Made by a program: the position numbers and the translations under genes
Shown here: one piece after another, positions 1-54,481 of the stretch
Numbering within the stretch: the first letter of the stretch is position 1
Layout of the letters: every line of letters starts with the position of its first letter
The notes under the pieces: model-generated
What the model was told of the DNA's origin: nothing
The model's database searches: none
The model's input: the letters and a program-made list of their open reading frames with translations, nothing else
Assembly: GCA_029975415.1 (NCBI GenBank)
Contig: JARKPE010000078.1
Location: 1 to 54,481, forward strand
DNA length: 54,481 nt
Direction: 5' to 3'
Source: Dysgonamonadaceae bacterium
Lineage (GTDB): Bacteria > Bacteroidota > Bacteroidia > Bacteroidales > Dysgonomonadaceae

Positions 1-141
1 CTTGAACATGATTTCTTGATCTTTTACGGGATACAATATACGATTTTTTTGTCTGATAACAATGGATTTTAAGCGCGTTTTATCAACAAAAACGAATGTA
101 AAACAACAAAATTATAGTTGCCGACTTTTTAAAGTGGACTC
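1..141 (-). mobile_element. Probable end of an insertion sequence; putative transposase start (ATG TTC AAG, MFK...) at 9..1 runs off the window
   Basis: The MBL-fold ORF loses recognisable similarity after ...AAAAATAA at 142. The minus strand then reads GAGTCCACTTTAAAAAGTCGG (imperfect dyad, terminal-repeat-like), a promoter-like TATATTGT at 33-40, and an ATG at 9. The other end is not visible. Confidence 0.55.
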
Positions 142-359
142 TTATTTTTCTTTTCTTTCCACGATAGAATTTCCGGATTGAAATGGTCGGGATGAGAATG
201 CGAACAAAATACATATAAATCCTCAGGTTTTTTCAGCAAATAATCCTGTACAAAATAAATTCCATCGGATTTCTTTGCATCTTTATAAAAATCGAAAACA
301 ATCGAAAATCTTTCGGTTTCGATCGCGTAGCCACTATGAAAAATATAAGTTACAATCAT
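129..359 (-). pseudogene. 5' fragment of an MBL-fold metallo-hydrolase, truncated
   Basis: TYIFHSGYAIE start and HSHPDH (HxHxDH) motif, but it stops at 76 aa. Neither alternative frame continues the fold. Confidence 0.75.
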
Positions 360-430
360 AATATATTCCGGAAAGCCTTTTTGAATAATAACAATTTTGT
401 GGCAAAATGTTCATTTCATTCGATATAAAA

Positions 431-461
431 TTTGATAAAAAGAAGGAAACACTTACTTTTG
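431..461 (+). promoter_or_regulatory. Bacteroidetes housekeeping promoter for the GH109 gene
   Basis: TTTG (431-434), N19, TACTTTTG (454-461): exact -33/-7 consensus spacing. Confidence 0.65.
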
Positions 462-616
462 TGTTAGCGGCAAAAAAATGCAAACACCCTAATTTACTTT
501 TTCACGAACAAATAATACGGAGATGCTCTTTTCATACATCACGTTTTTTAGAAGAAAAAAGATCGTATTGAAGAAAGTGATCAACGATATTTTAAACCAA
601 ACAACCAACCATTATC

Positions 617-2011
617 ATGAGTACAAGACGCGATTTCTTAAAAACGGCCACTATTGCCGGTGCAGGAATAGCTGCAACCCCTATCGCGAGCGCAATCGAA
701 AAAGCTTCTATTGTTGCTCCGCAAAAGCAAAGAACATACACGAAAGACGGAAAAATCAGGGTCGGATTCATTGGGACTGGATTTCGTTCGCAAGAACACT
801 TTAACAATGTATTGTCGTTCGACGATGCCAAAATCGTGGCGATTTGCGATGTTTCCGACTTTTCGCTCGGCATGACCAAAGAAACCTTTAAACGAAAGGG
901 AAAAGATCTTCCTAAAATTTACAAAGGGGGTGAACATGAATATGAAAAAATGCTTGCCAACGAAGAATTCGATATAGTACTGATAGCCAGTCCGTGGGAA
1001 TGGCATGTGCCCATGTCGGTTGCAGCTATGAAAGCCGGAGTGCCATACGTAGGAGTGGAAGTTTCGGCTGCCAACACAATGGACGAATGCTGGGATTTAG
1101 TGAACACTTCCGAAGAAACCGGTTCGCAACTCATGATTCTCGAAAACGTGTGCTATCGCCGTGATGTGATGGCTACTCTCAAGATGGTTCGCGAAGGTCT
1201 TTTTGGAGAATTGATTCACTGCCGTTGCGGATATGAACACGATTTGCGTGCTGTAAAATTCAACGACGGCAAATCGTATTCGTACGTTCCGGGCACCGAA
1301 CTGAAAATGGGACCGGGAGCTATCGGCGAAGCCGTGTGGCGAACTTTCCATTCGGTGAAACGAAACGGAGACCTATACCCTACTCACGGCATCGGACCTG
1401 TGGGCACTTGGCTCAACATCAACCGAGGTAATCTATTCGTTTCGCTTTCGTCAATGGCAACCAAAGGTCGTGGATTACACAAGTTTATCATCGACAATGG
1501 CGGTACTAATCATCCATATGCAAAAATTAATTTTAAACTGGGCGATATCGTTACTACCATGATCAACACAGTGAGAGGCGAAACCATTATAGTAACACAC
1601 GATACCAACTCTCCCCGACCCTATTCACTCGGCTTTCGTCTGCAGGGAACTGAAGGTTTGTGGTACAATGACGGCGACACGATTTACATCGAAGGAAAAT
1701 CGAAACCTCATCAGTGGGACAAATCAAGCGACTGGTTTGCAAAATACGATCATTCGATGTGGAAAAAATATGGTGATTCGGCGCAAAATGCCGGTCATGG
1801 CGGAATGGACTACGTCATGATGATGGACTTGTTTAATGCCGTGCGTGAAAACAAACCTGTCCCACTGGACTGCTACGATGCAGCAGCCTGGAGCGCCATT
1901 TCGGCACTATCGGAACAATCGATCGCCAACGGCGGCAAACTGATGGATTTTCCCGATTTCACTCGAGGCAAATGGATCAATCGCAAACCCCATTTCGCAA
2001 CGGAAATTTAA
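617..2011 (+). CDS. Gfo/Idh/MocA family NAD-dependent glycosidase, GH109 (alpha-N-acetylgalactosaminidase-like), Tat-exported
   Basis: Twin-arginine signal TRRDFLK, Rossmann GFIGTGFR, ENVCYRR, YPTHG and GHGGMD motifs of GH109. Confidence 0.85.
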   Translation: MSTRRDFLKTATIAGAGIAATPIASAIEKASIVAPQKQRTYTKDGKIRVGFIGTGFRSQEHFNNVLSFDDAKIVAICDVSDFSLGMTKETFKRKGKDLPKIYKGGEHEYEKMLANEEFDIVLIASPWEWHVPMSVAAMKAGVPYVGVEVSAANTMDECWDLVNTSEETGSQLMILENVCYRRDVMATLKMVREGLFGELIHCRCGYEHDLRAVKFNDGKSYSYVPGTELKMGPGAIGEAVWRTFHSVKRNGDLYPTHGIGPVGTWLNINRGNLFVSLSSMATKGRGLHKFIIDNGGTNHPYAKINFKLGDIVTTMINTVRGETIIVTHDTNSPRPYSLGFRLQGTEGLWYNDGDTIYIEGKSKPHQWDKSSDWFAKYDHSMWKKYGDSAQNAGHGGMDYVMMMDLFNAVRENKPVPLDCYDAAAWSAISALSEQSIANGGKLMDFPDFTRGKWINRKPHFATEI

Positions 2012-2181
2012 CAGAAAATAAATATTCTTCTAAGTTTTCACAACATTTCGACTCTGAAATAGGTTGAAATACGAACTAATTGTGCACGAAAATGTTTATA
2101 TATTGCACATTTTTTGTATTTTTGTGCAGATTTTATTATTAAACAATTCTGTTTTTCAGATTACAAAAAGAAAACTAAAAG

Positions 2182-3039
2182 ATGAATCACAACTTATTGA
2201 AAGGCAAACGAGGCATCATTTTCGGTGCATTAAACGACATGTCCATCGCTTGGAAAGTTGCCGAGAGAGCCGTTGAAGAAGGAGCAACCATCACCTTGTC
2301 CAACACGCCCGTGGCTGTTCGTATGGGCGATACTGCGAAATTAGGAGAAAAACTCAATGCCGAAATTCTGCCTGCAGATGCTACGAACGTAGAAGATCTC
2401 GAAATGGTATTTTCGAAATCCGTAGAGATTTTGGGAGGAAAGATCGATTTCTTGCTTCACTCTATCGGTATGTCACCCAACGTGCGCAAAAAACGGACAT
2501 ACGATGATCTGGATTACGACATGTTCATGAAGACGCTCGATATTTCGGCCATCTCATTTCACAAAATGCTTCAAGTTGCACGCAAATTGGACGCTATAGC
2601 AGAGGGAGGATCCGTGCTTGCGCTTTCGTATGTGGCTGCACAACGCACATTTTACGGTTATAACGACATGGCCGATGCCAAAGCATTGCTGGAATCTATC
2701 GCACGCAGTTTCGGCTACATTTACGGTCGCGAAAAAGGGGTTCGTATCAACACTATTTCTCAATCACCCACGATGACAACCGCCGGTAGCGGTGTGAAAG
2801 GAATGGAAGATTTGATGGACTTTTCCAACAGAATGTCACCTCTAGGAAATGCGGATGCCGATGACTGTGCTGACTACTGTATCGTAATGTTTTCGGATCT
2901 TACCCGAAAAGTTACCATGCAAAACCTTTATAACGACGGTGGATTTTCGAGCATGGGCATGAGCCTTCGAGCCATGAAGCAATATAGTAACGGACTTGAT
3001 GAAGCACGTGACCAAAACGGACAAATCATTTACGGATAG
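2182..3039 (+). CDS. fabI: Enoyl-ACP reductase (NADH)
   Basis: LKGKRGIIFGALNDMSIAW and YNDMADAKALLES: Bacteroidetes FabI signature. Confidence 0.92.
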   Translation: MNHNLLKGKRGIIFGALNDMSIAWKVAERAVEEGATITLSNTPVAVRMGDTAKLGEKLNAEILPADATNVEDLEMVFSKSVEILGGKIDFLLHSIGMSPNVRKKRTYDDLDYDMFMKTLDISAISFHKMLQVARKLDAIAEGGSVLALSYVAAQRTFYGYNDMADAKALLESIARSFGYIYGREKGVRINTISQSPTMTTAGSGVKGMEDLMDFSNRMSPLGNADADDCADYCIVMFSDLTRKVTMQNLYNDGGFSSMGMSLRAMKQYSNGLDEARDQNGQIIYG

Positions 3040-3084
3040 TTCTTCTTTCAGGAAGATATCTTATCTCATCTGCCGATCCGTGGC

Positions 3085-3123
3085 AAAAAATAACTCTGAA
3101 AGTCTATTCAGAGTTATTTTTTT
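3085..3123 (+). terminator. Intrinsic terminator after fabI (symmetric A/T tails)
   Basis: AAAAAATAACTCTGAA-agtcta-TTCAGAGTTATTTTTT perfect inverted repeat. Confidence 0.75.
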
Positions 3124-3140
3124 ATACATTTGCATTCATT

Positions 3141-3749
3141 ATGTTGATAAAAATATATCCTGACAATCCCAATCCGCGCGAAATAGACAAAGTAGTTTCG
3201 GTGCTCAACGACGGTGGAATTATCATTTATCCCACCGACACGCTTTATGCCATCGGGTGCGATGCACTCAACGTTCGTGCCGTGGAAAAAATATGTGCTC
3301 TCAAAGGCATCAATCCGCAAAAAAGCAACCTTTCGATTATTTGCAGTGATTTAAGCTCAATCAGTGAATATGCCAAAGTGGACACACCTACCTTTAAGTT
3401 GATGAAGCGCAATCTTCCGGGACCATTTACGTTTATTTTGCCCACTACTTCATCCCTTCCAAAAATTTATAAAAACAAAAAAACCGTCGGAATCCGTGTA
3501 CCTGACAATAATATTGTCCGCGAAATGGTTTCTCAATTGGGGAATCCTATCCTGAGCACATCGGTGTCGCAAGGCGACGATGAAATAGAATATCTGACCG
3601 ACCCAGAATTGATTCACGAAAAATGGTCGTCTGTTGCCGATATTGTCATTGACGGAGGTACGGGTGGCATAGAACCTTCGACCGTAATTGACTGCACCGG
3701 CGATGAACCTGTGATTATCCGTCAGGGAAAAGGCGTTTTAATATTGTAA
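3141..3749 (+). CDS. Sua5/YciO/YrdC family L-threonylcarbamoyladenylate synthase
   Basis: IIYPTDTLYAIGC, PGPFTFIL, VGIRVP and PSTVID motifs. TACATTTG -7 element at 3125-3132. Confidence 0.9.
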   Translation: MLIKIYPDNPNPREIDKVVSVLNDGGIIIYPTDTLYAIGCDALNVRAVEKICALKGINPQKSNLSIICSDLSSISEYAKVDTPTFKLMKRNLPGPFTFILPTTSSLPKIYKNKKTVGIRVPDNNIVREMVSQLGNPILSTSVSQGDDEIEYLTDPELIHEKWSSVADIVIDGGTGGIEPSTVIDCTGDEPVIIRQGKGVLIL

Positions 3750-3772
3750 AAAAGTTCAATCGTATAACTCTT

Positions 3773-5326
3773 ATGAAAAAAAATTTATTTCCTGGCATCA
3801 TCGCAGCGTTGTTTTTATTCATGCTGACATCCTGTGAAAAAGATTCTCCCATTGATACGTCTAGTGATGAAATAAACATTGTTTCGCAGTTTGTTTACGA
3901 CGGAATGTCCACTTATTATCTGTGGGCAAGCGAAGTAGCAAACAAAAAACCTACGGTTGCCGACACCGATCCCGAAGCATATTTCTACAGTATTCTGAAT
4001 AGTACCGACACCCGGTATGGTTGGTCGTGGATAACAGATGACGTTCAATCTTTGCTCAACGATTTTGCCGGTACTCCAAAAGCATCGGGTGCTCCTTCGT
4101 TTACATTTATGTATGCAAATTCGCAAAAAACGCAATATTACGCAATTGTTAATTATGTATTTCCTAATACTCCCGCATCAAATGCCGGATTGAAACGACT
4201 GGATATCATCGGTCAAATCGACGGTCAACCAATTACCAATAGCAACTACGGAAAGCTTTACGGAAGTGATCCCGTAACTTTTTCAATTTACAAACTTACT
4301 GCAAGCGACATTGTAAAAGACAGAGACATTTCAATCACGCCCACAGTTATCAGCACCAATCCTGTCCTTCTGGACAGTGTATATGAAATAGGAAACAAAA
4401 AAATCGGTTATCTGTTTTACACGGATTTTATATCCGTATTTAATAATTCCTTATACCAAGAATTTTCAAAATTCAAATCGGCCAAGATAACCGATTTGGT
4501 TCTGGATCTACGGTACAATCACGGTGGTGCAATCACGGCAGCCACCTACTTGAGCTCACTCGTTGCCCCTATGAATTATGTGCAATCTAAATCGACATTG
4601 GTTAAACTTACTTACAACAATGATTTGAATAATTATTTTGATACCCATAATTATAGCAGAAGTTATTTGTTGGGTGAGTATGACAAGACTTCAGAACAAA
4701 ATCCTATCACAAATAATCTCGATTTGCCGCGTATCTATATTATTGCTACACACGATTCGTATTCGGCTGCCGAACTAATCACCTTTTGTCTGATGCCTTA
4801 CATGAATGTTGTACACATTGGCAACAAAACCGGCGGTAAATATACGGCTTCGTGGACACTTCACGCCTATGACGATGATTTAGGCCTTACAGTTTATGGA
4901 TCGAATTCTCTATTTAAAATACCCAAAGTTCTTTTGCCCAACGAAAAAGAAACACTCAAAAATTGGGCTATGCAGCCCGTTGTAGCTTTTTATAGCGATA
5001 AATACGAACAAAATTTTTCTGCAACAGATGGATTAATACCCGCAGCCGTGAACACATTTGACGAAGGTTTTGGATATATCGACTATTGGACTCAATTGGG
5101 TGATACAAAAGATGTGTTTTTAGGACATGCACTTTACTTGATTACCGGAGACACTTCCTACAAACCGGTACTGCCGACAAAAGCAGCAAGAACAGTTGAT
5201 TTGCCGATTCTTTCGAAACAAAAACTAAACAATCCGAAAGATGTCAAGATGCAGTCGGTAATTTTGGATAAAATTGAAATGCCCTCCGGAAAATTAAGAT
5301 CAATCACCGATGAACTAAGGAAATAA
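3773..5326 (+). CDS. S41 family (C-terminal processing) peptidase lipoprotein with PDZ domain
   Basis: Lipobox LTSC, PDZ-like PASNAGLKRLD, DLRYNHGG, catalytic Ser in SYSAAE and Lys in TGGK. Confidence 0.85.
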   Translation: MKKNLFPGIIAALFLFMLTSCEKDSPIDTSSDEINIVSQFVYDGMSTYYLWASEVANKKPTVADTDPEAYFYSILNSTDTRYGWSWITDDVQSLLNDFAGTPKASGAPSFTFMYANSQKTQYYAIVNYVFPNTPASNAGLKRLDIIGQIDGQPITNSNYGKLYGSDPVTFSIYKLTASDIVKDRDISITPTVISTNPVLLDSVYEIGNKKIGYLFYTDFISVFNNSLYQEFSKFKSAKITDLVLDLRYNHGGAITAATYLSSLVAPMNYVQSKSTLVKLTYNNDLNNYFDTHNYSRSYLLGEYDKTSEQNPITNNLDLPRIYIIATHDSYSAAELITFCLMPYMNVVHIGNKTGGKYTASWTLHAYDDDLGLTVYGSNSLFKIPKVLLPNEKETLKNWAMQPVVAFYSDKYEQNFSATDGLIPAAVNTFDEGFGYIDYWTQLGDTKDVFLGHALYLITGDTSYKPVLPTKAARTVDLPILSKQKLNNPKDVKMQSVILDKIEMPSGKLRSITDELRK

Positions 5327-5360
5327 TGAAAAAACAAAACGAGTATTTGTTTTCCCGCTG

Positions 5361-6356
5361 CTAATCAAGACTTATCCTATCGAATTTTTCGGGAATTTCG
5401 TCTATGATCGCAAACAATTCTTCGAGAGTATTGGCTCGCAACATGGCAATGCGTGTCGGCTTAAAATCGGGAATACCCTTAAATAAGGGGGTTGCCGCCA
5501 AATGACGACGAATATGCAATATGCCTCGTCGCTCATCCAATCGTTCTACACTTTGCAGCACTTGTTGCTTGAGTACATCGAGATACCATCGAAACGATTC
5601 TCGAGGAAGAATTTCGCCGGTCGTAAGGTAATGTTTCACTTCACGAAAAATCCACGGTCTTCCGAAGCTGGCACGACCTATCATTACGGCATCCACTCCG
5701 GTTTCGTCAAATCGTTTTTTAGCAACCTCCGCCGAGTCAATATCGCCGTTGCCGATAATGGGAATGTGCATTCGTGGATTGTTCTTCACTTCCCCTATCA
5801 GCGTCCAGTCGGCTTCGCCGGTGTACATTTGTGCGCGCGTACGTCCGTGAATGGTGAGTGCAGCAATACCACAATCTTGCAACTGTTCGGCCAATGAAAC
5901 AATGATTTTCGAATGTTCATCCCAACCCAAACGCGTTTTCACCGTAACCGGTTTTTTGACCGCTTTAACCACCTTTTCGGTAATTTCGAGCATTAGTTCA
6001 GGCGTTTTAAGCATTCCGGAACCGGCACCTTTGCCTGCAACTTTTTTCACCGGACAACCAAAATTTATATCGATTACATCAGGATCTGCCTCCTCACAAA
6101 TTTTGGCAGCTTCTACCATCGCATCCGGATCGCGTCCGTAGATCTGGATAGCAACAGGACGTTCGTCATCGCTAATTACAAGTTTTTCTCTGGTTTTTTT
6201 TACTTCTCTAACCAAAGCGTCGCTCGAAACAAATTCGGTATAAACCATGTCGGCCCCGAATTGTTTGCATAAAAGTCTAAAACCTATATCTGTTACATCC
6301 TCCATCGGAGCCAAAAAAACCGGGAAGCGAGAAAACTCTATTTCTCCTATTTTCAT
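5361..6356 (-). CDS. dusB: tRNA-dihydrouridine synthase B
   Basis: LAPMEDVTD, DINFGCPVKKV, IHGRT, GNGDI and VMIGRA motifs. Confidence 0.93.
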   Translation of the reverse strand: MKIGEIEFSRFPVFLAPMEDVTDIGFRLLCKQFGADMVYTEFVSSDALVREVKKTREKLVISDDERPVAIQIYGRDPDAMVEAAKICEEADPDVIDINFGCPVKKVAGKGAGSGMLKTPELMLEITEKVVKAVKKPVTVKTRLGWDEHSKIIVSLAEQLQDCGIAALTIHGRTRAQMYTGEADWTLIGEVKNNPRMHIPIIGNGDIDSAEVAKKRFDETGVDAVMIGRASFGRPWIFREVKHYLTTGEILPRESFRWYLDVLKQQVLQSVERLDERRGILHIRRHLAATPLFKGIPDFKPTRIAMLRANTLEELFAIIDEIPEKFDRISLD

Positions 6357-6739
6357 TTTGAAGAAGTTTTTGTTTGAGCGTAATTTTTCAACTTATTCCC
6401 CCACTCCATTTCATCGAATCCGACTAAAACAAAATCATCGGCTACAAGAATTGGCCTTTTGAGCAACTTCCCGTTTTGTGCCAATAAACGAACGAGTTCT
6501 TCTTTAGAAGCCGTTTTGACAATATTTTTCAGATTATTCTCTTTATAAACCTGACCTGAAGTATTGAAAAATTTGTGAATTGACAATCCGCTTTTTTCAA
6601 TCCATTCCGAAAGCTCTTTTTCCGAAGGATTTTCATCAACAATGTGACGAGAAACAACTTCTATATTATTTTCTTTAAGCCATTTAGCAGCTTTACGACA
6701 TGTTCCGCATAGCGGATATTGCAAAAAAAGAAGCTTCAT
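6353..6739 (-). CDS. ArsC/Spx/MgsR family protein (arsenate reductase-like)
   Basis: YPLCGTCRKA (CxxC), FFNTSG and LLKRPIL. Stop overlaps the dusB start (ATGA). Confidence 0.88.
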   Translation of the reverse strand: MKLLFLQYPLCGTCRKAAKWLKENNIEVVSRHIVDENPSEKELSEWIEKSGLSIHKFFNTSGQVYKENNLKNIVKTASKEELVRLLAQNGKLLKRPILVADDFVLVGFDEMEWGNKLKNYAQTKTSSK

Positions 6740-7252
6740 ACTTTACTGAAATTATTGGTAAAATATACTTGAAACATAAAAAATAGTTTCCATTTTCGAT
6801 ACACAAAAAACACAGATAGATAGTTTTTGTTCAACCGCAGAATCATCGACAAAAAATGTTGATAACATGTCGAACGTGTGTTCAATAAAAAATCATATTT
6901 CGATTTGCAAAATTCAAAAAAATTTTAAACGCAATAAACTTTTATTCTAAGAACAAAAGTTGAAAAAATTTCTCACTTTTTCATTCATGAGTTTTCAACT
7001 GTCACTCGTAACAAATAAGAAATAAATTATTAACTTTGCGAGATATAAACAGATGTTGATAAAATTTGTATTTGATTGAATTTTAAAAAATAAATCAAAG
7101 TTTATATTGTTAATTATTTACGAAAAGATTGCTTCTTCTTTTCATAACTTATTTTATTGGAAAAGTAAAAAAAGTAATCAACAATTTCAACAGGTTATCA
7201 TATTCATCATACCTTTTTTAGATTTTGAAAAAAATAAATATAAAAGTTGAAA
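6740..7252. other. Putative chromosomal replication origin (oriC)
   Basis: Largest intergenic gap in the window and very AT-rich. DnaA-box-like 9-mers: TTATCAACA (rc 6857-6865, rc 7054-7062), TTTTCAACT (rc 6958-6966, 6992-7000), TTATTAACA (rc 7108-7116), TAATCAACA+ATTTCAACA (7175-7192). These are followed by GG, period-3 repeats and an AT tract. Confidence 0.65.
7031..7038 (+). promoter_or_regulatory. -7 promoter element (TAACTTTG), probably for nadA
   Basis: Exact TAnnTTTG match followed by CG, oriented towards nadA. Confidence 0.5.
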
Positions 7253-8197
7253 ATGAAAAAGGAATTTCTCATCGACGAAATAAATAAAATCAGAAAAGAT
7301 AAAAATGCAATCATATTAGCCCATTATTACCAAGAACCAGAAATACAGGATATTGCAGATTTTGTCGGCGATAGTTTGGCATTAGCACAATGGGCTTCAA
7401 AGACTTCGGCGGATATCATTGTTTTGTGTGGTGTGCATTTTATGGGAGAAACAGCTAAAATATTGTGTCCCGAAAAACGAGTTTTTATTCCTGACGTTGC
7501 TGCAGGTTGTTCGCTCGCTGAAAGCTGTCCTGCTGATGAATTTAAAAAGTTTGTAGAAGAGCATCCCGATCACACGGTAATTTCGTATGTAAATACCACT
7601 GCCGTCGTGAAAGCGCTTACCGATATTGTTGTAACTTCAACTAATGCGCGACAGATAGTAGAATCGTTACCTGTGAACGAGAAAATCATTTTCGGTCCCG
7701 ATAGGAATTTGGGTGATTACATCAATAAACTCACAGGCAGACATATGCTTTTGTGGAATGGTGCTTGTCATGTACATCAACAGTTTTCGATGGATAGAAT
7801 TTTGGAGTTGAAAAAACAATATCCCGAAGCCCTATTGCTCGCTCATCCCGAATGCCCTAATTATCTGCTTCAAATAGCCGATCATATTGGATCTACATCT
7901 TCTTTATTGAAATATGCAACACAGTCCGAAAGAAAGCAATTTATAGTGGCAACCGAAGCGGGAATTTTGCATCAGATGCAAAAAAACAATCCCGAAAAAA
8001 TGTTTATCCCTGCACCTCCCGAAGATTCGACATGTGCTTGTAACGAATGTTTCTATATGAAAATGAATACATTAGAAAAACTACATGCTTGTTTGAAAAA
8101 TGAAACTCCCGAAATATTCATTGATGAGGAAATTCGCTTGAAAGCGGTAAAACCCATTGAGAGAATGCTTGAAATTTCCCAAAAGTATGGTTTGTAA
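7253..8197 (+). CDS. nadA: Quinolinate synthase
   Basis: ILAHYYQ, GDSLALA, CGVHFMGETAKIL, GCSLA, CHVH, AHPEC and CACNEC. ATG 7253 preferred over TTG 7247. Confidence 0.95.
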   Translation: MKKEFLIDEINKIRKDKNAIILAHYYQEPEIQDIADFVGDSLALAQWASKTSADIIVLCGVHFMGETAKILCPEKRVFIPDVAAGCSLAESCPADEFKKFVEEHPDHTVISYVNTTAVVKALTDIVVTSTNARQIVESLPVNEKIIFGPDRNLGDYINKLTGRHMLLWNGACHVHQQFSMDRILELKKQYPEALLLAHPECPNYLLQIADHIGSTSSLLKYATQSERKQFIVATEAGILHQMQKNNPEKMFIPAPPEDSTCACNECFYMKMNTLEKLHACLKNETPEIFIDEEIRLKAVKPIERMLEISQKYGL

Positions 8198-8246
8198 AAC
8201 CATTCGGTGTTTATGGAATGTAATTTCTTAAATCATTGTTTTTTGC

Positions 8247-8254
8247 TATCTTTG
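8247..8254 (+). promoter_or_regulatory. -7 promoter element for ychF
   Basis: TATCTTTG(CA) upstream of ychF. Confidence 0.6.
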
Positions 8255-8321
8255 CAACCCGAATTCAGTAAAAATCAATTATTTTACTGTTAATGTTTTA
8301 TACTCAAAAATTACCTAATAG

Positions 8322-9425
8322 ATGGCTCTTCAATGCGGTATAGTAGGACTTCCTAACGTTGGAAAGTCCACTCTTTTCAATTGTTTGTCGAATGCAAAAG
8401 CTCAAGCAGCCAATTTTCCTTTTTGTACGATAGAACCTAATGTGGGCGTAATAACTGTTCCTGACGAACGATTGAATAAATTGGCCGAATTGGTACATCC
8501 ACAACGCATTGTTCCAACAACCGTCGAAATTGTAGATATAGCTGGTTTAGTGAAAGGTGCAAGCAAAGGAGAAGGATTGGGAAACAAATTTTTAGCCAAT
8601 ATTCGCGAAACAGATGCTATTTTGCATGTTCTTCGTTGTTTCGACGATGATAACGTTACACACGTCGATGGACGAGTTGATCCGGTTCGCGACAAGGAGA
8701 TCATAGATGCGGAATTGCAGTTAAAAGATTTGGAAACGATCGATGCTCGCATCAATAAAGTGGAAAAGCAGGCAAAAACCGGGGGAGACAAGGATGCAAA
8801 AATTGCATTCGAAGTATATTCCAAAATACGCGAAGCTTTATTACGCGGTCAATCGGCACGCACCGTCACTTTCGATACCAAAGACGAACAGAAAATTGCT
8901 CACGATCTTTTTTTGCTGACCGATAAGCCGGTTTTGTATGTTTGCAATGTGGACGAAAAAAGTGTTGTCACGGGGAATAAATATGTCGATGCTGTTCGTG
9001 AAGCAGTTAAAGACGAAAATGCAGAAATTCTTGTAGTTGCCGCAAAAATTGAATCGGAAATTGCCGAATTTGATTCTTATGAAGAACGTCAACTGTTTTT
9101 AAACGAAATAGGATTGGAAGAATCAGGTATGAATCGTTTGATAAAATCGGCTTATAAATTGCTTAATCTGCAAACATTTTTTACTGCTGGACCTCAAGAA
9201 GTCCGCGCCTGGACGTTTCATAAGGGATGGAAAGCTCCACAATGTGCGGGAGTTATTCATAGCGATTTTGAAAAGGGATTTATTCGTGCTGAAGTCATTA
9301 AATATGAAGATTATATAACTTATGGTTCAGAAGCAGCCGTAAAAGAGGCAGGCAAAATGTATGTCGAAGGAAAAGATTACGTAGTTCAAGATGGTGATAT
9401 CATGCACTTTCGGTTTAATGTATGA
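8322..9425 (+). CDS. ychF: Redox-regulated ATPase YchF
   Basis: GIVGLPNVGKSTLFN, NFPFCTIEPN, DIAGLVKGASKGEGLGN and C-terminal TGS domain ending FRFNV. Confidence 0.97.
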   Translation: MALQCGIVGLPNVGKSTLFNCLSNAKAQAANFPFCTIEPNVGVITVPDERLNKLAELVHPQRIVPTTVEIVDIAGLVKGASKGEGLGNKFLANIRETDAILHVLRCFDDDNVTHVDGRVDPVRDKEIIDAELQLKDLETIDARINKVEKQAKTGGDKDAKIAFEVYSKIREALLRGQSARTVTFDTKDEQKIAHDLFLLTDKPVLYVCNVDEKSVVTGNKYVDAVREAVKDENAEILVVAAKIESEIAEFDSYEERQLFLNEIGLEESGMNRLIKSAYKLLNLQTFFTAGPQEVRAWTFHKGWKAPQCAGVIHSDFEKGFIRAEVIKYEDYITYGSEAAVKEAGKMYVEGKDYVVQDGDIMHFRFNV

Positions 9426-9440
9426 AATTTGCTTGAAAAT

Positions 9441-10514
9441 TTATCCGAAAATTGCTTCATTAAATTCCCTGTAATAATTGATTGTTTCTTTGGTAAGAAT
9501 ATCGAGCGGGACGTAATTTTCGACTTGTACGGGATTTCTGAAAACCAAATATTCGATCAGGGTTTTCATTGCCAAGAAACCTTGTTGTTCAGGTTCTTGA
9601 CCGATCAAAAAATAAATTTTATCCTTTTTCAGAGCTTCAATATTGGGTTGAGTCAAGTCCACGCAAACGAGTTTTATATTATCGATATGATTGTCGTACA
9701 TATAGTTGGCAATGATATTTCCTCGAGAATTTAAAACAACAATTCCTCCCACATCTTTGTTTTCTTTGAAAAATTGTGATAGAAAAAAGTTATTTTTTTC
9801 AGGTTCGAGTAGCGAAAATGGAATAGAAAGTATTTTGTTATCCAAGTTTTTTTCGGAAAGGTAATCCATAAATCCTTTTTTTCGTAATACAGTCGTATTT
9901 GCACTCTCGTTACCGATTCTTACGGCTTGCAATATTCCTATATCACTCGATTTTGGTATGATGGAGGTAATAAGTTTACTCATTAAATATCCACATGTGT
10001 AGTGATCGGACGAAAAAAAAGTCAGTGGAAACGATTCCTTTATGGTTGAATCGACAAAAATATAGGGTATAGACCTTTTATCAAGTTCGTTTGTCAATTT
10101 TACTGTTTCGGCGGGGAATGTAGGACCGATGATCATTGCATCGGCTTCCATTTTTATTATTTGATCAAAAGTACTACGACAGGAAAAAATATCGTATTGG
10201 TTATATGTAATAATTTGATAATCGACGCGAATATTCTGATATTCTTCCAGGGCACGTAAAATGCCGTTCTGGATACTTTCCCAGTATTCACCCCGAAATA
10301 TATGAGGCATGGTAATAATGATGCGGTATTTTCGTTTTAAAGACATACCACTGATGTGAATATTGGGTTTGTAGTCCACTTCACTCAGTACCTTTTCTAC
10401 GGCTTCTCTTGCTTTTTTCGAAACTTTTCCCCGATTATGAAGAATGCGATCTACGGTTCCAGTTGAAACACCGGCTCTTTCGGCTATGTCTTTGATGCGG
10501 ATTTTATTTTGCAT
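9441..10514 (-). CDS. LacI family transcriptional regulator
   Basis: N-terminal HTH RIKDIAERAGVSTGTVDRILHNRG plus a periplasmic-binding-protein-like effector domain. Confidence 0.9.
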   Translation of the reverse strand: MQNKIRIKDIAERAGVSTGTVDRILHNRGKVSKKAREAVEKVLSEVDYKPNIHISGMSLKRKYRIIITMPHIFRGEYWESIQNGILRALEEYQNIRVDYQIITYNQYDIFSCRSTFDQIIKMEADAMIIGPTFPAETVKLTNELDKRSIPYIFVDSTIKESFPLTFFSSDHYTCGYLMSKLITSIIPKSSDIGILQAVRIGNESANTTVLRKKGFMDYLSEKNLDNKILSIPFSLLEPEKNNFFLSQFFKENKDVGGIVVLNSRGNIIANYMYDNHIDNIKLVCVDLTQPNIEALKKDKIYFLIGQEPEQQGFLAMKTLIEYLVFRNPVQVENYVPLDILTKETINYYREFNEAIFG

Positions 10515-10600
10515 GATAGCTTTTTTGAAATAGGTTTAATAACCATCTATAATTATTGAGATAATAAGTCTTTATCTTAATCGGAAAACTTTACTACAAA

Positions 10601-11428
10601 TTATTCTACAATGAAGGCACGTATAATTTTTGCATCTTTTTTGGGACGATCTCTTTCGTCGGTTTCGAGATTGGCAATTTTATCAATAACATCCAATCCT
10701 TCAATAACTTCACCAAAAACAGTATATTCTCCGTCGAGTGTATGTATTCCACCTAAAGACGAATAAGCCTCGCGTTTTTCTTCTGCAATTTTTAATTTGC
10801 CGGGAGCATGGGCATAAACAGAATCTACAACCTGTAGAACCGAATCGAGCAAAGCGTTGAAAGCTGAAGGATCGGTAGCTTTAAGTTTTGCCAATTCGTC
10901 TTTGTGGGGGTTATAATGTTGTTTGATAATATTGTTTTTGATGGGAACATTTACCGCCATTTCCAACGTATCGAGACGTCCTTGCGTATAAGTTTTGCCA
11001 TCAACAATATAAAATTGCGAGGCATCCGATTTTTTTTGGGGATTCTCTTCATTTCCTCTACGGGGAGCTGCCAGAGCTCCTTTTTTGTGAAAGTGACCAG
11101 AACGAAATTCCGGTAAAATTTCCATATCCGTTCGTCCACCCCCGATGGAAGCACCGGCAGGAGCATTTCTCGAATCTTGTGCCCCGCCTTGAATCATGAA
11201 GTCTTTGATGACGCGATGGAAAAGAGTTCCGTCAAAATATACTTGTTTTACAAGTTTAAGAAAGTGTTCGCTGTGATTTGGCGTATCATCGTACAGCATT
11301 ACTTTCATATCTCCAAAATTTATAGAAATCACTATATTAGGATATTTGGTTTGAGCATTAGTGAACTGAAGTGATGAACAAAGAAGGATGAATATCCCTA
11401 TCAAATTTTTTTTCATCTTGAGTTTCAT
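10601..11428 (-). CDS. Cyclophilin-type peptidyl-prolyl isomerase with signal peptide (alternative start 11416)
   Basis: FHRVIKDFMIQGG, SQFYIV and LDGEYTVFGEVIEG motifs. Confidence 0.9.
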   Translation of the reverse strand: MKLKMKKNLIGIFILLCSSLQFTNAQTKYPNIVISINFGDMKVMLYDDTPNHSEHFLKLVKQVYFDGTLFHRVIKDFMIQGGAQDSRNAPAGASIGGGRTDMEILPEFRSGHFHKKGALAAPRRGNEENPQKKSDASQFYIVDGKTYTQGRLDTLEMAVNVPIKNNIIKQHYNPHKDELAKLKATDPSAFNALLDSVLQVVDSVYAHAPGKLKIAEEKREAYSSLGGIHTLDGEYTVFGEVIEGLDVIDKIANLETDERDRPKKDAKIIRAFIVE

Positions 11429-11455
11429 TTGATTTGTGAAATTACAAATTTTCTC

Positions 11456-12565
11456 TTAATTAGGCGCTCTACGGTACAAATATATAGCTATTCCTGCGAA
11501 AATAAAATTGGGTATCCATGCCGCCAACATCGGGCTCATAACTCCCGAAACGGCAAACGACGAACTAATGGTCATAAACAGAATGTAGGTCATACTCAGC
11601 ACCAATCCAATACCGATATTAAGACCCATCCCTCCTTTAACTTTTCGAGCCGAAAGCGATGCCCCTATAATAGTCAGAATAAATGCCGAAAGAGCAGAAG
11701 CAATGCGGCTGTGATACTCGATCTGGAAAGGCTGTATATTGCCCAGTCCACGCTCTTTTTGACTTTGGATGTAGTTTCGGAGTTGCGGTGAAGTCATCAC
11801 CTGCTGATCACTTGAAGCAATGATAAAATCGTTGGGAACTATTTGCAATGTAGTGTCGATGCTGTTTCCTCGTGTAATGCTTTCTTTGAGACCATCGAAA
11901 TGACGAATTTGATAATTGCTTATAGTCCATTGGTAGGCAGAATCGTAGCGAATGGACTGAGCAGTCAGTCGAGAAACTAAGTTGAGGCTGTCGAACTTGT
12001 CGAGCGAAAAATTATACCCGGTATTGGTTTGCAGGTCAAAATTGCCGAAATAGGCAATTGTGCCTGGAGCTACTTTAAACTGAATATCATGATCCCCTGT
12101 TTTACGTTTGTTGGGATTGACATATTTTTGTTCGAACTCAATACGCGACTTGTTAGCCGGCGGTATAATATATGCGCCGAAAAAGAAAGCAGTAACGGCA
12201 ATAATCAATGCCGAAATCATATAAGGTTTCATGAGCCGTTTGAAACTGATTCCATTCGAAAGGATTGCAATAATTTCGGAGTCGTTTGCCATTTTGGAAG
12301 TAAAGAAAATAACGGCCAAAAAAACAAACAACGGACTGAATAAATTGGCGTAATAAGGAATAAAATTGAGATAATAATTGAAAATGATCTCATTGAGAGG
12401 CGCACCGTTTGTCATGAATTTATCTATCTTTTCGTTGATATCGAACACCACTGCAATAGATATGATGAGTAGAATCATGAACACGAAGGTTCCCAAAAAC
12501 TTTTTGATGATGTACCTATCAAGTTTAAGCAATTTCAAAGATTTTTTATCCAACGCCACTTTCAT
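11456..12565 (-). CDS. LptF/LptG family LPS export permease
   Basis: LDRYIIKKFL, multiple TM segments, SEIIAILSNGISF and AAWIPN. Overlaps the tgt stop. Confidence 0.9.
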   Translation of the reverse strand: MKVALDKKSLKLLKLDRYIIKKFLGTFVFMILLIISIAVVFDINEKIDKFMTNGAPLNEIIFNYYLNFIPYYANLFSPLFVFLAVIFFTSKMANDSEIIAILSNGISFKRLMKPYMISALIIAVTAFFFGAYIIPPANKSRIEFEQKYVNPNKRKTGDHDIQFKVAPGTIAYFGNFDLQTNTGYNFSLDKFDSLNLVSRLTAQSIRYDSAYQWTISNYQIRHFDGLKESITRGNSIDTTLQIVPNDFIIASSDQQVMTSPQLRNYIQSQKERGLGNIQPFQIEYHSRIASALSAFILTIIGASLSARKVKGGMGLNIGIGLVLSMTYILFMTISSSFAVSGVMSPMLAAWIPNFIFAGIAIYLYRRAPN

Positions 12566-13692
12566 AATCTACGGGTTACGTTTTCAATCATTTTTGATTT
12601 CCACAACGAAAAATCGTCGGCAATAATATGTTTTCTCGCTTCTTTTACAAGCCATAAATAGAATGCAAGATTGTGGATGGAAGCAATTTGCAGTCCGAGT
12701 ATTTCGTTCACATTGATCAGATGTCGCAGGTAAGCTTTGCTGTAGAGCGAATCGACGAAAGAAGCTCCATCTTCTTCGATCGGAGAAAAATCGTCTTTCC
12801 ACTTTTCGTTACGCATATTCATTATACCATTTTTCGTAAAAATTTGTCCGTTACGCCCGTTACGAGTGGGCATGATGCAGTCGAACATATCAACTCCCCG
12901 CTCAATAGCTTCCAAAATATTTGCCGGAGTACCTACTCCCATCAGGTATCGAGGTTTGTCTTTGGGTAAAATTTCATTTACCAATTCCACCATTTCATAC
13001 ATTTTTTCGGTAGGCTCACCCACAGCAAGTCCACCAATGGCATTTCCGTCAGCTTGTTTTGAAGCAACGTTTTCGGCAGCTCGTTTACGCAGATCGGGAT
13101 AAACGCAACCTTGAACGATGGGAAATAGAGTTTGTCGATGCCCGTAGGGACATTCAGTTTCGGCAAAACGTTTCAGGCAGCGATCGAGCCATAGTTCCGT
13201 AAGTTCGAGAGACGATTTAGCGTAGTTATAATCTGCATTTCCGGGTGTGCATTCGTCAAAAGCCATCATAATGTCTGCACCGATAATGCGTTGTATATCT
13301 ACCACTTTTTCGGGAGTAAAGAAATGCTTTGAACCATCAATATGCGATCGAAATTCAGCTCCTTCGGGATTTAGTTTTCTATTTTCGGAAAGCGAAAAAA
13401 CCTGGTAACCGCCGCTATCTGTAAGTATTGGCCTGTTCCAACTGTTGAATTTGTGCAATCCTCCTCCCTGTCGTAGAATTTCCAATCCGGGTCGCAGATA
13501 CAAATGATAAGTATTTCCCAGAATGATTTGAGCCCCTATATCGTTTTTCAACTCGCTAATATGAACGGCTTTTACGCTGCCAACAGTCCCAACGGGCATG
13601 AAAATTGGCGTTTCGATTAGGCCATGATCGGTTGTTATAATTCCTGCTCTGGCACTCGATTTCGCATCGGTGTGTATAAGTTGGAAGTCCAA
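12562..13692 (-). CDS. tgt: tRNA-guanine(34) transglycosylase
   Basis: TPIFMPVGT, ILGNTYHL, TDSGGYQVFSL, PRYLMGVG and DMFDCIMPTRNGR. Probable TTG start at 13692, because the longer ORF start lies within the TATCTTTG promoter at 13723-13730. Confidence 0.95.
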   Translation of the reverse strand: MDFQLIHTDAKSSARAGIITTDHGLIETPIFMPVGTVGSVKAVHISELKNDIGAQIILGNTYHLYLRPGLEILRQGGGLHKFNSWNRPILTDSGGYQVFSLSENRKLNPEGAEFRSHIDGSKHFFTPEKVVDIQRIIGADIMMAFDECTPGNADYNYAKSSLELTELWLDRCLKRFAETECPYGHRQTLFPIVQGCVYPDLRKRAAENVASKQADGNAIGGLAVGEPTEKMYEMVELVNEILPKDKPRYLMGVGTPANILEAIERGVDMFDCIMPTRNGRNGQIFTKNGIMNMRNEKWKDDFSPIEEDGASFVDSLYSKAYLRHLINVNEILGLQIASIHNLAFYLWLVKEARKHIIADDFSLWKSKMIENVTRRL

Positions 13693-13879
13693 ACTGAATT
13701 TTTGCTTTGAATTTTGTGGGTGCAAAGATACAGGTTTTGTTTCTACAATTCGAATTGTATTCGTTTAAAAATAGTTAGACAAGTTAACTACGATAATAAT
13801 TGATAAAATAGGCAGGTCAGCCCGAAAATATACTAAATTTGCAAAATCAAGAATGTTTAATCATTGAAAAAGTCAAATA

Positions 13880-14719
13880 ATGGAAAGAAAACCCGAATGG
13901 CTGAAGATTGCTCTACCAAAGGGTGAGCAATATTTTAAAACTGAAGAATTGGTCGAAACACGACATCTGCATACAATTTGTGTGAGTGGAAAATGTCCTA
14001 ATAAAGCTGAATGTTGGGGAAACGGAACAGCTACCTTTATGATTTTGGGGGAAATCTGCACGAGATCGTGTAAATTTTGTGCGACTATAACCGGAAGGCC
14101 ACATCCGGTAGATTGGAACGAACCTCAAAGATTAGCCGATACTATCTCAAATATGAAATTGAGACATTGTGTCATCACGAGTGTCGATAGAGATGATTTA
14201 CCTGACGGCGGTGCTGATTTTTGGGCAAAGACTATCCGGTGTGTAAAAGAAAAGAACCCGCATATCACGATCGAAACGCTTATTCCCGATTTCGATGCTA
14301 AAGCGGAATTGATTCAAAAGGTCATTGACGCCCGTCCCAATATAATTTCGCATAATCTCGAAACAGTCCGAAGGCTTACACCACTTGTACGCAGTCGAGC
14401 CAAATATGATACCAGTCTCAAAACAATAGAAACCATTTCGAAAAGTGGAACCGTCAGGTCCAAATCGGGAATAATGGTTGGTTTAGGTGAAACCGAAGAA
14501 GAAGTCTTACAAACTATGGATGATTTATTGGCAGTTGGCTGCAAAATAATGACCATAGGTCAATATTTGCAACCTACCCGAAAACATTATCCTGTGGCTG
14601 AATATGTAACACCTGAACAATTTGCCAAATATCGAGAAATAGGGTTAAAAAAAGGTTTCAGATTTGTCGAAAGCGGCCCACTCGTGCGTTCGTCTTATCA
14701 CGCCGAAAAACACGTTTAA
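13880..14719 (+). CDS. lipA: Lipoyl synthase
   Basis: RKPEWLK, CVSGKCPNKAEC, radical SAM CTRSCKFC and VRSSYHA. TAAATTTG at 13834-13841. Confidence 0.96.
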   Translation: MERKPEWLKIALPKGEQYFKTEELVETRHLHTICVSGKCPNKAECWGNGTATFMILGEICTRSCKFCATITGRPHPVDWNEPQRLADTISNMKLRHCVITSVDRDDLPDGGADFWAKTIRCVKEKNPHITIETLIPDFDAKAELIQKVIDARPNIISHNLETVRRLTPLVRSRAKYDTSLKTIETISKSGTVRSKSGIMVGLGETEEEVLQTMDDLLAVGCKIMTIGQYLQPTRKHYPVAEYVTPEQFAKYREIGLKKGFRFVESGPLVRSSYHAEKHV

Positions 14720-14757
14720 AAAAACTAAATCGGAAGTTTACTTTGAATTTCTTGCGT

Positions 14758-15441
14758 ATGAATCAAAAAGTAGCTTTTCAGGATTTAGGGCGAATTCGAT
14801 ACAAGCAGGCTTGGGACTACCAGGAAACACTGTTTGATTCGCTGATTAGATCGAAAGTGAATAAAAGCGGTGACGGAGAGCAATATCTTTTGTTTTGCGA
14901 GCACGAACCGGTTTACACACTTGGCAAACATGGAGATAAGCACAATCTGCTTATCACAGAACAAATTTGCAAAAACAAAAATATCGATTTTTATTCTATC
15001 GATAGGGGAGGGGACATTACTTTTCATGGGCCTGGCCAATTAGTGGCTTATCCTATCATCGATTTGGAATCCTTTGGAATAGGAATAAAAAAATACATTG
15101 ATTTGCTCGAAGATGTAGTGATTGATGTGCTAGACAGTTACCGAATTTCCGGAGAAAAAGACGAAAAAGCAATGGGTGTTTGGATTGACGCTTCGCATCC
15201 TTCAAAAGCTCGAAAAATTTGTGCAATCGGTGTTCGATCGAGTCGATTTGTAACAATGCATGGTTTGGCTTTAAATGTGAACACCGATCTTATGTATTTT
15301 TCATACATAAATCCTTGTGGTTTTATAGACAGAGGTGTCACATCTGTGCAAAAAGAGTTAGGTGAAGAAGTTGATTTTAAAGAAGTAAAAAGAAAAATGA
15401 AACAGTCCTTTGCCAAGATATTTGGAATGAATTTTAAGTAA
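14758..15441 (+). CDS. lipB: Lipoyl(octanoyl) transferase
   Basis: EHEPVYTLG, RGGDITFHGPGQ, KICAIG, HGLALNV and INPCG. Confidence 0.95.
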   Translation: MNQKVAFQDLGRIRYKQAWDYQETLFDSLIRSKVNKSGDGEQYLLFCEHEPVYTLGKHGDKHNLLITEQICKNKNIDFYSIDRGGDITFHGPGQLVAYPIIDLESFGIGIKKYIDLLEDVVIDVLDSYRISGEKDEKAMGVWIDASHPSKARKICAIGVRSSRFVTMHGLALNVNTDLMYFSYINPCGFIDRGVTSVQKELGEEVDFKEVKRKMKQSFAKIFGMNFK

Positions 15442-15453
15442 GGTCTCCTCTGT

Positions 15454-15494
15454 CATGCACACCGGAATTTAAATATATTTCGGTGTGCATGTTT
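15454..15494 (+). terminator. Hairpin/terminator after lipB
   Basis: CATGCACACCGGAAT ... ATTTCGGTGTGCATG followed by TTT. Confidence 0.65.
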
Positions 15495-15614
15495 AATATA
15501 CATAACAACACTATAACCTTAAAGATTTTTAACCCCAAATCTGCCCGAAAGCGCTTTAACATTTCTATTTTTGTAAATCATATCTCCATGCTGAAATTTA
15601 ACAATCAAACAAAT

Positions 15615-16610
15615 ATGAGTCAAGTAGTTGATATCAAAGAATTAAATGAAAAAATTGAACAGAAAAGTGCTTTCGTTCAGACCATAACTACGGGAATGGA
15701 TCATGTAATTGTCGGCCAAAAACATCTGGTAGAGTCGCTTTTAATCGGACTCTTATCCGATGGACATATTTTGCTGGAAGGAGTTCCCGGTTTGGCCAAA
15801 ACGCTTGCAATAAAAACGTTGGCTCAACTGATCGATGCCAAATACAACCGCATTCAGTTCACCCCCGACTTATTGCCGGCTGACGTTGTCGGTACAATGA
15901 TTTACAGTCAGCGCAACGAAGAGTTTCAAGTGAAACACGGGCCTGTATTTGCAAACTTTGTATTGGCCGATGAAATCAATCGTGCGCCGGCCAAAGTTCA
16001 GAGCGCATTGCTCGAAGCCATGCAGGAACGACAGGTTACCATCGGAGAATCTACTTATCGCTTGCCGAATCCTTTTTTGGTTATGGCTACGCAAAATCCG
16101 ATAGAGCAGGAGGGAACCTATCCGCTTCCGGAAGCACAGGTGGACCGTTTTATGTTGAAAGTTGTTATTGGATATCCTTCGAAAGAAGAAGAAAAGCGCA
16201 TTATCCGTCAAAATATTTTCGAACCCGTAGGGATTGACAAACCGGTGATAACAACAGATGAAATTCTCGAGGCTCGAAAAGTGGTTCGCGAAGTGTATAT
16301 TGACGAAAAAATTGAACGTTATATTGTCGATATTGTTTTTGCAACTCGTTTCCCCGAGCAGTTTGGTTTGCCCAATCTCAAAGATATGATCGGTTTTGGT
16401 GGTTCACCACGTGCTTCTATCAATTTGGCCCTGGCTGCTCGAAGTTTCGCTTTTATCAAGCGCCGCGGCTATGTTATACCCGAAGACATTCGCGCGGTCT
16501 GTCACGATGTACTTCGTCACCGCATTGGTCTTACCTACGAAGCTGAAGCCAATAATATGACATCCGAAGAAATCATTAGTGAAATTCTCAATAAGGTGGA
16601 AGTACCTTAA
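15615..16610 (+). CDS. moxR: MoxR family AAA+ ATPase
   Basis: LLEGVPGLAKT, RIQFTPDLLPAD, LADEINRAPAKVQSALLEAMQE and TQNPIEQEGTYPLPEAQ. Start MSQVV preferred; TATTTTTG at 15566-15573. Confidence 0.93.
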   Translation: MSQVVDIKELNEKIEQKSAFVQTITTGMDHVIVGQKHLVESLLIGLLSDGHILLEGVPGLAKTLAIKTLAQLIDAKYNRIQFTPDLLPADVVGTMIYSQRNEEFQVKHGPVFANFVLADEINRAPAKVQSALLEAMQERQVTIGESTYRLPNPFLVMATQNPIEQEGTYPLPEAQVDRFMLKVVIGYPSKEEEKRIIRQNIFEPVGIDKPVITTDEILEARKVVREVYIDEKIERYIVDIVFATRFPEQFGLPNLKDMIGFGGSPRASINLALAARSFAFIKRRGYVIPEDIRAVCHDVLRHRIGLTYEAEANNMTSEEIISEILNKVEVP

Positions 16611-16655
16611 AGAAGACAAGAATGGTTTTTTTGCAAAGTCAATTGAAGCAGAATA

Positions 16656-17525
16656 ATGGAAACTACGGAGTTATTAAAGAAAGTTCGACATATAGAAATT
16701 AAAGCACGCGGATTGTCACAAAACATTTTCGCCGGACAATATCATTCTGCCTTCAAGGGTCGTGGTATGGCGTTTTCCGAAGTTCGAGAATATCAATATG
16801 GCGACGACCTGCGCGACATAGACTGGAACGTTACTGCCCGCTACAATCGACCTTACGTAAAGATTTTCGAAGAAGAGCGCGAGCTGACTGTGATGCTGTT
16901 GATCGATGTATCTAACAGTTTGACGTTTGGGACATCTACCATGACCAAGCGCGACATGATAGCCGAAATTGCAGCCACGCTTGCTTTTTCAGCAATTCAG
17001 AACAACGATAAAATCGGTGTAATATTCTTTTCCGACGAAGTCGAGAAATTTATTCCGCCCAAAAAAGGAAGAAAACACATTCTTTTCATCATTCGTGAAA
17101 TTTTGAGTTTTGAGCCCAAAAGCATGGGTACCGATATCGACATGGCTTTGCGATACATGACAAATGCCATCAAAAAACGATGTACGTCCTTTCTGCTCTC
17201 AGATTTTATCGATCAAAACGATTACAAACAAGCTTTACGTATAGCCAATCGCAAACATGATATTGTTGCCATTCAGGTTTACGACAAAATGAGTACACGA
17301 CTTCTTCCCGTCGGATTGATGAAAGTGCACGATCCTGAAACGGAGGAAGATGTATGGATAGATACTTCCTCGAAACCGGTACGCGATCGTTACCGCCAAT
17401 GGTGGCTAAAAAGACAGACGGAAATGGAAAATGCTTTTCGACAAAGCAAAGTGGACAGTGTTTCTGTTTCCACCGACGATGATTTTGTAAAATCGTTACT
17501 ACAACTTTTTCAACAACGAAAATAA
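16656..17525 (+). CDS. DUF58 domain (vWA-like) protein of the MoxR/Bat operon
   Basis: FKGRGMAFSEVREYQYGDD, IDWNVTAR and EEERELTVMLLIDVS. Confidence 0.92.
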   Translation: METTELLKKVRHIEIKARGLSQNIFAGQYHSAFKGRGMAFSEVREYQYGDDLRDIDWNVTARYNRPYVKIFEEERELTVMLLIDVSNSLTFGTSTMTKRDMIAEIAATLAFSAIQNNDKIGVIFFSDEVEKFIPPKKGRKHILFIIREILSFEPKSMGTDIDMALRYMTNAIKKRCTSFLLSDFIDQNDYKQALRIANRKHDIVAIQVYDKMSTRLLPVGLMKVHDPETEEDVWIDTSSKPVRDRYRQWWLKRQTEMENAFRQSKVDSVSVSTDDDFVKSLLQLFQQRK

Positions 17526-17537
17526 TGAAGTTTACAC

Positions 17538-18587
17538 GTGAAAAAGTCATTGCATAAAATATTTTTTTGGATAGGATCAGCTGCATTATTTATTGCACCT
17601 ACGATCCTTTCGGCACAAAGGGCTTCGGTTAGAGCTACGATTCAGCCCTCCGAAATCATGATCGGTGAACAGGCGCTCATCAACCTGCAGGTCATTACTC
17701 CGAAAGACAAAACCATCCAATTTCCCGTGTACGAAAAAGAAATCGTTCCGGGAGTTGAAGTGCTTGCGATGCTCAAACCCGATACCACAATCGAAAACAA
17801 TGTAATGACACTTAATTTCAAATACGTTGTTACTTCCTTTGATTCGACACTTTACAATATTCCTCGAATGCCTGTTTTCGATGGCACGGATACTATTTTT
17901 TCCAACTCATTTGGATTGAAGGTAACTTCGCCCGTGCTTAAAGATTCCACAAAGACTTATTTGGAAAAACTCAAAAACAAAGAAACAGATTCGATCGACT
18001 TCTATCAATTGCAACTGAATGATATCAAGCCGATACAAAAACCCCCTTTTGTTTGGACGGATTATCTGTGGATTCTTTGGGTGATTTTGGGTGTAGGCCT
18101 GTTAGCCGCACTTGTGCTTGCAGTGATATATTTAGTATTGAAAAAGAAAAACAAAGGATATTTCTTTACTCCACCCGAAGTACTTCCCGCGCATGTGCGG
18201 GCCATACAATCGCTGGACAAATTGAAGGCAGAGAAAATTGGACTGCAGGAAGGGCGCGAAAAGGAATTTTATACAAAAATTGTGGACATTTTGCGAATAT
18301 ATCTTGCCGAAAGGTATGGTATAAAAGCGCCGGAAATGACTTCAGGCGAAATTTTGAACGAAATTCGAAAGTTGAGTGACGCCGATTCGGTTTATGAGAA
18401 TTTGAAACAAATACTTTCAGTAGCCGATCTGGTGAAATTTGCTAAATACAAACCATATCCGGACGAAAACGATTTGAGTTTGATGAACGCTTATCTTTTT
18501 GTCAATCAAACACGCGAACCCGATCCTATTCCGGATAAATCGGATCTGAAAAAGGATAGGGGAGAGGATGATTCTGATAATGGATAA
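17538..18587 (+). CDS. Conserved Bat-operon membrane protein (BatD-like N-terminus, single TM)
   Basis: GTG start, signal peptide, internal TM helix, APEMTSGE and ADLVKFAK. Lies between DUF58 and batA. Confidence 0.8.
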   Translation: MKKSLHKIFFWIGSAALFIAPTILSAQRASVRATIQPSEIMIGEQALINLQVITPKDKTIQFPVYEKEIVPGVEVLAMLKPDTTIENNVMTLNFKYVVTSFDSTLYNIPRMPVFDGTDTIFSNSFGLKVTSPVLKDSTKTYLEKLKNKETDSIDFYQLQLNDIKPIQKPPFVWTDYLWILWVILGVGLLAALVLAVIYLVLKKKNKGYFFTPPEVLPAHVRAIQSLDKLKAEKIGLQEGREKEFYTKIVDILRIYLAERYGIKAPEMTSGEILNEIRKLSDADSVYENLKQILSVADLVKFAKYKPYPDENDLSLMNAYLFVNQTREPDPIPDKSDLKKDRGEDDSDNG

Positions 18588-18628
18588 TATAATAAATTTG
18601 ATGTTGAAGCTTTTATTCGAAAAAATAT

Positions 18629-19612
18629 ATGCAATTTGCAAACCCTGAATATTTGTATTTACTATTGTTGCTGATTCCGCTTATCGCCTGGTATATTTTC
18701 AAACTATCGAAGATGCAGGCCTCATTCAAGCTGGCTTCGACTCAGGCTTTCAAGGACGTTAAGCCAAATATGAGGGTGTATATGCGCCATTTTCCTTTTG
18801 TCTTGCGCGTGATCTCATTAGCACTTATCATCATCGTCTTAGCAAGACCGCAGGCAGTCAATAGTTGGGAGGAAACCCAATCGCAAGGTATTGATATTGT
18901 TCTGGCTTTAGACGTTTCGGGATCAATGCTTGCTCAGGATTTGCAACCCAATCGGCTCGAAGCAGCAAAAAAAGTGGCATCCGAATTTGTGACGAATCGC
19001 AAAAATGATAAGATTGGACTTGTGATTTTCGCAGGAGAAAGTTTTACCCAATGTCCACTCACCACCGATCATAAAGTATTGCTTAATTTGTTGAAAGATG
19101 TGAATTTCGGTATGATAGAGGACGGTACAGCTATCGGACTTGGATTAGCTAATAGTGTTAATCGCCTCAAAGATAGTCCTTCGAAATCGAAAGTTGTGAT
19201 TCTGCTCACGGATGGAACCAACAATCGGGGTCAGATAGCACCGCTTACTGCTGCCGATTTGGCCAAATCGTACGGCATTCGCGTTTATACGATTGGTGTT
19301 GGAACAAAAGGAATGGCACCTACGCCCGTACAGACGCCTTTTGGAATGCGTATCCAGAATATGCCGGTGGACATCGACGAAAAAACCTTGACCGAAATCG
19401 CATCGCTTACCGGTGGTCAATATTTCAGAGCCGTGGATACGGAAGGCCTTCGTGAAGTTTATCGCGAAATAGATCAGATGGAAAAATACTTGATTAGTGT
19501 TCAGAATGTTACGCGAAAAAAAGAATTGTTTCTTCCCTTTGCTTTGGCGGCATTAGCGCTTATTTTGATAGAATTGATTTTGCGTAGAACGTGGCTTCGA
19601 ACCATTCCTTGA
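18629..19612 (+). CDS. batA: Aerotolerance protein BatA (vWA domain)
   Basis: N-terminal FANPEYL, LARPQ, DVSGSM MIDAS, GTAIG and LLTDGTNN. Confidence 0.9.
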   Translation: MQFANPEYLYLLLLLIPLIAWYIFKLSKMQASFKLASTQAFKDVKPNMRVYMRHFPFVLRVISLALIIIVLARPQAVNSWEETQSQGIDIVLALDVSGSMLAQDLQPNRLEAAKKVASEFVTNRKNDKIGLVIFAGESFTQCPLTTDHKVLLNLLKDVNFGMIEDGTAIGLGLANSVNRLKDSPSKSKVVILLTDGTNNRGQIAPLTAADLAKSYGIRVYTIGVGTKGMAPTPVQTPFGMRIQNMPVDIDEKTLTEIASLTGGQYFRAVDTEGLREVYREIDQMEKYLISVQNVTRKKELFLPFALAALALILIELILRRTWLRTIP

Positions 19613-19678
19613 GTTTTGAATTTAGAAAGAAGAAAATTAATTTCACAATAAATTAGTGGCATAGCCCTCAAATAAAAT

Positions 19679-20701
19679 ATGTTTCGATTTGGTAGTCCTG
19701 AATTTCTTTATTTGTTGATAGCGCTTCCCTTTTTGGTTGCATTTTATGTATGGATGAACATTCGTAAACGCAACGATGTGAAGAAGCTGGGAACATTGAC
19801 GTTGTTGAAACAAATGATGCCGGAACTTTCTTTAAAACGGTCATATCTGAAATTTTGGATTATTTTTTTGGTATTTACTCTTGGTATTTTTATGTTGGCG
19901 CGACCACAGTTTGGTACGAAAGTCGAAACTGTGAATAAGAAAGGCATAGAATTAGTAATCGCCATAGATGTTTCGAACTCGATGCTTGCTCGAGATGTAT
20001 CACCTAATCGTTTGTCGCGAGCTAAGCAACTTCTGAGCCGTATCATCGACGAGCGAAAGGACGATCAGGTAGCCCTTATCGTTTTTGCTGGAGAGGCTTT
20101 TGTACAAATGCCCATGACTTCTGATACGCAATCGGCCAAATTGTTTCTGAGTACCATTGATCCGAGCCTTGTCCCGGTGCAGGGAACGGCGATTGCGGAT
20201 GCTATCAATTTGGGGGTCAATTGCTTTTCGAACGAAAAAGGTGTTGACAAAGCAATGATTCTCATCACCGATGGCGAAGATCATGAAGGTAACGCAATAG
20301 AAGCAGCCAAACAAGCTGCCGATAAGGGAATTATGGTAAATATTCTCGGAATAGGTTCGCCACAAGGTTCACCTGTTCCACTTGATGAAAATAGTAACGA
20401 TTTTAAAACCGATATGCAGGGAAATATTGTTTTATCGAAACTTAACGAGCAGATATGTAAAGATATAGCAGCCGCAGGCAAGGGTTTGTATGTACAAGTG
20501 GACAATTCCAATTCATCCCTGCGTATATTGCTATCCGAACTGGATAAACTTCAAGCCAAAGATTCGCAAACGCTATCTTACTCGGAGTACGACGAAAAAT
20601 TCCCAATTTTTGCGTGGATGATTTTGATTCTCTTGATCTTCGAAATTTTGATATACGACAAAAAAAATCCGTTATTCAAAAACATTCAACTTTTCAAATG
20701 A
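19679..20701 (+). CDS. batB: Aerotolerance protein BatB (vWA domain)
   Basis: LARPQFG, DVSNSM and ITDGEDHEG. Follows batA. Confidence 0.9.
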   Translation: MFRFGSPEFLYLLIALPFLVAFYVWMNIRKRNDVKKLGTLTLLKQMMPELSLKRSYLKFWIIFLVFTLGIFMLARPQFGTKVETVNKKGIELVIAIDVSNSMLARDVSPNRLSRAKQLLSRIIDERKDDQVALIVFAGEAFVQMPMTSDTQSAKLFLSTIDPSLVPVQGTAIADAINLGVNCFSNEKGVDKAMILITDGEDHEGNAIEAAKQAADKGIMVNILGIGSPQGSPVPLDENSNDFKTDMQGNIVLSKLNEQICKDIAAAGKGLYVQVDNSNSSLRILLSELDKLQAKDSQTLSYSEYDEKFPIFAWMILILLIFEILIYDKKNPLFKNIQLFK

Positions 20702-21411
20702 AAACCTATATTCCAAAATATGTGCTATCAGTGGCATCGATGTTGATGATTACCTTTTCGTTGTCTGCTCAGAAAAATGTACGTAAAAATATACGACAAG
20801 GCAACAAGGCTTTTCAGGAGCAAAAATACACCGAAGCGTCCAAATTCTATCAGGATGCTATCGAAGAAAATCCAAAATCGACGGAAGCTAACTTCAATCT
20901 GGGTAATGCTCTTTATCGACAAAAACAATGGGACAAATCTATCGAGCAGATGAATCATTATCTGGCGATAGAAAAGGATGATCCTGTCAAGATGTCGGCT
21001 GCATGGCATAATATCGGAAACGCATTGTTGCAAAAAAAAGAAATCGAAAAATCTATTGAGGCCTACAAGAATGCTTTAAGATTGAATCCTAACGATGAGG
21101 AAACTCGATACAATTTGGCGGTTGCCCAAAAAATTATGCAAGATCAGCAACAATCGGAAAATAAAAACAATCAAGATAAAAATGAGGAGCAACAGCAAAA
21201 TGAACAACAACAGCCCCAGAATCAACAAAATAAAAATCAAAAACCCGAACAACCCAATGAACCCGAGCAAATGTCGCAAAGTAATGCGCGACAAATTTTG
21301 CAAGCTATAGAACAGGACGAAAAAGAGACTCAACAAAAAGTGCAGCAAATAAAAGCTCAGGAACGTCAACAGAAAGCTGAAGAAAATAGAAGACAAAACA
21401 AAGATTGGTAG
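20698..21411 (+). CDS. batC: Aerotolerance protein BatC (TPR repeats, Q/N-rich linker)
   Basis: ATG overlaps the batB stop (ATGA). Signal peptide, TPR repeats (FNLGNALY, HNIGNAL, YKNALRLNP) and terminal KDW. Confidence 0.88.
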   Translation: MKTYIPKYVLSVASMLMITFSLSAQKNVRKNIRQGNKAFQEQKYTEASKFYQDAIEENPKSTEANFNLGNALYRQKQWDKSIEQMNHYLAIEKDDPVKMSAAWHNIGNALLQKKEIEKSIEAYKNALRLNPNDEETRYNLAVAQKIMQDQQQSENKNNQDKNEEQQQNEQQQPQNQQNKNQKPEQPNEPEQMSQSNARQILQAIEQDEKETQQKVQQIKAQERQQKAEENRRQNKDW

Positions 21412-21417
21412 AGCTTT

Positions 21418-23259
21418 ATGAAAGAGATCAGAAATATATTACAATTCAAAAACATACTTATCTTTTCCTTGGTAGTTTTTGCTTTTACGGCGCAAGCTCA
21501 GGTTACGTTTCGGGCTTCAGCACCTGCTACGGTGGTCAAAGGTCAGCAATTCAGATTAACTTATACGCTCAACAAAGAGGGTAAAGACTTGAGATTGCCT
21601 TCGAACATGGATGGATTCGAAATTCTTTTCGGACCTTCTGTTTCTACTAGTTACAGTCAGCAAACCGTCAACGGGAAAACTACATCCGAAAGCTCAGTAT
21701 CCTATACCTATATTCTGGTGGCCGACAAGGAAGGCTCTTATACCATCGGTCCTGCTTCCGTCAAGGTAGATGGAGCTACCTACACTTCTAATTCGGTACA
21801 AATTAAAGTGATTAGAGAAGAAAACATTCCTAAAGGACAGTCCGGAAGAGGAAATTCTTCCACTCGGGGAGGTTCGGCTACGTTGAGTTCGAATGATGCT
21901 TTTATTCGAGCTATTGTTTCGAAAAACAACATTTACGAACAGGAAGGATTCACTGTTACTTTCAGACTTTATACTACCTACAACGTTACGGATTTGGGAA
22001 AAATTCAATTTCCCGAATTCGAAGGATTTATGGTTGAAGAAATAGATTTACCGGCAAATCAGCAAATGCAGATCGAAAATTTCAACGGGCGCAATTACTA
22101 TACGGCCGATTTGCGTAAAACACTCCTTTTCCCTCAAAGATCCGGAAAAATTACTATTCCGAGCGGACGCATCGAGATGGTTTTTTCAGTTCCTTCCGGC
22201 CGAAGAATCGAAAGTTTTTTCGGTTCGCAGGAAGTAATGGTTGATGTAAAAAAAGCTTTGGTTACCAATCCGGTTACGATTGATGTCAAACCGCTTCCGG
22301 ATGATAAGCCCGAAAGCTTCACGGGAGCTGTAGGCCAATTTACTTTCCGACCCTCCATAAGTACGCAACAAACCAGAGCAAATGAACCGATTACGCTCAC
22401 GCTCGAAATCAGTGGAACCGGAAATTTAAAATTGATTCAGAATCCAAAAATCGAATTTCCATCAAATTTCGAAGTTTACGATCCGACAGTTGAAAATAAA
22501 GTACAAGTAACGGCTAATGGTCTTTCGGGAACGAAAAAAATACAATATCTCGTTATACCTCGTTATGAAGGCAAATATACAATTCCTGCGATTGAATTTT
22601 CTTATTTTGATTTGTCAACTCGATCCTATAAAATTCTGAAATCGCCCGAATATTCCATCGAAGTTGCCAAAGGTGATCCATCTAAGGCCAATGCCAGCAG
22701 CTATATTAATCAGCAAAGTGTGAAAGTTGAAGAGGATATTCGTTTCCTTAAAATCGGTCAGCCAACATTTCATTCCAAAAACGAGTTTTTTGTCGGCTCT
22801 TTCGTTTATTGGCTTTGGTATATAATTCCGCTTACATTGTTTATATGCCTTTATATCGTTTATCGAAAACAGGCCGAGCAGAATGCCAATGTTGCCTTGA
22901 TGCGCAACCGGCAGGCCAACAAAGTAGCCACAAAGAGACTCAGGATGGCTGACAGGTTTTTGAAAGAGCATCGTAAGGAAGAGTTTTATGATGAAGTTTT
23001 AAGAGCTCTGTGGGGGTATTTCAGTGACAAACTATCCATTCCTCTGGCTCAATTATCGAGGGAAAATGTTGGCGCTGAATTGTACAAGCAAGGTATTGAT
23101 GAATCGCTTATTACCACCTTCATGCAGATACTCGATGCCTGCGAGTTTGCTCGTTACGCTCCTGCAGAATCCGACCATGCGATGGATCAGTTGTATAATC
23201 AGACAATTGAAGCAATTGGAAAAATGGAGAATCAATTAAAAACAAACGGTAAAAAATAA
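21418..23259 (+). CDS. batD: Aerotolerance protein BatD
   Basis: Signal peptide, LFGPSVS, FTGAVGQF, C-terminal TM and CEFARYAP. Confidence 0.88.
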   Translation: MKEIRNILQFKNILIFSLVVFAFTAQAQVTFRASAPATVVKGQQFRLTYTLNKEGKDLRLPSNMDGFEILFGPSVSTSYSQQTVNGKTTSESSVSYTYILVADKEGSYTIGPASVKVDGATYTSNSVQIKVIREENIPKGQSGRGNSSTRGGSATLSSNDAFIRAIVSKNNIYEQEGFTVTFRLYTTYNVTDLGKIQFPEFEGFMVEEIDLPANQQMQIENFNGRNYYTADLRKTLLFPQRSGKITIPSGRIEMVFSVPSGRRIESFFGSQEVMVDVKKALVTNPVTIDVKPLPDDKPESFTGAVGQFTFRPSISTQQTRANEPITLTLEISGTGNLKLIQNPKIEFPSNFEVYDPTVENKVQVTANGLSGTKKIQYLVIPRYEGKYTIPAIEFSYFDLSTRSYKILKSPEYSIEVAKGDPSKANASSYINQQSVKVEEDIRFLKIGQPTFHSKNEFFVGSFVYWLWYIIPLTLFICLYIVYRKQAEQNANVALMRNRQANKVATKRLRMADRFLKEHRKEEFYDEVLRALWGYFSDKLSIPLAQLSRENVGAELYKQGIDESLITTFMQILDACEFARYAPAESDHAMDQLYNQTIEAIGKMENQLKTNGKK

Positions 23260-23263
23260 GTTT

Positions 23264-24049
23264 ATGAAAACGAAATCTATACATACGGCTTTTACCATTT
23301 TTTTGGCTTCTTTTCTTTTTTTCTTTGTTTCGGTTTCCGCTCAAAGTAAAACAGGTGTTGAAGCTGCGGAAGAAGCTTATCGTGCCGGTAATTTCAAGAA
23401 AAGTATTGACTTATACGAAGGAGTAGTTGCACAATATCTTTCCGAAGGAAAGGAATCGCCCGAAATTTATTATAATCTTGGTAATGCCTATTTTCGTGAT
23501 GGACAGATAGCAAAAGCTATACTCAATTACGAACGGGCGCTTCTACTGGATCCGGGAGATGGAGATATTCGTCATAATCTACAATTTGCCCGTATGCGCA
23601 TTGAAGACAAAATAGATGTATCAGGAACGTTCTTTCTTTCGAATTGGTTTCATTCTGTTCAAAATATTTTCAATTCAAATCAATGGAGTAAATTTGCTAT
23701 TGTTTCCTTTTTGGTCTTTCTGCTCTGTTTAGCCGGATATCTGTTCTCAAGAATGTTATGGCTCAAAAAGACTTCTTTTTATGTCGGTTTATTTGCCCTG
23801 CTGCTTACTATCGTTGCCAATGTTTTTGCTTTCAATCAAAAAAAATTACGTCTTCATCGCGAAACAGGTATTGTGATGTCGGCGGCCGCGTCTATTAAAA
23901 CATCGCCCGATATCAATAGTAAGGAAATATTTCAGCTTCATGCCGGGACTAAAGTTAGAATAAAAGGGACAGACGCCAACTGGTATGAAATTCAAATTGC
24001 AAATGGAAGTGTCGGATGGATTCCAAAGGAACTTGTAGAAATAATATGA
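23264..24049 (+). CDS. batE: Aerotolerance protein BatE (TPR + SH3)
   Basis: YYNLGNAYFR, AILNYERALLLDP, two TM segments and C-terminal LHAGTKV...GWIP. Confidence 0.9.
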   Translation: MKTKSIHTAFTIFLASFLFFFVSVSAQSKTGVEAAEEAYRAGNFKKSIDLYEGVVAQYLSEGKESPEIYYNLGNAYFRDGQIAKAILNYERALLLDPGDGDIRHNLQFARMRIEDKIDVSGTFFLSNWFHSVQNIFNSNQWSKFAIVSFLVFLLCLAGYLFSRMLWLKKTSFYVGLFALLLTIVANVFAFNQKKLRLHRETGIVMSAAASIKTSPDINSKEIFQLHAGTKVRIKGTDANWYEIQIANGSVGWIPKELVEII

Positions 24050-24055
24050 ATCAAT

Positions 24056-24748
24056 ATGAACGAATTTATAGATCAATTTCTCCCGGTAGAACGCCATCTT
24101 TTTTTTGTGCTCAATGGGAGCGATTCTCCATTCCTGGATAATCTCATGTGGACATATACTAGACCTATTGCATGGATGCCTCTTTTTTTGTTTCTGATAT
24201 TCATGATGTTCTATAAAACATCGTATAAAGAAGCCATTCTGACGCTCGTTCTTTTTCTATTGGTTTTTGGCATTTCCGATTTTGTTTCTTCTTCTGTATT
24301 CAAGCCGCTTTTTCATCGCTTCAGGCCTACTCATTATCCGGGTTTCGAGGAATATATCGATATAGTTCGCAATTATCGTGGAGGGAAGTACGGCTTCATT
24401 TCGGGGCACGCATGTACAAGTTTTGGAATTGCAACTTTTATTTCGTTGATATTTCGCTATAAATGGGTTACGATTACATCCATGCTTTGGGCTCCTATCA
24501 ACAGCTATTCCCGTATTTATTTGGGGGTGCATTTTATCTCTGATATCGTTGCCGGTGCAATTGTGGGAGCTATGATCGCATTTTTGTTTTTTGAATTGTA
24601 TAAATGGGTTCGGCGTAAATATTTTCATGTCGAATTAACTAAGTCGATACAATCGGTTTATAATGAACAAAGTGCAAAAATAATTGCGATTTGCATTCCC
24701 TGCTATATTTTATTGCTTCTTGCCCTTAGTCCGTTTTTATATCGATAA
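24056..24748 (+). CDS. PAP2 family membrane phosphatase (candidate lipid A phosphatase)
   Basis: C1 KPLFHRFRP, C2 ISGH and C3 SRIYLGVHFISD motifs. Confidence 0.88.
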   Translation: MNEFIDQFLPVERHLFFVLNGSDSPFLDNLMWTYTRPIAWMPLFLFLIFMMFYKTSYKEAILTLVLFLLVFGISDFVSSSVFKPLFHRFRPTHYPGFEEYIDIVRNYRGGKYGFISGHACTSFGIATFISLIFRYKWVTITSMLWAPINSYSRIYLGVHFISDIVAGAIVGAMIAFLFFELYKWVRRKYFHVELTKSIQSVYNEQSAKIIAICIPCYILLLLALSPFLYR

Positions 24749-24863
24749 CGGATTATTGTTTTGAAATTTTTTCATTAAATAATTGCTTATATCTAAACTT
24801 TTCCGTATGTTTAAAGCGTGATAAAAAAGTAGCTATTATTAATCATAAAAAAATTAAAGAGCC

Positions 24864-25148
24864 ATGGCAAAAACTCTCACATTTAATGAATTACGATCTT
24901 TTAAAGACAAATTGCCTGACGGAAGTATGCACAAAATTGCAGACGAGTTAGAGCTTGATATCGAAACAGTACGTAATTATTTCGGTGGTCATAATTATAA
25001 ATACGGTTCAAGTGTGGGTATTCACATCGAACCGGGTCCCGATGGAGGAATAGTAGTATTGGATGATACAACTATCTTTGACAAGGCATTGGAAATTTTA
25101 GGCCTTTCGGATTATCCCGAAACGCCTGTTGAAGAAGATCGTGTGTAG
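24864..25148 (+). CDS. Small conserved Bacteroidales DNA-binding (HTH-like) protein
   Basis: TFNELR..KD.LP.GSMHKIADEL.L.IETVRNYFGG helix-turn-helix pattern and HIEPGPDGGIV. Confidence 0.75.
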   Translation: MAKTLTFNELRSFKDKLPDGSMHKIADELELDIETVRNYFGGHNYKYGSSVGIHIEPGPDGGIVVLDDTTIFDKALEILGLSDYPETPVEEDRV

Positions 25149-25170
25149 AAAATAAAACTAAACTTTTCAG

Positions 25171-25208
25171 AATCCAATATTGTTCTATTGTAAGAAGAAT
25201 ATTGGATT
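25171..25208 (+). terminator. Intergenic hairpin (terminator/attenuator-like)
   Basis: AATCCAATATT ... AATATTGGATT 11-bp inverted repeat between two co-directional genes. Confidence 0.45.
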
Positions 25209-25232
25209 TGTCATTTTCAAATATACCGCATT

Positions 25233-26390
25233 ATGGAAAACAATGAAAACAACAAGCAAACAGGTGATGAACTTGTAACGGTAGCGATCCACACCTACGG
25301 AAAGGCCCAGATCTTGAAATCGATACTCGAATCGGAGGGTATTCCTGCAGTTCTGAACAGCGTGAGTATCATTCAGCCAAATCCGGCAGGGCAAGTGCGC
25401 GTGAGAATCAATTCGAGAGATCTGCCCAAAGCTTTAGCCATAATTGAGAATGTAGATTTATCTTACGAAACATCTTCTGCAGAGAAAGTTGAGGAAGATA
25501 ATCATAAAACTTCAAAAGAGATTTTGGTGCCGATTGATTTTTCTGCACCCTCAATGAAAGCATGTGAGTTCGCTTTTAGGCTGGCAAACGATCTCCACTG
25601 TCATATCAAATTGATGCACGCATATTTTTCACCGTACTATCCTATGGCTATTCCTTTTGGGGATACTTTCGCTATTCAGGCTCCTGACGAAGAATTATAC
25701 AAAAACATCCATAAGAAAGTAGAGGCCCAGATGGAAGAATGGACGAAAACATTACAAAATAAAATTCAAGCAGGATCGTTGCCTGATATCCATTATTCAA
25801 CTCTTTTAGTCGAAGGTCTTCCCGAAGAGGAAATTATCAATTATTCTCGCAAGGTCAAACCCACAGCTATTGTGATGGGAACAAGAGGTAGTAGCGAGAG
25901 GGATTTGGATTTGATCGGAAGCGTTACCGCTGAAGTGATTGAAGGCTGTCGAACTCCAATTTTTGCCATTCCGGATGATGCGCCAGATAAGCCTTTGAGT
26001 GAGATGACCAAAATTGCCTTTCTTACCAATTTCAGAGAACGCGAATTTGTAGCATTCGAGCGATTGATGAAATTAATAGGAGACCGACATATCGAAGTTT
26101 ATATTCTACATATCAGTAAGAAAGATGATCTATGGAATGAAATAAAGTTATCAGGGATGAAGAATTATCTTAAAGAAAAATATCCTCATCTCGAGATTCA
26201 TTATAAGCTGATTGATAGTGCTAACGATAGGTTAGAAGTGGCAATAGATAATTTTGTGAAAGAAAATCAAATCGATATGATATCTATGTCAAGTTCGAGG
26301 AGAAATATTTTTGCCAGAATGTTTAATCCCGGATTGGCTCGAAGAGTTATATTCCATTCGAAAACACCTTTGCTCGTGCTCAAGAATTGA
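25233..26390 (+). CDS. Universal stress protein (tandem USP domains) with a small N-terminal DUF2007-like domain
   Basis: AQILKSILESEGI N-domain, ILVPIDFS, IVMGTRG and IGSVTAEVI. Confidence 0.88.
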   Translation: MENNENNKQTGDELVTVAIHTYGKAQILKSILESEGIPAVLNSVSIIQPNPAGQVRVRINSRDLPKALAIIENVDLSYETSSAEKVEEDNHKTSKEILVPIDFSAPSMKACEFAFRLANDLHCHIKLMHAYFSPYYPMAIPFGDTFAIQAPDEELYKNIHKKVEAQMEEWTKTLQNKIQAGSLPDIHYSTLLVEGLPEEEIINYSRKVKPTAIVMGTRGSSERDLDLIGSVTAEVIEGCRTPIFAIPDDAPDKPLSEMTKIAFLTNFREREFVAFERLMKLIGDRHIEVYILHISKKDDLWNEIKLSGMKNYLKEKYPHLEIHYKLIDSANDRLEVAIDNFVKENQIDMISMSSSRRNIFARMFNPGLARRVIFHSKTPLLVLKN

Positions 26391-26394
26391 AAAC

Positions 26395-26422
26395 AAAAAA
26401 GGAATCCATAGGGATTCCTTTT
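26395..26422. terminator. Bidirectional intrinsic terminator between usp and skp
   Basis: AAAAGGAATCC-atag-GGATTCCTTTT between convergent genes. Confidence 0.8.
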
Positions 26423-26450
26423 CATTTTTAAAAAACGGAAAACTTATTTT

Positions 26451-26969
26451 TTATTTTAATCCGAGTTTTGTCTTTACAAGAGGGGTTGCATCTTCGGAAG
26501 TGTTGTGTATATACACAATCTGCGAAGCCTGAGTCGCTATGTCGAAGATGTAAGCATATCCTTTTTCGTCGCCGACGGCTTTGATAGCATCAGCAATTTT
26601 TTTGTTTACGGGAGCAACGAGTTTCTGGTATAATTCCTGTTGTTCCTTGTCACTGTTTTGCAAAAATTGTTGATAACGTTCTTGAATTTGAATCAGTTGT
26701 TTTTGCTGATCCTGTTTCACTGCATCGCTGACGGTAGTGGTGTTAGCCGCTTTGCTAAATTCATCCAGTTTTGTGTTGTACTCTGTTTGGAGAGCTTCAG
26801 CATTTTTCCTCACTTGTTCCTGCTTGTCATTCAACTGTTTTTCAATGTCCGGAACCTCGGGCATCGCCATAAAAATTTCCTGTGAATTGATATAGGCAAT
26901 TTTTCCGCTTTGAGCAAAAATTGCCATAGGCACTAGTGCAGCAATTAAAATAATAAGTTTTTTAAGCAT
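26451..26969 (-). CDS. OmpH/Skp periplasmic chaperone
   Basis: Signal peptide, KIAYINSQEIFMAMPE, coiled coil and GYAYIFD. Own TATCTTTG element at rc 27023-27030. Confidence 0.9.
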   Translation of the reverse strand: MLKKLIILIAALVPMAIFAQSGKIAYINSQEIFMAMPEVPDIEKQLNDKQEQVRKNAEALQTEYNTKLDEFSKAANTTTVSDAVKQDQQKQLIQIQERYQQFLQNSDKEQQELYQKLVAPVNKKIADAIKAVGDEKGYAYIFDIATQASQIVYIHNTSEDATPLVKTKLGLK

Positions 26970-27042
26970 AATGAATTTGTATTCGTTGTTAATATTTTGT
27001 ATTGTTTTTGTTGAATTGCGAGCAAAGATAAACGATTTATTT

Positions 27043-27555
27043 TTAATATCCTAACTTAGCCAATACTTGGTCGCTGATATCGATGTCGGGTGATGCAAAA
27101 ATAATGGGGTTGGCAGAAGCTCTGTCAATGACAATTTTATATCCTGAAGAAATCGATATTTCTTTTACAGCGTTATAAATCTCATCCTGAATTGGTTTCA
27201 TGAATGCTTCTCGTTGTTTAAACAAATCGCCTTCTGGTCCGAAATATTTCGTACGAAGTGTTTGCAATTCTTTCTCCTTGGCTACAATTTCGTTTTCTCG
27301 AGCAGTTTTTTCGGAAGGGCTTAGTTTAGCTAAATCGGCCTGATATTTTTTATACATTGATTCCACTTCGCCGGCTAAAGCGTCAATTTCGCTTTGCCAT
27401 TTTGCAGAAGTCGTTTCCAATTGTTTGTTGGCATTTTCGTATGATGGAATTTTTTTTAGAATGTATTCCATGTCAATCAGTGCATACTTCTGTGCAAAAG
27501 TATTTTGTAAGCCAAGTATGCAGAAAATTCCTGCAAATAAAAGTATTTTTTTCAT
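27043..27555 (-). CDS. OmpH/Skp periplasmic chaperone (Omp17-like)
   Basis: MKKILLF signal, KYALIDMEYILKKIPSY, KYFGPEGDLF and DISDQVL. Confidence 0.9.
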   Translation of the reverse strand: MKKILLFAGIFCILGLQNTFAQKYALIDMEYILKKIPSYENANKQLETTSAKWQSEIDALAGEVESMYKKYQADLAKLSPSEKTARENEIVAKEKELQTLRTKYFGPEGDLFKQREAFMKPIQDEIYNAVKEISISSGYKIVIDRASANPIIFASPDIDISDQVLAKLGY

Positions 27556-27652
27556 TGCTGTTAATGTTACTGTTTCATTTACTAAATATGACACTGGTTT
27601 TTGAGTTTTGTTTATTAGCTCATGGTGTAAATATTGTTAAACGACTCTCAGG

Positions 27653-30382
27653 TCAGAATTCTTGTCCAATAATGAAATGAAACTGACTTCCTCCGTAGGA
27701 TCGCGAGCCGTTGATAGGATCAAATCCATACGCCCAGTCAATACCCATCAAGCCAATCATTGGGAGAAAAATACGTGCACCTACACCGGCCGATCGTTTC
27801 AAATCGAAAGGATTGAATTCGTTGAGGGTTTTCCATCCATTACCAGCTTCAACGAAAGCTACGCCATAGATAGTGGAATTGGGTTCTAGGATGAACGGAT
27901 AACGAAATTCCATTCCAAATCGAGTATAAGCTCTACCTTCCATAACGATTGAATTGTTTTCGTATCCTCTAAGAGCAATATTCTCGGTGGCAAAAGAGCT
28001 TGAGTATCCTGACATACCGTCACCCCCAACGTCAAAGGTTTCGAAAGGTGTTATTTTGTGTTTGTTATAATGTCCGACAAGGCCCAATTCTACACGCGTT
28101 GCAATGACGGGAGTCCGTTTTACAGTGAGCGATGTGAGAGGCGTGAAAGTGCGTATTTTGAGTTTCCACTTATGATATTCATTCCATGTATATTTCGAAG
28201 GATCTTCATATCCCATCGCATCTGTTCTCATGTTAGCATAATCTTTCCCGTCCCATAATGAAAAAGGAGGAGTAATATTCGCCGAAAGTGAGAATTGCGA
28301 TCCGGTACGTGTATAAATTGGGTTATCAATCGAATTTCGAGATAATGTCAGATTGAGCGAAATACTATTGCTCACGCCTGTCAGAAAAGGAAATGAGTTG
28401 TATCCATACCAGTTTTTGAGGCTATATCGCTGATAAGCCAGTTCTCCCTGTAGCATGAAGTAATCATCCGGCCATTCAAGTCTTTTTCCGTAGCCTGCCG
28501 AAATACCGAAAATGCTGAATACTTTATCGGGATCAGCTGCGTATTGTGCCATATCTTCATATCCATAGCCTCCGTAGCCATAGCCATACCCTCCGTAGCC
28601 ATAGCCGTAGGGATTATACATGCCATAATTGGCCATGCTGTTGGAGTAATAGTTGGAATTCATGCCGGTGTAGCGTGAATAGTAGGCCCCGACAGAGAAA
28701 TTGTTTGGACGTTTTCCCCCAAACCATGGTTCAATGAAAGAAAATTGGTATGATTGGTAATATTGACCGTTAGTTTGTGCACTCAGGATGAGCGTTTGTC
28801 CATCGCCCTGCGGGATGAATCCTCTGTATGACCCCGGATTGAGAAGGTTTCTTACAGAGAAGTTGTTCAGTTTTAAACTTAGTTTGCCAACCAATCCGGT
28901 AACACCCCATCCGGCAGAAAATTCTATTTGATCGTTTCCTTTCGAAGTAAGAGGGAAACCAATGTCAACAGTGCCGTCGTCGAAATTGGGATTTATGTCT
29001 GGTTGAAGATTTTCGGGATCGAAATGTCCGGTTTGAGCCAATTCGCGCATTGATCTGATAACGTCTTCCTGACTGTAAACCGCTCCTGGCTTTGTCCTTA
29101 ATTCCCTACGAATTACATCTTCGTAAAGGCGATCGTTTCCTGAAATAATCACACGCTTAATAGTGGCTTTTGGTCCTTCTATAACACGAAGTTCAAGATC
29201 CACAGAATCATTTTCGATATTTACTTCAACCGGTTCTATGTTCGAGAAAAGGTATCCGTTGTTTTTATAAAGGTTTACCACGGCATCATCGTCGCGAAGC
29301 AAACGTTCTTGAAGTTTCTTTTGATTGTAAATATCACCTTCGGACATATTAAGCATTCGACTCAAGTCGTATGAATTGTAAATGGTATTTCCAACCCAGT
29401 TGATAGAGCGCACGTGATAAAGTGGACCTTCTTCAACCTTGATATCGATGTTGACAGTTTTTTCGTCATGTTTATATACCGAATCCCAAACTATTTCGGC
29501 GTCTCGATAACCAAGTTCGTGATATTTCTCGATGAGGTTTTTCTTGTCGTTTTTATATTCTTCTTCAACAAATTTTTTCGTTTTGAACAGATTTTTGAGT
29601 TTCCCTTTTTCGTTTGTTTTTTTCATCGCCCCTTTCAGTTTATTGTCCGAAACGGCTGTATTTCCAATTATGTTGATCCTATGAACGCCGATTTTTTCCT
29701 TTTTATCAACGTTAATTTCAAGAATAACTTGATTTTTGCCCGATTCATCAGGTTTTTGATTAATGCTTACTACTGCGTCTTTAAATCCTTTTTCGTCAAA
29801 ATATTGTTTGATAATGAGTTTGGCTCTGTCAATTTGATTGGGTGTAATCTGATTCCCTTTCACCATACCTATTTTTTTGTCGATATCTTCACGTTCGCCT
29901 TTTTTCATCCCAAAATAATGTATATCGGAAATTCGTGGGCGATCAGTGAGTCTTATTTCGAGCCACACACTATCTCCCTCAATTTTATCGGCCAAAATTT
30001 TAATATCGGAAAATAAACCTTGTTTCCAAAATCTTTCTAGTGCGTTTGTTATTTCGGGGCCCGGAATACTTATTTTGCTTCCTACCGATAATCCCGAAAA
30101 CCCGATCAGTACGAAGCTTTGGTCCTGATACATGGTATTTTCGATGCCGGTAACCTTGATGTCGGCAATGGTATATTGCTTGGGTGTGGCTGTGTAATTG
30201 ATAACAGGTTTAGCTTCATCCGATCCTGGCTTGAATTGGTTTGTATGATCGCCAACACTGATATTTACACTGTCTTTGATTTGGTTATCGGTAGTTTGCC
30301 GTAAGGTGTCTTGAGCAAATGTAACTGCCTGAAAAGAGATAGTAAAAAATATGATAGTTGTGTAAAGCGTTTTCTTCAACAT
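27653..30382 (-). CDS. bamA: Outer membrane protein assembly factor BamA
   Basis: POTRA domains, VIRRELRTKPG, LRGYEN and C-terminal FHFIIGQEF. Confidence 0.95.
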   Translation of the reverse strand: MLKKTLYTTIIFFTISFQAVTFAQDTLRQTTDNQIKDSVNISVGDHTNQFKPGSDEAKPVINYTATPKQYTIADIKVTGIENTMYQDQSFVLIGFSGLSVGSKISIPGPEITNALERFWKQGLFSDIKILADKIEGDSVWLEIRLTDRPRISDIHYFGMKKGEREDIDKKIGMVKGNQITPNQIDRAKLIIKQYFDEKGFKDAVVSINQKPDESGKNQVILEINVDKKEKIGVHRINIIGNTAVSDNKLKGAMKKTNEKGKLKNLFKTKKFVEEEYKNDKKNLIEKYHELGYRDAEIVWDSVYKHDEKTVNIDIKVEEGPLYHVRSINWVGNTIYNSYDLSRMLNMSEGDIYNQKKLQERLLRDDDAVVNLYKNNGYLFSNIEPVEVNIENDSVDLELRVIEGPKATIKRVIISGNDRLYEDVIRRELRTKPGAVYSQEDVIRSMRELAQTGHFDPENLQPDINPNFDDGTVDIGFPLTSKGNDQIEFSAGWGVTGLVGKLSLKLNNFSVRNLLNPGSYRGFIPQGDGQTLILSAQTNGQYYQSYQFSFIEPWFGGKRPNNFSVGAYYSRYTGMNSNYYSNSMANYGMYNPYGYGYGGYGYGYGGYGYEDMAQYAADPDKVFSIFGISAGYGKRLEWPDDYFMLQGELAYQRYSLKNWYGYNSFPFLTGVSNSISLNLTLSRNSIDNPIYTRTGSQFSLSANITPPFSLWDGKDYANMRTDAMGYEDPSKYTWNEYHKWKLKIRTFTPLTSLTVKRTPVIATRVELGLVGHYNKHKITPFETFDVGGDGMSGYSSSFATENIALRGYENNSIVMEGRAYTRFGMEFRYPFILEPNSTIYGVAFVEAGNGWKTLNEFNPFDLKRSAGVGARIFLPMIGLMGIDWAYGFDPINGSRSYGGSQFHFIIGQEF
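28569..28606. repeat. In-frame 21-bp-period tandem repeat encoding a GYGYGG-type loop in BamA
   Basis: CCTCCGTAGCCATAGCC at 28569-28585 and 28590-28606. Confidence 0.8.
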
Positions 30383-30421
30383 TGCCTTAATGATTGTGTT
30401 GAACGTAAAAATGATCTTGAA

Positions 30422-31177
30422 TTATGAATTTTTTTCTGATTCTATTTGTTCGCTTGTCTTTCCGAATCGTCGTTCTCTTCTTTGATAATCAACTATAGCT
30501 TCGTAAAAGTTTTCTTCGCGAAAATCGGGCCAAAAAGTATCGGTAAAGTAAAACTCAGTGTAAGCAGCCTGCCAAAGCAAGAAGTTGCTCATACGTAATT
30601 CTCCTCCCGTTCGAATCATTAGGTCCGGATCAGGAATATCTTTGGTGGTGAGATATTGCGAAAATAAAGTTTCATCGATATCGTCTTCTGATATTTTTCC
30701 GCTTCGAACGTCTTTTATCAATAGTTTTGTTGCGTGAACGATTTCCCATTTCGAAGAATAGCTGAGCGCTAGTACAAGCATTAATTTGTCTCCTTTCGAA
30801 GTAACTTCTTCACATTCTTTGAGCGCAAGACGCGTTTTTTCGGGAAGACGGTTAGTGTCACCAATACTCTTTACTCTGACATTATTTTTTATCAAATTAT
30901 CTTCTTCCTGTCTTATAGCAAATACCATCAAATCCATCAGAGCGTTTATTTCTTCATCGGGACGGCACCAATTTTCTGTGGAAAAAGCGTAAATCGTAAC
31001 GAATTTTACATTTGCATTAGATGCCGCTTCCACAACACTTCTTACCGAATTGATGCCCTCCCGATGTCCATCTGCCCTGTCAAGCCCATGAACTTTAGCC
31101 CATCGTCCGTTGCCGTCCATGATAATGGCAACGTGCTCGGGCGACTTAGATTTGTCTATCTTCTCTAAAAGCGACAT
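30422..31177 (-). CDS. uppS: Undecaprenyl diphosphate synthase (isoprenyl transferase)
   Basis: HVAIIMDGNGRWA, YAFSTENW and IRTGGELRMSNFLLWQAAY. Confidence 0.96.
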   Translation of the reverse strand: MSLLEKIDKSKSPEHVAIIMDGNGRWAKVHGLDRADGHREGINSVRSVVEAASNANVKFVTIYAFSTENWCRPDEEINALMDLMVFAIRQEEDNLIKNNVRVKSIGDTNRLPEKTRLALKECEEVTSKGDKLMLVLALSYSSKWEIVHATKLLIKDVRSGKISEDDIDETLFSQYLTTKDIPDPDLMIRTGGELRMSNFLLWQAAYTEFYFTDTFWPDFREENFYEAIVDYQRRERRFGKTSEQIESEKNS

Positions 31178-31204
31178 TTTTTTTGATTCCTCTATTGTTG
31201 TTAA

Positions 31205-31903
31205 TTACCTTCCATGACAAGGATCGTCTTTCAGACCAAACTCCCATGACATAAAAAGTAGCGTTAGCGAATACCAATCTTGATTTTTTAGGACACTGCT
31301 TTTGATCCCAAAAGGTGCATCGAGGCTGAAATCCTGATGCTTGTCGGGCGCATCCAAATTGTCTCCGAACAACTTTCTCATCGAAAATTCTAAACCTAAA
31401 TTGAGTCTGTTTCTCAACTTATATTTAAATCCAATTCCGATTGGAACATTAGCATTGAAAAACAGTTGATCGCCGGTTGCAACCGTAATCCCTGCGCCCG
31501 TAAACAAATAAGGCGTATAAGGTTTTGTCCCCAAATAGCCATATTTGTCGCTGTAAGGGAAAAAGTTAAATTCAATTTGTGAGCCCAGTTCTACAAAAGT
31601 CCTGTCGAATGAGACATTCATATTTGAAGGAAAGACATTTTGTGCATCAGCTGTGCTCCCCGATAGAAGTCCGGCTATCAAATCGCCCTTAATCGCCCAA
31701 TGAAAATTGACATTATATCGATAAATACCTCCTATTGTTGCACCAGGGTTTAAAAATAATTTAGTTTTGTTCGCGTCACCCATGTATGATGACATTCCCC
31801 CGATGATTCCCAATTCGTGAGCATATTCTTGAGAGAATAAATTTTTGGGCAGCAGGATCGCGTGCATACATACCATAAAAGAGAACACTATTTTTCCATT
31901 CAT
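31205..31903 (-). CDS. Outer-membrane beta-barrel, DUF6089/PorG-like
   Basis: Signal peptide, ELGIIGGMSSYMGD and alternating beta-strand pattern. Position upstream of uppS-bamA matches P. gingivalis porG. Confidence 0.75.
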   Translation of the reverse strand: MNGKIVFSFMVCMHAILLPKNLFSQEYAHELGIIGGMSSYMGDANKTKLFLNPGATIGGIYRYNVNFHWAIKGDLIAGLLSGSTADAQNVFPSNMNVSFDRTFVELGSQIEFNFFPYSDKYGYLGTKPYTPYLFTGAGITVATGDQLFFNANVPIGIGFKYKLRNRLNLGLEFSMRKLFGDNLDAPDKHQDFSLDAPFGIKSSVLKNQDWYSLTLLFMSWEFGLKDDPCHGR

Positions 31904-31987
31904 TTTTATGAATTGTTTTTTGTGTTCTTAATTAAACGCGAAAATTCATCGAAAATTATTTTTTTCGCTGCAGTAATAAAAAATCTG

Positions 31988-33352
31988 TCAATTCACGGCC
32001 AATCTGTTGAGTCGTCCTCGCCAGACTTCGGTAAACTGAGTATTTGTATTGGATATTCCGCCGAATATCCAAATATTATTATTCGTATCTACTACAATTG
32101 ATGCCTCTTGACGATAAAAGAAATTGTCTGGAAGTGCCTGATTGCTTTCAACTTCATTCCATGTGATTCCGTTATTCTTCGAAATCATTAGTTTAGCCTC
32201 TTCATCGTTTCCGGTCGTAAGTAAATATACCTTGTCGTCATATCCAAACAGTGTGCTACCTTGGGTTTGAAATGCAGGTTGAATCGACGTCCATGAAATT
32301 TTGTTGCCATCTTCCTGCAGGATCCATATTTTGTTGTTTGGTGATCCGCTTGTCGTTTTTCCTCCCGAAATGATATAATATTTTGATGAAAATACTTTCG
32401 ACTTTGAAATAGATATACAGGAAAATTCCGTAGTTGGAAAATTGGCAAAATCGATGTTTGAATTTTTAATGCTGAAAGACATAAAATCATCGTATCTGGT
32501 TTTGGCAAATTTCAATTGCCCGTTCACGTCAAGGATTGTCAAAACCGAATCAGGGGTATTCGGTGAAACGGCATAAAGAGCTTTTACCGTATGAGGCGAT
32601 AAAATTTTATTCCACGAAATTCCGTTGTTTGAGCTATATATATTATTTTCGGTATCGAGGGCGTAGGCCGTGTATATGTTTCCGTTCGTAAGATTCGGAG
32701 AATATCCGCACATGATAGAGGGGACGATTGTGTTGTTAGGCAATGACGAAATGGATAAATTTTGCCATGCTACAGATCCAGGAGAGGTAGTTTGAGCCAA
32801 TTGAATACCTGTCGAAGTTTTGTAAAAAGTAAGAAAAGTATCATCTATTAAGATGGTTTTTTGTTCGACGAAAGGTGACGCAATGTAGCTTTCCTGTAGT
32901 TTCGTCCAGGTCAGAATATCGGGATCCTGCTGATGAATATTTAATTTGAAATCGTACCTTTTAAAAGTTGTCTGATCCTGAGCGGTTACTTCAATGGTTT
33001 TCAAACGATCTATTGCGACGGAATCGGTCGAATTCCAAAAATAAATACTGTCGGGATTGCTGAGATAGAATTTTATGGCGGAGGCATAAGCTGTCGTAAT
33101 GGATAACTTTGCATTTTTAGGTTCGAATCCGAATTCAAGGGAGTCGCGATTAAAAATCTTTGAGTTAAGTTGATCAATCGAAAATTTTGTATTTGCCAAT
33201 GTGCCTGTAGAATCATAAGCTGCCGAAGCCGAAAATGAGTAAATCTGTGCGTCTTTCAATGCTTCGGATGAAACTTGATCCGAATTTAAACAGGAAGAAA
33301 AGATGGCTATTCCGAAAAATAAAATGCTCCAGAAGATATATTTATAACTCAT
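31988..33352 (-). CDS. DUF6242-like lipoprotein with beta-propeller (BNR/kelch-like) C-terminus
   Basis: Lipobox FSSC, FSIDQ...IFNRDSL, Asp-box-like SSNNGISW and SKNNGITW, IWIFGG and VWRGRLNRL. TACTTTTG at rc 33393-33400. Confidence 0.75.
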   Translation of the reverse strand: MSYKYIFWSILFFGIAIFSSCLNSDQVSSEALKDAQIYSFSASAAYDSTGTLANTKFSIDQLNSKIFNRDSLEFGFEPKNAKLSITTAYASAIKFYLSNPDSIYFWNSTDSVAIDRLKTIEVTAQDQTTFKRYDFKLNIHQQDPDILTWTKLQESYIASPFVEQKTILIDDTFLTFYKTSTGIQLAQTTSPGSVAWQNLSISSLPNNTIVPSIMCGYSPNLTNGNIYTAYALDTENNIYSSNNGISWNKILSPHTVKALYAVSPNTPDSVLTILDVNGQLKFAKTRYDDFMSFSIKNSNIDFANFPTTEFSCISISKSKVFSSKYYIISGGKTTSGSPNNKIWILQEDGNKISWTSIQPAFQTQGSTLFGYDDKVYLLTTGNDEEAKLMISKNNGITWNEVESNQALPDNFFYRQEASIVVDTNNNIWIFGGISNTNTQFTEVWRGRLNRLAVN

Positions 33353-33437
33353 TTGTTTTAAAAGCGATAATCTCTTAAATATTTAAGTAATGCAAAAGTA
33401 TGAAGTTTTTTCGCTTCCACCACACTTAAAACGATAT

Positions 33438-34499
33438 TTAAAGAAATTTTCGAGTTATTTTGTTCTTTATGTGTAGTTGAATCGAACCCAAATATTTATT
33501 GACTTCTATTTCGTCTCCGTAAATTTTTGGCGAAAGAACTCCATTCCCTAATTTCTTTTGGGATATTTCCACAAATGCCTCATCCCACAAATTGCTTTTA
33601 ATGAACGAATTGAGTAATCTTGCACCACCTTCAATCAAAACAGAACAGATGCCTTCGGAGTATAGCGATTTTATAATCTGCTCATTGACATTGTCTGTGA
33701 AATCGATGCGAATAGGTTTCACATTTTTCACCGGATAATCATCACTTTCGGTGAATACAATGGTGGGTGCCTCATCATCGAAAACGAATGAAGATGCCTG
33801 TAATTTTCGTTTTCGGTCGATCACAATTCGAGTCGGATTATTTCCAAACCAACGACGTGCCGTCAATCGTGGGTTGTCCATAATCACGGTATTGGTGCCC
33901 ACCATGATCCCTTGAACGCGGGTACGGAATTTATGAACAATGGTATGCGTGAGTTCATTTGAAATTTTCGCTGGAGGATTTTCGAGTAAAGAAGCGCGCT
34001 GATGATCGATGAATCCGTCTTTTGATTGTGCCCATTTCAAAATGATGTAAGGTCTATTACAAAGTTGATTTGTGAAAAAAACTCGGTTTTGCTCTTTAGC
34101 TTCTTTTTCCATCACGCCTACTGTTACGTCGATTCCTGCTTGTTTCATTTTCTGAATGCCATTGCCTGAAACAAGAGGATTTGGATCGGGAGTGGCAATT
34201 ACCACACGAGGAATTTTTTTTTCGATAATCAGATCGGCGCAAGGTGGCGTTTTTCCATAATGAGAACATGGTTCGAGTGAAACATACATGGTCGATTGGG
34301 GCAAAAGAGAATCTTCTTGCACCGATAGAATAGCGTTGACTTCGGCATGAGGGCCTCCGTAATGTCGATGATAACCTTCGCCGACAATTCGATCTTTGTG
34401 AACGATAACTGCCCCTACCATAGGATTGGGATATGTGAACCCTTCCCCTTTTTGCGCCAATTGAAGACACCGATTCATATATGTCGCTTGTACATCCAT
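33438..34499 (-). CDS. ribD: Bifunctional riboflavin biosynthesis deaminase/reductase
   Basis: PNPMVGAVIV, HAEVNA, LEPCSHYGKTPPC and IEGGA. ATG 34499 preferred. Confidence 0.95.
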   Translation of the reverse strand: MDVQATYMNRCLQLAQKGEGFTYPNPMVGAVIVHKDRIVGEGYHRHYGGPHAEVNAILSVQEDSLLPQSTMYVSLEPCSHYGKTPPCADLIIEKKIPRVVIATPDPNPLVSGNGIQKMKQAGIDVTVGVMEKEAKEQNRVFFTNQLCNRPYIILKWAQSKDGFIDHQRASLLENPPAKISNELTHTIVHKFRTRVQGIMVGTNTVIMDNPRLTARRWFGNNPTRIVIDRKRKLQASSFVFDDEAPTIVFTESDDYPVKNVKPIRIDFTDNVNEQIIKSLYSEGICSVLIEGGARLLNSFIKSNLWDEAFVEISQKKLGNGVLSPKIYGDEIEVNKYLGSIQLHIKNKITRKFL

Positions 34500-34505
34500 T
34501 TTTCT

Positions 34506-34513
34506 TATCTTTG
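34506..34513 (+). promoter_or_regulatory. -7 promoter element for prmC operon
   Basis: TATCTTTG in the 34-bp ribD/prmC gap. Confidence 0.55.
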
Positions 34514-34533
34514 TTCGTTCAACTTTTTGTATC

Positions 34534-35370
34534 ATGCAAGATCCGTCAATCTACATATTAAGCCAACTATCTGGAGTTTATCCGAAAAGCGAAATCAATT
34601 ACTTGATACGAATTATTCTGCATGAAGTTTGCGGCCTTTCAACCACAGATATTGCATTGCACAAATTTAGTGATTTATCGGATACACAATTTGCCAACAT
34701 TATAGAAATTACCTCGCGATTGCGTAATCACGAGCCGATTCAATATATTTTAGGCAAAACGGAATTTTATGATATTCACTTGCAGGTAAATCCATCGGTA
34801 CTTATTCCTCGACCAGAAACAGAAGAACTGATCGATTGGATTTTGTCCGAAAAAAAATCTTTTCGTCATATTCTTGACATTGGAACCGGCAGTGGATGTA
34901 TTGCCATTGCTTTGGCTAAAAATATTTCCAAGTCCGAAGTTGATGCGTGGGATGTTTCGCCTGCGGCGTTGGAAACGGCGAATGTGAATGCGAAAAACAA
35001 CAATGTCCGAATAAATTTCAGTCGAGTTGACATTTTAAACGATGAAATTGAATATAAAACGTATGATTTGATCGTTAGCAATCCACCTTATGTTGCAGAA
35101 AGTGAAAAACAGATGATGGAACCCAATGTGCTCAATTTTGAGCCTCATTTGGCACTCTTTGTTGCCGATAGCGATCCATTGATTTTTTATCGAAAAATTT
35201 CCGATATAGCCATAAAGCTACTCATTCCCGGCGGCGAACTTTTTTTCGAAATAAATCGTGCAAAAGGAAATGATATTGCTTCTTTGCTCAAGCAAAAAGG
35301 TTTTGTCGATGTGCAATTGCGGGAAGATTTGTCGGGAAACGAGCGAATGATTAAAGCCGTGAAAAGATGA
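34534..35370 (+). CDS. prmC: Release factor glutamine N5-methyltransferase
   Basis: EPIQYILG, VLIPRPETEEL, LDIGTGSGCIA and IVSNPPY. Confidence 0.96.
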   Translation: MQDPSIYILSQLSGVYPKSEINYLIRIILHEVCGLSTTDIALHKFSDLSDTQFANIIEITSRLRNHEPIQYILGKTEFYDIHLQVNPSVLIPRPETEELIDWILSEKKSFRHILDIGTGSGCIAIALAKNISKSEVDAWDVSPAALETANVNAKNNNVRINFSRVDILNDEIEYKTYDLIVSNPPYVAESEKQMMEPNVLNFEPHLALFVADSDPLIFYRKISDIAIKLLIPGGELFFEINRAKGNDIASLLKQKGFVDVQLREDLSGNERMIKAVKR

Positions 35371-35855
35371 TAGCGCCCAAAATACAATTGTCGGAAGAAA
35401 AAATATTTGCAAGAATGGCAACCCTATGCGCAAAGCGCGAAAGTTGCAAATCGGAGATTCTAAAAAAACTCGATAGATATGATTTGGAAGAACATGCTAA
35501 GAAGCGTATTATAACAAAACTGGAAAAAGAAAATTACCTCAACGAAAAGCGTTATTGCCGCAGTTTCATTCATGACAAACATCAGTTCAACAAATGGGGA
35601 CGCACAAAAATAGAATTTGCCTTGCGGCAAAAGCAAATTCCTTCGGAAGTAATTGTTTCGGCTTTTTCCGAATTTCCCGCTTCGTATTTTGGCGAACCCC
35701 TTTTGGAATTGCTCCGCCGAAAATCGAAAACGATACGAACAAAAAACGATTTCGATAAACGTACAAAGTTGATCCGATATGCTTTAGGAAAAGGCTATAC
35801 AATGGATGAAACGCTGCGTTGCCTGGATAGTTTGTTTGATAAAAATCAACATTGA
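35367..35855 (+). CDS. recX: Regulatory protein RecX
   Basis: LCAKRE, YLNEKRY, NKWGRTKI and LIRYALGKGY. ATGA overlap with prmC. Confidence 0.88.
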   Translation: MIAPKIQLSEEKIFARMATLCAKRESCKSEILKKLDRYDLEEHAKKRIITKLEKENYLNEKRYCRSFIHDKHQFNKWGRTKIEFALRQKQIPSEVIVSAFSEFPASYFGEPLLELLRRKSKTIRTKNDFDKRTKLIRYALGKGYTMDETLRCLDSLFDKNQH

Positions 35856-35858
35856 AAG

Positions 35859-36554
35859 ATGAACTTTACATCGATATTTGACGAATTTCTCGGACTTTTT
35901 TTCCCTGATAGCTGTGTTGTTTGTGGCGAGCCATTGTTGCTGGCTGAAGAAAATATATGCCTGTCGTGTTTACTCAAATTGCCACGAACCAATAATTTTC
36001 TGGAGGCGGAAAATGTTGCCGAAAAGTTGCTAGCTGGCCGTTTTCCTTTCGAACACATTGCAACTTTCTGTAATTTCACAAAAGGAGGGATTTTGCAACC
36101 CATCATCCATCAGATCAAATACAACGGAAGGGCTCATCTCGGTGAAACTTTAGGGATGTTGTTCGGACGTGATTTGGCAGGGAGTGATTTTTTGTCTCCC
36201 ATTCAACTTATTATTCCCGTACCACTCCATCCTAAAAAGCAAAAACTGCGTGGCTACAATCAAGCCGAAATGATCGCGCACGGAATTTCGAAAGCTACAA
36301 ACATTCCGCTTTCGACAAACAATCTGATACGAATTGTTCACAATCCGACGCAAACAAAAAGAAATAAAATGCAACGTTGGGAGAATGTGAAAGATATCTT
36401 TACCGTAAATCATCCCGAAGAGTTTGAAAATAAGCATATTTTGTTGGTAGATGACATCATTACTACCGGATCGACAATCGAAGCTTGTGCTCACGCGCTT
36501 TTGACATCGGTTAGCATAAAAATAAGTATTGCCACCATAGGCGAGGCCATTTGA
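35859..36554 (+). CDS. ComF family phosphoribosyltransferase-like protein with zinc ribbon
   Basis: CVVC...CLSC, PVPLH, RGYNQA and LLVDDIITTGST. Confidence 0.9.
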   Translation: MNFTSIFDEFLGLFFPDSCVVCGEPLLLAEENICLSCLLKLPRTNNFLEAENVAEKLLAGRFPFEHIATFCNFTKGGILQPIIHQIKYNGRAHLGETLGMLFGRDLAGSDFLSPIQLIIPVPLHPKKQKLRGYNQAEMIAHGISKATNIPLSTNNLIRIVHNPTQTKRNKMQRWENVKDIFTVNHPEEFENKHILLVDDIITTGSTIEACAHALLTSVSIKISIATIGEAI

Positions 36555-36653
36555 TGAGAAAAATTCATCACACTACAATTTCGGTTAACTTGAAAAATAT
36601 TTGACCAAAATAACTACTTTTGTAAACAAATTTTCGTTTAAACAGATAAAGAA

Positions 36654-37304
36654 ATGAATACTATTCATCGGTTGACAGCCGAAAAACTCTTAAAGATAAA
36701 AGCAGTAAAGCTTCAGCCTTCCAATCCTTTTACTTGGGCTTCCGGCTGGAAATCGCCCATTTATTGCGACAATCGCAAATTGATGTCATATCCTTCGATT
36801 CGTAATTTCATCAAAATACAGTTTGCACGCGTTATTCTCGAAAAATATCCGCAAGTGGATGCCATAGCAGGTGTTGCTACCGGTGCTATCGCCCCGGGTG
36901 CTTTGGTTGCCGATTTGCTGGGACTTCCGTTCGTATATATTCGTTCTACACCAAAAGATCACGGATTGGAAAATCTTATCGAAGGCGATTTAAAACCCAA
37001 TCAGAAAGTAGTCGTTGTGGAAGACCTTGTTTCAACCGGTGGAAGCAGCCTAAAGGCCGTTGAAGCGATTCGCCGTGATGGATCGGATGTGTTGGGAATG
37101 GTCGCGATTTTTACATATGGATTTCCAATAGCTGAAAAAAGCATGAAGGAAGCCCGGGTAGAGCTTACGACCTTATGCGATTACGATGCAATTCTCGACG
37201 AAGCTCTTCGCACGGACTATATAGATCAGGCTGAATTGAAAATTCTTCAAGACTGGCGAAAGGAACCCGAAAAATGGGGCGGCAACGACAAAAAATCGAA
37301 ATGA
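36654..37304 (+). CDS. pyrE: Orotate phosphoribosyltransferase
   Basis: FTWASGWKSPIYCDNR and VVEDLVSTGGS. TACTTTTG at 36615-36622. Confidence 0.96.
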   Translation: MNTIHRLTAEKLLKIKAVKLQPSNPFTWASGWKSPIYCDNRKLMSYPSIRNFIKIQFARVILEKYPQVDAIAGVATGAIAPGALVADLLGLPFVYIRSTPKDHGLENLIEGDLKPNQKVVVVEDLVSTGGSSLKAVEAIRRDGSDVLGMVAIFTYGFPIAEKSMKEARVELTTLCDYDAILDEALRTDYIDQAELKILQDWRKEPEKWGGNDKKSK

Positions 37305-37723
37305 TGGCAGAATTTGTGAGTGATACCAAAACTATTCCATACGGCGACGAAACTGTTTTCGCTGCATTATCGGACTTAAGTAAACTTGAACAAATAAAAG
37401 ACAAAATACCTGACGATAAAATCAAAGATTTCACTTTCGATAGCGATAGCTGTTCTTTTGGTATCGATCCTATAGGGCAGGTTAAGTTTTCAGTCGTCGA
37501 ACGTCAACCAAATAAGTTGGTAAAGTTTAAATCGGAAAATTTACCCTTCGACGTTTTTTTGTGGTTGCAATTGGTTGGCAAGCACGAAAATGACACGAAA
37601 ATGCGTCTGACAGTTAAAGCCGATTTGAATCCGATTATGGAATCGATGGTTTCGAAGCCATTAAAACAGGCCGTTGATCAAGTTGCTGACTTACTTTCAC
37701 GATTGCCTTACGATAAAATCTAA
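37301..37723 (+). CDS. SRPBCC/START-fold protein
   Basis: EFVSDTKTI...VFAALSDLS and KADLNP pattern, typical of the Bacteroidetes gene following pyrE. Start 37301 or 37304. Confidence 0.8.
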   Translation: MMAEFVSDTKTIPYGDETVFAALSDLSKLEQIKDKIPDDKIKDFTFDSDSCSFGIDPIGQVKFSVVERQPNKLVKFKSENLPFDVFLWLQLVGKHENDTKMRLTVKADLNPIMESMVSKPLKQAVDQVADLLSRLPYDKI

Positions 37724-37751
37724 CAAACCGAATTTGCGTTCGGTTTGTTAG
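37720..37751. terminator. Bidirectional terminator
   Basis: CTAACAAACCGAA-tttgcg-TTCGGTTTGTTAG perfect 13-bp stem between convergent genes. Confidence 0.8.
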
Positions 37752-37791
37752 TTTAATGTTTTCTTATTCTGAAAGCTGTGTTTGGCATGAT

Positions 37792-39180
37792 TTAATGCGA
37801 AGTAATTTTTTTCAGAACGGCGGTTCTCAAAAGAGAAAGTTGCCCGCCTATGAAAAACATTTCAATCGCAAGTAAGAGATCTTCCGGTATTCCTTCATAA
37901 AGGTCTAAGCTCAACATTATGCTTATGAAACCTTCTAAGTTGTTGTGAGACATAAAGTAGCATAACCTTAGTAATTCGAGAATATAGAACTCTGAATATG
38001 AAATTGTTTCTCGGAAAGGGAAAAATTCGGAAAACTCGAGCCATGTTTCATCCGGCACAATCATTTTATTTTTAAATTGTTCCATAAGGAATTGTGCCTT
38101 CAAAAGAGGGAAATCGGGATATTTATCGAAATATTCTTTAACTTTTTTTGCTCTTTTGTTCTTATTTTTTTCATCAATAATTTCGTAATAGAGTACAAAT
38201 GGAATTTTGCCCCATTTCTTACGAATGTATTTCAACATTTTTTCTTTGTTGGCAGTTGTCAGATAATTCAAGTCCTTCTCGGTAAATGGTTGGTCAGGAG
38301 CTAATCCGAGCGATTCGCGACTGATTAAATCGGCAATCTGAATTTTTTCAGACTCTTCTTGCCATTTTTTTAGCCATTCATCAACTAAATCCTTCTTAAC
38401 AATATCTTTTTTTAAAACATCGATAAGAACCATCAACTTTGTGGCATCCGGTATAAAACTGTCGTCATTCAATAGTTCATTCTCATCTAAAAAATTAGTA
38501 AACTCTAAAAAAAGCTTGGCATTTTCTTCAAACGAATTAGATAAATATTCGGAATAATTATCCTCAAAATCTTTATCGTCAATACCCTCATCGTCAAAAT
38601 CTTCATCCATTTCATCAGATAACAGATAATCATAATTGTTCGGCCCGACTTCTTTATCGAGATGATTCAAAATCTGCCTTGCCTTAGCATCCGAATCTAT
38701 TTCTCCCTGGATGTAATAAGGTCTGCCATTTTCATCGCCACAGGCAATATCGATAAGAGGAATTTTTTCATCGTCTTCTTCGAGCATGTATTGCGTGATT
38801 GACTCAAAATCTTTATGAGGCTTAAACCCTATTTCTTCCGCAAATTCTAAAGCAGCAAATATAATGTTGTGAACAAGATTGTATTCAACCACTGACATAG
38901 ACATGGTTTCAGTAAATTTCTCGATCATCTCATCATATTCCCATTTCGAAATATTAAATCTGAAAAATGTGTCTTTTACTCCTAAGCATAACAAATCAAC
39001 CAAATAAAAACATACAGTAAGGTTACCATTTATATGCTCTCTGGAGATAATGATATAGGCCAATCCGCTATCGTCCCAGCCGTCGTTGATTAAGCATTGG
39101 GATAAAGGCAGATTTCGAGCACGTTGACGAATATAATTTTCGGGAGACAAAATTTGCTGACGGGTTTGTTTTTTGGTCAT
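37792..39180 (-). CDS. Hypothetical acidic protein
   Basis: 462-aa ORF with its own TATCTTTG (rc 39206-39213). N-terminal LSPENYIRQRARNLP...YLVDLLCLGVKDTF block, D/E-rich linker and helical C-terminus. No function recognised. Confidence 0.8.
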   Translation of the reverse strand: MTKKQTRQQILSPENYIRQRARNLPLSQCLINDGWDDSGLAYIIISREHINGNLTVCFYLVDLLCLGVKDTFFRFNISKWEYDEMIEKFTETMSMSVVEYNLVHNIIFAALEFAEEIGFKPHKDFESITQYMLEEDDEKIPLIDIACGDENGRPYYIQGEIDSDAKARQILNHLDKEVGPNNYDYLLSDEMDEDFDDEGIDDKDFEDNYSEYLSNSFEENAKLFLEFTNFLDENELLNDDSFIPDATKLMVLIDVLKKDIVKKDLVDEWLKKWQEESEKIQIADLISRESLGLAPDQPFTEKDLNYLTTANKEKMLKYIRKKWGKIPFVLYYEIIDEKNKNKRAKKVKEYFDKYPDFPLLKAQFLMEQFKNKMIVPDETWLEFSEFFPFRETISYSEFYILELLRLCYFMSHNNLEGFISIMLSLDLYEGIPEDLLLAIEMFFIGGQLSLLRTAVLKKITSH

Positions 39181-39297
39181 CTTGCTAATTTTAAATATTT
39201 ATGTGCAAAGATAAGAATCTAAGATTTCTCAAAAATGAAGCAACGATATTTATTTTGCATATTGGTAAAAACTCCCTCAATTTTCTTGCAGAATTGA

Positions 39298-40758
39298 TCA
39301 GTAAATCTCGAAATTGGATAATACCGGACACGCTTTAGAATCGCGAATGGTTACTTTTATTTTTTGTGTCTCAATTGGATCGATTTTCAAAATTCTTTTG
39401 TAGCCAATGGTTGTTCCCTGTGCAATTTGGTTCCATTGATTATTTTCAAAAGCTTCAACCGCGAACGATTTGACACGTTGACCGAGTTTGATATATTCCT
39501 GCAAAACGATATATGAAACTTCTTTCGGTTCTTTCAAATCGATTACGAAACTTGCCGTTTTGGTGTGGTCGTCAGTTGCCCAATAAGTGTCTTTGTCTCC
39601 GTCAACAAGATTTTTGGCAGCATAAGTTTTGGATTTTCCACGAACATTATCGGCTTTGATGGTAGCATTTTTTGCTAAGTTATTGGCAAATATCGAATCT
39701 CGAATATGTTTGAATCCTAACAACGATTTTACGTCATTTTCATGAATCAATCCACGACGATCAGGAGGTACATTGAGCAACAATACCGATCCTCTTCCGA
39801 CGGAGGTCAGATAGATTTCGAAAAGACGTTCGGGCGATTTCACGAGCGAATCTTCTCTTTGATGATAAAACCATCCCGGACGGATAGAAACGTCCACTTC
39901 CGCAGGAATCCAACGTGTTCCGTCTTCAGATCCGGTGCGCAAGAGATTTTCAATATTGGCCTTGCCTGGGTAGAGGGTATCGGGAGTAATTGTGTTCCAA
40001 TTGGTTTCACCGGCTTGTCCTTGTTCGTTGCCCACCCATCGAATATCCGGTCCGGCATCGCTGAAAAAAAGTACTTGCGGTTGCATTTGTCGAACCATTT
40101 CGAGCGTTTTTGGCCAATCATAATAGGTTTCACGATCAATCTGCCTAACTTCTCTTTTTCCGCCATAATAACCGTCGCCTCCGTTTGCACCGTCGAACCA
40201 CATTTCGAAAATGGGACCATAATTGGTGAAGAGTTCTTTGAGTTGGTTGCGATAGTAGGTGATATATTCGGGCTTGCCATAATCTTTGTGATTGCGATCC
40301 CATGGCGAAAGGTAAACACCGAATTTCAGTCCGTATTTTTTAGCCGATTCGCTCATTTCCTTCACAATATCTCCTTTCCCGTTTTTGTATGGGCTGTTTT
40401 TGATCGAATGTTCCGTATAAGCCGATGGCCACAGACAAAACCCGTCGTGATGTTTACAGGTAAGTATTGCACCTTTCATTCCCGCATCTTTGAGTGTTGA
40501 AATCCATTGATCGGTATTTAAGTTCGTAGGATTGAAAATGCTCTCTTTTTCGTCGCCATAGCCCCATTCCAGGTCGGTAAAGGTATTTGTCGTGAAATGT
40601 ATGAAAGCGTTTGTCTCCATTTCATGCCAGGCGAGTTGTTCATTCGTTGGAACCGGCAAAACCGGCGACGGAGGATCGACGGATTTAACGGAGTTACAAG
40701 AAGGGTGTAAAAATACGATCACAATCAACAAATTTGATTTAAACTTGAAAAATTTCAT
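39298..40758 (-). CDS. Alpha-L-fucosidase GH29 with C-terminal F5/8 (CBM32-like) domain, probable lipoprotein
   Basis: TCKHHDGFCLWPS, YLSPWDRN, WFDGA nucleophile, EVDVSIRPGWFY and SVGRG. Start MKFFK at 40758. Confidence 0.92.
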   Translation of the reverse strand: MKFFKFKSNLLIVIVFLHPSCNSVKSVDPPSPVLPVPTNEQLAWHEMETNAFIHFTTNTFTDLEWGYGDEKESIFNPTNLNTDQWISTLKDAGMKGAILTCKHHDGFCLWPSAYTEHSIKNSPYKNGKGDIVKEMSESAKKYGLKFGVYLSPWDRNHKDYGKPEYITYYRNQLKELFTNYGPIFEMWFDGANGGDGYYGGKREVRQIDRETYYDWPKTLEMVRQMQPQVLFFSDAGPDIRWVGNEQGQAGETNWNTITPDTLYPGKANIENLLRTGSEDGTRWIPAEVDVSIRPGWFYHQREDSLVKSPERLFEIYLTSVGRGSVLLLNVPPDRRGLIHENDVKSLLGFKHIRDSIFANNLAKNATIKADNVRGKSKTYAAKNLVDGDKDTYWATDDHTKTASFVIDLKEPKEVSYIVLQEYIKLGQRVKSFAVEAFENNQWNQIAQGTTIGYKRILKIDPIETQKIKVTIRDSKACPVLSNFEIY

Positions 40759-40772
40759 AAGTGACGTTGTGT

Positions 40773-42092
40773 TTATAATGTTATACTTCTTTTGAAAGCG
40801 CGATTTCCATACCATGCGACGACGGCAAAGCAAATAAACGGGAGTATGAACGAGGCATTGACTGCCGGAAAAGATGATCCGATCGTTCCCATATCGATTA
40901 TGCTTGCTTGAAGGGGGGGTAGGATAGATCCTCCCAAAATGGCCATGATCAGCCCGGCTGCGCCGAACTTGGCATCTTCACCCATTCCTCTGAGAGCGAT
41001 TCCATAGATGGTTGGGAACATCAACGACATGAAAGCCGATACGCCTACCAGGCAGTACAATCCTTTAATGTCTTGGAAAAACATGACTCCAAGAGTTAAA
41101 ATTCCTGCTGCAATGGCAAATGTACGGATCATTTTACCAGGGCTGAAGAATTTCATCAGATAAGTAGCAATGAAACGACTGGTGCAAAAAATGATCATAG
41201 CAGCGATATTGTATTTTTGTGAAAGCACTTCGGCTGCCTGCTCTTCCATTCCTTGTTCCATAAACACGCGTGTACCGTATTGGATGATAAACGTCCAACA
41301 CATGATTTGCGCACCTACATAGAAAAATTGTGCAATGACCCCTTCGCGATAGTTTGGAATGGAAAAAATTCGCTTGAGAGCTGCAGCTAAATTCAAACTC
41401 TTGTCTTTGTCGGCATTTTTTGGCATGCGTACGAACAAGATGATGAGAAACATCGTCAAAACTATTAATCCTATCACCAGATAAGGCTCAATGAGTATCG
41501 ACAAATCCGATTGTTTGATTGTTTCAAATTCTGCATTCGAAAGATCGGCGCGCTCGGCGGTGCTCATAGGATTGAGTTTCGCCTGAATGAAATTCATGGC
41601 AACGAACATACCCATGAGTGAACCTACCGGATTGAACGATTGCGCTAAATTGAGTCTGCGTGTTGCGTTTTCTTCAGGCCCCATCGTTAGAATGTATGGA
41701 TTGGCGCTGGTTTCGAGAAATGACAATCCACAGGTGAGAATGAAATAGGCAAGAAGAAACGGGTAATAACTCCCTGTCATCTTTGCCGGAAAAAATAGAA
41801 ATGCGCCAATTGCATAGAGAGCCAGTCCCATCAAAATTCCCGATTTGTAAGAAAATTTTTTTATGAATAATGCTGCGGGGAAAGCCATAGCAAAATATCC
41901 TCCATAGAAAGCAACCTGAACCAATGCGCCTTGTGTCGTGTTCATTCTGAAGATCTTTGAAAAAGCTTTCACCATGGGATTAGTAACATCATTTGCGAAC
42001 CCCCAGAGAGCAAAACAGGTGGTGATGAGAATAAAAGGTACGAGATAATTCACTCCATTGTGTTTGAGAAGAGGCTGTTTGTTCGTTTCCAT
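40773..42092 (-). CDS. fucP: L-fucose:H+ symporter
   Basis: FALWGFAND, VQVAFYGGYF, LETSANPY, RRLNLAQSFNP and MFPTIY. Confidence 0.93.
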   Translation of the reverse strand: METNKQPLLKHNGVNYLVPFILITTCFALWGFANDVTNPMVKAFSKIFRMNTTQGALVQVAFYGGYFAMAFPAALFIKKFSYKSGILMGLALYAIGAFLFFPAKMTGSYYPFLLAYFILTCGLSFLETSANPYILTMGPEENATRRLNLAQSFNPVGSLMGMFVAMNFIQAKLNPMSTAERADLSNAEFETIKQSDLSILIEPYLVIGLIVLTMFLIILFVRMPKNADKDKSLNLAAALKRIFSIPNYREGVIAQFFYVGAQIMCWTFIIQYGTRVFMEQGMEEQAAEVLSQKYNIAAMIIFCTSRFIATYLMKFFSPGKMIRTFAIAAGILTLGVMFFQDIKGLYCLVGVSAFMSLMFPTIYGIALRGMGEDAKFGAAGLIMAILGGSILPPLQASIIDMGTIGSSFPAVNASFILPFICFAVVAWYGNRAFKRSITL

Positions 42093-42101
42093 TATGTTGG
42101 T

Positions 42102-42527
42102 TTATTTAACGATTCCTTTTTTGAGGATGATGTTTGCATACAATGCTTCTTCGCCTGAAGCCACAACTGCGAATGCGGTCTTTGCTCTTTCATAAAAAGC
42201 AAATCGTTCGAGATATCCGATAGTGAATTTTTCGCCTGATTTTTCAAGAATCTGGGTGTATTGTTCCCAAATTTGCGGATTGTAATTGTCGCCCTGAACC
42301 ACTTCCATCAAATAAATCTGACGCTCGGCGTATGTATCGAGTGGAAGCAATTGCAGGATGGCCTGCAAAAGTTCTGTTCCCGATAATCCGTCTGCACGAA
42401 TCACATTTTGCGAAATCGATTCGCATGGGAAATTTCCGTCGGCAATCACTATTTCGTCGCCATGTCCCATTTCCATCAGTGTTTTTAATAACTGTGGCGA
42501 AAGTATTTTGGGTATGTTCTTAAGCAT
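42102..42527 (-). CDS. fucU: L-fucose mutarotase (RbsD/FucU family)
   Basis: MGHGDEIVIADGNFP, ERFAFYERAK and YANIILKKG. Confidence 0.9.
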   Translation of the reverse strand: MLKNIPKILSPQLLKTLMEMGHGDEIVIADGNFPCESISQNVIRADGLSGTELLQAILQLLPLDTYAERQIYLMEVVQGDNYNPQIWEQYTQILEKSGEKFTIGYLERFAFYERAKTAFAVVASGEEALYANIILKKGIVK

Positions 42528-42550
42528 AAGATCAAATTGTTTTCGATTAA

Positions 42551-44320
42551 CTATTTGTAAATGGGTCCAAAATTAGCGCAAGCGCGGTAATCAGCTCCTT
42601 CTTTTTCCATTCCGAAGGCATTCCATGCAGCCGGACGGAAAATTTTGTCTTCGTCCACGTTGTGCATACAAACAGGAATGCGCAGCATCGAAGCAAGTGT
42701 AATTAAATCTTGTCCGATGTGTCCGTAGCTTATAGCTCCGTGATTTGCACCCCAATTGTTCATCACCGAATATACATCTTTGAATGCTCCTTTGCCGGTC
42801 AAACGCGGAGCGAACCAGGTTGTTGGCCATGTTTTATCGGTGCGCTTGTTGATAATTTCGAAAATCTCCGGATCAACGTCCACTGTCCATCCTTCGGATA
42901 ATTGCAAAACCGGACCTTGTCCATCTATAAGGTTGATGCGCGACATGGTAACAGGCATTCCGCCTCGAGACAAAAAAGTCGATGAAAAGCCGCCGCCTCT
43001 GAAATAATCGCGATTAGCGGGCGACCATTGCGTTGCGGCCAAGCATGCTTCTACTTCTTCTTGTGTGATATTCCAGGGTTCCTTCATAGCCGGTAATCCA
43101 TTCAGATTTTGACGACCTGTTCCATCGAGTGTGGTCGCGCCGGAGTTGATGAGGTGGATAATGCCGTTCGAGGCCAAACCGGTGAGTTCTTTTCCGGTAA
43201 CGCGTCTCACAGATTCAGGACTCCAATAGGTTCTGACGTCTGAAAATATTTGAGCTTTGTTCGTCAAAAGATGATTGAAAAGCATGGCGACGCCGTTCAG
43301 CGAATCGTTTTCGGTAGCCAAAATAATGGCTTCTCTGACGCCGTTCCAGTCGAAAGAACTGTTCAGAATAGTCTCCATAAAATCACCGTTCGGCAAAAAA
43401 TCTGTCCATTGGCGCTGTCCCTGAAATCCACCCAAAATGGCATTATGTCCGATAGCTTCTTCCTTGAATCCCATTTCCTCAAGTTTAGGATTACCTTTGA
43501 GCAAATCTCTTGCGATGATGGCCATTTTCACTACGAATTCCCAATCGTTATCTTTTTCTGCCCGAGTTTTCTGTTTTTCGGGACGGTTGTAATCCGTTCC
43601 TTCGTTAGTCTTGCAATATTTTTCAACCCATGCCATCGCTCTTTCGAATTCGGCCGGATCGTAAATGCCTTTTTTTATGCGGCGAATGATTTCGGTTGAA
43701 TCCACCGATTCGTTTCGCATACCGAGATATTTTTGAAAGAAATCGGGGTTAACAATCGATCCGGCTATACCCATTGCCACACTACCAATAGACAAATACG
43801 ATTTTCCGCGCATGGTAGCCGTAGCTTGCGCAGCACGGGCAAATCGAAGCAGTTTCTCGGCAACATCATCGGGGATGGAATTATCGTCGATATCCTGAAT
43901 CTCGCTTCCATAAATTCCGAAAGCAGGCAATCCTTTTTGAGCATGTGCTGCAAGGACGGCTGCCAGATATACGGCTCCCGGACGTTCCGTGCCGTTAAAT
44001 CCCCACACCGCTTTCGGATAATGAGGATTCATATCCATTGTTTCCGATCCGTAGCACCAGCATGAGGTGACGGTGATGGTTGATCCTACGCCTTCTCTTT
44101 CGAATTTTTCGGCACAGGCAGCGCTTTCTCCGACACGTCCGATTGTACTGTCCGCAATGACACATTCAACAGTACTTCCATCGCCGTTTTTCAGGTTGGT
44201 GCTGATGAGATTGGCCACAGCTTTGGCCAGATTCATCGTTTTTTCTTCGAGACTTTCTCTCACTCCGCCCTGTCGTCCGTCAATAGTAGGACGGATGCCA
44301 ATTTTTGGATAAGTTTTCAT
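42551..44320 (-). CDS. fucI: L-fucose isomerase
   Basis: [35 protein letters not shown] and NNWGANHG. Confidence 0.97.
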
Positions 44321-44374
44321 GATGCTTAAAATAAATTATGCGTTATATTTTTAATTTCGTGTGTTTAATAAATC

Positions 44375-44387
44375 ACGGTATTACCGT
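44375..44387. promoter_or_regulatory. Palindrome upstream of fucI, candidate GntR-type operator
   Basis: ACGGTA-T-TACCGT dyad; a 1-nt spacer is too tight for an RNA hairpin. Confidence 0.3.
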
Positions 44388-44388
44388 T

Positions 44389-45366
44389 TCAGATCGCATT
44401 TTGTCGAAAAACCCGGGTAGGCAAGTATTGTTGAATTTTTTCTCCGCTCAGCACAAAATCAGCAGCCAAGCTGCCCATTAGGTTGAAATCGATGCTGAAT
44501 GACGGAATCCCGTCTCCGATAATTTCATAAAAAGGATTTTCGTTGTATGCAATCAATCCGAAATCTGTTCCCATCAAAAGATTTTGTTCTTTGCCTCGCT
44601 TGATAATTTCTACAACATCCATTTGTTTGATGATAATGTAGCAGTACTTTTCGGTTATAGACTCGGGTACTTCGTCCATAATTTCTGACAGGAATCCGTA
44701 ATCGTAGCAAAATCGGGAAAAATATTCTTTGCTGCTTTGGGGATGTTTGTGCTGTTTGTTCAGAATAAAAATTAGTTTCCGATATTTTGATAATTGATCT
44801 TTCACACTCGCCAAAGCATTGTAAAATCCTTCGTCGAAATCCTGGCAGATGTAGGAATATTCCGATTTTTCGAATTTTCCGAAATCGAGCAGCAACAGGC
44901 GGTCGGGGTTAATTTGTTTGATTAATGGAGAGATGACGTCGTTTTCGTAATTCATTACCAAATATTTGTTGTATCTCCCATAAGCATCTTTTAAAATTGA
45001 ATTAAATAGTGTTTTATTGTATTGATGAAACCACAAATCTACTTTATAGGATAGAGGCAACTTCTTGATCAAGGTATTATAAAGCGATTCCTTGAAAGGT
45101 GTATATTCGTCGAGAAGCAGCAGAATGTTGGATGTGTTTTTTGTAACGAAATAGCTTTTGCCATGAATCGAATCGATAAGGCCTTTCTTTTTGAGAATTT
45201 TGAATGCCTTGAAAACCGTATCTCGTGAAACATGAAATTTTTGACTCAAAAAATTAATTGATGGAAGTTCGTCACCCACTTTTAGCTCATTGGCCGATAT
45301 CGAATCTTGCAAATAATCCGAAAGTTGTTGTACTTTTGTATTTTTACCATTAAAATTTAATTCCAT
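44389..45366 (-). CDS. fucR: GntR family regulator of fucose utilisation (FucR-like)
   Basis: wHTH LPSINFLSQKFHVSRDTVFKAF and C-terminal sugar-binding domain (YICQDF). Directly upstream of fucI; start MELNF at 45366. Confidence 0.82.
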   Translation of the reverse strand: MELNFNGKNTKVQQLSDYLQDSISANELKVGDELPSINFLSQKFHVSRDTVFKAFKILKKKGLIDSIHGKSYFVTKNTSNILLLLDEYTPFKESLYNTLIKKLPLSYKVDLWFHQYNKTLFNSILKDAYGRYNKYLVMNYENDVISPLIKQINPDRLLLLDFGKFEKSEYSYICQDFDEGFYNALASVKDQLSKYRKLIFILNKQHKHPQSSKEYFSRFCYDYGFLSEIMDEVPESITEKYCYIIIKQMDVVEIIKRGKEQNLLMGTDFGLIAYNENPFYEIIGDGIPSFSIDFNLMGSLAADFVLSGEKIQQYLPTRVFRQNAI

Positions 45367-45379
45367 AAATTGGGCGTTT

Positions 45380-45407
45380 ACTGTTCTGAACTGTGCTGCC
45401 AAAGGTA
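45380..45407 (-). promoter_or_regulatory. fuc operon promoter (-7 TACCTTTG) with overlapping direct-repeat operator
   Basis: rc 45400-45407 = TACCTTTG. ACTGTTCTG (45380-45388) and ACTGTGCTG (45390-45398) repeat with a 10-bp period. Confidence 0.55.
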
Positions 45408-45488
45408 TAAGTTGCAAATAAATAAATGAAAAATAATTATATGTTTTTCAGCATATTTTGAGAATTCATTTGGAAATTATGTAATAAC

Positions 45489-45527
45489 AACCGGCAAAAC
45501 TCTTCACAGGGTTTTGCCGGTTTTTTT
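45489..45527. terminator. Intrinsic terminator between the NigD-like gene and fucR
   Basis: AACCGGCAAAAC ... GTTTTGCCGGTT stem with T-run on the + strand. Confidence 0.75.
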
Positions 45528-45577
45528 GGAAAATCAAAAAGTCATATAAGAAATAGAACTAATCTACAGTCTATCGG

Positions 45578-46330
45578 TTAATAAAATTCGAACGAAGACC
45601 CAATCGATGTATTTTTTGATTTTGTTGCATTCTCCGTCGAGTTTACTCCGTATTTGTAAACGATATCATAAGTGACATCATCGCGTGTATTCCAATCCAA
45701 TACTTTGATGGCGAATGTAACAGAATCGGTCGAACTGTTTTGATAGGGTTTCAGATCGAAACACACTAGTCCGTTATATAGGCGGTTATTGGTGCTACCG
45801 TATGCGTTGTGCCTAAATTCGAGATGAATTTTCCCATCCTGCGGATCAGGAATAAGTGAATTCTCGACTAGGTTGATGGCATGAGGACGAATTCCGCCGT
45901 AATTGAATAAGAAATCTACATTCAGATAGTGATTTCCAATCCACATATCGTTTATCTTCACCGGATCATTTCCGATGCTGTCGGCATTTGTGGCCGTGAG
46001 TACAATGGTTTTTTTTGTCAGAATGTCCCAGATATAGTTGATCTTGATATAATGATCGAATTCGTTTTTTTGATTTGAAAGAATGGAATAGTTTAATATA
46101 ATGCGTTGGCCTTGCTTAGGCAAATATTGTATATCTGAAGCAGCAGGCCACAATGTAGTACCATCGTCGAGAATAAACCAGTAAGCACTCGAATTGTCAT
46201 CGGTTTCAACTGTTGCTATATCTACCCAAAAATCACCGAGTGAATAGCCATCGTTGTCGTCGCATGATTGAAAACCGATTGCAACGAACATGGCCAATAT
46301 AATCGTGCTTAAAATAAATTTCCTTTTCAT
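45578..46330 (-). CDS. NigD-like lipoprotein
   Basis: Lipobox FQSC-DDNDGYSL, LDDGTTLWP, GQRIILNY, IGNDPV and LEFRHNA. Confidence 0.82.
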   Translation of the reverse strand: MKRKFILSTIILAMFVAIGFQSCDDNDGYSLGDFWVDIATVETDDNSSAYWFILDDGTTLWPAASDIQYLPKQGQRIILNYSILSNQKNEFDHYIKINYIWDILTKKTIVLTATNADSIGNDPVKINDMWIGNHYLNVDFLFNYGGIRPHAINLVENSLIPDPQDGKIHLEFRHNAYGSTNNRLYNGLVCFDLKPYQNSSTDSVTFAIKVLDWNTRDDVTYDIVYKYGVNSTENATKSKNTSIGSSFEFY

Positions 46331-46362
46331 GTCTTACGTTTTTGGAATTTCATACAAAATAA

Positions 46363-46388
46363 AGATGATAAACTCCTAAAAACGTTGC
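46363..46388 (-). promoter_or_regulatory. Candidate ECF sigma-factor promoter
   Basis: Minus strand GCAAC-N16-CATCT, resembling the ECF GnAAC-N16-CGTC consensus. Confidence 0.45.
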
Positions 46389-46423
46389 ATGAAACGGATT
46401 ATTATTTTTCAGATTAACGTTTG

Positions 46424-48265
46424 TTATCCGTTGGGATAAAGTTTTTGAATCAGGTCGGATCGATTTATTTTCTTAAGTTCGCGGATGATAGCTTTTTTGT
46501 ATTGTGGATCATACCAGAAGAAGAATAATCGTTGTGAATTTTTTTCTTCTTTAGTTTTAGCCGTATAAATAGGTTCGAGTGTATAGGGATGCACGCTTGT
46601 ATAATAAATTTCGGTAGCCAGTGTCATGGGGGAAGGCGTGAAATCTTGTACTTGTTCGAGCTTGAAGTTCAGATTTTTGGTAATGACTGCAAGTTCGGCC
46701 ATATCTTCTTCGGTACAACCCGGATGCGACGAAATGAAATAGGGAATTAATTGCTGATTGAGATGATATTTTTTGTTGGTGTCGTCGAAAATTTTTTTCA
46801 GTCGGAAAAATTGCTCGAACGAAGGTTTACGCATGATGTTAAGCGTCTTTTCGGAAGTATGCTCCGGTGCAACTTTCAATCTGCCCGAAACATGGTTTCG
46901 GATGAGTTCTACTGTATATTTTTCGGCCGCTGCATTGGCTTTCTCATCCTTGCCACGATGAAGCAATAAATCGTATCGAATTCCGCTTCCTATGAAGGAT
47001 TTTTTAATTTCGGGCATCTTGTCCACAGCATGGTAAATATCGAGTAAATCGGAATGATCGGTGTTGAGGTTTGGACAGATTCGTGGAAAAATGCAGGAAG
47101 GTTTTTTACATTTTTCGCAAATCGACAAATCTTTGCCAGCCATTCGATACATATTTGCCGACGGGCCGCCCAAATCGCTCAAGTATCCTTTGAAATCGGG
47201 CATCGCGACAATTTTTTTCACTTCCTCGAGAATCGATTTTTTCGATCGCGAAGCGATGAATTTCCCCTGATGTGCCGAAATCGTACAAAAAGCACAACCG
47301 CCAAAGCATCCCCTGTGCGTATTTACCGAAAATTTAATCATTTCGTAGGCCGGAATGTGCTTGTCTTTGTATTTTGGATGGGGTAGGCGAGTGTAGGGCA
47401 AATCAAACGAAGCGTCGATCTCTTTTTCGCTCATGGGAGGGAAAGGTGGATTTACCACAATTGTTTTATCATCCACGTCCTGCAAGATGCGGGCTGCATG
47501 GATGCGATTGGATTGTTCCTCGACGATGCGGAAGTTTTTTGCCTGTTTGATTTTATCTTTCAAGCATTCTTCATGTGAATAAAGACGTATTTCATCTTCG
47601 AATTGGTTGACGGGAACGGCATTTTTAGATCTGGCAATTGCTGTTTGAGGAATGTCGGTAATTTGATTGATTTTTTTACCCGCTTTCAACTCATTTACAA
47701 TCTGTTTGAGGGGCAACTCACCCATGCCATACACCAAAATATCGGCACCTGTGTCCATCAAAATACTTTTGTGCAGATGGTCGTCCCAATAGTCGTAATG
47801 CGTGATGCGACGAAGTGAACCTTCGATGCCGCCCAAAACAATCGGTACTTCCGGAAACAGTTTTTTGAGAATATTGCAATAAACAATGGTTGCCCTATCA
47901 GGGCGCATTCCTGTTTTACCGTCGGCAGTGTAGGCGTCGTTTGATCGCAATCGCTTGTTGGCTGTATAATGGTTGATCATCGAATCCATCACTCCGGCCG
48001 AAACTCCGAAAAACAGGCGTGGTGTGCCCATTTTGCGAAAATCACGTAAATCGTCGCGCCAATTTGGCTGAGGGACTATCGCTACACGTAAGCCTTCGCT
48101 TTCGAGTAGTCGTCCTATGACTGCCGCACCAAACGAAGGGTGATCGATGTAGGCATCGCCCGAGAAAATGATCGCATCAAGGTAGTCCCAACCACGAAGC
48201 TCCATTTCTTTTTTGGTTGTGGGCAACCAGTCGGTGAGTCGATATGTCGTTTTTTTTGAAATCAA
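46424..48265 (-). CDS. YgiQ (UPF0313) family radical SAM protein
   Basis: GDAYIDHPSFG, HRGCFGGCAFC, DLGGPSANMY, KVAPEH and QVQDFTPSPM. TTG start overlaps the sulP TGA. Confidence 0.92.
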   Translation of the reverse strand: MISKKTTYRLTDWLPTTKKEMELRGWDYLDAIIFSGDAYIDHPSFGAAVIGRLLESEGLRVAIVPQPNWRDDLRDFRKMGTPRLFFGVSAGVMDSMINHYTANKRLRSNDAYTADGKTGMRPDRATIVYCNILKKLFPEVPIVLGGIEGSLRRITHYDYWDDHLHKSILMDTGADILVYGMGELPLKQIVNELKAGKKINQITDIPQTAIARSKNAVPVNQFEDEIRLYSHEECLKDKIKQAKNFRIVEEQSNRIHAARILQDVDDKTIVVNPPFPPMSEKEIDASFDLPYTRLPHPKYKDKHIPAYEMIKFSVNTHRGCFGGCAFCTISAHQGKFIASRSKKSILEEVKKIVAMPDFKGYLSDLGGPSANMYRMAGKDLSICEKCKKPSCIFPRICPNLNTDHSDLLDIYHAVDKMPEIKKSFIGSGIRYDLLLHRGKDEKANAAAEKYTVELIRNHVSGRLKVAPEHTSEKTLNIMRKPSFEQFFRLKKIFDDTNKKYHLNQQLIPYFISSHPGCTEEDMAELAVITKNLNFKLEQVQDFTPSPMTLATEIYYTSVHPYTLEPIYTAKTKEEKNSQRLFFFWYDPQYKKAIIRELKKINRSDLIQKLYPNG

Positions 48266-49983
48266 TTTTGTGAGGAGTGTGAATTCTTGTTGTGTGCCGA
48301 AAGCAAACGTGCTCTATCGAGAGCCTGATGTATATCGGAACATATATTGTCTTCTCCGATAATTGATGGAATATTCGATTTGTAAAGACTTGCACGCACC
48401 TGATCGTTTACACCGGAAAGAATAACCTGTATTTTTTCTTTTTTTGAATTTTTGCAAAGGTCTTCAAGATTCTTTAATCCGGTTGAATCGATAAACGGTA
48501 CCTTTCGCATTCTGATTATTCGTATTTGTGGTTTTTCTCCAAGTTCTCTCATCAATTCGTCGAACCTGTTTGCTACTCCGAAGAAAAACGGGCCCTCAAT
48601 TTCGTATATATCCACATTTTTAGGTATTTGTAGGATGTCTTTTTCAGGATGAACGATTTTCGATTCAGTTTCTTTCGAAAGATCAAGCTTGTCGTAAATG
48701 ACAGATATGCGAGTGCTCTCAGAAACTCGTTTGAGAAAAAGAAAAACTGCCAGTAACAAACCTACCTCTATGGCGATTGTCAGGTCGAAAACTACCGTGA
48801 GTGTGAAAGTAGCGATTAAAACAGCCAACGTTGATTTTGATTGTTTTGCCTGAGAAACAAAAGTTCGCCACTCGCTCATATTGTACGAAACAACTACTAA
48901 GATTCCCGCAAGACAAGCCATCGGAATATGTTTGGTCAGATCACCCAAAAACAAGACAACAAATAAAAGCACAATAGCATGAATAATTCCTGCAACGGGA
49001 GTTTTTCCACCGTTATTGATGTTTGTCATTGTTCGAGCAATAGCTCCTGTGGCGGGGATTCCTCCAAAAAAAGGCGTAACAATATTGGCTGCTCCCTGGG
49101 CTACCAGTTCCATATTCGAATTATGTTTTTGACCTGTGGCACCATCAGCTACTGTGGCCGAGAGGAGAGATTCGATGGCTCCCAGCATGGCGATCGTAAA
49201 TGCTGACGGAAAAAGTGTTCTAATGCTTGTCAAATCCAGTCCTATAGGTTTAAATTCCGGCAAACGACTATCGATGGTGAATCTGTCTCCAATAGTTTCA
49301 ATTCCTTGTATTCCAAAATATTTTTTTAAAAAAAATGCTCCAACTGTCATAACGACGAGCGCAACGAGCGATCCGGGTATTTTTTTCGATAACTTGGCTG
49401 TTCCGATTATAATGATGATGCTGACAATTCCGATCAGGGTTGCCCATATGTTGATTTCATTAAAATGTTGAAAATAGTAAGTCCATTTTTGAAAAAAATC
49501 GGATGGAATTTTTTCTATACCCAACCCAAATAGATCGTTGATTTGAGTGGAAAAGATAGTGAGAGCAATGCCTGAAGTAAAGCCTACCACTATTGGGTAT
49601 GGAATGTATTGGATAACGGATCCGAGTTTGAGTAATCCCATCAAGAGGAGCATGATCCCTGCCAAAACAGTTGCGACGGCCAATCCTTCTACGCCATAAG
49701 TTTCGATAATTCCGTAAACAATGACGATGAAAGCACCTGTCGGCCCACCGATCTGGACATTGCTTCCACCAAGTAGAGATATGATAAATCCGGCGATGAC
49801 TGCTGTATAAATTCCTTTTTCGGGAGAAACTCCCGATGCTATAGCAAAAGCTATTGCCAAAGGAAGAGCCACCACACCGACGATTATCCCTGCGAGCAAA
49901 TCTGAAGTAAATTTTTCTCGATTGTAGTCACGCAATGCAACGAACAATGCAGGTCGATAGTCTTTCAATATATCTAATTTCAT
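48262..49983 (-). CDS. SulP/SLC26 family anion transporter with STAS domain
   Basis: DLLAGIIVGVVALPLAIAFAIASG, QIGGPTG, ATGAIART and STAS EIEGPFFFG...IDSTG. Confidence 0.93.
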   Translation of the reverse strand: MKLDILKDYRPALFVALRDYNREKFTSDLLAGIIVGVVALPLAIAFAIASGVSPEKGIYTAVIAGFIISLLGGSNVQIGGPTGAFIVIVYGIIETYGVEGLAVATVLAGIMLLLMGLLKLGSVIQYIPYPIVVGFTSGIALTIFSTQINDLFGLGIEKIPSDFFQKWTYYFQHFNEINIWATLIGIVSIIIIIGTAKLSKKIPGSLVALVVMTVGAFFLKKYFGIQGIETIGDRFTIDSRLPEFKPIGLDLTSIRTLFPSAFTIAMLGAIESLLSATVADGATGQKHNSNMELVAQGAANIVTPFFGGIPATGAIARTMTNINNGGKTPVAGIIHAIVLLFVVLFLGDLTKHIPMACLAGILVVVSYNMSEWRTFVSQAKQSKSTLAVLIATFTLTVVFDLTIAIEVGLLLAVFLFLKRVSESTRISVIYDKLDLSKETESKIVHPEKDILQIPKNVDIYEIEGPFFFGVANRFDELMRELGEKPQIRIIRMRKVPFIDSTGLKNLEDLCKNSKKEKIQVILSGVNDQVRASLYKSNIPSIIGEDNICSDIHQALDRARLLSAHNKNSHSSQN

Positions 49984-50237
49984 TCAGAGACAATATTCTT
50001 TGAAAAATCGGATACAAAAATACATGATAATTTTCAATTGAGACTAAGATTGATAAAATTCGCTTTCTTCTCTCATCGAGAGCAAAATTATGCAGCAAGT
50101 GCACGTTTTTGAGCAAAGGTTCAACGATTGTCAGTGTAGATCAACAAGGGCATTATTTCGGGAGAATGCAACCCGATTGGGTTCAAATTCAAAATAGAAG
50201 CAATAAAAGGATAGGGATATAAAAAAAGAGCGATAAA

Positions 50238-50879
50238 TCAAATCGCTCCCTGTTCCACCAAAACGCATGCGCGTTCCGTAAGTCGATCTTCCCCGAAAGG
50301 ATCGTATCGCGCTTTCAGACTATTACCAAACATACTGGCAAATAAGTTATAAGACCATGCTTTGAAGCTTCCCATAAAAGCATCGATAATGCCGTATGAA
50401 GACGTATTTGTTTCGCGATCAACTAATTTAATCAACAATTGTCCCTGCGAACGTGTGAGTTTACTCATCTTCGGCTTGTAGGCTTCGTATAGGTATTTTT
50501 CCATCGCTTCCAAATGTTTTTGACGAGCCTTGTCGTTGGGAAGCGTTTCCATATATTCGTAGGTTTCGATAATGATGTTTGATATTTCCTTGGCATAGGG
50601 CAATGTCTTTTTTACATCGCGAATGAGTTTGTTGTATTGAACGGCTTCTTTTTGAGAGCGGAATCGAACCGGCGAATATTTGATGAAATCAAAAAGTTGC
50701 ATACAAGCCACCGTGTCTCCATCTATCAATATTGCGGGGTAGACATTTGGCATGAGATAAATCTTGGAACGAGTTTTTGTATCTCCTTCATTATTTGATG
50801 CATAATAATACTGTGCCATCGACTTAAGAGGCAAAAACACCAACAAGAGTAATATCAATATGTGACTTTTACTTTTCAT
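50238..50879 (-). CDS. DUF4294-like exported protein
   Basis: Signal peptide, VKKTLPYAK, LTRSQGQLLIKLVDRET and FGNSLK. ATG 50879 preferred; TATCTTTG at rc 50888-50895. Confidence 0.8.
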   Translation of the reverse strand: MKSKSHILILLLLVFLPLKSMAQYYYASNNEGDTKTRSKIYLMPNVYPAILIDGDTVACMQLFDFIKYSPVRFRSQKEAVQYNKLIRDVKKTLPYAKEISNIIIETYEYMETLPNDKARQKHLEAMEKYLYEAYKPKMSKLTRSQGQLLIKLVDRETNTSSYGIIDAFMGSFKAWSYNLFASMFGNSLKARYDPFGEDRLTERACVLVEQGAI

Positions 50880-51127
50880 AAACAATACAAAGATATAGTC
50901 AAAGATCCGTACGATGAATAGGTTGCAAGTTAAGTGTAGTTAATTAAACTCCGAGTTTATAGCTTGTTAAGTAAATTATTTGGAAAAGCATTCCGTAATT
51001 ACAACCCGTTATATAACGTAAATATTTGTTTTTAGTTTTTACATTGAAATATTTTTGTTTTTCCATCCTGATCATATTTAAAAGTTCAAGATTAATTCTA
51101 TCTTTGAATCCATAAACACTTATTGCA

Positions 51128-52933
51128 ATGGAAATTCATCATTTGGGAGAAATCGTATTTAAACAAGCGTCGAAATATAAAACCCGTACCGAAATTAAAT
51201 ATCAGGCTGAGGGAGGCAAGTGGCGAAACATGTCGTGGGTGGAGCTTGCCGACAAAGTTTTGAAAGCAGCGCGAGCAATGGCAGAGTTGGGAATTGTTCC
51301 CGGCGACAATATCGGCATTTATTCGCAGAATATGGAAAAATATCTAATTACCGATTTTGCCGCATTTGCCAACCGTGCTGTTATGGTACCGATATACGCT
51401 ACTGCTTCACCATCGCAAGTGGCTTATATCACCAATGATGCCGGAATAAAACTCGTTTTCGTGGGTGAACAGTTTCAATACAACAATGCTTACAAGGTGC
51501 AACGCGACGCAGGGATCATAGAACGTCTTATTGTTTTCGATCGCGAGGTTGTTTTGCATCCTGAAGACAAAACATCTGTTTATTTCGACGTTTTCATGGC
51601 GGCAGGTGAAACTTCGGAATCTGAAGCAATGGTAAATGTTCGCCTCAAGCAGCTAAAAAAAAGCGATTTGGCAACTATCATTTACACATCCGGTACTACC
51701 GGCGAGCCAAAGGGTGTGATGCTGACACACGAAAATTACTTGCAAGCTTTCAAAATTCACGAAATGCGACTCACAGAATATTCCGACAGAGATGTTTCGA
51801 TGTGTTTTTTGCCCCTTACCCATATTTTTGAAAAAGCATGGACTTATTTGTGCATAGAAAAGGGAATTGCGATCGCAATCAACAAAGATCCTTCAAGGAT
51901 TCAGGAAAACCTCCGTCAGGTTCGCCCGACACTGATGTGCTGTGTCCCTCGCTTTTGGGAAAAAGTGTATGAAGGCATTCAAGATCAAATTGAATCTTAT
52001 CCGGTAATTATGAAATGGTTGCTCCAGGATGCCGTAAAAACCGGACGAAAGCATAACCTCGAAGATCGCAACAAACGGAAAAAAGCTTCTATAGGGAATT
52101 CACTGAAATTTTACTTGTATAAAAATACTATTTTCTTCATTATCAAACGCATTGTTGGAATCGACCGCGGGAATTTTTTTCCTGTTGCAGGAGCTCCTTT
52201 GTCTGATATGATCAACGAATTTATGCAATCCATCGACGTGCATTTGATTTACGGATATGGGCTTTCGGAAACTACGGCCACTGTGAGCTGCTTTCCGCAT
52301 ATAGGGTTCACGATCGGTACCGTGGGGAAAGTAATGCCCGAAGTGGACGTGAAAATAGGAGAAAACAACGAAATCCTGGTAAAAGGCAAAACCGTAATGA
52401 AAGGTTATTATAACAAACCGGACGAAACCAAAGCCGTTTTCACCGACGACGGTTATTTCAAAACAGGCGATGCCGGTTATCTGACCGAAAACAATGAGAT
52501 TGTCCTCACGGATCGAATCAAAGATTTGTATAAAACATCCAACGGTAAATACATTGCTCCTCAAATGATCGAAACCCGAATAGGCGAAGACAAATACATC
52601 GATCAGATAGCCGTGATCGGAAACGAGCGAAAGTTTGTGAGCGCTCTCATTGTCCCCAACTTCGAAGCGCTTCGCGAATATGCCGACAAACAAGGCATCC
52701 CTTATACGTCGGACGAAGATTTGGTTGCAAACCCCGACATCGAATCGTTTATCTACGAACGGGTAGAAATGAAGCAAGCCGATTTTACTTCTTACGAAAA
52801 GATAAAACGCTTTACACTGTTAACAAAACCGTTTACGATGGAATCGGGCGAATTGACCAATACACTCAAACTGCGCCGAAAAGTCATCCTCGAAAACCGA
52901 GCCGATATTATCGAAAAAATGTATCAAAACTAA
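51128..52933 (+). CDS. Long-chain fatty acid-CoA ligase (AMP-binding)
   Basis: IIYTSGTTGEPKGV, YGYGLSET, YFKTGDAG and GKYIAPQ. TATCTTTG at 51099-51106. Confidence 0.93.
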   Translation: MEIHHLGEIVFKQASKYKTRTEIKYQAEGGKWRNMSWVELADKVLKAARAMAELGIVPGDNIGIYSQNMEKYLITDFAAFANRAVMVPIYATASPSQVAYITNDAGIKLVFVGEQFQYNNAYKVQRDAGIIERLIVFDREVVLHPEDKTSVYFDVFMAAGETSESEAMVNVRLKQLKKSDLATIIYTSGTTGEPKGVMLTHENYLQAFKIHEMRLTEYSDRDVSMCFLPLTHIFEKAWTYLCIEKGIAIAINKDPSRIQENLRQVRPTLMCCVPRFWEKVYEGIQDQIESYPVIMKWLLQDAVKTGRKHNLEDRNKRKKASIGNSLKFYLYKNTIFFIIKRIVGIDRGNFFPVAGAPLSDMINEFMQSIDVHLIYGYGLSETTATVSCFPHIGFTIGTVGKVMPEVDVKIGENNEILVKGKTVMKGYYNKPDETKAVFTDDGYFKTGDAGYLTENNEIVLTDRIKDLYKTSNGKYIAPQMIETRIGEDKYIDQIAVIGNERKFVSALIVPNFEALREYADKQGIPYTSDEDLVANPDIESFIYERVEMKQADFTSYEKIKRFTLLTKPFTMESGELTNTLKLRRKVILENRADIIEKMYQN

Positions 52934-53013
52934 AATCTACCACATACTTTCAAACTGAATTTTCTGCTTTCGTAAAAGCCTGATTTTTACTTCTCGAACT
53001 TAAGAAGTTTTAC

Positions 53014-53021
53014 TACCTTTG
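53014..53021 (+). promoter_or_regulatory. -7 promoter element for leuS
   Basis: TACCTTTG(CA) 27 nt upstream of the leuS ATG. Confidence 0.6.
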
Positions 53022-53048
53022 CAGCTGTTTTAAAAAAACTGTTTAGCA

Positions 53049-54481
53049 ATGGAATACAATTTCGGAGAAATAGAAAAACGATGGCAACAATATTGGATCG
53101 AACATCAGACCTATAAAGTAACAGAAGACCCTTCAAAACCAAAATACTACGTGCTCGACATGTTTCCCTATCCTTCGGGCGCAGGACTGCATGTGGGGCA
53201 TCCACTCGGATATATAGCTTCGGATATTTTTTCACGCTACAAACGATTGCAAGGTTTTAATGTGCTGCATCCGATGGGTTACGATGCCTTTGGCCTTCCC
53301 GCCGAACAGTATGCCATACAAACCGGTCAACATCCGGCCATTACTACACAAAAAAATATTGCTCGCTATCGCGAACAGCTTGACAAAATCGGATTTTCTT
53401 TCGATTGGAGTCGCGAGATACAAACTTGCGATCCCAAATACTACAAATGGACGCAGTGGGCATTCATCCGAATGTTTCATTCGTATTATGATAATCAACT
53501 TAAAAAATCTCGTCCTATAAGCGAACTGATGGAACATTTTTCGCGAAAGGGAACATCGGGATTGAACGCAGCTTGCACCGAGCCGCTGGAATTTACGGCA
53601 GAAGAATGGAATTCGAAATCGGAAAAAGAACAACAGCAAATTCTGATGAATTACCGAATAGCTTATCTCGGCGATACGATGGTAAACTGGTGTCCTCAAC
53701 TCGGGACAGTGCTTGCGAACGACGAGGTAAGCGAAGGAGTTTCCATACGTGGTGGTTATCCGGTAGAACAAAAGAAAATGCGTCAGTGGTGCTTGCGCGT
53801 TTCAGCTTATGCGCAACGTCTGCTCGACGGACTTGAAACTATCGAATGGACCGATTCGCTGAAAGATACGCAACGCAACTGGATCGGCAGAAGCGAGGGA
53901 GCCGTCATCCATTTCAACACCACGAAAGGAGTAATATTTGATGTTTTTACGACACGTGCCGACACCATTTTTGGCGTTACGTTCATGGTGCTTGCTCCCG
54001 AAAGCGAATTGGTGGAACAATTGACGACCGATGATCAGCGCGAAGCCGTGAATGCCTATCTCGACAAAACCAAAAAGAAAACCGAACGCGAACGCATTGC
54101 CGACAAGTCGGTAAGCGGCGTTTTTTCGGGTGCCTATGCCATTCATCCGTTTACGGGCGAAAAGCTTCCGATTTGGATTTCGGATTACGTACTTGCCGGT
54201 TACGGAACAGGTGCCATCATGGCCGTTCCTGCACACGACAGTCGCGACTATGCCTTTGCCAAACATTTCGATTTGCCAATTATTCCTCTTATCGAAGGAT
54301 GCGACGTATCGCAAGAGAGTTTCGATGCGAAGGAAGGCATCATGACAAATTCCGGCTTTTTGAACGGACTGACTGTGAAAGAAGCCATTCCGAGGGCAAT
54401 CGACGAAATACAAAATCGCGGACTGGGATACCGCAAAGTTAACTATCGCCTGCGTGATGCTATTTTCTCGCGTCAACGATA
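53049..54481 (+). CDS. leuS: Leucine--tRNA ligase, 5' part (runs off the window; absent from the ORF track)
   Basis: Manual translation: [13 protein letters not shown]...[18 protein letters not shown] (HIGH motif), [31 protein letters not shown] and [11 protein letters not shown]. Confidence 0.96.

What the first reader, a model, noticed from the sequence alone, without database searches (positions are those of the whole stretch)
6740..7252. Probable oriC between arsC and nadA, with no dnaA in the window and variant DnaA boxes (TTWTCAACA)
Seen: a ~510 bp AT-rich gene-free gap with at least eight related 9-mers: rc 6857-6865 and rc 7054-7062 TTATCAACA; rc 6958-6966 and 6992-7000 TTTTCAACT as an inverted pair; 7027-7035 TTATTAACT; rc 7108-7116 TTATTAACA; 7175-7183 TAATCAACA; 7184-7192 ATTTCAACA. 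All have A instead of C at position 6 of the canonical TTATCCACA. No dnaA, dnaN or gidA is in the window. A few spot-checked lines suggested more G than C to the right and a more C-rich left, but I did not quantify this. Inference: the chromosomal origin with lineage-specific DnaA specificity. This is the strongest unexplained structure in the window.
Basis: partly seen in the sequence, partly recalled or inferred. Interest (0 to 1): 0.75.

Follow-up and report, generated by a model that had tools for sequence, protein, structure and literature searches.

The report
Bacteroidales replication origin beside nadA
The AT-rich gap upstream of nadA is very likely where this uncultured Bacteroidales bacterium starts copying its chromosome; origins far from dnaA are already known in this group, so the find is solid but fairly ordinary, apart from an altered spelling of the predicted initiator-binding sites.

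Summary
Seven of 8 listed 9-mers read as stated. The gap is the densest TTWTCAACA cluster in the 2.03-Mb assembly. It holds the assembly's only tandem-box, 4-nt gap, five-trio module (7175-7211), in the register of the B. subtilis basal unwinding system (BUS). Seven of the 8 boxes are conserved in relatives; 6958 is not.

In two complete relatives the GC-skew minimum lies 5.1 and 1.8 kb from the element, and dnaA 0.29 and 1.18 Mb away. In one of them the element is 191 kb from nadA, so it tracks the skew, not nadA. parS sites lie within 56 kb in four relatives. Skew in draft relatives is mixed. The organism's own dnaA is not assembled, and nothing was tested at the bench.

An origin far from dnaA is published as common in Bacteroidetes, and TTATCAACA boxes occur in published origin tables. 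This scan noted six similar Bacteroidales origins before. The one less-trodden point: the trios read 3'-TAG/TAA/TAT-5', not 3'-GAT-5'. Matching DnaA substitutions exist, but phylum controls show they do not explain the DNA spelling on their own.

The parts
6740..7252 (.). Intergenic region, predicted chromosomal oriC; also carries the upstream regions of the divergent flanking genes
   Evidence: GC 0.226; top box window of the assembly; skew minimum at 7007; conserved layout
6857..6865 (-). Strongest predicted DnaA box, TTATCAACA; first of a three-box array with 2-bp gaps
   Evidence: 13 of 13 relatives within 2 mismatches, column identity 0.97 against background 0.52
6868..6887 (-).
   Evidence: 8 of 13 and 9 of 13 relatives within 2 mismatches, column identity only 0.52-0.55; array pattern occurs once in the window; 2-bp spacing is described as optimal for DnaA arrays (PMC8235120)
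6958..6966 (-).
   Evidence: 0 of 13 relatives, identity 0.44
6992..7000 (+). Predicted DnaA box TTTTCAACT
   Evidence: 11 of 13 relatives
7027..7038 (+). Predicted box TTATTAACT (7027-7035) overlapping TAACTTTG (7031-7038), the only match in the gap to the Bacteroides -7 promoter element TAnnTTTG; possibly the nadA promoter
   Evidence: Box 12 of 13 relatives; promoter consensus from PMC4747536; promoter role inferred
7054..7062 (-). Predicted DnaA box TTATCAACA
   Evidence: 9 of 13 relatives
7108..7116 (-). Predicted DnaA box, degenerate here (TAATTAACA)
   Evidence: 13 of 13 relatives
7139..7147 (-).
   Evidence: 11 of 13 relatives
7175..7192 (+). Tandem boxes TAATCAACA and ATTTCAACA, the counterpart of B. 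subtilis boxes 6 and 7
   Evidence: 12 of 13 and 13 of 13 relatives; single hit in the assembly
7193..7196 (+). 4-nt spacer GGTT (relatives mostly GGC then T or A)
   Evidence: B. subtilis spacer is 4 nt (PMC8287927 Table S1)
7197..7211 (-). Five predicted DnaA-trios, bottom strand 3'-TAG TAT AAG TAG TAT-5'
   Evidence: central A in 95 of 110 triplets over 22 loci
7212..7246 (.). AT-rich tract (86% AT), predicted extension of the unwound region
   Evidence: AT-rich at the same place in the 15-row alignment
6353..6739 (-). Left flank: ArsC/Spx-MgsR family gene; not a conserved neighbour
   Evidence: TIGR01617, PF03960; found upstream of nadA only in the window and the congener, 2 of 25 loci
7253..8197 (+). 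Right flank: nadA, quinolinate synthase; usual but not obligatory neighbour
   Evidence: TIGR00550, NF006878 over cut-off; 21 of 22 GTDB hits of the module lie next to nadA; not so in G011

Best explanation
The gap 6740-7252 is very likely the DnaA-dependent chromosomal origin (oriC) of a Bacteroidales bacterium, probably of the Dysgonomonadaceae, and is predicted to lie far from dnaA as it does in its complete relatives. Shown in sequence: a conserved set of TTWT(C/T)AACA 9-mers, a tandem pair, a 4-nt gap, five central-A triplets and an AT-rich tract. Inferred from B. subtilis: DnaA domain IV would bind the boxes; the tandem pair at 7175-7192 would launch an ATP-DnaA filament onto the bottom-strand trios at 7197-7211; stretching and base capture would open the duplex into 7212-7246, where helicase would load; the upstream boxes would gather DnaA and set timing.
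For: Layout: only hit in 2.03 Mb for two boxes, 4 nt and 5 or more central-A triplets, same register as the B. subtilis row of PMC8287927 Table S1. Conservation: 7 of the 8 listed boxes are kept in 9-13 of 13 relatives while the left neighbour gene changes; an exact module pattern hits 22 stretches in GTDB, 21 next to nadA. Skew: complete G017, minimum 5.1 kb from the element in 360 kb of contiguous DNA, 20 of 20 spaced samples with the sign expected of two replichores (two near zero), dnaA 292 kb away; complete G011, minimum 1.8 kb from the element in 400 kb, nadA 191 kb and dnaA 1.18 Mb away. All 8 parS matches with at most 1 mismatch in 5 genomes lie within 56 kb of the element (for G000 by synteny); gidA lies beside that parS. 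Literature: PMC4755523 and PMC10197239.
Against: No binding, unwinding or coverage data. The organism's own dnaA is not in the assembly, so DnaA statements rest on relatives. Draft relatives give mixed skew: within 40 kb each side the raw sign flips as expected in 4 of 5 (not G015), the gene-strand-balanced measure in only 2 of 5 (not G015, G006, G019); over longer stretches G001 turns negative again about 60 kb on and G006 is positive on both sides. G011's left arm is noisy in spaced samples. In the window the four-fold-site minimum is at 17.3 kb and contig C17 shows no clear skew. The C17-C39 adjacency is inferred from synteny; my test found no exact end overlap. The bare tandem 17-mer is not diagnostic: of 30 order-wide loci read, only the window's own lay next to nadA.
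Confidence: 0.92

Rival explanations
1. The boxes are operator sites of a transcription factor controlling nadA (NAD synthesis) or the divergent gene.
For: The cluster sits upstream of nadA in 21 of 22 GTDB hits; a Bacteroides-type -7 promoter match overlaps one box.
Against: In complete G011 the same module is 191 kb from nadA and at the skew minimum, and G011's nadA has no such cluster. The left gene changes among relatives. An operator reading does not explain the trios in BUS register or the nearby parS.
Confidence: 0.03
2. It is an origin-proximal DnaA-binding cluster (datA- or DARS-like, titrating or recharging DnaA), and the true origin is another gap nearby.
For: Skew minima are resolved only to 2-5 kb in complete relatives, 19 kb in G009, and not at all in G015. 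B. subtilis has several DnaA-box clusters outside oriC (PMC2533591).
Against: The site carries a complete unwinding-type module found once in the assembly; no other 500-bp window scores as high. The assembly is 84% complete, so a missed competitor cannot be excluded.
Confidence: 0.04
3. The matches are a by-product of AT-rich composition.
For: The gap is 77% AT and the motif was chosen after seeing it; two matches (6958, 7223) behave like chance.
Against: Shuffles reach the count in 4 of 2000; box columns are 0.73-0.97 identical across genera against 0.52 background.
Confidence: 0.01

Closest known systems
Bacillus subtilis oriC basal unwinding system (boxes 6/7, spacer, DnaA-trios; PMC8287927, PMC10721633)
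   Same: Tandem boxes, 4-nt spacer, five or more triplets with central A in the same register, then an AT-rich tract.
   Different: Boxes read TTWTCAACA, not TTATCCACA; box period is 9 bp, not 8; trios read 3'-TAG/TAA/TAT-5' (0 of 110 are GAT or AAT); spacer is less GC-rich here; not linked to dnaA in relatives.
DoriC/Ori-Finder-predicted Bacteroidales origins: Prevotella intermedia OMA14 (PMC4755523); Porphyromonas gingivalis, Prevotella ruminicola 23 and Alistipes finegoldii rows of PMC8287927 Table S1
   Same: OMA14: origin at a skew transition far from dnaA. P. gingivalis rows show TTATCAACA or TTTTCAACA boxes; the P. gingivalis W83 and P. ruminicola rows start their trios with 3'-TAG-5'.
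   Different: Those four rows were scored against the E. coli box as mismatches, with no group-specific motif. None of the 14 Bacteroidales rows seen is Proteiniphilum, Petrimonas or Fermentimonas (the file was cut when stored). The Alistipes row has canonical-type trios.
TTATCAACA as a DnaA box elsewhere (standard motif for Borrelia burgdorferi B31 and Maribacter sp. HTCC2170; one-mismatch box in Clostridium acetobutylicum, Treponema, Ehrlichia and others; PMC8287927 Table S1)
   Same: Identical 9-mer.
   Different: In most of those rows it is one mismatched box scored against the C-containing standard; here all conserved strong boxes have A at position 6.

Membership tests
DnaA-dependent bacterial oriC | Intergenic cluster of DnaA-box-like 9-mers beyond chance | tested here: met
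   (with the A6 spelling; the canonical spelling is not enriched)
DnaA-dependent bacterial oriC | Located at the GC-skew minimum | tested here: met
   2 of 2 complete relatives and the window; draft relatives mixed, G015 does not fit
DnaA-dependent bacterial oriC | AT-rich unwinding region next to the boxes | tested here: met
   7197-7246, 80-86% AT; melting not measured
DnaA-dependent bacterial oriC | One copy per chromosome | tested here: met
   One hit in the 84%-complete assembly
DnaA-dependent bacterial oriC | parS sites nearby (supporting, not defining) | tested here: met
   8 of 8 sites with at most 1 mismatch within 56 kb (G000 by synteny)
DnaA-dependent bacterial oriC | The genome encodes DnaA | tested here: inconclusive
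   Not found in G000; found in 15 of 15 relatives searched by handle, including the congener
DnaA-dependent bacterial oriC | DnaA binds and opens it; replication starts there | not testable with these tools
   Needs bench work; the runs laid were contigs, whose depth is flat
Basal unwinding system (BUS) | Box or tandem boxes with at most 2 and 4 mismatches to the standard motif | tested here: met
   7175 has 2 and 7184 has 3 mismatches to TTATCCACA (1 and 2 to TTATCAACA); rule from PMC8287927
Basal unwinding system (BUS) | Spacer of at most 16 bp, then at least three NAN triplets | tested here: met
   13 bp after the first box, five triplets
Basal unwinding system (BUS) | Trio consensus 3'-GAT-5' | tested here: not met
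   87 of 110 triplets are 3'-TAG/TAA/TAT-5', none GAT or AAT; it works like a BUS by layout but is a variant in spelling

The most novel reading that the evidence does not exclude
Bacteroidales origins use a respelled code on both DnaA surfaces: boxes TTAT(C/T)AACA read by a domain IV with T435A, and mirror-image trios 3'-TAG-5' captured by a pocket in which the guanine-reading R202 and E228 are replaced by aliphatic or small residues, so DnaA would capture T-A instead of G-A. If so, standard origin finders misplace many Bacteroidota origins, some on parS sites, and a corrected motif would locate them from draft genomes.
Probability: 0.3. Interest if true: 0.55.

Novelty: new variant of a known kind. 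Interest (0 to 1): 0.3.

Why it matters
It fixes the likely origin of an uncultured Bacteroidales bacterium and gives base-level coordinates for a ready in vitro test. I found no experimental dissection of a Bacteroidales oriC in the searches run. The 3'-TAG-5' trios would be a natural test of the base-capture model, which rests on G and A contacts in B. subtilis. For metagenomics it is one more case where dnaA is a poor origin marker. The basic claim, an origin far from dnaA in this phylum, is already published.

Tried and rejected
Hidden gene or RNA in the gap: no ORF over 49 aa; one Rfam match at E 0.62, far below its gathering score. One RNA run's contigs covered both flanks but not 6784-7355; contigs cannot show absence. 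Misassembly: one contig spans 6300-7600 identically (it may be this DNA's source) and a contig from another study spans it with 39 substitutions.

The 6958/6992 inverted pair: 6958 is not conserved. Sigma-70 scan: 4 sites against 4.5 expected, uninformative for this phylum.

Order-wide search with the bare tandem 17-mer: 67 of 201 genomes matched, but most of the 30 loci read were inside ORFs and only the window's own was next to nadA. Family search with a box-plus-trio pattern: 38 of 117 genomes, 15 of 30 loci read next to nadA; the window itself did not match this pattern.

DnaA-DNA co-variation was not established. R202 is also absent in 30 of 30 other-class and 18 of 18 other-order DnaAs, and L241 has R202S/E228L beside a putative module with canonical-type trios. 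P423 is replaced in all three groups. D433N is limited to 6 of 16 order-level DnaAs. T435A is in 15 of 16 order-level DnaAs but also in 5 of 17 from other orders.

Literature: full-text search for TTATCAACA returned 347 papers, the 20 listed all unrelated; oriC + DnaA box + Bacteroides + nadA returned 0; DnaA-trio + Bacteroid returned 1 unrelated paper. Ori-Finder 2022 Table S2 lists neither Bacteroidetes nor nadA. The E. coli domain IV structure paper could not be read, so which base T435 contacts is left open.

Full report
Setting. The window is the whole contig C39 of an 84%-complete, 2.03-Mb, 141-contig assembly. It carries a Bacteroidota-specific BamI-family gene. An exact pattern for the module described below hits 22 GTDB stretches. 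Where a title names a genus it is Proteiniphilum, Petrimonas, Fermentimonas or Anaerorudis; the others say Dysgonomonadaceae, Porphyromonadaceae or only an order, class or phylum. I infer Dysgonomonadaceae. The best DNA holders are wastewater and sludge runs.

Observation. The gap between an ArsC/Spx-family gene and nadA is 513 bp at GC 0.226. Seven of the 8 listed 9-mers are as written; 7108-7116 reads TAATTAACA. TTWTCAACA with at most one mismatch occurs 7 times against 1.9 in shuffles (4 of 2000 reach it), the site is the top of 39,314 windows in the assembly, and the canonical spelling is not enriched. The motif came from the site, so this test is lenient. dnaN is on C101, gidA on C17, and dnaA was not found in the assembly.

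Conservation. nadA was found in 27 of 31 genomes. I aligned the 520 bases upstream for the 15 best-scoring loci; the more distant ones were read separately, and two truncated loci and three fragments were left out. Leaving out the window and its congener, the boxes at 6857, 6992, 7027, 7054, 7108, 7175 and 7184 are kept in 13, 11, 12, 9, 13, 12 and 13 of 13 rows, at column identities of 0.73-0.97 against 0.52 background. The 6958 box is kept in 0 of 13. The left neighbour gene changes from genome to genome.

Unwinding module. 7175-7211 reads TAATCAACA ATTTCAACA GGTT ATC ATA TTC ATC ATA, followed by an 86%-AT tract. The B. subtilis BUS is two boxes, a 4-nt gap and triplets with central A on the bottom strand (PMC8287927, methods section and Table S1 rows); the register is the same. 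The pattern occurs once in the assembly with the A6 spelling and never with the canonical one. I scanned 25 nadA-upstream regions, dropped 3 that lack the module (G011, G005, G018, whose nadA is only 52-56% identical) and read the other 22 at fixed register. 95 of 110 triplets have central A; 87 are 3'-TAG, TAA or TAT-5'; none is 3'-GAT or AAT-5'. The anchor scoring favoured A6 boxes but set no condition on the triplets. In more distant families the second box is mostly xxATTAACA.

Position on the chromosome. In the window the cumulative skew minimum is at 7007, but the left arm is short. In complete G017 the minimum over 360 kb is 5.1 kb from the element; 11 spaced samples from 10 kb to 2.0 Mb are positive, 8 from 2.2 to 3.6 Mb negative, and the one at 4.0 Mb positive; dnaA is 292 kb away. 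Complete G011 is the sharper test. Its nadA has no cluster; the module lies at 1,652,801, the skew minimum over 400 kb is at 1,650,954, nadA is 191 kb and dnaA 1.18 Mb away. The element therefore follows the skew and not nadA. All 8 parS matches with at most one mismatch in five genomes lie 17-56 kb from the element. For G000 this rests on synteny: C17 abuts C39 in the congener's contig, which puts the perfect parS and gidA about 21 kb to the left. parS clusters with skew are a published way to place origins, with the warning that dnaA does not always mark them (PMC10197239, passages).

Results against. In five draft relatives the raw skew within 40 kb flips as expected in four (G001, G006 weakly, G009, G019) and not in G015. 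A gene-strand-balanced measure fits only G001 and G009. Over longer stretches G001 turns negative again and G006 is positive on both sides. G011's left arm is noisy. Inversions or weak skew could explain this; I did not test that. The bare tandem 17-mer mostly hits coding sequence across the order.

DnaA. The base-reading residues of E. coli domain IV are R399, P423, D433, H434, T435 and H439 (PMC2533591, PMC7561715, passages). The congener's DnaA reads RNHATVVHA for RDHTTVLHA and has S at 423. T435 is A in 15 of 16 order-level DnaAs, 5 of 17 from other orders and 0 of 30 from other classes. In B. subtilis the trio guanine is held by R202 and E228 (PMC10721633, passages); both are replaced in 12 of 12 order-level DnaAs, which would fit T at that position. 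The controls weaken this: R202 is absent in all 48 non-Bacteroidales DnaAs read, and L241 pairs R202S/E228L with canonical-type trios. The weak second box has C6 in 7 of 13 relatives, so specificity may be relaxed and not switched. This part is a hypothesis.

Mechanism, most likely. Shown: the layout, its conservation, its uniqueness in the assembly and its position at the skew minimum in two complete relatives. Inferred by analogy: DnaA binds the boxes, oligomerises from the tandem pair onto the trios, opens the duplex into the AT tract, and helicase loads. Confidence 0.92. Rivals are a nadA operator (0.03), a datA/DARS-like cluster (0.04) and chance (0.01).

What is known. PMC4755523 (passages) states that oriC is commonly far from dnaA in Bacteroidetes. 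Table S1 of PMC8287927 (rows seen; file cut when stored) shows TTATCAACA or TTTTCAACA boxes in P. gingivalis, TAG-first trios in P. gingivalis W83 and P. ruminicola, and TTATCAACA as the standard motif for B. burgdorferi B31 and Maribacter. DoriC 10.0 and Ori-Finder 2022 (passages, and the latter's two supplements) do not mention the group. My searches found no paper that names a Bacteroidales-specific box or the reversed trio consensus; subscription papers and the DoriC records were not searchable. This scan reported six similar Bacteroidales origins on other genomes, five of them next to nadA, each summarised there as ordinary or fairly ordinary; I had reached my reading before seeing them.

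Verdict. A real and well-supported oriC with a variant spelling. Interest 0.3. The novel case, a respelled two-surface code, has probability 0.3.

Noticed in passing
PMC8287927 Table S1, rows for Paludibacter, Tannerella, Flavobacterium johnsoniae, Zunongwangia, Croceibacter: The listed 'DnaA box' plus gap spells a parS-like palindrome (TGTTCCACGTGGAACA or one base off, on the other strand; consensus). Some published Bacteroidota origin calls may therefore be parS sites near the origin, not DnaA boxes.
   Followed up: partly
G000:C17:14140-16026: A perfect parS lies 18 bp from the end of gidA (mnmG), about 21 kb left of the element by synteny with the congener.
   Followed up: yes
L149 (G255:C6) and L169 (G011:C1:1652479-1652896): In genus g11 the origin module lies between other genes, away from nadA; nadA there is only about 56% identical to the window's, suggesting replacement or relocation of nadA. 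The module's place in G005 and G018 was not found.
   Followed up: partly
L032-L035, L133-L135, L265: DnaA of family f1 has L or I at the position of B. subtilis K222, described as essential for backbone contact at the unwinding fork; one other order-level DnaA also has L.
   Followed up: no
window 9434-9445 against G001:C33: Synteny with the congener breaks just after ychF: the next window gene matches about 27 kb further along the congener's contig.
   Followed up: no
window 24864-25148 (+) and 37792-39180 (-): A 94-aa and a 462-aa ORF with no Pfam or strong NCBIfam match.
   Followed up: no
G015:C4 and G006:C22: Both carry the full module next to nadA (G015 also two parS within 22 kb) yet show no clean skew flip; possible local inversions or misjoins.
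   Followed up: partly
window 15922-15937: A parS-like site with 2 mismatches; at this level matches are about as frequent as the control pattern.
   Followed up: no
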